From: Trichoplax sp. H2
Lineage: Eukaryota
Direction of reading: 5' to 3'
DNA length: 64,000 bases
Assembly (NCBI GenBank): GCA_003344405.1
Contig: NOWV01000012.1
Coordinates: 186,001-250,000 of the forward strand
The translations under genes and the position numbers were made by a program. Every line of letters starts with the position of its first letter. Position 1 is the first letter of the stretch. The notes beneath the pieces are model-generated. The model worked only from the letters and a program-made list of their open reading frames with translations, was not told where the DNA came from and did not search any database. Positions 1-64,000 of this stretch are shown piece after piece.

Positions 1-1524
1 TGGAAAAGTGACGTAAAGTGATTCAGTGGATGTCATGATGATGTTTAAAATCGGCATCTCTTTAATACTGCCTCTCTAATTTATTGATATTATTTTTATA
101 TTAGCTACTGTACACTCATGCATATTTTGCATTAAATTGAGTATTCCCCTTTAGCATTGTACATACATATATGGTAGCCATACTAACAAGGGAAATGATA
201 TACTATCTTGTAAACTTGATAAATATTTTTTTTACTGACAGTTTATTATTGTTATATTAACTATTTTTTATTTTATCTTTGCCTGAACTAAAAGTTTGAT
301 ATTTGCTGTAATGCAAGTCGTGTTTAGAATAATTCCTGGGTAGTAAGAATATTATTATATGTCGTCAATTTTCATACCTGAACTAATGAAAATTTTGCTA
401 TCGTAGTGACGACCTAAAAATCGAAGTAATTGAGGCTAAGTATGATAAACATTTTTATTGAAGATAATATGAAATTATCACAGCTTTTTATATCACCCGG
501 GCGTAATTATAGATGGAGTGAACTAATACATCATTTGAATACTAGGTATACTAATTCACTGTTGGTTAATTAATAATTAATATATGTAACATCATTGTAT
601 CTTATCACTGTTTAACGGAGCTATACTGTATGGAAATCTCAGTAAATTAACTCCAATGAATAATGCGATAATTCAACATACTTGTAATCCATAAATTTTG
701 CTGCCGTATTACGACATTAACAAAATATTGCTATATCATAAGTATGTGTACTAAGATTGTACTAAATGCTATGTGTAAGTAGCATTTATTAAAAGAGTTC
801 TAGTTAAAACTTAAATTTATCAAAAGGTGTAAAATGGTTATCATATAAATTATGTAAAATATATGGTAAAAGATATCGACTTGAGAAAGCTATTATTGTT
901 TCGTAAGTCTACGGCACCCAATTCATAAGCTTAAATCTTGATAAAAAGAGAAATTTACTGCAACAATCTATTGGTGAACAATATTTCACCTAAGAGTGAT
1001 AGAAAAAATAAGATGAATTTTTCGACAGTATTGATCTCACAGCGTACAGTTAGTGTTAAATTTACGAATTAATCAACTTATAATGAGTAATTATATATAC
1101 AAGAAAATGAGAAATGTATATGGGTCTTGCTAGTATAGCTTTTATAATATATAATCGGCAACGGTTTCAGACCTTGCAACCGTCTAGACCTGAATACAAT
1201 AATAAATCTACCGATTAAATATTAGAAATCAGTTTACCACTAACGCATTAGATTATTATCTCCGTGGATAGAAAAAGTTCACGCTGTCAATTTTATTCGT
1301 AAATGCATTATTGATGAAGAATCTAACACCTGTTACAAATATATTTATTAGTAACATGTTTACTTCATACATGTACCAGCTGTAAAATTGTTCCGTTGTT
1401 AAGAAGCTAACATTTCAATAGCTATTTAAACCAGCATTTGAACATTTTTAAGCATATTTCAGTCCACTTTGTGGTGATTGATAATCAACAAATATTTACA
1501 TTTGGTACAACCTACGTTATTAAG

Positions 1525-2296
1525 ATGAAGATTGCTTTTATATTTCTTATTGTTTTAGCTTTAAGTTATCATATATTTGGTAACCCTATCAAAGACCATG
1601 ATTCCTACAGTGGAGGTAAATAATAGCAATTATCTGTACACAAATAGTCCACGCATAGTTCGAAGTCCTTTTTAAGATTTTAATTTAATCCAATTTTATT
1701 ACGAAAGGTATATTTCTATTTACTGAAGAATAAGATTTTGAATCGCGTCACATACATTGGTTATTGCCTATCGCAAAAATTTCTATGATTGAATAATATA
1801 ATATGTTACTATTTTATCTCAATTCCAAGGTTACGGCAATGATAGGCATAAATCCAAAACGAAAGGAATAGTTTATAAAGAAGTACGTAAATACGTTAAG
1901 AATGATCACGCCAGGCCATACTACAACGTAGGCTACAAAGGAAAGAAAGGTTATGACGACTACTATTATATTGGTAAGAAAGATTACGACGATTATTACT
2001 ATGGAAAGAAAGGTTACGACGATTATTATTACGGAAAGAAAATGTATAATGATTATGATAAAAAAGGAGGCTATAGTAATAATTATTATGGGAGAAAGGG
2101 TCATGATGACTACTATGGAGGGAAAAAAGACTACAATGATTACGGAAAGAAAGATTACGGCCAAGAAGGATACTACTATGGTTATTACAAACAAGGACAA
2201 GACTCCCATGGTAAGGGTAAATCTGGGCGTAATTATGGCTACCAAGATATTTATGGAGATAAAAAGCATGATTATGATTACTATACTGAATATTAA
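1525..2296 (+). CDS. Secreted peptide precursor (YYamide-type neuropeptide precursor), 2 exons: 1525-1615 and 1830-2296, 185 aa
   Basis: Signal peptide MKIAFIFLIVLALSYHIFG; phase-1 GT..AG intron 1616-1829 joins in frame; repeated cassettes GYDDYYYI-GKK, DYDDYYY-GKK, GYDDYYY-GKK, GGYSNNYY-GRK, GHDDYYG-GKK, DYNDY-GKK (Gly amide donor plus dibasic site); AATAAA near 2344. Confidence 0.85.
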
Positions 2297-3635
2297 TCGT
2301 TCTATTACTTAAATGACTCTAATTAACCTAGAATTTAGACAAAAATAAAAACAAGATTTATTCACAACAATTGACGAGTAAATTTTTTACTCATTTATAG
2401 CAATACGTATAGTCACGGACATTTGACGATAGTGAAATACAGTATAAGCATATCTTTACTTCTGTTGTAATGCATCTGATATATGGACGAATGATGCTAC
2501 TTCATGATTTGATATATAGTTACGCTTTCAGCAACAACTAAATTGTGATGGAATAATAAACACAAACTTTTCATAAAGTCAAACTACTCTCTCTTTTGGT
2601 CATACTATTTCACAATATCAAAAAGTACAAGTGTATTTTCAAGGTACTATCTCTAACTACAGTAGTTCAAAAACGACTTTTCAAGCCATAAAAGGTGTAT
2701 TAATGGCTGAATACATGTATACTATTTGTATACGTTTCACAATCGAAAACATTACATAACTAAACTCTTATATGAATCAGGTACACGCATAGGTTCCATA
2801 GGTTAAGATTTTCAGACGATGTCAATTGCCTTGATATAAAGTTTGACAATAGTTCTGAAAAACTAGACGATATTTACATTGTAATTAAATAAAGCAAAAG
2901 TACTGTATACCTATATGGAAATTGTAAATGTAGTTTCTGTAGTTTATCACAACACGTACTTTGGGAAACTTATCAAACATCTGATAATAAAATAATTATA
3001 ATATATTGAATACTATATTTTCTCGTAGCCAACAGAGTCTAGCTATACCTATATATTTTCAGTATGTATTTACCGCAGATTGAAGCAATAAGAAGATAAA
3101 TTGCTAACAGAACTCTTAGATTAAGTAAAAGTTTGCAAAGTTTAAGAACTCACTTTTTTATTGAAACTTTTATCTCGTTATTCAGTACAGTTTAGTTGCA
3201 TAACGATATCAGGTAACAGAAGTCCCTAACGATGTACACAAATAACATGACTAACCATGCAATATGAGTTATATAGCTGCAACGTTCCTGTTAGTCAACT
3301 GTTGGTTCATTAAATGATCAATTCATTTCCTTGATTGACGCAGTACATGATAAAAAGTTGGTAAATGTTTTTACAATAAGAGTTTCATACATTTTTAAGC
3401 AATCATATTCTGATAGATAGACAGATACACTATAGCATCGCATCTCAAAGCTCCTGAAATAGCAATCGCGATATGGAAGCTGAAAACTTGATTAAAATGC
3501 CTTTACATTAAGTAATCTTTAAAGCGCATGAACGCAATCGTGTATAGTACTATGCATTTATCCTTTAAGGTTACGAGCTGGCACATCAACCTAAGTATCT
3601 AAAGTTATAGTCAACATGATATTTCAAACCTCACG

Positions 3636-5205
3636 CTAAGGCCAGGTAATGACTTTAGCTTTGGATAATTTTTTCGGCGGTGCCTCATCCTGTAAAGAAG
3701 AGTTGATAAAACAATTCCTAGTTTAATATAGTGGCCAAAATTACCTTTTCTAAAGAAGTTTTCATCACATCATTAGAACTTAGCGCCATTTATACGTATT
3801 TATAGGCATAATAGCAATCTGGCACTCTGCAATTACATTGCTATCGCGGTTCAATACCACAAACCCTCAAGATTAGCATAAACATACTGGAGTAAGCGCT
3901 TTCCTCTTCGCATGTACACTTGAAGGCCCGTCAAGATTCATATTATTATTAGGACTAGAGGTTGATGGAAATTGTTGAGAGGTGCTAGTTCGATTTATTG
4001 TAATATTAGTGTTATCTGCCATCCTCACAATCTTAGCTTCTTTTGGATTGTCGTCAGGGCTAGAAATGGTTTGATTTTACAAGTCGAAACATTATATAAG
4101 AGATTAACCATGTCTGATACGTATTAGGAATTTTAGAATAGAATATACGATCTTAAATCTTGCAGAATATGAGATTATTACATATCAATGCACAAAAACC
4201 CAACCAGAATTTATCATACCAAATTACAATCGTTATTCAATATGATTTTAAACTTTTAATATAGCGCATATACTGTACTAAATATAACTGAAATAATCTT
4301 TAGGTTGTACGTAAATCTGGTACCAGCGATAGTAGTAAAAACGCAATGAAACAGCAATACACAATTACTGAACCATTAGCTCTAGCCATTTTGCATAAAT
4401 TACCGTACTTTGTACACTTCGTTTACTGTAAGCTGTCTTATTGATACATTCATTAGACATTACTGTACTGTATACCTCGTATTATGTAGTAATATTAATT
4501 GTACGCTAGCGCAACTTACGCCATTGTTCCCTGTTGCACGATTTTCAGTGCCCTCTTGCGTTGACTATTGATTTGATGATTAGGTTTACTTGTATTGTCA
4601 ATAAAATCACTTGTTAGATCGCCATTATGAACATCATGACGATTGGAAGTTCTACCAAGCGTAGAATCCTCATCATTGATCCAGTTGGCAGTCGCTTCAC
4701 CTGTCGTAAATAGCTGAGAGTTGCATAAATCATCCGCTTGATTTGCGGATGGCGTAGTAAGTGAATGATCAGATTGATTTCTAGCTTGCAATTGCATCGA
4801 TAATGGACGCTCTGATCGTTTAGCTCGAGGCATAATATATTGTTGGTACAGTTTAAGAAGAGCAATCTTATCCAGACTACGATCAACGCTAATTTCTCTC
4901 TGATCAAAGATTGTTAGCAAATGCTGCCTTGATAAAATGTGTGGGTAGACGAGGAGTGATGCAGAATTGAAATTGCTACATTTTTGTACATCGGTATCAT
5001 TATTATGATCACTGTCCATCCTCTCAGCTAAATTGGAATATTCCTTTTTGGCACAAAGCCTACCTGGATAGATGGTATGGCTAGACTTAGTGGCAGCATC
5101 CTCTGCCTTTGTACATTGACCGCTGTTGGTGTTTTTGCAAAATTCAACGCCACTGCTAGATGGAAGGTGGGTTCTGTCAATTTTGAACATTCCATTATTT
5201 GCCAT
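3636..5205 (-). CDS. C2orf49: Ashwin family protein (tRNA-ligase complex subunit), exons 5205-4520, 4059-3888, 3689-3636, ~303 aa; start codon uncertain
   Basis: N-terminal Ashwin-like block LLVYPHILSRQHLLTIFDQREISV..LLKLYQQYIMPRAKR; canonical GT-AG introns keep frame; ends KKLSKAKVITWP*, matching the Ashwin C-terminal TWP. Confidence 0.8.
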
Positions 5206-5749
5206 TGCTATCTTATTATATCATCATCAACCCTATTTCACAGTACAGTACAATACATGTTTGTAATCTTTCTATTTATTGTAATAGTTTGCAGAGAGGT
5301 TTGGCCACCAGTTCTCCTGGATTGTTTGACATGTACTCGTTAACAGCACGCGTACAGAACTCGTATGTCGCTTTGTAGTGTTAACTTACTGTCATAAGGA
5401 AGAAAAATGACAGTAAATTAATTATGATCGGCACGGGAACGGGCAGGCACGCTTGTTGTTATTCACGTCAACAGTTCAATTCTGTCCTAACCAATCTACT
5501 TACTTTCATGGATAGGTCAGTCAGCGAGATAGATTATGCTTGAAGTAAATTACGATTAGCAAGTAATAAGAGAAAATGAAATGTTTAATCTTGAAATCGA
5601 AATATAAAACATACTACAACACGGCAACTTTGAATTGCAGTAGAGTACACCTCGATGTAGAACAGATGTCGTAAGCGTAGGCGACGTTTGCATTATAACA
5701 CCAAGAAATGGCATGACATCTATTTTACACATTTTTGTACGTACAGCAC

Positions 5750-6590
5750 TCACTACTGTACGTTTCTAGCTGCAACGTTTCCTACTGTCACAGTACTGTA
5801 AATATCCAGTACAGTACGCATAGACTACGGCACAGTACAGTACAGTACTTTACAATGTATTGTACGGTACTATAAAATTTGAAGGGTCTAATGTACAGAG
5901 TGTGATTATTTTCGATGGCACCCTGAAAACATATAATTGTACAGTATATGCTAAATCAGGCCCAAACTACGTGTATATATAAATGCTATACTATACAGGA
6001 ATTTCAACGGTATACAACTTGGATTTTTTAACGAAGGGGAGAGATCGAAAATAATCAGATTGGTACAGTCATGGTGCAATGTACTGTACACTGTAGGTAC
6101 ACAGCAGCGAAAGCGAGCGTTTGATTCTAATTCTACTAGTGCAAACTCCCGTCGCTTTGCTGACCAAGTTAAGCAGTTCAGTTCAGCTATTATAGCGTTT
6201 GTTTTTAATTCTATTTTTAGCTTAGATATTATTTTTTATTGATTTATTCTACAATACAGTACAGTAATGTAATTCTATTGTACTGTACAGTACATACTGT
6301 ACGGTGTACGGTACAGTATAATAGCCGTACTGTGCGTCAGAGCCAACCCTAATCATGTAAGCAGCTCAGTTCAACTATTGTAGGTCGAGTCAGACACTAA
6401 GCTAGCTTATAATAACACACACACACATACAGTACAGTAATTCTATTGTACTGTACAGTACATACTGTACGGTGTACGGTACAGTATAATAGCCGTACAG
6501 TACTGTGCGTCAGAGCCAACCCTAATCAAGTAAGCAGCTCAGTTCAACTATTGTAGGTCGAGTCAGACACTAAGCTAGCTTATAATAACC
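5750..6590. promoter_or_regulatory. Probable bidirectional promoter region between Ashwin and myosin VI, with ACTGT/ACAGT arrays
   Basis: Divergent gene arrangement; dense GTACTGTACAGTAC-type motifs; candidate Myo6 non-coding exon ending AAAG|GTATCT at 6708/6709 and acceptor TTTTTTGCTAG at 8662, 7 nt before the ATG. Confidence 0.5.
6255..6589. repeat. Direct tandem duplication of ~160-170 bp separated by a short (CA)n
   Basis: TCTATTGTACTGTACAGTACATACTGTACGG...GACACTAAGCTAGCTTATAATAAC occurs at ~6255-6416 and ~6428-6589 with few differences. Confidence 0.9.
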
Positions 6591-7120
6591 TGCTGTGCTG
6601 ACGTGTTGAACTACTCACCAAGAGGCAAGAGGTGACAGTGAGGAGATTGCCAATATTGCATCTGCCATTGATTCAATTTTCACCAAATTTCGCCTAAGAA
6701 CTTCAAAGGTATCTCTCGAATCAATTCTCTTCTTCTTCATCATTGATTGAATAAATTTCTACGACAGTCCAGTAAATGCTGTACTAGAAGATAGTAAATT
6801 GAATTTTTGTTTTTGTTCTATACTTGGAGACTTGTTAAATTGAACTTTCAGTTTTCCCATTTTCATCTACTGCACATTGTACAATACGGTATACCTACTG
6901 TACTGTACAACTGTCCACTTGTATGCAGCATCTGCTTCTCGTCATCATTCACTTCATTTCATTGATTGTGGTAGCGATTCTATGAAATGGTTTACTAGTC
7001 AAATAAGTAGTAAAAACAAATCCATAAATTAACTACACTATTTCCTTAATGTTTTACTTCAATCATTTGAAGAATTTGCTGTTATCCAAATTATCTTTAT
7101 TGCTGTACCCGAAGAAGAAC

Positions 7121-7147
7121 AATAATAATAATAATAATAATATAATA
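7121..7147. repeat. (AAT)n microsatellite
   Basis: AATAATAAT run visible directly. Confidence 0.9.
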
Positions 7148-8669
7148 GTAATATAGCAATAATTGTACGATCTGCATAGAAATGATAAATAACATGGTAT
7201 TGATCATGGATAATACAAGATTTATGGATAACAGTCGTGAAAAAGAAAGAGTAATTAATTATAATCTATTAATTCCTTTATCCAAGACGACTCGAGTAGA
7301 GACTTTTTGCCAATTTTTGAGTACTTTTGAAAATCAACAAATTCAGTACCATGTCATACCTAACAGATCTATCCATCAAGTAACTAGGAAAACAACAAAT
7401 CGATCGATTTCGATCCTACTGTACTGTACAGTACTGTATTTAAAGAATTTATTTAATAGAGACTAGAGGCCTCTTCACTCTCTATAATAATTATTATTAT
7501 TGCACACAAACAAGCTTGTCTAATATGACAGTAGCGAATCTCATCGCTATATTAACGTTGCATATGGTTTAATTATAATTTCCCCTTTTCAAATACGTAA
7601 ATCACGTAAAAATTCCATCTTACGTATTCTTCTTCACTCTTGCTGATGTAGACAGTCGCGGTTTTATCGGAGCTATTACGAAATTTTTTTTTGGGGGGGG
7701 GAACATTTAAATGGCTGTCTCGTCTCGAAACCTTCTTTTGATATATTATTTGTCCAATTTCTTTTTATCAAAAAAAATATTCAGTACATACAGTACTGTA
7801 CTTTGACTATGGTTGCCTGAATGAAGTTGACAAGTTGACTGAAAGACAATCCTCAAGAAAAGTATGCACACAGCAATTATCGTGCTTGACAGTATTACTA
7901 CTCGTATGTATTGAGGTGTATTAGCAGAATCAGAAACTACCCACTGATTGTTAACATAAAAGTGTTTTCTCTGAGAAATTTCCCTCACAGAGATCGATGA
8001 ATTGACGTACTTTCGGTCATAAAAATTATACTGTGCAGTACACAGTGTACGAGCCGAAAGTATATAAAAGTTAAATTTAAATACTTAATACGCTTCTACT
8101 ACTGAAGTTAAATATTCTAACATACACACATAACATAGATAAGAGTACAGTTTACCATAGACTGGTTGGTTCTTGTGTAATTTAACATCGTAAAATCGCT
8201 CACATTTGTTCGTTATTCAGATAATGAACTGTAAAGTAAACATGGTAGCTTATTGTGGTCAATAGGAGATTGCGTTGAATATTTATCGTGAGGATAAAAT
8301 AGAATACTAGTGCAGTATTCACCAACTGTATTTTCTCCTTTTACTGGCATGCATAATAATGGGCGCTATACATGCAATGTCGCATGTCACTATAAGACAC
8401 ATTAAAATGACCTGTTTTAGTAATCTTAAAGTATTATCAGCTGCGTTACATTACAAGCTATAACCCTACTAATGATTTTACTCTTAACCATCACAGCAAG
8501 TCAGTAATATTGTACTAATTTTACTTACATTAATTAATTATTATAATGAATCAATAAAGTTGATCCTACTAGGATATCCTTTTATTTTCCTTCCTAACAA
8601 TCATTTCTAAAGATATCTGATAGATCTTATTGTTCTTAACCTGATCACATCTTTTTTGCTAGGTAAATT

Positions 8670-11600
8670 ATGGATGGAGGTCGTCTAGTATGGGCTCCGG
8701 ATGAAAAAGAGGGATTTACTCTAGGAACGATTGTCGATGTCGGTACGGAAACATTGACGATACAGCCTAGATCCTCTTCTTCGCAGGTAATTGCTATAGG
8801 GTATTATTTTAAATAAGAATACCATGTTCTAATTGCCAAATACTAAAAATTTCCATTTGGCAACTGAAAAGTAACTAATTCACTAGTTTTATATATTGTA
8901 ACTGAATATCGGATGAAAATTTTTTTATGGCCGCTTAAGTTCTATTATTATTGACCGTGCTCTAGCTATTAACATTATACTAGAGCAGTTTCTCTTTGAA
9001 GTGCAGTAGTAAAATATGCCTATGCTAACGACCTTGAAAATTAAATTATAGACCATCCAGGTACCGTATAACCGTTTATTCTTAGCCGATGAAGACGATT
9101 CTCGAACTGCAGATGACAATTGTAAGTGTCAATACATGTAACGGTGTAGGATCCCCGACTGTCATAATACATCAATACAATCCTTACTGTCCAGTACTGT
9201 AGTTATATTAATATTTACAAACTTGATATCTTGACTTTACATGTACATTCAAATTCTGCAAAAGATTCAATAATTCTTTGTTACGTTATGCTTTCCTGCT
9301 TAAACTTTTAAATACTAGCTACTATTGTTTTTATTTAGCGACTATAAGCGTTAATGTTATATTATAGCTACATATAAATTAAGGCTTTGATTTTCTGACA
9401 AATTTCATTCCAATTTTCTCTTACATATTTCCTTAACTCGGAATACGTATAGTTAGTCCGGTTAATTGTCTATAATTCAATTCGTATTGTTGTAATCTTT
9501 AGTCTTTTAAATTCAAAAGGAATTTCGGTCACATGAACCTAAATCGCCTTCAATTCTCAATACAAACAGTCGTATTATAGTCCTACATTTCTATTCTATC
9601 AAAATTAGGCAAAAATATATCAACTGCTTTTCTTCATTAAAATTTAAACCTCGTATGTCGTATTCTCTCATACATTACGTCTTTAGTACACTACTCAATC
9701 GGGAAGGAAAAATTGATATTCCTATGATATTCCTATAAGAATTGAACGATGTTCTTGATTGTCATCAAAAGACATTTAATGTATTGATATAACGTCAAAC
9801 ATTGCTTTCTCACTTGCAGACTGGTAACTCGTATATAAGACAGGTTGCTATCCTCGATTGCGTAAATAATATAATTATCCTATACCAACTGGCTCATCTA
9901 ATAGCTCTGATGAACTATTAGTTACTAACAACTAAAAGTACATTGCAGCTACTACTATTGTAAATATTAATTTCTGTAAGAAATCTGTTTAAATGAAATT
10001 TATCATTCCATACTCCCTGAGTACGATTGAATTAAGTTTTTACCTATCATCACATAAAATATCTCATATGCACATATTTTGATTGATCTAACAATACAAC
10101 ATTACGCTTATGTTGTTGATACAATTAATCATGTACGAATATCTAATTATCTATTCATTGAGCGGGTACACTAGAGACCTTAGAGGGTTTCTAGGGTACA
10201 CCCTATAGTACCTGCATATAGTGCTTTAATAGCTGTACTGTATAGCTATAGTAATTCCCTAACTAGCCTAAGATCCAAATATAGTATTTCATGCATCGGC
10301 GAGCAAACGCTATGATAATAATGAATAGCTTCTGTGATCGGCTGAAAATATAAACTAGCTGAAATAATTAGCCCATAGTATTATAGCATGTAGCACAGAG
10401 CTTAAAGTTCGCTTCCGCTACCATCGCTGTTACTCCTTGAATTAGTTAGATATCAATAGTTGAAGAGGAGTAGAGAATCACAAATTTACCTGTATCAAAA
10501 TTAATTCACTAGCCGCATCTTACTAATTTCGCTTTGTTCTCTTACTTCAGGTTCGCTAATGTATCTAAACGAAGCTACTCTGTTGCATAATTTGCGATTA
10601 AGATACCATACCGATATTATTTATGTAAGTTCTACGTATTTATATAAAAAATAAAATTTTCCAACCTTTATCGGTAACGTTTGAGTAACTAATTAATTAA
10701 TAACAATGCACAATTTTAAGATGATTAATGATAAAAGTAATTCTTTATTTTTTAGACATTTGTTGCAAACATCTTGCTAGCTGTTAACCCCTATCATGAA
10801 CTAAAAATTTATGATGCCGAACATGTCAAACGATACCATAATAAATCATTAGGGCAACTTCCGCCTCATATCTATAGTATCGGTAAGTTTCTTTTTCTAG
10901 TCGGGCTACTTGAGTTGAAAGTGATCGTATAGATAATCGCTTGCAAACTCTAAACGTAACTTTACTTCGCATTTATACAGCACAATACTAAACTAACCTT
11001 CTTAACAATTAAAAATACAGCCGATAAAGCGTATCGTGATATGAGAATATCCAAGCAGAGTCAATCAATTATTGTTAGCGGTAAGTTACTCATTTTGATT
11101 GTTTTACTAACGTAACAACTCTGATATAATCGATTATTCCACTCTTTACTAATATTAAAGGTGAAAGTGGAGCCGGGAAAACTGAATCGACTAAATATAT
11201 AATTAGGTATACAATCTACAGGCAATAATAAATAGAGGCCTATCGGTTAAGTTCTTTGTATTCTGAAAAGAATTTAGCGTACTCGTACTGCATCTACATA
11301 CGTAGTGTGTAATTTATAACTTTCTAAAATTACTTATTCAATTATATTTAATTATTGTCTGTCACTCATCTTTATAGATATTTAACTGAGTCATGGGGTC
11401 AAGGCGCTGGAACCATCGAGCAGCGTATTGTGGAAGGTAGTCATATTTCGACGCTGATTTATGCTAGATGATGCTATGAACTACTTACTGTTCGCTACTT
11501 CAAAATTTCAAGGAAATAATTATTTGATTAATAATTATAATTCAATATACCAGATTAATAGTTATCCGTACAGACATATAGGCATGAGCATCACACTGAA

Positions 11601-14600
11601 TCACCTAAACATATTTGAACGGTATATTATAACGTTTTATTGCCCTTACATAGCAAACCCTCTTCTGGAAGCCTTTGGAAATGCCAAAACTGTACGAAAC
11701 GACAACAGTAGCAGATTTGGCAAATTCGTTGAAATTCACTTTGATAGTCAGGTTTGATATTGCTTTTTTAAACGAACTTATCGTACGTGCGGAGCGTATT
11801 CTCAACGTTAACAAAAACAATTTCTAAAATGGATTATAATAAATTATATCATACTATAGTCAAGCGTGGTAGGTGGCTTTATTTCGCATTATTTACTCGA
11901 AAAATCGCGTATATGCGTCCAGAGCAAATATGAGAGAAACTATCACATCTTTTACGCTCTTTGTGGAAGCTTGCCAGATGAACAGAAAAAGAAGCTGTAC
12001 TTGAAAAATATCAGTGATTACAAGGTTGATAGCTCAAACGTTTTCATTTCGCTTAAACTACAGCAGTGATAGTAAAAGGAATTACTACTCTTTACCGTTA
12101 CGCCATACCAACATTACAAATAGAATTTATCTCATCTCCATCATTAGCCAATTCGTATCTTTTCGTTAATATCAAATTTGAGCCGAGATAATCCTCACAA
12201 ACTTATTTTTTGTTTTATAGTATTTAAATCACGGTGATGTCGATATCACTACTAGGGATAATGTCGGAGACTTCAAGCGCATGGAAGCTTCTATGAACAA
12301 GTTAAACATTGACATAACTGAACGATTCAATATCTACCGTCTGGTATCAGCCGTTTTACAATTAGGGAATATAACATTTGAGGAGGATCTTTCCGATAGC
12401 AGAGGTACAATAGAGTTGCCTTTAAACAAATTTTGATTATAATTTGGTACTAGTACTCACAACGTGATCGATTGGTCATCGTTTGAATTTTTTTAGGTGG
12501 TAGTAACGTATGTGATGAATCAAAATGTTATCTTCAAAATGCAAGTCGTCTTCTCTGTCTTGATGAATCTGATTTAGCAAATAGTCTAACTACTCGTGTT
12601 ATGACTACTGCTAGAGGTGGTACGAAAGGGACTGTTTACATGTATGTTTCATAATATTATCCACATTTTATTAACTCTTTATAGTTTTTCATTTATTTGT
12701 TTAAAGCGGTAACCTCCTATGATTACCTAATTGCACTTATATAATAGGGTTCCGCTAAAACCTGAGCAATGCACAAATGCCCGTGATGCTCTCGCTAAGG
12801 CAATTTATTCCCGTCTATTTGATGCGGTTGTTGGTAGAATCAATTCATGCATTCCATTCAAAAGTACCTCTAATTATATAGGAGTACTAGATATCGCAGG
12901 ATTTGGTAAATATGCATTGTTACCATTGCTTGTCGTAAACAGCCGGCTACATGTTAAGATTCGGTTAAATATTTATTATTTTACAGAATATTTTCGCTAC
13001 AACAGCTTTGAACAATTCTGTATTAACTACTGCAATGAAAAACTGCAGCAGTATTTCAACAATAGAGTCCTAATCGAGGTTCGAAATAACGCACTTCATA
13101 CTTAATTCCCGTAGCACTGAAAACGTTCAACCATTTTGTACAGATTATGAAATTCGGATATGTTCGCATTAAGTACAAAGATTTTATATAACATTAGGAA
13201 CAGAAACTCTATGAAGTGGAAAGGCTCGGAATCTCGCCTGTTTCATTTACGGACAACCAAGACTGTATAGGTAACAATAATTCGAAATACGATCTTCAAA
13301 CGTTCCTGGCTGTAACTATATTAAACCTCTAGGAAGTCCACTAACTTACTAAATATAATATAGAGTACTGTTAATTAACCAGCAGTAGCTCTTAGCATTT
13401 CCATTGCTTAATTAAATATCTTTAATATTGCAATAGATATTATCGAGGCTAAACCGAACGGTATATTTAATTTATTGGATGAAGAAAGCAAACTACCTAA
13501 AAGCAGCTGTGAACATTTTACTTTAGCAGTACACGATCGTTATGATGGACACTTTCGGCTGATGGTATTGCACTATTTTAGTCCTTAAGAAATGCCTACA
13601 ACAATATATCTTAATTAATATAACTACTTCGAACTAGGCACCAAGAAAATCAGCTGTATCTACTTATAGAACATTACGTAATGAAGAAGGATTCATAATT
13701 CGTCATTTTGCTGGCGCTGTTTGTTATGCAACTGTAAAGATTTTCTCCTTTTATCGTATCATATAGAATTCAATAGATAAAATACTAATTTGCCTATAAT
13801 AATGGTACAATATGCAGTATTAAAATGCTTTAATTTTATGGCAACTTAGAGACAATTTATAGAAAAAAATAACGATGCTCTTCACACCAGTTTGGAAATG
13901 TTAATTCATGAAAGTAAAGACTTATTCTTGAAGGGCGTATTTTGTCGCGAGGTTGAAAGTGATAAACCAAAGTCGAAAAAAAGTAATACGTCAAAACTTG
14001 CGCTAGTTAGTGTTGGCAATAAATTTAAGGTAAAATTTAGCAAATTTTTGTATACTTTGCTGTAAAGCATGTTTCTTCGTCCTTCTAATATACAATCATT
14101 TTACATCACGCTATTTTATCGTTCCTGTAGACACAACTAAAGGAATTAATGGGCAAGTTAGAAAGCACGGTAAAAATGTTTTTACGATCTGTATCAAATG
14201 CTTAGAACTCTAAGCTGTTGGAACAATTTGCTACCAATTTATGCCTGCTATCGAAATATGTTCAAGCTAATCTAAACTCACATTGCAGGGATCATCCTTC
14301 ATACGATGTATCAAACCTAATGGAACTATGTCAAGTAATGTATTTGAAGGCGGCAGTGTATTAAGTCAACTTCAATGCGCAGGTAAATTTTTATGTACTC
14401 TGATATTAACATTAGATAAGGCTTTTACGAACGTTCCTAAGCTATTTATTGCTAGATAAAAAAGGCTAAAGAATAGTAATTTATTTCTGGTACGTATAAT
14501 TATTATACAGGGATGGTTTCTGTTCTAAAGTTAATGCAGACCGGTTTTCCATCACGTACTTCGTTTAAAGATCTTTATCAGAGGTACTAGATAGTCTGAT

Positions 14601-17600
14601 ACTAATCTTTATCATTTAATCCACCCTAAGAACGTCAAACCTAATAATCGGTGATAAGGCGACTCTAATGATTTATTAATCCTTTAATGAATCCACTAAT
14701 TTGCTTATGCTAAAGTAAAATTGATCCACAGATAGCGACTGTATAAAAATTATTTCAAATGGAGTTATTTGCACGTAGTCTGTATTCTGTATCTATAATA
14801 TCATAACTGATGCAAAAGCAGGACATAAATTGTATCTATGATAAATTTTATTCAAAAATTACTGCACAGTCCAGTAAGTAATTATAATTGCAGGTAACAT
14901 TTATGAAGTTCATACCAACTCATAATCACTGTAGCTTACATTGGATTTTTAGTATACTAAACTAAACTTACATAAATGATAGATACAAGGGAATTTTACC
15001 AGAAAAACTTGCTTGTCTCGATCCTAGATTATTCTGCAAGGTTGGAAAATACTGTAGTTCAGGCTTATACTAGCCAAATACATGATTTAACAATTTTTTT
15101 ATTGCAATATCACGCAGGCCCTTTTTCGAGCAGTAGGAATGAATGATCAAGATTTCCAGTTCGGATTAACAAAAGTATTTTTTCGCGCAGGAAAGGTAGA
15201 TACAGAAAATAATAGTTTTTGTCACGTCTAATTTGCAACTATACGCTGTTAATGTATAACGTTTTCTATCAAAGTTTGCAGAATTCGACCAAATTATGAA
15301 ATCGGATAATGAAAGTTTAAAACAGATGGTGGCTAAGGTTGAAAAATGGTTGATTCGAGCAAGATGGAGAAAAGTGATTTGGGGTGCTTTATCCGTAATA
15401 AAATGTAAGTAAATCTATAAGATTATAAAAATCCTATCGCAAGTCTAGTTTCTTATTATATCTTATTTAAATGACCATGCATTACACTACTTCCAAATAT
15501 CGTGAAGTAAAATGTGAGAATACGTATTACTGACATTGTATACTTCTACTGCATGAGTAATTAATTATAAAAAGCGAAATTTTTTTACCTGTCATACGAT
15601 AGTACACTTAAAGATTATGTACCGAAGACATCATCGGATTGTAATTCAAAAAAATGTTAGAACATTTCTTGCTATCCGTAAGCACAGACATAGGTAATTC
15701 ATGAGGATAAAGGTGTTTACTAGCAATACTGTACACGATTATTACCATATTTAAATTCCGAATTATCAACTCCGATAGATACAAAGGAATGGCAAAAGTA
15801 ACAACTCTATTCGACTTGATAAATCAAATGGAAGAAATAGGTATATTATTAAACATAAGAATGAAAAATATAGTGCCGTTGATGGAAAGTATATACAAAT
15901 AGAACAATCTATCATTATGTTTCTATTGACACCTTTTATCCAATAAATTCAGCACGTGAGTTAGAGGGAAACCATTACTTGAATCAAGTACAAGGTCTGG
16001 ATGTAAAGATTAAGCACCTAATACATGAGATTAGGGTACGAGCGTAGTAAGACGATATACCTAAGCAATTTATTATTCTTTACCATGCACATAAATACAT
16101 TTATGAACTTGCTTACAGAATAAGCAAATCGACGAGAATCATATCAATAATAGTTATGATTCGCTGCTGAAAGCAACGACAAAGCAATTAGAGGACTTAA
16201 AGATACAACTCAAAGATCAAAGAATTGCCAAAGAAGAGGAGAGAGTAAGAAAATTACAGGAGCAAATGGAACTTGAAAGAAAGCGTCGAGAAGAAGAAGA
16301 AGAAAAGAAAAGAAAAGAAGAAGAAGAGCGTAGAATGTTAGCAAAACTGTTGGATATTCTAATTGCGTCACCAAATATATACATCTCATATTATCATAAT
16401 TAAAAATTACAGAAAAGAAGACATGGAAGCGAAGAGAAAACAAGAAGAAGAAGAAATGAAAGTAAGAAAATTGAAAGAAGAAGAGGAGATGCGAAGATTA
16501 GAAGATTTACGAAAGAAACGTGAATTGGTTCGAAAGTTGCTTTCCTATATTTTTTATTTCAAATATACCTGTTTGATAGATTCAAAGTTAAAAGTTATAC
16601 TCAGAACTATGAAACACCTGAATTAGGAAGAGCAGGAAGCCCGAAGAAAGCAAGAAGAAGAAGAAGAGCGAAAGAGGTTTAAATTAATAAAATAGCATAG
16701 TTCAACTGCCTATTGTAGCAAACTCATCCTTTACCAAATTTGATCCACTACGAGTTCGTTAACTGCTAACTCAATGTACGTAGTACTTACCATTAAATAA
16801 CGATTAACTTTATCTTAGACGCTTAGCTGAGCAAGAACTTCATGATCGAGAACTTGCAGCTAGAATAGCTGCGGTAAATGACTTTATAATTTTATTATTA
16901 TTCAGGACCATGTATTGTCTACTCTACTAAATGAAACTTTGAACTCACTTTTCACAGGAATCAGGTGGTAGTGTTGTTAAAGAAAACCCCAATACGTTAA
17001 ACCGGTAAATATATTTGTAACGTATGCATAACGAAATATATATCTCAATTCAAGTTAAATGTATGTCTCTTTATATTGGTGATAATCAAGAAGGACTGGA
17101 TTAAATCTTTAACTAATTTACGATAATTTTTATTTGCTAATGTCCTTGATTTACCAAAAGGAAAAAACCTGAAAAGAATGATTTATCGGGATACACATAT
17201 GCCCAACTTCGTGATATAATCAATACCTCATGTGGTAAGGAGCCATTACTTACTTTTTGATTTTTACAACACACCCAAAGCATCAACGGTTGTTGTACTA
17301 GCTATCATTATCTATAATTAGTGTGTTAATAGTTTATTACAATGTAAATTATTAAAACTACTATCCGATGCGCAAGCAAACAATCTTTAGAAAAATTACT
17401 TATTACCACGTCATTCTTATAGATGTTGAACTGTTGCAAAGATGCCGGGAAGAATGCCATCGAAGATTGAAAGTTTATCATGCATGGAAAGAAAGAAATA
17501 AACAGCAAGTGAATGTAGCTAACAGCCAACCATTAGATCAACGAGCTCCTCAAGTAGTGTATTCGGAAGGTATGTTCCACAACTGAAAATTCTTTAAGCT

Positions 17601-18026
17601 TGATCTTAAGAAATTTCTATAACTAGCTGAATCCATTAAATTGTTTAATCTTTCCGGTTTCGTATCATAGCTTCATCTAGAAGAAACTTTTCATTCCCAG
17701 ACCCTTTTAACTACCTTCCTAATGATCAACCTCAACGCTTTTTTCGAGTTCCTTTCAATACTTCCGGTCCAGTCCCAAGACCATGCGGATGGTGGTTTGC
17801 TCATTTTGATGGTGATTGGGTTGTTAGACAGCTGGAGCTGCATTCTGGGCGTCCACCAGTTCTTTTATTAGCTGGTATTGATGACATGAACATGTGTGAG
17901 TTGCGACTACAGGAAACTGGACTAGCCACAAGACCTGGAGCTGAAATTTTACCAGAGGCATTTGAAGAAATTTGGCACAAGTGTGGCGGAAAGCCGTATC
18001 AAAGGATACAACCTAGAAGGTCATAA
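8670..18026 (+). CDS. MYO6: Unconventional myosin VI, ~30 exons (first 8670-8786, 9052-9121, 10551-10624; last exon ends at TAA 18026)
   Basis: [17 protein letters not shown]-terminus; P-loop [38 protein letters not shown]; reverse-gear insert [23 protein letters not shown]-rich SAH; MIU-like [24 protein letters not shown]; cargo-binding GWWFAHFDG. Confidence 0.97.
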
Positions 18027-19299
18027 GCTACTGCCGGGTCCGAATATTTTTCAAGTTACTTTACGTATTAGCACTTATCTAATGCAAGAAAAAGTACAAA
18101 CTATTTTACCTAATGTATAATATACCGCATGGTTATGAAACGTGTGTGACTGAATCTTATCATGCATACCTATATAATTCGCATAATTTAAACGAGAAAG
18201 ATTTGATATTGAGGGTGTAAATCTGTATTTGTGCAAAAATCTGAGTTTTTGAAAATTCTTTACGCTGGATTCATTATGATTCGAGTATTACACAATTTTT
18301 AAAGCGTATTTATCGACCCATCTCATCGTTTATTGTCTATAAGTAATTCCAACTTACAGGCATCAGTCAACCATAATTTTATTACGAGTGAAACACTACT
18401 TTTCCTATAAATTTTTAAATACCGATTGATTTTCAGAATAGCTATTGTAGAATACTCGTTTTGAAAGACCCACAGTTTGAGTTCGCAAACACTGTAGACA
18501 TGTTGTTTTAATCACTACTAATCCTAGAAGCTGACGCATATTATACGTATAATTGTGCCCTACATACACTACGTTAATTTTCGAATTTTGATATAAATTG
18601 CTATCATGAAAGATCTTTGTCGTCATCTCGAGTTACAGTTGGTTCAGATAGCAAATTCACGAAGTGCTATTTTGCATTTACTTTACTCCAACAAGCATAT
18701 CGGTTTATCAATTACATAAATCTCTTAAAATTTTTGACGCACTACATTCACTATATCGTGCTACAGTCAAATTGAATATTCCCCTAGTGTGTTCGATTTT
18801 GGTTGTAATATATCCTAAATAGGTGTTTAAAATTCAGTATTTTAGGTAAAGATATTTATAAATTCGCTTGTGCATTTGGTGAAGCATAGGCTGCTGTGAG
18901 CTTCACGAAATAAATCCTCCATGCTAAATGTGTACGTAATTCTTGTACATTTCTGAATATTTCTAAGAATGGAATTACGTGACAAGTATGAGTAAAATCT
19001 TCGGTTTGACTATACGAGTATACTATTCTTATGTGTAAAGCATACTAGAACACGCAGTATGTTCATAATATCAATTCCTCATAAGTAACTGAATTCTACC
19101 GTATTTAAGGGACTTACATGTACACATGCTTATAAGCAAGTATTATGTAATCGTAGTGAACGTCCCAATCGGTAGCCAACAAACTAACCAGTAGGTCATA
19201 TACGTGACGTATTAGTATAATTATGCGTCTAGATACTCCTGCACGCATTCTGCAAATATAGCGACGGTGCGATCAGATATGAATAATGTTCATGACAGT

Positions 19300-19760
19300 A
19301 AATACGGTACTGTACAGTACTACTGCATACTGTACAGTGTATACTGTCCCTCTTTCTTTCATTTGTAAACCTGGATTATACTTACAGTAGATCATCAAGG
19401 TATTGAACCGAACTCAGGTCTAACCTGGAAACACTAAGTAAAAATCGCTAGGTTCTACAGTACATACGGTACAGTACAAAGTACTGTGTGTCAGAAGTCT
19501 TTCTGTACACAGTACTGTACTGTACAGTACAATGCTGCACAGTACAGTACAGTACTGTACTGTAGCACTCAGCAAAACCGTAGTACTGTACAGTACTGTG
19601 TACTGTACTGTACAGTAAAGGGAATTGGAAGGGAAATACGGTACAGTACCAGATACCGTAAGTCTCTGGTCATCGTAGTTCATACGTCTGATGTCTTAAA
19701 TACTTCTACGCATGTGTAAAGAGTTCTCTTCATCGTGGTTAGAGACGGCCATTTTGTGAA
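19300..19760 (+). promoter_or_regulatory. RPL24 promoter: ACTGT/ACAGT array, polypyrimidine TCT/TOP-like start (TTCTCTTC ~19724) and YY1-like CGGCCATTTT (~19746)
   Basis: Motifs read directly upstream of the ATG at 19770; this architecture is typical of animal ribosomal protein genes. Confidence 0.55.
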
Positions 19761-19769
19761 CTTGGAAAG

Positions 19770-21241
19770 ATGAAGTAAGTATCCCGCGTTAATCCTCGGG
19801 GTAACATGACATTTTTATGGCATCTTTTAATCCTTCATTATTAGTAAACTTGGATAACTCTTATTGTCTTCATTTTAGGCTCGAATTGTGTAATTACAGT
19901 GGTTATAAGATTTATCCTGGTCACGGTAAGAGATACTGCCGTGTCGATGGTAAGGTAAGCCTTGACCAAAACCTTGGTATAGTATCACAATAAATTCAGC
20001 TATTCAAGCAAAGAGTAGTATCATCTTGATGCTATGATTAAAATTTCTAACGCCAATGCTGTAGACATATAATGAACTGATCAAATCTTTGAATTGATCG
20101 TATCGCAGACCTTCAATTTTTTAAATGGAAAATGCGAGGCTTCTCATCTTATGCGTCGTAATCCCCGAAAAATATCATGGACGGTAGTATACCGTCGCAA
20201 GCACAAAAAGGGAAAGGTTGAAGAAACTTCCAAAAAGAGAACCAGGCGTACAACCAAATTTCAGCGTGCTATCCAAGGTGCTACTCTAGAAAATATTATG
20301 GCAAAAAGAAATCAAAAGCCAGAAGTCCGTAAAGCGCAGAGAGAGCAAGCAATAAGGTTTATTATACATACAATACATAATAGCTTTGATGATGTTATTT
20401 CGAAGTTCAGTACAGTATATCATAATAAAAAGTTTTTTACGCTACTATACTTGTATAGCGACTTCTCTTCGTAAAGTATGGTTGATTTAGTTTCCACCAT
20501 TATATTGCACTGTACTCTATATACTAATCACCAGCATTGGTCATGTTAACAAATTATCGATCAAACCACTATACCATACAATTACTCATCGCATTTTCCT
20601 TATTCTTTAACAACGAATATTGTACCATTAACATAATGTCGAGTGACTTGTAATTTAAACAAATTATTATTAGTCCTAGTTCACAGTTTGCAGTGTGATA
20701 GGTTAAGGAGTGACATTCATCTTAATTCATTATATAACAGAGCTGCCAAAGAGAAACAAAAGGGCAAGAAGCAAACACAGAAGGTAATTTTTACATATGA
20801 ATAAATCTTGTCTTGTTTTGCGTAAGAAACTTCCTAAAATACAGTTCATGCGTCGAAGAAAATCTGGAATTGCTAATTCCTTCCATTACTATACATAATA
20901 TACGGGATTAACCGTAACTTATATATACTGTATTCAGTCATAAACTGGGAAAGGAGAGGCGGCTAGTTGTCTATGATTTTGTCTACAATGTTACAGTATA
21001 GTGAATGTTCCTTTTGATAATATGTATTGTAATTGAAGAGTCGAATCTAGGGGTACTTACTTAGAAGATTTTAAGTTATCCAACTAAATAATGTTGTATC
21101 TGCTGTATCATGTGTCGATATTTAAATAACCAAATCATGTACTAATTGATTTAATTATAGACACAAACTACAAAACAATCCAAGAGCAAAGCTACCAAGG
21201 TTGTAAAAGGTAGTGCCCCGAAAGTTGGTGTCAGACGATAA
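19770..21241 (+). CDS. RPL24: 60S ribosomal protein L24 (eL24); exons 19770-19774, 19879-19954, 20109-20356, 20741-20783, 21161-21241; 150 aa
   Basis: [27 protein letters not shown]...[20 protein letters not shown]...[19 protein letters not shown]...[12 protein letters not shown] introns. Confidence 0.98.
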
Positions 21242-22376
21242 TATTCGTTAATGTACCTTCTTGCATTTTGTAAATGGAAATAAATTTGGAGCGAATGTAA
21301 ATGTTACTGGAGCCTGATTTTTGTGTGATGGGTTTAATTGTTCATGAAATCCTCAGTTAATCATATCCCATTAAACTGTATTCTTGGTAATGTAGTTGTG
21401 AATGCAATTGCCACAGCTATTTTAAAATCTACTCATATGTACGTTAAAACTCGCCGCTGTTGCTCTGTATGCATAGCTTTATCTTTGCGATCTCTTTTAG
21501 TATCATGTCAGTAAATCATTGCGTTGATTTAATGCATAGAATCCTACACTTCATGAGACCGCTGTCGACAAATTTCTCGATTACTGCTACTGTCTGCTAG
21601 TTAAGAATTTAAATGTATCCATTGGCTCTCATTTATATGTTACTTTCTTTAGACTTAATTGATAATTACACTAGAATAGCCTAGATTTGGATATCGTAAG
21701 TTAAAGTCAAGGCAAAACTATTCTGATTTATACAACTTGACTGATACACATGATCAAGTGATGATTTATGTTTGAATAGTTACAAGTAATGGTTTAACAA
21801 ACAAGGTGTATGGAGCTAACATGTTTATCATAGGGATAGAATACTTAAGAATCCATAGTTACTCGCTCGCCGGTTCATTTAAAGCGCAAACAGAAATATA
21901 TAGTTTATCCATTCTTTAAAACGATGGAAATTTGCAAAATCTTGCTGACCAGTTTATCACATTTTAACTAGTTAAAAATATCGTATGCGGTTATAAATTT
22001 ACCTTAGCTATTGCTACATTCGAGTATTGTAAAACGTGTTGGTGTGCGTTACCAAAAAAATTATGCGTACGAATTAGTATTTCGGACAGCACAATACAGT
22101 GTCTTATAATTATAACCCAAAAATTAAAATTACCATGAGGCTATAATATGAAACTATTACACTGTAAACCTTTTACATTTGCACCTGTTATTCTCTCGGC
22201 ACCGATATAACTGGATGATAATCACCGTTAATCAGTACGTACATATTTTACAAGTAGTACGTGTGTATTACTATATTTACGTATATATATTGTATTTACA
22301 TTACATGATAAAAGTCATTGCTTTAAATTAAATATGAATATTCTAACATTTAACTAATTAATGGTAGGGTCATATC

Positions 22377-24235
<1,859 letters not shown>

Positions 24236-27200
24236 TCAGCAAAGTTTATAAACACGAAGGCGTTGCAATGACTTTCTACAGTACTGTACATCGACTAAGT
24301 ACTGTACATTGTAGTCATACTGTACTGTACAGTACAGTACTTACTGTATAGTATGGTAAAGTACTGTACTGTAGTCTCATCGACACAGTACTCCCTCCAC
24401 TAGAGACCCTCCATAGTACTGTACTGTATTGTACTGTACTGTACTTTGACTATGCTATACTGGACACTGCGTATAGTATCTGTGTGTGGGTTATTTATTA
24501 AATTATCAGTGGGTATACACAAGTAACACCACTGTATCATGGACTATAGTACTAGAAGGCCTGGCCTGTATGGGCTAATCACTTCTCTTGGACGGACAGA
24601 CATTTTAGGCACATCTCGTCAAAACATTGTGCCAAACACTGGAGTTATGGCAGTACAGTACTGTAGTATGCAGACGGTCGATTTTAAATTGAACGATTTC
24701 TAAATTAAGTAATATTACATTAAATCTTATTATCTATTACAAGTTTTTGCTTGGAAACAGTTCTATAAAATCGTAGACGCTATTTAAATTAGTACCAGTG
24801 ATTAGAAAACAAACATGGAAGATCTATACTGTACTAAAGTAGTCCTTTTTGGATATTTACGGCCTCATTTGATAAGAAAAGTCCGTCAGTCTGTAACGGC
24901 CAGCCTGACAACATCTAAATGAGTCTATACTGTCTATGGAATACTGAATGTAATTCATGATCTACGAGTATACTGTGATTGTAAAAGAAAACGTGTATGG
25001 AACATAATATTGCAATATGATTTACTTGACATACAACTACTAGACTATTCTTCGCGCTAATTATAATATTCCCATATAATATAAGCGTACGAATATCTGA
25101 ATCTTCTATCTCTGATCAATTACAATATACGCTCTTCACTTATTATAATGAATTCCTTGACTATTTTTTTATTGATAAATCAGTTACTGATGATACTGTA
25201 GATAGATTTCACTTACTATAACTTCCGATTCTTCTTCGGTGAGACATTTGCTCTACAAAAGCATCCACTGTAATAACCTTTACGTAGCAATAAATTCACT
25301 GTAATCCAGTTTATACCTATAATACCATGAATAAAAATTTATCATCAACATTTGGATCTCTGTAGTACAGTATATTGTATTATCATTACGCTGTCTCTCA
25401 AAATGACAAATCAAGTAAATCAGTCATTTATGGCTAAATCACGTACAAGCAGTAACAAAAATGTAGAAAAGACAGCAAAGTTAATTGATGAATTCAATCA
25501 ATTTATCAAAATTAAATTGCAGTTGATTATGCATAAATAGTTAAATCCTAAGAATACCTTATTTTTTCTTAAATGCCAATGCCAGCGGCTCGTGGTTTTG
25601 AAAACTTTCTTTCACTTTTTCTTTAGTAACAATGTCTAATAATAATAATTGTAACGTCATCGTATGATCTTGTAGCTATATTATTGACTTTCCAGTAATC
25701 GAAAATTTCAATTCTACGTCCTAAAAAAATACAGTAACAATCTAAAAGTCACGTCAGCCTGACAATACTACTGTACTTATAAACCCTAGATATAAAAAGA
25801 AAGGAATAATTTCTAGAAACCCCTTGTTTCTCTTTTACTCAATATTGATAAAGTAATAATACTTTGTAGTACAAGTAATAATGACACCATATTACACGCG
25901 TAAAACTATAGACCTATACATCACCTACAGCCATAAACTTTGCTCGTGAGCATATCTTGTAATAATACTAAAATTTCAACGAAACAGACTGTAAAATAAA
26001 AAAAACAGTTCACCTCGGTAAATGTAACGTTCATAGATACACAGCTAAGAATCAGAAAAAAGCAATAATTACCGCTTCCTGGGTAGAATGTTTTTACTCG
26101 CATCATTTTAATAATATTTTATATTATGTACTGTATTAAGTGTATACTGTATTCTACAGTACATTTATAGGAATGTGTCATTATGTATTTAATCAGTACT
26201 AGTCATTTATTACATGTTTCTACAGTACAATTAATACGATTACTTATGCGATTGTACGATAATTCAATATTAGCTAAATATAATATCCTACAAACTTACA
26301 ATTGTTACACAGTAGTATTCAAGTATTACGACAACAGTGCATTACGCAAAGTATCACGAGCAAGGGCATTCTACTGATTTAAAATAATAATCCCTATTGA
26401 TTATTCATGATGCGGGTTACATGTATTATTTTTTACAATCTGTGCTTGGCCTAATTTACACAAATATAGATATATGGACATAACTTCATATATTAATATT
26501 CACTTATAATTCCTAATTCTATATTATAACTAGAGTATTACTATATTTATTAATTTATCCACTGTTCTACAATCCTGCTAGATAGAGATAAGAGAGGTCA
26601 TTTGATAACTTTAAAACACGATTCATAATGTACTTTATTGTTTTTTCGGTCATAGGGATGTAAGATAGCCATATAAATTTGTAAATAATCACAACGCTGC
26701 CAAATACATACGATATTACCGCTGTTAATATGTACTCTTACAATTGCTTACATCTAAAACTTTTATATCACCGGCCTATATATTAAAATTACCATTTTGT
26801 AGTATCTTCTTTTAGTATGTCAAAAAATTTTACTTTTACAATTTCTATTATAATTAAAGTGTACAAAACATTTTTACTTCTAATTACTGATCAATATCTA
26901 ATAGCAAAGATACTTATTTCAGTTGCAACTTATTAATAACAGTTTTTCAAAGGTCTAAATGTTTATTAATACAGTATAACAACGGTATACATGAAACATA
27001 TTTTATTTTATGCCTCGATGATGAAATCTATAGTATTAATTTCTTACATTAATAGGTGTTTGAGACTAGAAGAATGATAGCGAGCAATTAATCAAATATA
27101 TGGCAACAGTAGTAAATTCTAGATGTGAAAGCCGAGTTATCTATGTAAAATATGCTTAAGCTCATACTGATTAAAAATTGATATTGCAAAGTTTACTCAC

Positions 27201-30200
27201 GTTGAAACCACGCCTATAATTAACATTTTGTATAAGAACACGAGCGGATATCCATTAAATAAGTAATAATTAATTCCTGGAGTAACCCTTTCGATGAGAG
27301 TTTATATTTTACAGACTGAAGAGCACAACAAGTGATGAGAATTCCAATCATGCTTGAAATCCTATAAACCTATATGTCCAATACTCAGTGTGAAAGCAAA
27401 ATAAGAATTACTTAGCTAAAGAGTAAGAATCTATTTCTGTAAGTTAACTCTAATACCGTGTCAAGATTTACAGGATTGAAAAATAAAACGAAAAATGATT
27501 GACGATAATATTTAATCAACTAAGCTATCTGTATTAAACAATTAAAAACCTAGGCTAATAATGATTTTACGTATAATATATCTTATACTATAGTTAATTC
27601 CCATTGATTGAACTAAAATCAATGAAAGTTTACTATATAAGGATCAGCATCAGTAAATACTTTATTAGAGATATAAGCTACCAGTACCATTCTTCTATCA
27701 CGGTGCTTCATCGATAATTTGGAATGAACAAACAAGATTAATCTATGGGATTAACAAAAATGCAAAACCAGTTTGTTTCTGGATATTATTGGCTAGAATT
27801 TTGTTCATTTAATCGGAAATGCAAAAAATTTATCTATTCAAAGTATTTACCATAGCCCCTATGAGTACGAAAATCTTAATATCGCTACCAATTTCATACA
27901 AATCTATCCCGTTAGTGACAATTAAACTGTTATAAAGATGAAATTTGCGTGGTAAGTAACGAAAGATAAAAGAATTCAAATTTTGAAACTACAAATGAAA
28001 TAGAAGCAAATTAAATCGCATTCCTAATATCAACTTCAAAAAAAAATGCCTCAATGCTATCCTATAGTGCATACGAGTATGGTATATTAATTGAACCTAT
28101 CTTATTTAAATCATTTCTTGCTTTATTTTTAACTCATTCTAGCCCAGCATATAAAACTATATGCCATTAAATTGATAATATGGAATACTGTAGATGATGT
28201 ATTTCTTGCTGATCAGCAAGATTTAATTACTAGAAATCATAAAAAGAAAGTGTTCGGAAGGATCGTTGATCAATTCTATTAAAACTTTCACATAAAATGA
28301 TCATAAAAAAGCATAAAATTTTCTGTTATGATTAAATTAAGTTATTAATTATTTTTAGACATTGCTCTTATGGTATTGATACATAAGCTTAATTGACAAA
28401 AAAATACTATTTTTAAAAGTCATCGATAACAAACTTTCTTTTATTCTATAGATAAGAAAGACATTTAAACCTCTTCAAGATCTACTTGCATACAGAAAGT
28501 ATTTAAGGCTTAAAGTTTTCCATAATGATGGAATCAATAGATCTTATCAATTTTTTAAATAATGCCAAGAAAATATTCTAGAACCTTAGTCGAATTAAAC
28601 AATAGTAACTTTTAAAATTTAAATGTAAGTATAGATGTTTTTCCTACCTATTAGTTGGATTCTGCGTCTCATTAATTGAATATCTAGCTAGTACATCAAT
28701 CAATATATAATAGTAAAGGTAATAAACGTTATTAAACTCTTTTGGTTATAAGGAAATAAAAAAATATCAAGAATATCTCAACTAATACTGTAATTAAATT
28801 CATTTTGATTCAATCTATTCATTATCTTATAGTTATTCCTGCTCTTAATTTGTAAGCAAATAAAATACTGCCTATTTAGCTAACGCCCCAATAAATGTAG
28901 ACGATGTCTTATTATCGATTTGTCTCTATCTCTTTGTAGAAGTTATTTACATGGCTCAGTTCGTTCATATGCTGAATGAAAGTTCAGGGGTAAATCATAT
29001 TAATTACTATCCATCAATCTTACCGAATCTATAGCACAATTACGATCATTTACAATCACTCAATTTATATTTTATTTTAATAAATTACATTTAAATATCA
29101 ATTTTGATCGTTAATATAAGGCTTGCAATAAAGTTTATCTTTCATCTATCCACAGTCGTCTTCTATTCCTTCTCTCTATGTACCTTACATAAAAAGGCAA
29201 TGGAACAACAGCAGTCGGAGTTATTGCAATATCATTGTCTCAGAACTTAATCAATGAAGAAGAAAATACAATAATCCTATTTGATATAGGACCATTATTT
29301 GAGGACGATAATATTGCCATGGTAGAGTATTCATTCAAAGAGAAGGAATATTAAAAAATTAAATTGTCGAAAAGAAAAAATGTCAGTCACGAAATTAATC
29401 TATATCATCTACTAATTAGTCCAGTGTAATAGAGAATTAAAAATAAATAAGACAGGACAAACAGTAAGAAATATAAAGACATTAGTACTTAAATCATGTT
29501 TTTTCTTCCAATGTAGTTTTAATTAACATGACGTCTCTAACATCCTGCGCCAATTGATTTCCATTACAATGATGACGTTGTCAAGGCCATATTACAACTT
29601 ATTTGCTATGGCTACGCGAGAAATAATGCTAGACTATCATAACCATTAAATATTGATTAACTCTCCCTAACGCATTGTTGTTAAATCTGATTTCCAAAAA
29701 TCAAGTCGCAGTGTTAACACTTCCCTTATATTTACCCTCGAACTCTTCACATCGCAAAATACAATGACTTTTTAATCGTTTTCATGAAGTGACTACAAAC
29801 GATTTTACATTCAAGATAACCATACTGCCATCAAATATACAGTATCTTTTTTATGTTGGTATTTATTCGGGCCGCTTCAGGACGAAGAAGTATCTTTATC
29901 CTAGTCAGCATAACTCTACAATTGAGTAATATTCTATTTGGTGGATACTAATCAAATTTTATGATCTCGATTTCATGCCAACCTAAGTGGAACAAATCAT
30001 TTTTCACTCTTCCTTCTCATCATTATCAACTAAGAATTATACATATATATATACCACTTTCGTTGGGTATGCAAGTTTACCAATGATATTGAGTTTATAC
30101 CAACACAAGTAAAACAAATTATTGCCAAAATTCTTTCAATTCTTCCAATTTGTTATCATTAACTAAGAATCTTCTTATTAATCTCAGCAAAAAAAAGTTC

Positions 30201-30391
30201 TAATTTACCCAAGACAACGCGTTTATCATCATTGAAAACAGAAGTACTATCATTTTTTATCAAAATACTTTTGTACGTCTTAGTATAAAAATTGATTATT
30301 ATAACTTAAACACTACAATAATATAAATTATAAAGGAGATTAAAAAAAATTCCGTCATCAAAAGTTTCAGCTATGAATAACAGCCCAATAT

Positions 30392-32989
30392 TTGACCAAT
30401 CTGATAATAATTACTTTTATCTACTTGGCTCTGATAATGCCCTCTATTCGACACATGGCTGATGGAAGCCAGGGTAAATCTTACGCATTTAAAGATGGAG
30501 ATATCATTCTTGGTGGGTTATTTCCAATTCATGAATTTCTATCTGATCAAAATTGCGGTAATATAAGAGAAACAGAAATTTCATTACAATTAATGCATGC
30601 CATGATCTACGCTGTTCAATCTATTAATAACAGAAAGGATCTATTACCAGGTATACAGTTAGGATTTCAAATTCGCGATTCCTGTTCTCGTGACACCATT
30701 GCATTAAAAGAATCTCTACTAATGCTAACTCGCCCTGATTCTAATTTCAATACCAGCCTCGCTAGTCAGTATAAGATATTACCAAGTTGTGCTAACAATA
30801 ATTCACGAAAATATAATAATGCTTCACAAAAACGCATTGTTGGCGTTATCGGACCGGGCAGTAGTCGTGAATCAGTTCTTGTTTCTGATTTATTAAATAT
30901 CTTTCGTATACCACAAATCAGTTACAGTTCGACTAGTGATGACTTGAGTGAGAAAGAGAGATATAAATATTTCCTTCGTACTGTTCCTCGTGATTATCTA
31001 CAAGTCCGTGCAATGATTGATCTATGCTTACACTATAATTGGTCTTATGTTCAATTCGTCTATTCTGAAGGCAGTTATGGTGAAAATGGATTTAAAAATT
31101 TTCGTTCACAAATTACTACTCTCAATCTATGTATCGCTGCTGAATATGAACTAGCTCAATCGGCGCCTACACATCGCTACGATACAGTAATGAGTAGTAT
31201 ACTTAGCAAAAGTAATAAGGCTAAAGTTGTAATTTTATTCTGTAATTGGGGCGAAATGGCAAAATTATTTGAAGCTGCCGATCGTGCTAATGCTGCTGGT
31301 AGGATAATATTTATAGGTAGTGACGATTGGACTACTAATACTTATTATATGAATAGTAGTAATTATGTCGCAGAAGGATCTCTTTATTTTCAACTTCATG
31401 GCGAGTATGTTAGAGATTTCGATCGTTATTTTACTCAATTAACGCCGTATAATGTGGATCGAATACAAGATCCATGGTTTAACGAATCTTGGCAAGCTAA
31501 TTTCAATTGCAATCTTCCACCAGCGACAGAAAATATATGTGACAAAAGTTTACGATGGACTAATGTAACGGGTGGATTTACTCAAGGTCGTAAAATAATT
31601 TATGTTATTAATGGTGTGTATGCATATGCACATGCTCTTCATAATATGCATAAAGAATTATGTAAAGGAAAATCAGGTTTATGTTCAGCAATGCAATCGA
31701 TTGATGGTCATTTATTATTCAAGTATTTGTTGAGAGTAAGTTTCATGGATATTGCTAACAGCAGTCGTGTAGAATTCGATAATCAAGGAGATATTAAAAA
31801 TGGGGGTTACGATATTGACAATTTACAAAAAGTAAATAAAAGTTACATTTCAAGAATAGTTGGTATATGGTTGTCAGATGATTTATCATTAAGAAAAGAT
31901 ACAATTCAATGGTCAATTGGTAATTCAAGTCATATTTTAGAATCGGAATGTAGTCAGCCATGTCAGGAAGGACTATTTAAGATTATTAAGGAAGAAATTT
32001 GCTGTTGGGTGTGTACTAGCTGCATTAGCAAGCAGTATTTTAATTATAGTTTAAGTCAATGCGTTGACTGCCCTATAAATTACTGGCCGCATCCTAACCG
32101 AACATTTTGTATTCCAGTTGATATAACTCATATCAATCTCCGTGATGGTATTTCCGTCATTTTAATCATTTTCAGCATTATTGGGATGACATTTGTTGCC
32201 TACCTCTTTTATGTTTATCGAAAATTTAACAACCACCCCACAATCAAAGCATCAGGACGAGAGCTATGCTACTGTATCATGTGTAGTTCTATCGTTATCT
32301 CCATTAATTGTATAACCCCTATTCCAAAACCAACTATTTCTCTATGTGTTTGGTATCGTGTAGCGACTGGTTTAAGCTTTTCGTTATGCTATGGCTCATT
32401 ATTAGTTAAGACAACTCGAATCTATCGCATTTTTCGTCATAGCAAACAGAGCCTAAAAAGGCCATCCTTTACCAGTCCAAAATCGCAAATTTTGTTCGTG
32501 TCGACAATTGTAATTATACGCTTACTCGTTGTTATTACTTGGGTAGGATTAGAACCTCCTGCAATCCAGCGTGAATACTACGATTATGGCAAAGAAATTC
32601 ACTTAAAGTGTAAGCATGCAACAACAGATATGATCATATCAACCTCTATTGATGGCACCTTGATTGTTTTATGTACTGTATTTGCATTCTTAACTCGACA
32701 TCTTCCTGAAAATTATAATGAAGCGAGATTTATCAATTTCTCGATGTTTGCCGTTATTATCGTTTGGTTGGCATTTATTTCGGCTTATTTTACATTTAAA
32801 GTTAATTTACAACCAGTCATGCTTGCCATTACTGGTTATATTTCGGTTATGGCAACCTTACTATTTGTTTTTGTACCTAAATTATATGAAATATTCATTA
32901 ACAAGAAGACTAGCATGGCTCCTAATAATTCCGTCGTCGAGCGTGCAGCTGCAGCCGCAGCTACTGCAGGTAATATGATTATTGCATGA
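30392..32989 (+). CDS. Class C GPCR, metabotropic glutamate receptor-like (GPCR-A), single long exon; start codon unresolved
   Basis: GDIILGGLFPIH, GPGSS, PQISYSSTS, FLRTVPRD, Cys-rich domain, 7TM with KASGRELCY, KTTRIYRIF, LPENYNEARFI, FVPKLY. No in-frame ATG before the signal-like segment (ORF opens at TTG 30392). Confidence 0.93.
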   Translation: MTNLIIITFIYLALIMPSIRHMADGSQGKSYAFKDGDIILGGLFPIHEFLSDQNCGNIRETEISLQLMHAMIYAVQSINNRKDLLPGIQLGFQIRDSCSRDTIALKESLLMLTRPDSNFNTSLASQYKILPSCANNNSRKYNNASQKRIVGVIGPGSSRESVLVSDLLNIFRIPQISYSSTSDDLSEKERYKYFLRTVPRDYLQVRAMIDLCLHYNWSYVQFVYSEGSYGENGFKNFRSQITTLNLCIAAEYELAQSAPTHRYDTVMSSILSKSNKAKVVILFCNWGEMAKLFEAADRANAAGRIIFIGSDDWTTNTYYMNSSNYVAEGSLYFQLHGEYVRDFDRYFTQLTPYNVDRIQDPWFNESWQANFNCNLPPATENICDKSLRWTNVTGGFTQGRKIIYVINGVYAYAHALHNMHKELCKGKSGLCSAMQSIDGHLLFKYLLRVSFMDIANSSRVEFDNQGDIKNGGYDIDNLQKVNKSYISRIVGIWLSDDLSLRKDTIQWSIGNSSHILESECSQPCQEGLFKIIKEEICCWVCTSCISKQYFNYSLSQCVDCPINYWPHPNRTFCIPVDITHINLRDGISVILIIFSIIGMTFVAYLFYVYRKFNNHPTIKASGRELCYCIMCSSIVISINCITPIPKPTISLCVWYRVATGLSFSLCYGSLLVKTTRIYRIFRHSKQSLKRPSFTSPKSQILFVSTIVIIRLLVVITWVGLEPPAIQREYYDYGKEIHLKCKHATTDMIISTSIDGTLIVLCTVFAFLTRHLPENYNEARFINFSMFAVIIVWLAFISAYFTFKVNLQPVMLAITGYISVMATLLFVFVPKLYEIFINKKTSMAPNNSVVERAAAAAATAGNMIIA
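30860..31788. repeat. Left arm of ~0.93-kb inverted repeat (partner ~40719-41647); apparently identical core 30926-31734 / 41581-40773
   Basis: Manual comparison with the reverse complement found no differences in the core, including synonymous sites, and only a few substitutions at the edges. Confidence 0.92.
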
Positions 32990-35900
32990 TCTATTACTAC
33001 CTTTATTCATTAAGGACTTACGAAGAATGAATTAGTAATCATCTAACTGATGACAATTGAATTTAAGTATAAATTCTATGATTGATCAATAATAATTGTT
33101 CATTGCTTTCGCCTAACGGACAATACATTTCAGTTCTTCGGTATTATCATCCGTCGTTAATTTTGCTATAAAATTCGATAGCGCTCCATTTAATTTAGCT
33201 TGTAGTTCATATATAACTTCAATACATTATATGGTACATTATAGCAAGTTAAGTAGATACTAATTTAGCTACTCGTTAATCGTTCTTTGTCACGATGCAT
33301 TGAAAGGATGTACCATTAGCAAGGGAAATTTGATAAATCTGCATGTCATGCTACTATATTAATTATAATAGTCATAGTAAATATAAAATCCTTTCTTCAG
33401 TGTAGTATCATGTAATCAATACCAGTTTTACAATCTAAAATTTATTGTGTTATTCACAATACCGCGTCTAACTATAACGGATAGCTAGTTATATTAATTG
33501 CAATCAGGCTATAATCTTAGATACAGCAGAATATAAATCAAGTAACCAATTGTTATAATGATTTTATCATTCCTTAATTTATCCATATCACCATTTGTTG
33601 GTACATACTAGCCATAATGCACAATCCTAAGACGTTATTTCAACAGCGTCCAAAGTTAGTAACACGAACTACAATTAACTTAGAGCAGTAATACTTACCA
33701 TCTTCTAATACCTAGAAATTATCTCATAGACGTAGGGTAATTAATCGAATAGAATCGATAACCTCCATGAATTAGTATTTTGTAATAGTTCATCAATTTA
33801 ACATTCAAGATGATTACAGTCGACCTATTTCTCTCCGTAGGTTACATAATTTAATTTATTCAGGTTAAAGATTGGTAGGCGATATTATCTACTAATAATT
33901 GATCATCTACTTGTACCATATCAACTACAATCTAGATAAAATTTATAACAACTTTATATCAGAATATACATACAACACAAATTACCTGCATTATACCACG
34001 TATGATTCATTTTAAACACAGCACATAAGCGTTTGTAAGTTTTTGATCAACTACCTTTGCCTCCATTTAATATCTACTGTCGGGATCCAACAAACGTAAT
34101 GAAAATTAATTAAATAAGTTTAAATTTTGGCTGAAATAATGTAACAGTTAGCTTTATATCTTTCCTTTTGAATTGCTAATATTAGAAATATTAGTATTTT
34201 ATTTTATCTTATATTTATTCAACAGTCGGAAATACTACAACAGTAGGCTGAGACATGAGGCATTACACCCTAACTACGCACTTTTAGTATTTCATGGATA
34301 AGTTAGCCAATAGAGTACAGTACGCAAAAATATAGTTTATAATAATGCCAATAAAAGTAATTCCAGTATTAAAAGAATCACTCAATTTTTACTCTTTACC
34401 GTATCATGAAAAATAACCTAATAATGAACTACTACGTCGTTCTTAGATATAAAGTTTGTGATTTTTAATACAACTGTGTCTTCTAATAAGTTTAGTAATA
34501 AATACGTGACCAAATACCCTTTTATTCACAAAAAAGATCCTACATATCAGTTATAATTTATTACATATTCAATACGTGAGATATATCATTAAATACAATT
34601 TAAATTATACAACGTAAGATCACTAATTTATGTCTCTTGAAAAATTTTCAGTCCTCGCTCAAGGAGAAATAGAATGCTATGAATCAGTGCCATAATTACA
34701 TACTGATATGAAATGCTATCTAATAAATATTCGCTGTCCCGCCATCTTCAGAAAATACACAATACAATGCTGTCTTCACATATAGTTTACTAGATTCTTA
34801 AAGGGACTCCTACGTACTGATAGCCTATGGGAATGATCATCCATTATGAATTCTACTTCTCTTCCAAGACTAATAAATTTCTATCAACATTCGAATGAAG
34901 CATTCATAGCTGCACTGACTAAAACCTTTTGTAATCATTTTAAGCTGTAAATACTAGGCGGAAAAAGTTTGTATTAAGCCTCAATTCTTTATATTGATTT
35001 ATAACTGTATTATAAATATCGTATATCGTTCGATCCTGCCATTATGTAAGAACTGAATGTAATAATAATATTTTAATTAGTAATAACACTGAACCCCGTT
35101 TGACTCGGTTTTTCTAGAAAGAGAGTGTTGAATAATTCACATTCACTACGTACTACAGTGATGAATGATAATATAATTTAAAGATAGCCATTGAACTACA
35201 TAAAGAAATAGTCTTAAGTAAATTTTTTCGGTGCTAATTATATATATACATATACTTGGTTCTATTTTGATGGTCTTGAAGTAAATAATAAGGCCAAATT
35301 CTATAAAGAATGATAAATGTCTCTTGACTACTATGTAATATCAGCTATGGAATACTTTGTATTCGTTGTAACTTAACAAAGACTTTTGTGTAAATCGACT
35401 TATGTAGTGAAGAATTTTCTTCTATATTGATGCATCAATTCTCTACTATTTTTCTGAATTATATAATTATTCATAACAATGAATAAAATTACTCTAAAAC
35501 TTAAGGTCAAAGTTCATTTCCTCAACGATTCTAATAATGTGCAATTAGATTAAATATTAGTAACAATCAAATTATTTTAACTTGCTTTCAAAAACTGTAA
35601 TCGAAATCAAGAACCGTATACTGTATGTGCAACCTAGAATACTAAGCTCTATTAGCATTGAGAATTTCAATCACCATTATTGATCTGATGCTGTAATGGC
35701 CAACCGTAGATCTACTCGATATTATCTCGGGATAGAAAATTTAATAAGTTTAAAATTCTTACAAAATGTTGAATTTACTTACATCTATTTATACAACTTG
35801 TATTACTGAATACCAACACTCAATAAAATCAACCAACCGAAATCGTCCTAGACATCGTAGCATTTGAAGATTACAGTAAAGTTATGAGGGCTAATCAAGA

Positions 35901-38900
35901 TCAACTAGGTTACTCTGGCTATTCTATTTTAAATTCTCCATAAAGACTGTTACTAAAATTCAACTACGCAAAGATTCCTGGTGAAATCCTGACTTTATCA
36001 GCAAAGTAACAATAGTACTAAGGATTTATAACCACATTCCTTCAAATATATAAACGCGTAAAAATTAGAGCTATTCCAATTAATCTAGATCGACCAAGAT
36101 AGCCTACTCTACTGTGAAATTTGCAGCTTTGAATTTTGTTCTTAGAATTTCTCTATGTAAATGTGTAAAATGATTGTATGTAGTCTAGAAATATAACAAT
36201 ATAAAGGTCGGATCTAATCTATCAGAATAAGCTAATTTTTAATTCAATCATCTCTCTAGCAAATCTACTATTCAATCATTCAATGTCTTAAAGCTCTACT
36301 TTTTTGTGCAGTGCTATGGCCGGGCCCGTACTGTCAACAAATCCAACAGTAGAGTATTACGTATCTACTAGTAAGAAATTAGAGAACATGACAAAATTGG
36401 AAAGATATTAATCCACGACTAAGTCAACTATGTCCTAAGAATTTGTATCCTACTACATCGTAATTAATCCTCAAATATCATGAAGTTGTGTAAAAATTCT
36501 TTTACTGTAAATGCTAGCACGGTCACTAAGATGCGGTTAAGAATTTACGTCCTAGTAGTTCGTGATTTATAAATTTCATTAACTTATGTAGGAAATCTTT
36601 TACCGCAAATGCTGGCTAAGTCACTCAAAAATTTATGGGATTTAGCTTAGTTAGACAGAAATAATTCAATTTCATATGCTCTAGTGACTTATCGCCTTAT
36701 CACACTCTTTCTTCTGGCATACTTAAGTCAAAGTGTACAACTTTATTAGCTTATACTGTACTATGCATTCATCACCACATAGATATTAATTGTCAGTGTC
36801 ATAATTAGGCCTACCGGGGATAGAATCTAGTATATAAACCAGTACCGTAAATGCCCTAATGCGCAGTCAGTATGCGACATAATAAATACTTCAGACGTGA
36901 ATGTTGCAAAATAAAAAATAAAGGAAATAAGGCAATATATTGAATTTGATTATTTCTCTAACAAATATTGATATCATACAATGAATAACCACTTAAATTC
37001 CTCTACCTTTTCACGATTACAGTATATGGCTAATAAAATACAATATTAGAATGAATCAACACCATCTTAAGAAGCGTGTGCACTTACGTATTAATAGTTT
37101 ACCAAACGCAATATAGGTGCGCGAAAGCTTCTATCATGAGTACTCATATTATAGCTCAGAAAAGTTTACATCAAGATCTACAAAATCAGGCATTAAATAG
37201 TTACATCATTAAAGCGAAAAATGAGATTTAAGCTGTTAGCAAACTGGGTCAAAAACTTAATTATCAACTCAAAATTTGCTATGATTTAAAGACAAGAATT
37301 ATTAGGGTTTTGGAAAACATCTAATGAACGTTCTATAGTGCATTATAGTACTAAATTCAATATCTTAAAAAATGTTTTTGATAATGTATCGTAGCTAATA
37401 TTCACAGAAATATCAGAAAAAATTGACTGATGGCGATTAATTTTCCTTCTCTTATTAAATTGTAAGGATTAAGTAAGGGCGTTGTCGTATTTATTCATAT
37501 TCATATATATTTAGTAAATGTATAATCGGCATTTTTTTATCTTCCTATTGCGATTATCAATAACGTGTAACACAGCAGCATAGTTGCCATACTTATATTT
37601 GTTAATGACAGATTGCTAATAAGGTCTGACGTAATATTCAATCTTTAGAATTAATTAATTATTACGCTAAGTTAAAATAGTTGTTTTGCAGCAGAATTGA
37701 ATATTTAAATACTAATCATTAGTGATTTAAGTTTAATGCACAAACATCGGTGCATGCCATATCTATTTAACTGCTCCCTTATCGAAACGTAATCTTTAAT
37801 TATATATTTTTATAATAGTTTGATTTGTATATTGAAAAATTTTCTGATCTATCTCCAAAAATAGCTAATTCTGATCAATCTTTTAAACTTTATTTAATTT
37901 TTTATTGATACACTCACACGTACAATTTGAGCTATACAAGCCTTAACGGTAAGGCAATATAAGTCATATAATCAAATTGCTATAGAATGATATTTTAGAA
38001 TATTCCAAAGCTAAATGCTAGTGTTCTTTTGCCCAGTAACAAATAAATATGTTCTATAAATAGAATAGTGAGTATAAACCGATTACAGATCTGATGAAGA
38101 AATCATATCTCATTTATATTTTACAAGTATCATAAAGTGAAAAACAAATCATAACAAATAGTTTATTAATTTCAATACATAACATGTAATCAAACTGGGC
38201 AGTTCAATACTAATAAAAACTGTTATTTAGAGATAAAGAATTGAAATGACAGAAAGCAATCATAATCTTTGCACTAATAATACCGTAATAGCAACGTGGT
38301 ACTTGAAATTTAATTTAACCTGTATTATTTGAAGACAGTCCAACAATTTTACTATAAATCCTATCGTGTTGGCAATCATTTATAAATAAGTAATTTTTCT
38401 CAAATTTACGGTTAAATAAAATAAAAATAAATAGTTCCGCTCCTGTCTATATATATGTTACTATATATATAGAGTATACATGCGCACATAAATACCGTAC
38501 CGTACAAATTTATTTATTCAATCGTCTCATACAGTATGCGCTCATGTGAAATATACATTCTGTTATAAAATATTCTCTTGAGAGTACTTATTCCATCTAT
38601 AATATCACGATCTGTTGGCCTATTAAATGTTCTAGAAGTTAATTTAGTTCTACAACAAACGGCATAAGTCATGACTGGATTTTAAATCAAAATAATACGC
38701 GTACTTAGATAATCAAACGATTACTGGAGCGACTGCTAGAATGGTGGTCATATTGAAATTGGATCAGTACCTTTAATAAATCCTACAATTACATTTATGT
38801 AGTAGTCCAAGTCATATCATGAATACATGACACATGCATTACACAATTTTAGTTTAAATACTATATGTAAATTTTAATATCGGTATACTTGTGATACTCG

Positions 38901-39505
38901 AAACTGCTAGATTTTAAGCTCAATTATTATTATACATAGATTTTTATAAATGCTTAAAATTCTTGCATTACCTAAATCTTTAATATTTGAACCATTTCCA
39001 GTTGACGAATCGATGTGATGATCATTATAAAAGCTTAGTTGCCTACAAGACTAAAATTTTAACCAGATTTCAAAATACCCTTAATACATTAACGCATATG
39101 TGCAGTTATTTTCCTTAATAAGATATATCACAAACGTGATTTATCTCAATAACAAGCTATCCCTAATCAGTAACATGATAACAATAGCAGGTATGGAATC
39201 AATATTTGGTTACTACAGAATATATCAACCTCCAATCAATCTCACACCGTATAATAACAGTAAAAGTAACATTTATTTTATCGAACTTGTCTTATACTGC
39301 ACCACTAACAGTCAAGTTGTTTAATTAGTATTGGCATATATGGTAGCCAATAATTAATGCCGATAATATGTATTTATATCGATCATTTTTAAAAGATTGC
39401 GCCTGATTTTCCTTTAAGGATCGCAAAATAATTGTAATTCTTATTTACAACAAGTTCATAAGATGAAAATATTTGTAAATTCGGAGGAATTAATACTTTT
39501 AAAAT

Positions 39506-42127
39506 TTAATGGCCCCCTAGAAATAAATTTCCGCTAGATAATGTAGCCGTTGGTGCTGGTTTAATTGCAAGATTATTTGACATCCCATGAACGTTTCCAT
39601 TGCTGAAACCAAATATACGTAATAACTTGGGCACAAATAAAAATAATATGGTTACCGTTACAGAAATATAATCAGCAATAGGGATAATCAAAGGTCGCAA
39701 TCTGGGATCACTTGTAAAGTAGGCTGGAATAAAAGCTAGCCATACAATCATGACTGCAAACATGGAGAAATTAATAAATTTGGCTTCATTAAAATTTTCC
39801 GGCAAATGACGAGTTAAAAATGCAAATACAGTGCAAACAATGATTAAACAACTGTCAGCACCTAATGTAATCACCATTCCAACGACAGATTCATTACATA
39901 TTAATCTTATTTCTTCGCCATGCTTATATTCTACGCGACGCACTCCAGGTGGTTCTATAATAATCCAAACAAGTACAATTAACAATCGTAAAGCCACAAT
40001 GGTAGCTACCATAAATAGTTGTGATCTAGGGCTAATAAGGGATGGACGTTTTAATGTTGCATTATTATGATTAAAGATTCGATAAATTCGTGTCGTTTTA
40101 ACAAATATAGCACCATAGCATAAAGAAAAGCTAAACCCTATTGAGATTCGAAACCATATGCATATTGGCATATTCGGTCTCCATAGTGGTACTACGCAGT
40201 TAGTACAAATGATACCAAAGCTAAACATAATGCAATAGCAGAGCTCACGTCCTGAAGCTTTAATTATAGGATGAAGATTAAATTTAACGTAGATAATTAC
40301 CAACGAGATTAAAAATGCTCCACCCATTCCAGCGAAGATAATTACGGTAATTGCAATTGCCTCTTCGGCTTCCATATGGGTTATATTGACTCTATTACAT
40401 GCTGTTCTATTTTGTTGCGGCCAATAACCCGCTGGACAGTCAATACACTGGCTCAGAGTATAATTGAAATACTGTTTGCTAATACATTCAGCACATACCC
40501 AACAACAAATTTCTTCTTTAGTAATTTTAAATAGTCCTTCCTGACATGGCTGACTACATTCCGATTCTAAAATATGACTCGAATTACCAATCGGCCAATA
40601 AATATCGTCTTCGCTTAATAATAAATCTTCTAACATCCACACACCAACTTTTTGAGATCGATAATTATCACTTTTCCGTTGCAAGTTATCAATATCGTAA
40701 CCTCCCTCCCTGATATCCCCTTGATTATCGAATTCTACATGACTGCTGTTAGCAATATCCATGAAACTTACCCTCAACAAATACTTGAATAATAAATGAC
40801 CATCAATCGATTGCATTGCTGAACATAAACCTGATTTTCCTTTACATAATTCTTTATGCATATTATGAAGAGCATGTGCATATGCATACACACCATTAAT
40901 AACATAAATTATTTTACGACCTTGAGTAAATCCACCCGTTACATTAGTCCATCGTAAACTTTTGTCACATATATTTTCTGTCGCTGGTGGAAGATTGCAA
41001 TTGAAATTAGCTTGCCAAGATTCGTTAAACCATGGATCTTGTATTCGATCCACATTATACGGCGTTAATTGAGTAAAATAACGATCGAAATCTCTAACAT
41101 ACTCGCCATGAAGTTGAAAATAAAGAGATCCTTCTGCGACATAATTACTACTATTCATATAATAAGTATTAGTAGTCCAATCGTCACTACCTATAAATAT
41201 TATCCTACCAGCAGCATTAGCACGATCGGCAGCTTCAAATAATTTTGCCATTTCGCCCCAATTACAGAATAAAATTACAACTTTAGCCTTATTACTTTTG
41301 CTAAGTATACTACTCATTACTGTATCGTAGCGATGTGTAGGCGCCGATTGAGCTAGTTCATATTCAGCAGCGATACATAGATTGAGAGTAGTAATTTGTG
41401 AACGAAAATTTTTAAATCCATTTTCACCATAACTGCCTTCAGAATAGACGAATTGAACATAAGACCAATTATAGTGTAAGCATAGATCAATCATTGCACG
41501 GACTTGTAGATAATCACGAGGAACAGTACGAAGGAAATATTTATATCTCTCTTTCTCACTCAAGTCATCACTAGTCGAACTATAGCTGATTTGTGGTATA
41601 CGAAAGATATTCAATAAATCAGAAACAAGAACTGATTCACGACTACTACCAGGTCCAATTAATCCAATAATTTGTTGGCGTTGAAAACGTTCATCAATTT
41701 CAGGTTGTGAGTCATTAGCACATCTTGGCAGATTACGATACTGATCTAAAAAATTACCCACCGAGTCACGTCCATTAGGAGTTAACATTAAGATCGATTC
41801 CCTTAATGCGATGGTATCCCTTGAGCAGGTGTCATGTATATGGAAGCCTAACTTAATACCAGGTAATAAATCTTCTCTGTTGTTTATGCGTTGAATAGCG
41901 TAGATCATGGCATGCATTAACTGTAATGATATCTCAGTCTCTCGTATTTGGCCACAACTTTGATTTGAACTGCTAAATTGATGGATTGGAAATAATCCAC
42001 CAATAATAATATCACCAGGTTGATAGCCGTAGGCTCTATTATCAGATAAACTGTCATTACTTTGAACCAGGATCGACGTAATTAAGATGAAATAATGTAG
42101 TGATATATAGCTTAATAGATGTAACAT
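39506..42127 (-). CDS. Class C GPCR, metabotropic glutamate receptor-like (GPCR-B), single exon, ~873 aa from ATG 42127
   Basis: Signal peptide MLHLLSYISLHYFILITSILVQS; same VFT/CRD/7TM motifs as GPCR-A; convergent paralogue. Confidence 0.95.
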   Translation of the reverse strand: MLHLLSYISLHYFILITSILVQSNDSLSDNRAYGYQPGDIIIGGLFPIHQFSSSNQSCGQIRETEISLQLMHAMIYAIQRINNREDLLPGIKLGFHIHDTCSRDTIALRESILMLTPNGRDSVGNFLDQYRNLPRCANDSQPEIDERFQRQQIIGLIGPGSSRESVLVSDLLNIFRIPQISYSSTSDDLSEKERYKYFLRTVPRDYLQVRAMIDLCLHYNWSYVQFVYSEGSYGENGFKNFRSQITTLNLCIAAEYELAQSAPTHRYDTVMSSILSKSNKAKVVILFCNWGEMAKLFEAADRANAAGRIIFIGSDDWTTNTYYMNSSNYVAEGSLYFQLHGEYVRDFDRYFTQLTPYNVDRIQDPWFNESWQANFNCNLPPATENICDKSLRWTNVTGGFTQGRKIIYVINGVYAYAHALHNMHKELCKGKSGLCSAMQSIDGHLLFKYLLRVSFMDIANSSHVEFDNQGDIREGGYDIDNLQRKSDNYRSQKVGVWMLEDLLLSEDDIYWPIGNSSHILESECSQPCQEGLFKITKEEICCWVCAECISKQYFNYTLSQCIDCPAGYWPQQNRTACNRVNITHMEAEEAIAITVIIFAGMGGAFLISLVIIYVKFNLHPIIKASGRELCYCIMFSFGIICTNCVVPLWRPNMPICIWFRISIGFSFSLCYGAIFVKTTRIYRIFNHNNATLKRPSLISPRSQLFMVATIVALRLLIVLVWIIIEPPGVRRVEYKHGEEIRLICNESVVGMVITLGADSCLIIVCTVFAFLTRHLPENFNEAKFINFSMFAVMIVWLAFIPAYFTSDPRLRPLIIPIADYISVTVTILFLFVPKLLRIFGFSNGNVHGMSNNLAIKPAPTATLSSGNLFLGGH
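40719..41647. repeat. Right arm of the inverted repeat shared with GPCR-A
   Basis: Reverse complement of ~30860-31788. Confidence 0.92.
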
Positions 42128-45100
42128 GTTTCCTACTACTACGAAATCTTTTACCCTCAAATGGCTGAAATATATGCGTTAATCAGTACCGTAATTTAAT
42201 AAAGTTAAAGACTCTTAAGTCTAGTCATAAAAGCAGATTCTCTTGTTAGTGATATTTGGTTCTAATCCAATGATCGCTGGCTTTGCTTGTGTAATATTCA
42301 CTTTCGCGGCTATGCACGCAATCTATTTCAAGGACTCTTCCAACAACGATGGCTTTATACGAATGAAGGTATTAATCAAATATCACATTCAAGTAAGTAT
42401 TCACGCTTGTCAGCACCTTTTACTTTAATTCCTTAAATTAAGTATTATTGGTAAGGCTTTTATAATTTTAACTGAAAGGCTCAGCTAATGTGACACATCA
42501 TATGGTATAATAACATATATTAGAACCAGGAATAGATGAAAAATTACTTTTAAATTCTTTAAACTGATAGCAGCGCCCAAAAATTCATAAAAGATTGGAG
42601 TAAAACACTAAGGTAAAAATATTTCTCTTGAAATCACTTTTGCCCAAAATGTGGATACACTTAAAAATGATGAATCCTGCGATATTTCTTGACAATACGG
42701 CATATAAAATAAGTGATGTTAGGCTAAGAGCTAATCAAGGACAACCGATATCTCACATTGAATACCGATGCTACAAATTAGAATTAATAAGGTTGGACAA
42801 TCTGCCGAGAAAAGCTATACGGCAATAGAGAATGCACTGACAGTAGATGATATTATTGATCTATAGGTTATACAATAAGGTAGGCTAAATGTCAAGGCTA
42901 TATACCAGAGATTTGACCTCTCTCGAAAAGGTATTGCCAGCAAGAAGAATCGGATACAACATCCGCTTATTTATTGTAATAAAATCACAAAGAAAAATTA
43001 ATTATTTGCATGAGATCAAAATCTCAACCTACATCATCGATACGTTGATAATAACATCTCCTGCTGATTTAACGATAGTGTGATAAAACAAATTGCTGAA
43101 GATGATAACGACCAGTTATAGTTTAATCATCAAGTATTAAGTATGAGATAAAGTTGTACACTAACACTGCAATAGCAATGCTTTAATTACTAATAAGATG
43201 CGTACAAGATAAGAATCAATATTATTTTACATAAAATAAGTCGGAAGTTAAACACCTGTCGTTGTATTGTTAAAAGAATTTAGTTTTCTTGAATGATAGA
43301 GCTTATTAATATCTCCTAACAATAAATTTCAAAGTAAATATCAAATCAGAAGTAGAGATAGAAGGTATAGCGATTTACTTCGCGATTAAATAACAATTAT
43401 AATAAACTAATACTTACGTAATTGAAATGCTAAAAATGACCTATTCTTCTTCCGTGGATGGCGTTACAAAGCTTGAAGTAATGATTGCAATAGATTATAT
43501 CATAGGCTTTGTTCTGTCGTCAACAACCCTTAACACCACAAGATAACAGTTCTAGTGATACTGTTATACCCACATATGAATCTTAATATATCGTAAATTT
43601 ACTATATTTTATTTCTCTTGACTAATAATATTTATGTTTTAGCTTTGCTCGTTTGAGATGAAATTGAAAACGAAATTCTTTCGGTAATCATACCACCCAT
43701 TATTACGGATAGAGAGTTAAGACTCGTTTTTAATCGTCACGTTCAATTTTAATGAAAGAAAATTGTTATCTAATTTCACGAATTTCAGATTTGACAGTGA
43801 TTAAATCTAAATCTATTTAAAAATATTACTAAAATTCATATTACTTTGAGCGATAGAAAATGTGTTGCTGGATAAAAAGGGTTCTAATGATTAACTATAT
43901 GACTCGGGATTCAAAAAGTAGCTAGTAATATATCGTATTTCTTCAAGAAATTATTTTGGAACGAACTGTTTAAAAATGATGCGTAGCACCAGAGAACAAT
44001 ATATTCAGAATAAAATTTTACTTGAGCTTCGTCTTATCTCATAATTTTACATTTTTGGTTTGGCAGTTTCTTCCTTCCTTTTATTAGCCTCTAAATTATT
44101 TTAGTCAGATATTTCGTGTGAGAAATTCGCAATTAAATCTTTGCCTAATTACGACTTTATAAAATTACTTCATATAAGGTCTCCAGATATGTCTAGATAC
44201 TTTTAAATTTGCTGTCTTCATGCTACAATTTGTCTAAACCAGTTAGCCTGTGATACTACCTCACAGATATCCCTATAATACCACTCAATTTAACTTTTAA
44301 TTTTACTTTTGAATCGAATTATCTATATATATGTATATTATTTTATGTCGAATCGACAAAATAGGATAATTTCAATCAATCTTTGGGATCAAAGTCTTCG
44401 CTATTTACCTTTTTCTTTCCTGACTAAATATTATTAAGAATATTCTGTAATTCAACAAATTATCTGAAACATCCAGACACAGAGATCAAAGATTACAATA
44501 AGTATAATGTAAAAGATAATCTTTATCGTCTACAAATGAGTTCTTTATCATCAATAGGGAAACTGGGCACTTTCAAAACTTGTCTATAACAATTGAAGGT
44601 ATTTTAAATCCACTTCAGTCCTCGAACTTTATCGTTATTTACTACTTTAAATAGTCTGTTAATTGATACATGATAAATGTTGTTCATATCAAAACGAGTT
44701 CAATTCTGTTAGGATCTTAACAATGCTAAATTGGATATCATTAACTCGATCATGACATTGCTTTGGATTGATAGATTCAAAATTTTAATTTTTTTATATA
44801 AAAATCGCCCATAAAAGAACCAATTAGCCTAAAAATATGAATAAAAAATCGTATAAATAAATTTATATCCTATAGTTATCAAATTTTGATTTTTTTTAAC
44901 TTTGTCTTAATAAATGGGTTATGTAAAATTATAAGTATTAATTCTTTCTAACAATTTACTGTTTAATAAAAGCTTGACGATGATAAAAATTTCGAAACAG
45001 ATAGTAAGTGCACGAAAGCATTAAAAAATCTTATAAAATTCATTTATTCTGACGCCTTCCGCGAAAACAGTATAAGTATACCTTCTTTATGCCTAGTTCA

Positions 45101-48100
45101 TACCGTAGGAGTACTGTATGAATTCTACATCATGTACTATTAAGAACATGAAATTAAGGTACTTCTCGATTAATCAGAGTGATGAAATCGTATATATAAA
45201 TTAGTTTTGGCAAGTACCTATCTAAGTGACAGGCTATAATTCTTTCTAATAACTTGTTGTTCAATAAAACTTACATAATTAGGGTTTTGATGTAGCTAAC
45301 ATTAATTTCGTGAAACTAACACGAAAATCGTGCAGTAGTTTACTGATTATAATATTAGTAAACTATTAACAGCGATGATCAGTTGACATCATTACTATAC
45401 AGTAACTCATATTTTGTAAATTTATCTTTATTTAAAGTTTTGAAATCTTTACTCATCTTGTAAATAGTAAGTGTTAAATCTATCTTATAAAAAGCATTCT
45501 ATTTGCTTAGAGTTATGATACGGTATCGGCCAATTCACCATCAGTTACCTCATTGATTACGACCCTAATTATAATTAGTCAAAAAACAGCTGTGGTCTGG
45601 TTCATCATACTATGCTTATTTACCTGCATTATTGTAATGAAACTGTCTTAATAAGTTCTCATAACAATTCATGTTGTTTTTAAGCTTGCTACATGTAAAT
45701 AATTGGTATAATTTAATGAAACTTCGTAGAGTCTAGCAATGTACATAAAAATGTGAAGCTGGGTGCTTTTAAAATTAAAAATATTTATTGATTATAATCA
45801 ATCACATCATACCTTTAATTATGTCATATCGTATGCATTTACAACGGACAGTAATATTAATTAACATAACTTTTTGAATAAACATATTTTATAGGAGCTG
45901 TCGCTGTTTCTGGTACTTATAAATTTTGTGACACCGTTATTACAGAAACTTTAAGTTTAGTCATTAAATTTCCTTTCAGTTCCTTTACTATCTAAACAAT
46001 GTTATATCTGTAAATAACTTGAAAAACTGCCGTGTCTTAGCAGTAGTACGAAATATCACACTGTAACAGTAAATCGGCCACAATAAGCTCAAGTTTGAAA
46101 TAGTAAGATAATATTCGTATTCTTTGTTTAATATCGCTATAGTATTCTAAATTCCTACAATAAAGCGTGGGTTTATTTGTTCATTATTATTAATATTGAT
46201 GTTATAGTATGATTTATAAAGTAGAATCGAAACTGAACATGTAATAAGCTGATTTGATATTGCGTTGAAACTATAGTCTCATGAGATTGAATTATTTATT
46301 AAGTTAAGGCAGTATAAACAAGCATTAAATCAGAAGAATATACTGTAATAAAAGAAAGAGATCAATTATAGTTATGTACTTTTCACGTAGCTGTAATAAA
46401 TTCGTACACTGTACATAAAATTAGATAAGAAATTAATCGTGACTGGGCAATTAGAGAATATCTATGAGTTGTAGTATTAATTAAAGGTCCGGTACCTACT
46501 TTCATGCAGTAATATAATCGCGGTGTTTATTCTACTACGGTCGTAAAAATGAATTACATCATTCTCATAAAATAACAGGAATCTGAGAACACCTGCCTCA
46601 TCATCCCAACTTATACCTCCTACTTTTGCTGTCACTAATCCTCGATAATAGCATATAGGATAATTTAAACATGAGATTGTAAGTAGATTTGTCTATGGTG
46701 AGGTCTGGTCTAAGTATATTATGTTATTTCAGTAACTATCATAAAGCATCTTATACTTGTAATATTCATTGATATAATGTGTCTCTACGGTCTTACAAGC
46801 GATAAAGCAACCAAACATTTCATAACAACTTTCCTTAACATATACAAAGGCAACACTTAATGACGTATTTTTGGCAGATATACAATACTGCTATCATTTT
46901 TTGTTCACAATTAATAATACATATACTATTACTTAATTCAGTTATAAAAAATATAATGTACTAGTATTTTTAGAAATTTAATCATTCAATTTTATTTTGA
47001 TGGAACGCTACTAAATAAATAATTTGATATCTAATAACTTGGCTTTTTTTATAGTATTAAACTTTGTAATTTTTCGAAATCGTGAGTGGGAATTCACGTT
47101 GTAGCATACATTTTAAAACAATGGATTATCTGTATATGATAAACGATTTGCCTATTTTGTAAACTTTTCATATGAGGATCCAATACAGTATTTCGAATAT
47201 TGTTTAGTGATCAGAAAAAAACTAGTATAATTGTTTACTTCAAGACTTCTGCGCTAAATGATGAGATTTTAATCTCTATTCATGAAAATGCGATATAGCT
47301 GTTAATATCATATAGCATATTAAGAAATTGAATTGAAATATGATCATAAATAATAAAATGCGATAGTAATCAAACGTTAAAATGACTGATGTAAAAATGA
47401 TTCATTTATTCACTAGGATAAGTATAAATTAGCGAAATAAGTTCAATTTACGAGTTTATATATGATTAACTAGAAGATTCATTTCTTTGATCTCCACAAT
47501 TTATACATTTACGATTAAAACTCTGACTCGATTATTCACAATTTTAACGTTACAGTAATTAAACTTTTACTTTAAATTTAGCTGTTATTAAATAGACTGA
47601 AGTATTCAATTAAAAATCTACGATACGCTTGATGTATATCATAAATGACATCTTTTATAACTATATCTCGTAAGACTTTCAGTTTTTCTACTTAGAAAAA
47701 GTATTTTAGATATCATTCACTACTATAAACACAGCTACTGCGGTATAAAACAAGGTTTTAGCACATTGGTTGCTTAAAAAACTACATCATTTTATCTTCT
47801 TGTTCATCTAGGAGGTTATGATTGGACGATGAATAAAATGCTAACTGTTATTGAATGTCAAAGAAGTTTTATTAGCGCAATCTTTAATAGATGATGTAAT
47901 TACCTATCCTTTCTTTAGCAGTGTAAACTGTAATATAGTTACAATTTGGAAATTATACTGATAAATTATGATTTCGTGCTTGTTTGTATAGATTAATTCT
48001 AAAATGATATATGATAATACGTAAGAGGGCGATGACTAAAGAAATTTTGATCTCGTTAGCACTATCAGGGTATACAGGGTATAGAGAGCGTGATAGCTTT

Positions 48101-48447
48101 ACAACCATCCTATCCATAGATTACTACTTAAATGAATTAACTTTAGAACTCATTACTTCCCAGGAAGACCATATGGCGTCCTTTTTTCCTTTATAAAGCC
48201 TGTAATAATGTTTGAAACTGACACATGTTACGTAGATGAGGTAAAGCTTAGTATGTCAATATAAAAGATATTTAAAAGTGTATGCATGTGTTTATTTGTG
48301 CATTAACAACACCGAGCCCATCGATTGTGCATTAAATAAATTTTGGGCTTATAGTACATCTTCTAAGAAATATTTACGAGTAGTGTGTTTTAGCAGGACT
48401 ATAAAGTCGTAGTTAATCCATAGCGGATAAAATTCTTTTGGATTGAT

Positions 48448-49624
48448 ATGGAGTACCAAGCTCTCGATCGTACTATTGAAACAATCCCGGGCAATAGTCA
48501 AATCGACAATGGATCTGATCAATCCTCGTTACCACTCTTGAATAACGACTCAAATAGTACAGTAGATAACCTAAATCATGTTTCATCAACTATTGATGAT
48601 ATTTATCAAGCTAAACGCACTACACCAAACTACTTCAAGTTTGCCTTAGAAGTCTTTAGAATTCTAAGAACAACAGGTAATTTGATAGCTGTAATTAATC
48701 TATAAGAGAATTCGTCTTTCTTCTTATTCATAGAGATTACGCCTAAGTTTTTCGGAGATTTCAATCACAGGCTTACTAAATTTTCAGCTACGGTGTTCAA
48801 ATTGAAATTTTATTTGACAGTTGGGTATACCGTAATCTCCAGCCTACTATTGGTGCTCCCTATAATTATGATCGCGATTGGTAAGGACTTTAAATCTAAT
48901 TTTAAATTACATATTATACTAATACTTTTATGTTTTATCAGCCAATTTTATACACCTAGCTGTATGTCACCATTAATTATAACTATCAAACCAAATCCGA
49001 TAGCCATTTCTGGATTAGATTGTTATATCATCCTATAGCGTAAACTTTTACGAGTTATTATAAAATATCGTTGATATAAAATCATCCAGCTTGTATCATT
49101 TTTCGGACATAATCATGATCCTATTTTAAATTGCGATACTTAATAGTCTTATAGAATAAATCGTACAAAGACTATGTTTTCTAAATAGTTACATTTGTTT
49201 AGGTGCAAAGTTTGAAAAGCAATGCCCGATACAACCGATGATACCGAAATTTTTGATAATTGGCGGATCGTTTTTAGTGTTAAAGTTATCGTTAGCTATT
49301 CGCCAACAAGGTCAAGAATCAAACATCAGTCAAGAAAATCACTATCATTTTGACTGTTATGTTATAACAGACCAAATAATATCGGCATTCCTATTTATAT
49401 GGTTTCTATTGGGTAATATTTGGGTATTTAGTCATGCAAATAATAATGCTGTATGGCAAAGTAATGAGCCCAGCAAACAATCACCGTGTAATATAGTCTT
49501 ATATAGATTTTCATTCGATCTTGTAATATCCGTTTATATTTTTTATCTACTCTTAATTGTGATAACAATCGTTATCTCATTTTATGCCGCAATAACTTTC
49601 TATAGAAGGAAAATAGACATATGA
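48448..49624 (+). CDS. TMEM272: TMEM272-like four-TM membrane protein; exons 48448-48676, 48821-48880, 49203-49624; ~236 aa
   Basis: LPIIMIAIGAKFEKQCPIQPMIPKFLIIGG, FLFIWFLLGNIWVF and CNIVLYRFSF resemble TMEM272 family motifs; in-frame GT-AG introns. Confidence 0.72.
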
Positions 49625-50669
49625 TGTATTTTAATCAGGTTACATGTGTATAAAGTATTGATGCAGAGGATAGGTATGCTAACCATAGATAGATTTTCTC
49701 TCAGCTGTATGCAAACTATCATTTGAGAAGTATTATACCTGATTTGAATAGAGTATAAGGTACACCAGGCTTTAAAAAATATTCGGCGACGCAGTCTACT
49801 AATTATAATATTTTTTGGTGATGTTATAGTCTATTCAAGAAATAACATAGTGATATAAGATTAGATAAATATTCTTATACGATATTTACTTGGTAGCATA
49901 ATGTACATTTAGAAATTCGTTTTTAACAAAATCTTATTTTTTTATATATATAATGCAATGTGTAAATTATTATGATAGATAATTGCAGAAATCTATAACA
50001 ATACAGTCAGTTTTAGCCCATTTTTTTTATCACGGTGCAGCTGAAATACTGTCATTATAGAAATCATTTCAATGCTGTATTTTTGTAATTGCACCTTCTA
50101 ACGGTAACCTATAGACCCTTAATCACGTCGTCATGCTATGATAAACTGACCATGGTATTTACGGACATTACATTACTTCGTCAATTTTAACTCAATCGCA
50201 ATCTAGCATGCTAATATCATTACTGAACTCGTCATGTAAATATGCTACGACTATAGTTACTCGGTAATATAGAGCAAAAAGGCAAAATCTATTCAGGACC
50301 ATTACTTTATAGAGTGTAGAATACAGCCAGTAGTCGTTTTGACATGACACAGATGATTTTACCAGGGCAAGTACAGTAATGGCATCATTTTTGTCAGAGA
50401 TATGCGCTAACGGTAATACGCTCAAGCCTACAGCAAGAAGTAAATTGCTGCAGGTAACATCATTTTTTTGTGAATACAGTGCAATGCTATGGTGAGACAT
50501 GTATGATAAACAATATCCACACTGATTGAAGTAATTTACAAGGGGAGATTTTTTTCTTTCCATCTTTGTGCATGCAAAATGGAATGTATAGCTGACTGAT
50601 CCGGCTGATTTTGCAAGACTTGCTGCAGCTGTGACGCTCAGATGCTCTGCACCTGGGACCGATACGGAA

Positions 50670-50830
50670 GAGTACAGTACGGTACCGTACAGTGACATGT
50701 ATCGTAAGACAAGTACTATACACTGTAAAGTACAGACTGTGCACTGTACTGTACAGTACAGTACTGTAGCGAAGGACAAGTACAGTACTATACTGTACTG
50801 TGCTGTACACAAGTTAGTAACTGTACCAGA
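50670..50830. promoter_or_regulatory. ACTGT/ACAGT array upstream of MBTPS2
   Basis: Dense GTACTGTACAGTACAGTACTGTA run ~200-370 bp upstream of the ATG at 51042. Confidence 0.5.
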
Positions 50831-51041
50831 CTGCGGTTTGCAGTCGTTGAACATGAGACTGTATTAAGTCTATACTACGCTACACCACGGTATTGAATTC
50901 AGTCCGTCACGCCGGCTCCGTTAAACCATCCAACTTCGATGCTGCGAGATTAGCTTTGCATTTCTTAGTCTTCAAATAGGAAACTGCAAGACGCAAAAGA
51001 CAAATGATAATGCCATTTTAATCCTGATATATCAATCATCC

Positions 51042-54000
51042 ATGGCCTTATCACTTGGACTCATACCTGGCTTAGCTCTATTTTGGTGTATGCTATTTAT
51101 ATTCGATAATTTATTGAAGGTAGGAAATGCAATAACCAGTCCTTTACTCTCGTACATCCATGGACTTCAACAGGATGACTCACTATTCTACTATTCGTTA
51201 TCAGCTGACATTATCAATGCTCCGTTAGTCATCGCTCAAACATAACTGACTAGTATAACAATATTGCACATGCTATCTTGGCCACTAAGCTCTTCTTCAA
51301 CTTAGCAATCACTATTAGTGTCACAACTTATTGTACAAACATTAAACCTCTAGAGCTAAGCGAGATATTGCAAAAGCGTTGTGTATTCGTTGTCATTAAT
51401 ATTATTACTTACTTTCAATGACTACATAGTAGCTAGAACATTGTACAATAATTGATTAGTTTATTTATAGCAGCATTTCTTGAAGTAAAATTTAAACTCC
51501 ACAAGGGCAAATTAATATCGTGATAATCGTTGCAATGTTGATTTCAAGTAAACCTTGATATACTTCTTGCGTAGTTTATCGTATTGTCATTGTGCATGCT
51601 ACGTAAGAGTATGATAGACGTAGATCTTCCGATAACTAATCTAATGATTATATATATATATATTATATATTTATTATTAGCATTTTCCTTGTACTGTAGT
51701 ACTGTATCATGGAATCATCGTACAGCTGTTGAAAATAACTCATACTAACGAATAAAATTGGGTGATTTTTCAATTGGATATCAGTAGTATCGCAAGAGAA
51801 ATTCGTACAGGTCAGGCAACAATAGCATGAACATTGGACATGTTCCAGTCCTCTTCAAAGCTATCCGCTGTACCCGCATAACTGTCGCACAATATCGATC
51901 GTCGATTCAGATGATATAATAATTCTCTTACGTGCCAAATCTGATCAGCAAACGTTAATACTGTTGTAAAATACCACATGACATTCTTAGCTTGAGGTCG
52001 AAGATAGTAATATCTATATTATGTACTTAGAATATTTACGTACATTTTACCTTGACTATTTCTATAAACGTACAGTATTACTTGTCATCAATAGATAGTC
52101 AAATCTTAGCATTTATGCAACTGCTGCAGTGATTTCCCTCGACGTACTGCAGTATGCAGAAATATTAATATAGGTAGCGTGCATTAATTGATCCAGAAAA
52201 AGGAAACAACAATCGGTTTATCAAATTCGTTATTCTATACTAAACTGTATTATCTACTTATAATATTTACGGTGTACTTCATGGATGGCGTATGCGTAAC
52301 TGTCTCTCATCAACATTTGGTTAAAATGAACCTTTTATCACCAATATGTGCTGTAGATTATTAGTATTTGAAATACAGTTTGATAATTATATTTAATAAT
52401 AATAATTCTCTCACTTCTAACTATTTATGCAGTGCGTATGCATTGATCATTCAATTAGGAAGATATAATATTTATTACAGCATTTCTGTATATTACTGTA
52501 CATACTTGTTTATATAGACTATTCACTTTACGATACAAAATAGTGCCAAAAAATCATACTTTCAAAGTGTTGTAACATAAAATCAAGTCAGCTTTAGTAT
52601 CTGCAATCCAGAATAATAAGTATTGGTATTGTTGTACACGTCTAATTAAATTTCTTTTTGATTGTTTATTAACTGAAAAATCAATTTACCGTTTAACGAA
52701 TTTCTAAAAATGTTTCCTCTTCTACTGTATTTGAATAATATCAATTAAAAATAATAATAGATGGATTTATATTATTACAATATACGAATATCTCTACAGT
52801 TACAAATATCCTATCACGCATATTATACCAACTTGTTAATAATTAATTTTTCTTATGTTTCATTCTATTAACAGAGAAGCAAATGGTCTGAATGTTATGA
52901 CAACTTTTTAAGACGCTATGGTATCACTATCTCATTAGCTCAAATTCGGGTGACAACCACGCGATTAAATCGGACATTTGTACAGATTGGCTGTTATTGT
53001 ACATATTTATGGAAAATTTGGTTTACTACTGGATTATGTTGTGGTCTTGTCATAATGGCATCTTCCATTTTTATTTTAACAATTACTGCTGTTCGGTCAC
53101 TGCTACCAAAAAAGCATACTGAACTTCTTCTTACACCAGTGGTAGGTATCACACAGCCAATTTAACGCATTTTCTATAATCATATGATAATAGCATACAT
53201 ATAATAACACTTGCGGTATGAAGAAGGTCGAAAGATGTTTTATGTCAAGTTTTTGTCCTGTACAATTTTCAAACTCAATAAATTTCGTGAAATTCTAATT
53301 TATTCTACCTCATATAGCAAGATTTTGCAACGTATGTTATTGAATACATTTACTTTTTAGTTGCCAGGGATCAATATAGGATGGAGTCAGCTGGTCTATG
53401 TTATCCCTGCTATAGCTATAAGTGGAATATTTCATGAATTAGGTCATGCAATCGCCGCAATCAGGTAAACTTATAAAAACCTCAAATAAGAACTGTAAGC
53501 ACAATTTGCTAGTCTCTTCAAAGGTTAATCATGTAGATAGAATAATAAGTATCTATTGAAAAGATAGGTAGCAGCAGCTTTAATTACCAATGGAAGGACC
53601 GTTATTTACTATTTAGAATGCATTACTATTTACAGAGTGTTGCGCTAAATGCGGTTTCGTCGCAAAAAATAGTGCAAACTCCGTAAAGTCAATCATTGTC
53701 TTATATTCCTTTGTCATTCCTAGGGAGAACGTTAAAGTCAATGGTTTTGGTCTCTTTGTGATGCTTATTTATCCTGGTGCTTACGTTGATTTGTCCTCAG
53801 ATCACCTATCGCAAATATCGCCGTATAGACAATTAAAGATCTATTGCGCTGGAGCTTGGCACAACATCGTATTGGCACTTTTATGTATAGTACTAGTGAA
53901 AAATCTTTCCATTGTCTTATGGCCCTTCTATGTAACCGGAGGTTCTATTGCAGTATTAAATGTGTTTTCGGTTAGTGCATGCACTGATACTAATTAATAA

Positions 54001-56201
54001 CTATCAGTTGAAATCAATAATGGATGCTATCATCATTCTCGTAATTTTTTATCTGACATATCTGTGAGCAAATTTGTAAGATATTCTTTGTCCTACCTTA
54101 CGTAATTACTTTACCTATGATTAACATCATTTGCTGCGAAAAATTTCTTATTTGGGTACTAATTTTATACACTATGGTTGTACAAATAGTAATAATTTAA
54201 TTCATTTTTTTAGGGCTCTCCCTTGTACAATGTTCTTGAACGCGGAGATATAATTACCAATATTAATGAATGTCCCGTTCAAAGTATATCCTTATGGAGA
54301 AGTTGTTTAAGTGACATACAACAACAGCCATTAACTGGTTATTGTGTTGACATAAGAACTTTAGAAAAAAGATATCATCATACTGTGAAAGGTGGTCATA
54401 TTAATAGTATATAATTTCATGTACTATTTCGTTTAGGAGTCTTTAACAAACGAAGTTGCTGTTGTACAGTATATTTCTGCACTCTATAGAATTTGTTAAT
54501 TCGTGCACAGTATGTTTACAGAAGTATTTTGCGTAATCACTGTTTAGTATCAAATTACTATGACTCAGGCGTAATACATGTACGGGTATCTTCGATCACT
54601 TCTATAGGAATCAAATTATATAATTTGAGTAAGAATTAAAATGAATTTCCGTAGACATTCTAAGGAGATATTAGATATTTTCTAAGAAAATATTGTAATC
54701 ACACAAGGCCATGTATAAACTGCACTGTTTTACATAAATAAACAAAAAAATGTAGATAGTTATCGAAGTGATCAGGAGAATCTTTTCATCTCATCAACTT
54801 CATCACATTACTTTACTCTTCCACTATAAACATATCATCAAATACATTTTATTATAGTTGATGTTAGTATATTTACTGTGTATTTAAAGCTTATTCTATT
54901 CTGAACTTATAGGCTACGAATTACTCATACTTTATCTGTAAGATTAGCGACTATTATAGCCATGTTGAAACCCATCGTTATGCCCCATTAACCTCGCTTA
55001 TATCCTAATTTTAGGTCCTATCTTCGATTGTTGCAATCGCACATCTAGCGATCTATGTTTTTCTTTTAAATCGATGCACATGCAAAAGGTTTGTTGAAGC
55101 CTAAAATTGAGTGCATTGCGTGAATGAAATTGAAGAAGTGATATATATTCCTTTATTTCTCTAGAGATCAAAGGTTTGCCTAAACGCCCGAAATACCAGT
55201 ACACGTTCTAGTTGTAACACCGATTTAGATTGCCTAACAAGTAAGGCGAGAGTATTCCTAATGTAGTTATATGATTATATTTTAATTATGTTCCTTGCAA
55301 CGCATAACGTGTCTAAATAATATTTTGATTGAAATATATCGATCTAAATGCATGTATAACTACTTGTAGCTAATAAATTTCGTCTTTAATATTTCCAATT
55401 GAAAATCTGCAACCCCAATTTGTAATCAACGATGTTGGTATTTTATTTGCTAATAAAGGTCAAAAAAGTACTTGCGTTATTCCGGTTCTACCAAAAGATT
55501 ATCGATTGCTTAGAATAAAACGAAATAGAAAAAAGGACGTCTTATATATCGATATTCCAAAGAACCTTCTTCAAGCAGGTAAAATAAACCGGTGTCCGTA
55601 ATTAAAATTACTCTCTGTAATGTAAAATACACTTATACAATTAAGACGAATCCGTTTTACCTCACATCCTTCGTTTTAATTCAAAGTTATTTTCGTACTA
55701 AAAATGAAATGCAATTTGAATCAGTTTTTTCAGTACGAGAATGATATTCTCATTACATAACTTTATAAACTTTATTATTAACAGTTAGTATTACAAATTA
55801 TCTTCCTCGACTTTCAAGTCTATCGGTTATGATTCCCGACAACGTGGAAAGGTTCTTATTGTATCCATCATAAACGTATTATATAAACGTTTTTTATTCA
55901 AGTTTCATTCTTCGGATTGCTTATAGTAAGCCTTACTGTATATGAATCAACATTTTACTCTGTTGTCCTTAACATTTTTAATCATAGGTACATAATATCA
56001 TTTTCAGCAGCGCTGGCTCTATTAAATTTGGTTCCAGCATATGCTTTAGACGGCCAATGGGTACTGATAGCCCTTACCGACTACTTTACTACACCATCTA
56101 ATAGGCGTACCGTAAACCGATTGCGATCCATTATACATATAATAGGAACTGGTTTACTTGTACTTAATGTAGCTATAGCTCTACGACCACTTATAATTTA
56201 A
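51042..56201 (+). CDS. MBTPS2: Site-2 protease (M50 intramembrane metalloprotease); exons 51042-51119, 52875-53141, 53361-53464, 53724-53970, 54214-54391, 55015-55088, 55165-55240, 55459-55578, 55785-55860, 55988-56201
   Basis: LTPVLPGIN, FHELGHAIAA (HExxH), YPGAYV, AGAWHN, PDZ-like region with Cys-rich insert, NLVPAYALDG. Confidence 0.95.
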
Positions 56202-56400
56202 TTATCTTGAATAAAACAGTTCCTGTATTTTAGTTCCGCGACATATATTTGATTTTTTTTTAACTCGAAGGCAATACATGGGGAAATAATATTGAGTAAA
56301 TAAAGCCGAATTATGAATACCCGAATAAACACATAAAATGCCTCAATAATTTTTTATAATTATTACGACTTTATTGGCTGAAATAAATGTAAAAAACATG

Positions 56401-59400
56401 CTATTTCGAATCAGAAGTCAGAAGGTGCACAGGCGTCGGAATAATTGTTGTTCCTCGTCGTATTTGACCCCATCCAATCAATCTACAAAAATACTTTAGG
56501 TTAGATATTATTTCGCAGTGCGTAAAACTGAACACTCGTGTAATCCATACGATAGTGGAAATAATGACAAATTTTAATCTGGTAACTAAATTTAAAACTA
56601 CTTTTCTTGGTATAGCGATAAATACGATACCTCCAGTGTTTTTCTACTCTCCTACTTAGAGCAATTTTTTCTCCCGTTTCGGTACAGACTGGTTGTGTTA
56701 GTAATACCTTTGCTAAATCAGCTTTGACAGCAACTACTCTGCCTCCCGTTGAAAGCGATCCAATATTTACCATTAGGACTTCATTTTTAGATAGTTTCTG
56801 AACCTAGAATTTTCAAATGAACAGAAATTTAGAACATCAAAACAACTTATAGTTTAAAGAAATGGCATTTGTAGGTCATACAAGTTTCTTTTTACTTTAC
56901 GACAGACATATAACTTAGGACTTAATTGAACACTAACTTGCGTAAATCTACATCACTTGGAATTATAAGCAACAGCAATGATTACGAAATTTTTCATTAT
57001 TAATATTTACAAATATTACTGCATTTTTTGTGACAGCTTTGTTCGAGTAAATCGGCCCGAGCAAAAATTCTATTCAAACATTATCCATTACTATCAGTGT
57101 AATTACTATTACAATCTACCTATGTCATAAGTTTATAACATTACCAATTTGATATGGATACAACTAAGTTATAATACTATTAACCAATAGCTATTTGCGC
57201 TTTGTTTCAATTTTAATATATATAAATAATAAGGTAATAGTTGCTTACTTTAGCCCCTTTCTTATCACCTTCGGTACGAACTCCAAGGAGACGTTTTAAT
57301 AAGAAAAAGCTGATCTCAATCTCAGTATAGATACTAGGCAAACCGTCAATACCTCCTAGTACCTGCACATCAAATAATTTGTAGTTAGCCCACATATAAA
57401 ATTTGTATCAACTTTTTATTGATCCTCACATTCACAGGTAGATTGTCACTTACCTGGCCAACCATTCTGTCACCTCGACAAAGCGTTGGATCAATTTTTG
57501 TTCCAACACCTAAAAAGTGTAATTGGTACAATTATTAAGATTAATCAGAACTGTAAGCCCAATACAAGAATTCGTTCTGCTATTGTTACCAATTAGGCCA
57601 CCAGGGACGGCATATTGGAGATCATTTTTCTCAGCATACAGAGATACTATTTTAGATACAATAGGTGTACAAACTATTTCTCCATCTTTATTTTTCGATA
57701 CAATGCCAGGCCTAACTTCAATCTCTTGCCCAACCTATAAAAGTGATATTCATAGTGTGATATCGTATTTACTACCATGTAATTGGGTTGCCAAGAACGT
57801 GCCAAGTCTCATTTATGATAAAACTTTGCATACCTTTAATACACCCTGAAGGATACTTCCACCAGCAACTCCACCTTTTAATTCATCAACCTCACTACCA
57901 GGTTTGTTAACATCGAAGGAACGAATGACTGATAAGATTATAGACAAAATAAACAGATCCGAATTAGATAAAAGAATATGGAATCATTTATAGCGATAAA
58001 TGTTGAATTGATGAACTAAGCTTAATGTTAGTAAATCTTGTTTATGTACCAATTAAGCGAGGATCAGCTAGAAAATCCCTAACTGGTAATGGAATCTTTT
58101 TACAGATGTATTCACATACAACTTCAATGTTATACTTCAGTTGGGCTGATATTGGAATTACAGGGGCTGACTCAGCCACGGTGCCTTAACATTTGTTTTA
58201 TATAAATACAGTTGGACATGGTTAGAGGAAATCATTTATACTTTATACATTATTAATACAATTAATTATAATCGAATTAACACTTGGAAAATGTTTTATT
58301 ACCAACCGTGAACAAATCTCGTAATTTTTTCATATTGGTCTTTAGCTTGACCTTCTTTAATTAAATCGATCTTATTTTGCAAAATTATGATATGATTCAA
58401 TTTCATAATTTCGATAGCGGCTAGATGCTCGGATGTCTGTGGTTGTGGACAAGATTCATTTCCAGCTAACAATCATAGAATGATGAGGCAATAAGATTAG
58501 AAAAAAGTGTATTGTAAAAAATATTTCCCTACTGTTTATACGCGTATACTAGATGTACCGATTAACAACAATGCAGCGTCCATAACTGCAGCTCCGTTTA
58601 ACATAGTTGCCATAAGGATATCGTGGCCAGGACAATCTACGAATGATACGTGTCTGTAAAATTTATATAAGACGGGGATATTAATAAGCATGCTTGACAT
58701 GGAAATTGAAATAATGCTAAAGAAATAAGAATATATCAGTATACCTTTCCAATCGAAATTTTCCGCCACATCCTGGTCGTTCACAAGGGAATACGTCCTC
58801 CTTGACGCTTCCACATGAGCGATAACAGCCAGGACGGGGACACTCGCTATTGTCACACTTGTATATCTGTCAACAAGCACAGTGTAAATTAAATTTTCCT
58901 TTATGTACAGGTAGATTGGCAAATAGCTTTTTTAACTACAAACATTTAATCACCACGAATGGAAATTCTTAGTTGCATAAATCACATAAATATAAACTTA
59001 CTTTAGCGTTAGCATATCCTAACTTGATTGTAATGTTACGTTCTAATTCACTCTTGAATCGCACAGTCTAGACACAATATTAAGATAGTATTTATTCAAA
59101 ATGAAAAGTATTGTGTAGCAAAGTATTTGGTAAGAATCGATTCATTTGTGAAAACAACATCTATTTATGTTGAAGCAGCATACGAGCGGTAATGATTACC
59201 GACTTTCTACAGTAACGTTTACGCAAGATAATTAGTCAGTAATATGTCTATATATTGGTATTTATCCTTTTACTGTTGGTAAGCAAATGTTTCAAGTTAT
59301 TACTTTCCGTAACATAGCGATCCACACGCCTTTTACTCGGCTAACAAAAGTATTTACGATACAAACAATAAAGTAAGCGTATAGTATTACATGGAGAGAT

Positions 59401-60841
59401 TTATTGTAGCCGGTTATCGCTAGTAATGAGTGTTATTGATTTTTTTGTATGTATTATCGAAAGTAGCGCATAAAGTACCTACTTCACGATTATAAAAATC
59501 ATAGGATGTTTCATTTGGATTAACTAGTCAATACATATTGCTGTACATTGATGTTTCCAGTAAAACCGCTTTACCTGCACACCAGAAATAGCTTTAACTA
59601 AAGTAGATTTCCCGTGAGCTACATGACCAATTGTACCTATAGAGAGTGAAAGTGATAAAATAAGTCATACAGTCAATAGATACGCATGGTATGGTAAGCA
59701 GTAGTCGTCTAACAGCATGACATAAAGAGAGAGTGGAATCGATGTTCTTAAAAGTCATGTATATCTACGGTACGTAGTAAAAATATCAACTGCTATATAA
59801 AATTGTAAAACGCAGTAGGATTACTTTACAATACTTGTAGGTAATGTATGTTGATAGCTGTAGACAGTTGTAATGATCCAACAATGGTGATTCACTACCA
59901 TACTGTCTAAGCATGACAATTTTTACGATATCATGGAGAGACTGTGTTTTTCAATTTACTGCATGGAATCGTTGTTGATATGAAGACTCATAAAGAGTAC
60001 GGTCAAGCTATTGGAATGCCTTTCTTATTTATTTCAATTACCGATATTAATAGTCGCCTGCCTACTAATAACTTCAGGTGTTATCGCAGAAAGCTTGTTG
60101 ATATCCTACAACAAGGAATAGAAAGACATGAGGAAAACAACCTAGTCAAATTATCTGTAATACATGCCAAGTATGACGCAAGAAAAAAATGGAAAATGCA
60201 ATGGAACATAGAATGCTGTAGGTAAATTGGAAAGCGCCACACTTGATGGGTATAAAATGAATTGCAGTTGATTTGTAAGTGGTGTAATACCAATTGAAAA
60301 AGACTGCCAAAACCGCAGCAGAAGTATCATTATGTGCCGTTGTCGATCAATCATGATCAAGTTATAAAAACTACTTTCATCAATCCATGATGACAACCAG
60401 ATCGAAATGACTGCCTTTCCAAATAGGAGTACTGTCTATTTAATAGATGTATTTTCCATTAGGAGTAGCGTAGACTGCACTATGATGAACCTGTACAACG
60501 TTCAATCAAAAATCAATCTATTGCTACTACTACTGTACTACCACCACTTTTGCATTGGTTTGGCCAAGGGTAGCAAAGAACTAATTCAATCGTAACACTA
60601 CTTGACTGAAGAAGAATGCCTTTCAAGATGAAAATATGCATGGCAGCCTTGTTGAATTAGTGAAGATGAATCCATCGCGTTCTTCTTTCGATATATAAGA
60701 GGAATCAAGTAAAAAAGGGCCAAAAAGAAGGCCATTGCAACTTACTAGTGTACTCGCATCTTGGCTAGCCAGATGCGATTGTGTTAGGGTCGTTACAGAG
60801 CCTGTATTCGCCGCTTCAGTTGGACTGGCTGTTGTCGCCAT
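56401..60841 (-). CDS. EIF2S3: Translation initiation factor eIF2 gamma subunit, multi-exon
   Basis: [98 protein letters not shown]; stop TAG at 56403-56401. Confidence 0.97.
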
Positions 60842-61377
60842 TGCTGACTGAGACTCGAGCACGTATGGCGTGGTTGCTGGCACGGAGTAAAAATCACTCG
60901 CTCTGACTGCTTTTTTTTTACAGCCTAGCGCATGAATACAGCGATTGTGATGGGTATGAAGGTGTTGAAGAGAGCGATCACATGGAGTTATGTCATGATC
61001 CGGCGGTTTGCAACTTTGTACCATTTGTATAGCCTACCGATGGTGGCAGTATAGGCATGCGCAAACTACAAGACGTTTTGGTTCTGCTTGAAAGAGCAGG
61101 GGGAAAACTATTAAATTGTGCGAGTGCATTCTCCCTTCCTATACACTCTCGTGACAGTATTTGTTGTGACGCATTTTTACTGCACTGTGCCTAGCGGCTG
61201 AGACACAGTACTGTACTCTACTCTACAGTCTACAGTACACCATCTACAGGAGTCGATGCGTCAAGTACTGTAACCCTAGGCCCAAGATGCACCATGGACT
61301 ACTTGTACAGACATGGACGCTTTCTCGCTAGCAAGGAGTCGCTTGTCCGCCTTACTCTCATTTTCAACTTCCTATAA

Positions 61378-61870
61378 AGGGACGCCTATCGCTCCAAGAT
61401 ACTACTTTTTGGATGCCACTTTCCTAATCATACGTTTACTGCCATAAAACTCAAATATAGAGTTTCATAAGGTAACGGCGCAACTCTGACGCATTAATCA
61501 TCACCATACCAACTCTTTCTCCTTCTTAAGCAGTCGCCGTCGCCTTTCCCTCATCTTAATTAAACTCCATATTAATAGGGACACCTATCGCTCCAAGATA
61601 CTACTTTTTGGATGCCACTTTCCTAATCATACGTTTACTGCCATAAAACTCAAATATAGAGTTTCATAAGGTAACGGCGCAACTCTGACGCATTAATCAT
61701 CACCATACCAACTCTTTCTCCTTCTTAAGCAGTCGCCGTCGCCTTTCCCTCATCTTAATTAAACTCCATATTAATAGGGACACCTATCGCTCCAAGATAC
61801 TTTTTTATCCAACTTTCGTAATCATACGTTCACTGCCACCATAAAATTCAAACATACAATTTCATAAAGG
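61378..61870. repeat. Tandem repeat, ~199-bp unit, ~2.5 copies
   Basis: AGGGAC(G/A)CCTATCGCTCCAAGATA starts at 61378, 61577 and 61776; first two copies nearly identical, third diverged and truncated. Confidence 0.92.
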
Positions 61871-62314
61871 AAACGTATGGATTATATACAGTACAACGAG
61901 CGTCAGTTGTAGTGAACGAGGGGTCTACTAGGACAGCATTCTACTGTATATTTCAGGGGAATTATGGATGGTTGGATTCCCCTGATTTTCTTGGGGGGGC
62001 TACAGCTCGTACTAAAAGCTGTTAAAACCGCAATATTTCACTTTCTAAATGGCATAAGGGAAGTAAAATTTTTAATTGTAACAGTTTTACATTAAGCATA
62101 GAGAAGAATACAATAATTGCTGTACTGTACAGTGTAGACTGGACACTCACAGTAAAACTGTTTACTGTGCAAGTTCGTATACGAGTATTCGCGTATATGT
62201 AGTACAGCATATACAGTACTATAAGTAAAAGCTGATGTCTACACGAGTCTACACGAAAGTGCCAGGATTCTTTAAATCTTACCAATTGATTGCCTATATT
62301 TATAGGCGGCAGTA

Positions 62315-62391
62315 GCAGAATTATCAATGGCTTCAATTTAAAAGGTGAGCTAAAGTTACGTCTTTGAAATTGAAGCCATTGATAACTCAGT
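62315..62391. other. Long hairpin (19-bp perfect inverted repeat with extended pairing)
   Basis: TTATCAATGGCTTCAATTT (62321-62339) pairs with AAATTGAAGCCATTGATAA (62367-62385). Confidence 0.8.
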
Positions 62392-64000
62392 GGATTTCCT
62401 TTACAGTATTTATATTATTATTATGCAGGAGAACATGATGCGTTACGAGTAGAATTAAAACCCAGATTTTATCATCATAACGAAATGAATGAAATTGACC
62501 GGATTGCTCCTATCGTATACGCATACTGGAAAACTTTTGTGGCTTGAATAACACTTTTTGCCTGCCAAATTGCACATTGACATAAACGTAGTACTTTAGT
62601 ACAATACTGCATCAAATAGAAATGCATTTTAATTTTAATTTCTTCTTATGTCTGCAAGGATTGACGACAGTTACATAAGATGATCATAGACATCCTCTGC
62701 ATATAAAGATAAAACACAAAGATATCAACCCGTTTTTGATGATTGACCAGTACACAAACACTATACGGAATCTGGGCAGAATCAATAGAGGAAATCTACC
62801 GTCATGGCTCTCCAATAATAATAACTGCCCTTGATATAGTTCTTGAATCAATGTTAGACTATTATCACGCAATGCACATAGTATCAATTGGACATAATCT
62901 GCGTTGGACTAGATTAAAAAAATTTGCACGCTAAGCCACTAAAGGTGTTACAACAATCGGATAATACTGCATGTAGTTATTTGGAAATTAGTAAACCACG
63001 AAACATCGCATTATAAGATATGTGATAGATATGACCAGTAAAATAATAATACCAATATGGATAGGCCTAACCTGAACGAAAAGGTTACCTGGAATTAAAT
63101 TAATTAAAAGCTAACAGAGGTAATCTAACAGTAAGAAATGAGCAAGTCTTACTCTATCAGTTTATGAAGTTGTCGCATGATAGATGTTTCTATTCTACGC
63201 TGCACGTATTCATCCACTACATTTAAATCATACCTTGAAGGTATATAATAAAAACACACTGTACTGTATAAAACATAAAGTCTCGGCGTAATATAAAAAT
63301 AAAAATAATATATCTTAGTTTGTAGGCAGAATATGAGAAATGAGATATTATCAAGCAGAAATCAGTTTATAATATTGTCAAGCTTAGCAAATTCCAGTTC
63401 TATAAAAGTACCGCGTAAGTATTATAACGCTAACTGTCTTTCATAACGCATTATTACCATAATGAACACATCTTATTAGATAATTAATTGCGATGATAGT
63501 AAAATAGAATAGCTAGATTTATAAAAACAAAGAACATTCTTGACTATATCTGTCACATGAGTAAATCAAATGAGGATATCAACAATCGTGAGAATATAGG
63601 AAGCCAGCCTACCATCACAACAAGTAGGACAATACAGGCTGTATTGTTTACTTAATCGCTTAACATAGTTAATATCAGAGCATTTACCACACCTGTAACG
63701 CAAAGTTAAAGCAAAATAAATATTATTGAATAAATGTGACGGCTAGATTTGTCTAATAACTAGGACTTGCAGATATCCCTAGATAATTAGCATCCTATCG
63801 TGATAGGACCAAAAATGGATTTAACTCACCCACATCCTGACTCTACTGTTACTAATTGATATTTTTATAGTATATTTTTCTATGACATGCGTCAAAAAAA
63901 TGACCTACAGGGTATAACTAATGGACTTGCTTATTTACGTTATTTATTAGTTGCGAAAAGATCACGTGTTCTACTATTGGATCCAATACGTTCATTATTG

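Follow-up and report, generated by a model that had tools for sequence, protein, structure and literature searches.

In bacteria, shufflons and invertase switches (R64 Rci/sfx, Hin and Gin) depend on short sites and on a dedicated recombinase encoded alongside, and their inversions join a 5' half in frame to an alternative 3' half. The inverted pair of Trichoplax receptor genes described here, A and B, has the same geometry, but no short sites were found at its locus, and no adjacent recombinase among the 50 window ORFs that were scanned. SIGLEC11 and SIGLEC16, like A and B, are neighbouring paralogues in inverted orientation, separated by about 9 kb (PMC5701461), and in them and in other paired receptors the ligand-binding part is converted while the signalling parts diverge, a pattern called 'merohomogenization' that A and B also display (PMC5701461, PMC3210942). 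Pairs of the SIGLEC11/16 type, however, are immune receptors of mammals; their genes are arranged head to head, their opposite signals are proven and conversion has recurred in many species. A and B, by contrast, are tail-to-tail class C GPCRs known as a pair from one lineage, and their divergent signalling is putative. Human RHD and RHCE are tail-to-tail paralogues as A and B are; conversion between them yields hybrid alleles, and a rare inversion-recombination allele exists (PMC12962860). Yet these two genes are more than 90% alike throughout and lie 30 kb apart, whereas A and B have one sharply bounded tract.

Both genes have been published before. They correspond to T. adhaerens mGluR I-II-III-IV beta and alpha of Ramos-Vicente et al. 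2018 (PMC6307864), gene A being beta_Tad (TriadT11098) and gene B receiving the name alpha from the match of its N-terminus to the alpha row, and to the 'putative mGluR 1 and 2' (TriadITZ_005103/005104) of Nikitin et al. 2023 (PMC10133484). The words 'conversion' and 'inversion' are absent from the main texts of both papers, and no mention of the shared tract, of the probable start of A or of its 3' intron was found in their available portions. A 'class C' passage is missing from the placozoan GPCR preprint 10.1101/2025.04.18.649542.

The receptor genes and their ligand pocket

Genes A and B lie in the window, that is, the whole stretch of 64,000 nucleotides of Trichoplax sp. H2 that was analysed. 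They were compared with assembled Logan contigs of three DNA runs from different studies (X3, X5 and X7) and of one RNA run (X14). The gene features are as follows.

30373..32969, plus strand: exon 1 of gene A (leader, VFT, CRD and 7TM), with an ORF from 30437; Pfam PF01094, PF07562 and PF00003
30384..30389, plus strand: surplus assembly base, missing from X3 (at 30384) and from X5 and X7 (at 30389)
32970..34651, plus strand: intron of gene A, 1682 nt, GT..AG, phase 1; joint 32966-34649, cut +3, in RNA run X14
34652..35458, plus strand: last exon of gene A; its coding part adds 14 residues and ends with the stop at 34695, followed by a 3' UTR that reaches at least 35458
39506..42127, minus strand: gene B, mGluR I-II-III-IV alpha_Tad (TriadT25549), a single ORF of 873 aa; Pfam PF01094, PF07562 and PF00003
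31789..40718, no strand: segment between the tracts, 8,930 bp, with both 7TM halves, the intron and last exon of A and the spacer

Both proteins matched the three Pfam families above the cut-off (VFT, CRD and 7TM). The gene A protein is one residue apart from TRIADDRAFT_11098 (P0003), and the gene B protein has an exact match on two contigs, one of them probably of the T. adhaerens reference. A new start and a last exon have to be added to the model of gene A. All three DNA runs lack one base of 30384-30389, and without it ATG 30373 is in frame, together with a hydrophobic leader; judging from the sequence, this codon is probably the true start rather than ATG 30437, 64 nt away, and the 5' frameshift is an assembly error, probably from the merging of two alleles. 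Both genes had been called intronless in the first-pass annotation, which fails for gene A because an RNA contig of X14 skips 1682 nt with GT..AG ends; RNA cover of this gene was traced to 35500. Over this range nothing spoke for a hairpin RNA formed by read-through of the inverted tracts, an idea that was weighed and dropped. No terminal intron or exon like those of A was found in gene B, where the equivalent site has no GT and the spacer shows no homology to the last exon of A, and the 5' flanks of the two genes showed no homology to each other. Run X14 contains both gene copies. Its contig depths were 5.5 for the 5' part of A, 19.3 for the shared part, 8.9-9.5 for the 3' part of A and 12.7 for that of B; they were dropped as a test of phase since depth is one noisy figure per contig.

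In unrooted FastTree trees, A, B and the outgroup protein P0002 form a clade with six bilaterian mGluR matches, with a support of 1.0 for the tract described below and 0.999 for the CRD-7TM part, and none of the other 33 sampled long class C ORFs falls within it. In mGlu1 numbering, the amino-acid backbone residues S165, T188, D208, Y236 and D318 of the pocket are all kept (5/5) in A, B and the outgroup, and all lie within the 929-bp tract. The Arg78 position is occupied by Leu in these three proteins, and Lys409 is kept. Both residues contact the distal carboxylate of glutamate (PMC6307864), so the change to Leu makes binding of glutamate less likely, leaving family membership unaffected. The common ligand is probably an L-alpha-amino acid, not necessarily glutamate. 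Class IV mGluRs (Drosophila mXR type) likewise keep the backbone-binding residues and replace Arg78, but they replace Lys409 too, whereas A and B keep it and belong to a separate placozoan class (PMC6307864). Glutamate triggers feeding-like cycles in Trichoplax (PMC10133484).

The shared tract and its ancestry

The tract, its edges and the variants within it are listed here.

30860..31788, plus strand: homogenised tract, A copy; 929 bp covering most of the VFT, roughly codons 142-451, with the core at 30926-31734
40719..41647, minus strand: homogenised tract, B copy; core 40773-41581
31928..31980, plus strand: second, shorter identical run (53 bp) where the CRD starts; partner 40527-40579; own double-depth contig in X3
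30895..30925, plus strand: three synonymous 5' edge variants (30895, 30922 and 30925), seen as window A, window B and recombinant haplotypes
31735..31767, plus strand: 3' edge variants; 31735 is synonymous, 31767 is Arg444/His
31177, plus strand: run X7 has T for C here in its two-copy contig, a synonymous change and the sole other letter within the 809-bp core in the four runs

Positions 30926-31734 of the plus strand and 41581-40773 of the minus strand are identical at 809 of 809 bases, in a window with no N letters, just as the first-pass annotation had it. The copies are in register, with the A and B positions adding up to 72507 from 30831 to 32133. Among codons with the same amino acid in A and B, none of 257 differs synonymously in the core, whereas 35/72 differ in the N-terminal part and 81/146 in the 7TM and tail (116/218 for these two parts; Fisher p = 7e-50). 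The corresponding counts are 7/28 at the 5' edge of the tract and 27/90 in the hinge and CRD. The N-terminal and 7TM parts show about 60-65% nucleotide identity; the proteins are identical at 315 of 316 residues over A 138-453 and at 145 of 260 in the 7TM. Long identical runs are rare: when 35 long class C ORFs were compared in all 595 pairings, runs of more than 26 nt occurred only in the A/B pair and in one near-whole-gene duplicate. The 53-bp run is probably an older conversion tract. GC-biased conversion was also considered and gave no signal, since third-position GC falls inside the tract (0.21 vs 0.26-0.30 outside).

The tract is a real two-copy repeat. Its copy number in the genome is two, and a single contig of 929 bp with the same ends serves both copies in the four runs. 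The depth of this contig was about twice that of the flanks in the three DNA runs (132 vs 62-69, 73 vs 32-36 and 45 vs 22-28). Logan contigs merge isolated differences, so the tract may hold a few hidden differences; in the T. adhaerens reference proteins the tract is likewise identical between both receptors.

The A and B copies differ at 30895, 30922, 30925, 31735 and 31767. These are the edge mismatches seen in the first reading of the locus, but they are at least partly allelic, and the effective tract is therefore 929 bp (30860-31788 / 41647-40719). The recombinant 5'-edge haplotype, with the B base at 30895 and the A bases at 30922 and 30925, was present in three of the four runs (X3, X5 and X14). 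Concerning residue 444, the A protein of the T. adhaerens reference has the B-type His and that of the window has Arg. Since the graph branches after 31788 in all four runs, site 31767 is common to both copies in each run graph, and both of its states appear to occur in both paralogues, with B-Arg and the A-His of X5 deduced from contig overlap. The edge variants as a whole appear to segregate in both copies, as read from contig ends and letter counts and not from raw reads; 31767 is a CpG transition, for which two separate mutations are possible.

Outgroup P0002 sides with B at 23 sites and with A at 6 in the N-terminal part, and at 54 vs 16 sites in the 7TM. Within the tract, A equals B at 51 sites against 1 and the outgroup is equidistant from both. 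The outgroup is thus B-like at both gene ends, where A is the divergent copy, and its identity to B is 84% in the tract and 69-76% elsewhere. The support for grouping B with the outgroup is weak (0.69 for the N-terminal part and 0.43 for the CRD-7TM part, in unrooted trees from which two duplicate ORF rows were dropped, the N-terminal tree also leaving out five rows with >40% gaps), which leaves the duplication without a firm age. In other placozoans, no A-type orthologue was found among 120 of the 199 near-length matches, among 101 shorter matches (all at most 45% identical) or among 80 of the 87 metagenome loci, where nothing exceeded 50% identity except three pieces of 51 residues at 57%. 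No row for Hoilungia appeared in the mGluR sheet of PMC10133484. The search in other placozoans yielded only the B-like outgroup cluster, and both copies are known from one lineage. The outgroup gene was assembled through the tract without a break, which was taken up as a hint of no identical second copy there and set aside as too weak.

Probable gene conversion and its alternatives

Recurrent interlocus (non-allelic) gene conversion in cis probably keeps about 930 bp of VFT-coding DNA of A and B identical. The locus shows bounded identity, synonymous sites included, within diverged paralogues; ancestry that shifts along the gene relative to the outgroup, as seen in site counts with weak tree support outside the tract; and variants common to the paralogues together with variable tract ends (31767; 30895-30925), partly deduced from contig ends. 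The mosaic ancestry and the edge variants in both copies point to conversion that is recurrent and recent. The synonymous counts, the mosaic ancestry and the shared edge variants all favour the more cautious of the first-pass readings, ectopic conversion of most of the VFT. Elsewhere in the genome a second mosaic class C pair has 3 differences in 897 nt and then 204 over 1047 nt, and it apparently lies in direct orientation. In the mechanism that we propose, A and B would be old inverted duplicates of a placozoan mGluR gene, and one copy would be repaired homologously from the other, 9 kb away, after pairing by fold-back or with the sister strand and with resolution without crossover. Conversion would continue where purifying selection had held the copies alike, and would halt before the tract at a variable loop with an indel and after it at the VFT-CRD hinge. 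The outcome would be two transcribed receptors with one ligand pocket and with different promoters, leaders, N-terminal lobe segments, 7TM and tails.

An assembly artefact, with similar but distinct tracts given one consensus or one copy written twice, is highly unlikely. In spite of the merging of alleles at this locus (the surplus base at 30384-30389) and the collapse of single differences in contigs, the tract stands at twice the flank depth in three DNA runs from different studies, the core has no other letter in three of the four runs and one in the fourth, and the reference proteins are identical over the tract; as regards copy number, the consensus artefact that the first reading had asked about is not borne out. 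Conservation of the protein is also highest in the tract (84% against 69-76% to the outgroup, for B), as would be expected from purifying selection alone or from a very recent whole-gene duplication with fast-diverging ends. Protein-level constraint, however, cannot hold 257/257 synonymous codons while 116/218 differ nearby, about 50 tract residues common to A and B differ from the outgroup, and the flanks are without homology. The synonymous counts refute this explanation, which we give practically no chance.

Conversion and crossover have a common intermediate, and occasional inversion may therefore accompany conversion. As the tracts are in frame and in register, a crossover is predicted to invert 31789-40718 and to leave two open frames, exchanging only the promoters and about 160 N-terminal residues. 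Conversion with an occasional crossover, the inverted allele segregating in some lineages as a passive polymorphism with the promoter and N-terminus of A on the 7TM of B and the reverse, seems unlikely to us: the 929-bp tracts are suitably placed, recombination between the copies evidently occurs and RHD/RHCE has a known inversion-recombination allele (PMC12962860), but the window and the T. adhaerens reference show the same phase (2/2 assemblies; the run contigs break at the tract and so carry no phase), and an outgroup that is B-like, with A divergent at both ends, fits long-stable linkage. We likewise think it rather improbable that, in living Trichoplax, tract crossovers leave both orientations of the 8.9-kb segment in clonal animals or wild lineages, swapping the promoter and N-terminus of each of two 7TM domains that would differ in coupling. 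The bolder proposal of the first-pass annotation was an active shufflon-like switch, in which the segment would often flip, somatically or between clonal generations, and change the promoter-7TM pairing. Its geometry was right, since both products would be intact genes, and both copies appear in RNA run X14; the switch itself is unsupported and very unlikely. A scan of 50 out of the window's 60 shorter ORFs (72 aa or longer) gave no match to any recombinase family, no tyrosine recombinase (PF00589) was found near the locus, its only matches in the genome being on contigs C62 and C629, and no short exact inverted sites were found beyond the paralogue homology, only arms of 20-36 nt with 72-85% complementarity. 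Inversion alone cannot place both 31767 states on both 3' halves, it allows just two states, and similar mosaicism is seen in the class C pair that seemingly lies in direct orientation. Because the pocket residues are alike in A and B, a flip would leave ligand specificity unshuffled.

Meaning for placozoan receptors

Whole-protein trees misdate the A/B duplication, and short reads, single-cell counts and tract probes are unable to distinguish A from B. These are the Trichoplax receptors closest to neuronal mGluRs. To judge from their residues, they probably sense the same molecule with different signalling halves, and if the pocket is shared while the 7TM, promoter and tail differ, one ligand could drive two outputs or cell types. 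Selection may maintain A and B as paired receptors that combine one pocket with two outputs, a tentative proposal that we hold to be possible rather than expected. If both orientations of the segment did exist, they would amount to a reversible rewiring of amino-acid signalling in a neuron-less animal. Recurrent gene conversion, if it is indeed the explanation, would mean that ligand domains are homogenised not only in mammalian immune receptors but also in a class C GPCR of an early-branching animal.

Receptor genes A and B and their ligand pocket

The first-pass annotation had described two intronless mGluR-like genes lying tail to tail, and two ORFs do face each other, both with Venus-flytrap (VFT), nine-cysteine and 7TM domains above the Pfam cut-offs:

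30437-32989, + strand, ORF of A, 850 aa, facing B
39506-42127, - strand, ORF of B, 873 aa, facing A
32970-34651, + strand, intron of A (contig of the RNA run X14, GT..AG)
30566-30604 and the matching part of B, Arg78-equivalent region, Leu while Lys409 is conserved

B indeed reads as one ORF, but A is not intronless: an X14 contig jumps 1682 nt with GT..AG ends into a last exon of 14 further residues, followed by a long UTR. X14 was classed as RNA by an automated guess, which this splice supports, and since the B-type continuation 3' of the shared tract is also found there, A and B both appear transcribed. DNA runs X3 and X7 carry T>G at 32974, the +5 position of the splice donor in A, a variant that may alter the frequency of intron retention and hence A's C-terminus. 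The annotated ATG of A stands 3' of an in-frame hydrophobic stretch, and an ATG 64 nt upstream (30373) is off frame by one base. At 30384-30389 the assembly holds one base more than each of the three DNA runs (missing at 30384 in X3, at 30389 in X7 and X5), a false frameshift hiding A's leader; because all three lack a base, the window probably merges two alleles here, and the leader of A is probably a normal one. No signal peptide is present in public models of A (PMC6307864).

In the supplement of PMC6307864, TriadT11098 bears the name mGluR I-II-III-IV beta_Tad, and TriadT25549, which starts like B in the alignment, the name alpha_Tad. Another paper gives these two genes adjacent ids and calls them putative mGluR 1 and 2; of the 34 mGluR-like genes of Trichoplax it counts two as mGluR-type receptors (PMC10133484). 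Among 35 class C ORFs of at least 550 aa, kept from the genome's strongest 7tm_3 matches with intron-rich members left out, only A and B joined the bilaterian mGluR matches (support 1.0 and 0.999). Compared with mGlu3 and other matches, the five residues that bind the amino-acid backbone (Ser, Thr, Asp, Tyr and Asp) are conserved, as is the Lys409 position, and all fall inside the tract. A, B and the outgroup have Leu at the Arg78 position (mGlu1), which is 5' of the tract; with Lys409 retained, this is half of the class IV signature. According to PMC6307864, glutamate binding suffers when Arg78 and Lys409 are lost, so an L-amino acid is the probable ligand and, judging from sequence, it may be other than glutamate.

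The shared tract, its copy number and its history

30860-31788, tract in A, 929 bp (core 30926-31734)
40719-41647, tract in B (core 40773-41581)

Direct comparison of 30926-31734 with the reverse complement of 40773-41581 confirmed the reported identity (809/809 bases), set within a 2.4-kb inverted homology of 80% identity. A DNA search of the genome found two tract copies, both at this locus only. The silent-site divergence claimed outside the tract was equally evident (Fisher p = 7e-50, core versus N-terminal plus 7TM), and apart from the core the longest identical runs measure 53, 35, 31 and 26 bp.

Synonymous differences in same-residue codons, by residues of A (codon alignment of A and B)
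1-131: 35/72
132-163: 7/28
164-432: 0/257
433-560: 27/90
561-850: 81/146

Public runs were aligned to 29000-35500, which holds gene A only (4 runs from 4 studies, of 24 listed, all as contigs), and each of the four gave a single 929-nt contig at 30860-31788. In the three DNA runs this contig has about double the flank depth (132 versus 62-69, 73 versus 32-36, 45 versus 22-28), so two real copies exist, which as to copy number tells against the assembly artefact that the annotation had envisaged; in the RNA run its depth is 19 versus 5-10 on either side. No other letters occur within the core in three of the four runs and X7 has one synonymous change (31177); as run contigs collapse isolated differences, a few hidden ones are possible. 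In T. adhaerens, TRIADDRAFT_11098 equals A across 807 residues except for Arg444His, and protein B has an exact match on a contig of 8,573,113 nt, the length also of the contig holding TRIADDRAFT_11098.

Outside the tract, the outgroup orthologue P0002 (an ENA protein taken as from another placozoan) resembles B more than A (72% versus 59% N-terminal, 69% versus 55% in the 7TM), and informative sites group it with B over A by 23:6 and 54:16, respectively. Inside the tract it is 84% identical to both, with 51 residues common to A and B against P0002, versus 1. Either the duplication came before speciation or A changed at a higher rate, and tree support for B plus outgroup outside the tract (0.69, 0.43) favours neither; under both histories the tract became identical long after the ends of A and B had diverged.

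The tract edges also vary. At 31767 window A has Arg and window B His, and both T. adhaerens reference proteins have His. As the identity continues for just 21 bases, a constant A/B difference there would end the shared contig at 31766, yet it ends at 31788 in all four runs. In X3, X7 and X14 all other letters of this contig are placed elsewhere, which leaves the Arg base at 31767; in X14 the B-type path begins from an overlap at the contig's end, and in X5 one unlisted difference in that overlap, in shared and A-type contigs alike, fits His. From this contig structure, Arg and His each seem to occur on the 3' half of A and of B alike, although 31767 is a CpG transition and could have mutated twice. 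At the 5' edge, the contigs of X3, X5 and X14 show a haplotype matching neither window copy: over a span of 31 nt it is B-type at 30895 and A-type at 30922 and 30925. The nested 53-bp run suggests older tracts.

A second class C pair is likewise a mosaic, in which a stretch of 897 nt holds 3 differences and an N-terminal one of 1047 nt holds 204:

C404:1-4000 (L036), C513:13001-17559 (L020) and C404:41500-43030 (L013), second mosaic pair

It seems to be in direct orientation, so inverted geometry is probably not needed for conversion. A 710-nt 7TM stretch is the same at both ends of C404, with one difference at the end of C513, and the C404 start copy contains about 1.33 kb of inserted sequence (711-2043). 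This pair could also be partly allelic. Elsewhere, L030 (C185, ORF from 183252, -) and L034 (C595, ORF from 2437, -) share a 2051-nt identical run, from either a duplication of very recent date or alleles left unmerged.

Probable conversion, proposed inversion and switching

The cautious reading of the first-pass annotation, ectopic gene conversion of the ligand-binding domain, is upheld by the mosaic ancestry, the absence of synonymous differences in the core and the shared variants. We consider it likely that the identity arose from repeated non-crossover homologous repair between copies 9 kb apart. Such conversion would continue where selection preserved the likeness of A and B, with the variable loop and the hinge at the two borders of the tract acting as barriers. 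Pocket identity may itself be selected, by analogy with paired immune receptors; since the tract is the most conserved part of the protein, a neutral account is also available.

Concerning the proposed ~9-kb flip, the geometry stands, as a tract crossover is predicted to invert 31789-40718 and leave two intact genes. Because the contigs are interrupted at the tract, a rare inverted allele is compatible with the data, and the tail-to-tail RHD/RHCE genes can undergo both conversion and inversion (PMC12962860). However, window and reference share one phase, in two assemblies possibly not fully independent, and at either end of the gene it is A that has diverged; we regard such an allele as improbable. 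Its exchange of modules would comprise promoters, leaders and ~160 residues with one and the same pocket motif in A and B, so it would rewire expression of the two receptors, not ligand specificity. The suggested shufflon-like switch found no backing: no recombinase family occurs among the 50 window ORFs scanned, no short exact inverted sites were found in the window, and by the features tested the locus differs from a shufflon. Two equal-scoring tyrosine recombinase matches (PF00589), unusual for an animal, lie on other contigs only (C62:162-644 and C629:6393-6875), possibly symbiont or mobile-element DNA. The rest of the window contains:

4519-62908, neighbour genes (Pfam): Ashwin-like, Exo70-like, myosin VI, RPL24, CCDC28, peptidase M50 (site-2-protease-like), eIF2-gamma
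61317-61875, local direct repeat, about 195-nt period, 89%
6260-6589, local direct repeat, about 168-nt period, 95%
19456-19620, 24318-24374 and 50722-50803, self-complementary low-complexity tracts, mutually matching

As far as the accessible portions of the sources describe them, SIGLEC11/16 (PMC5701461), the 'merohomogenization' of paired receptors (PMC3210942) and RHD/RHCE (PMC12962860) work likewise, and conversion between adjacent inverted paralogues has been reviewed for Caenorhabditis (PMC3966223). No earlier report of the tract was found among the best-ranked literature matches, most subscription papers lying outside that coverage, nor in the available part of a placozoan GPCR preprint (10.1101/2025.04.18.649542); the words 'conversion' and 'inversion' are absent from the main texts of both papers naming the genes (PMC6307864, PMC10133484). 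The A/B tract is a real and clean example of a known process, apparently not described before, and affects two genes relevant to placozoan signalling.
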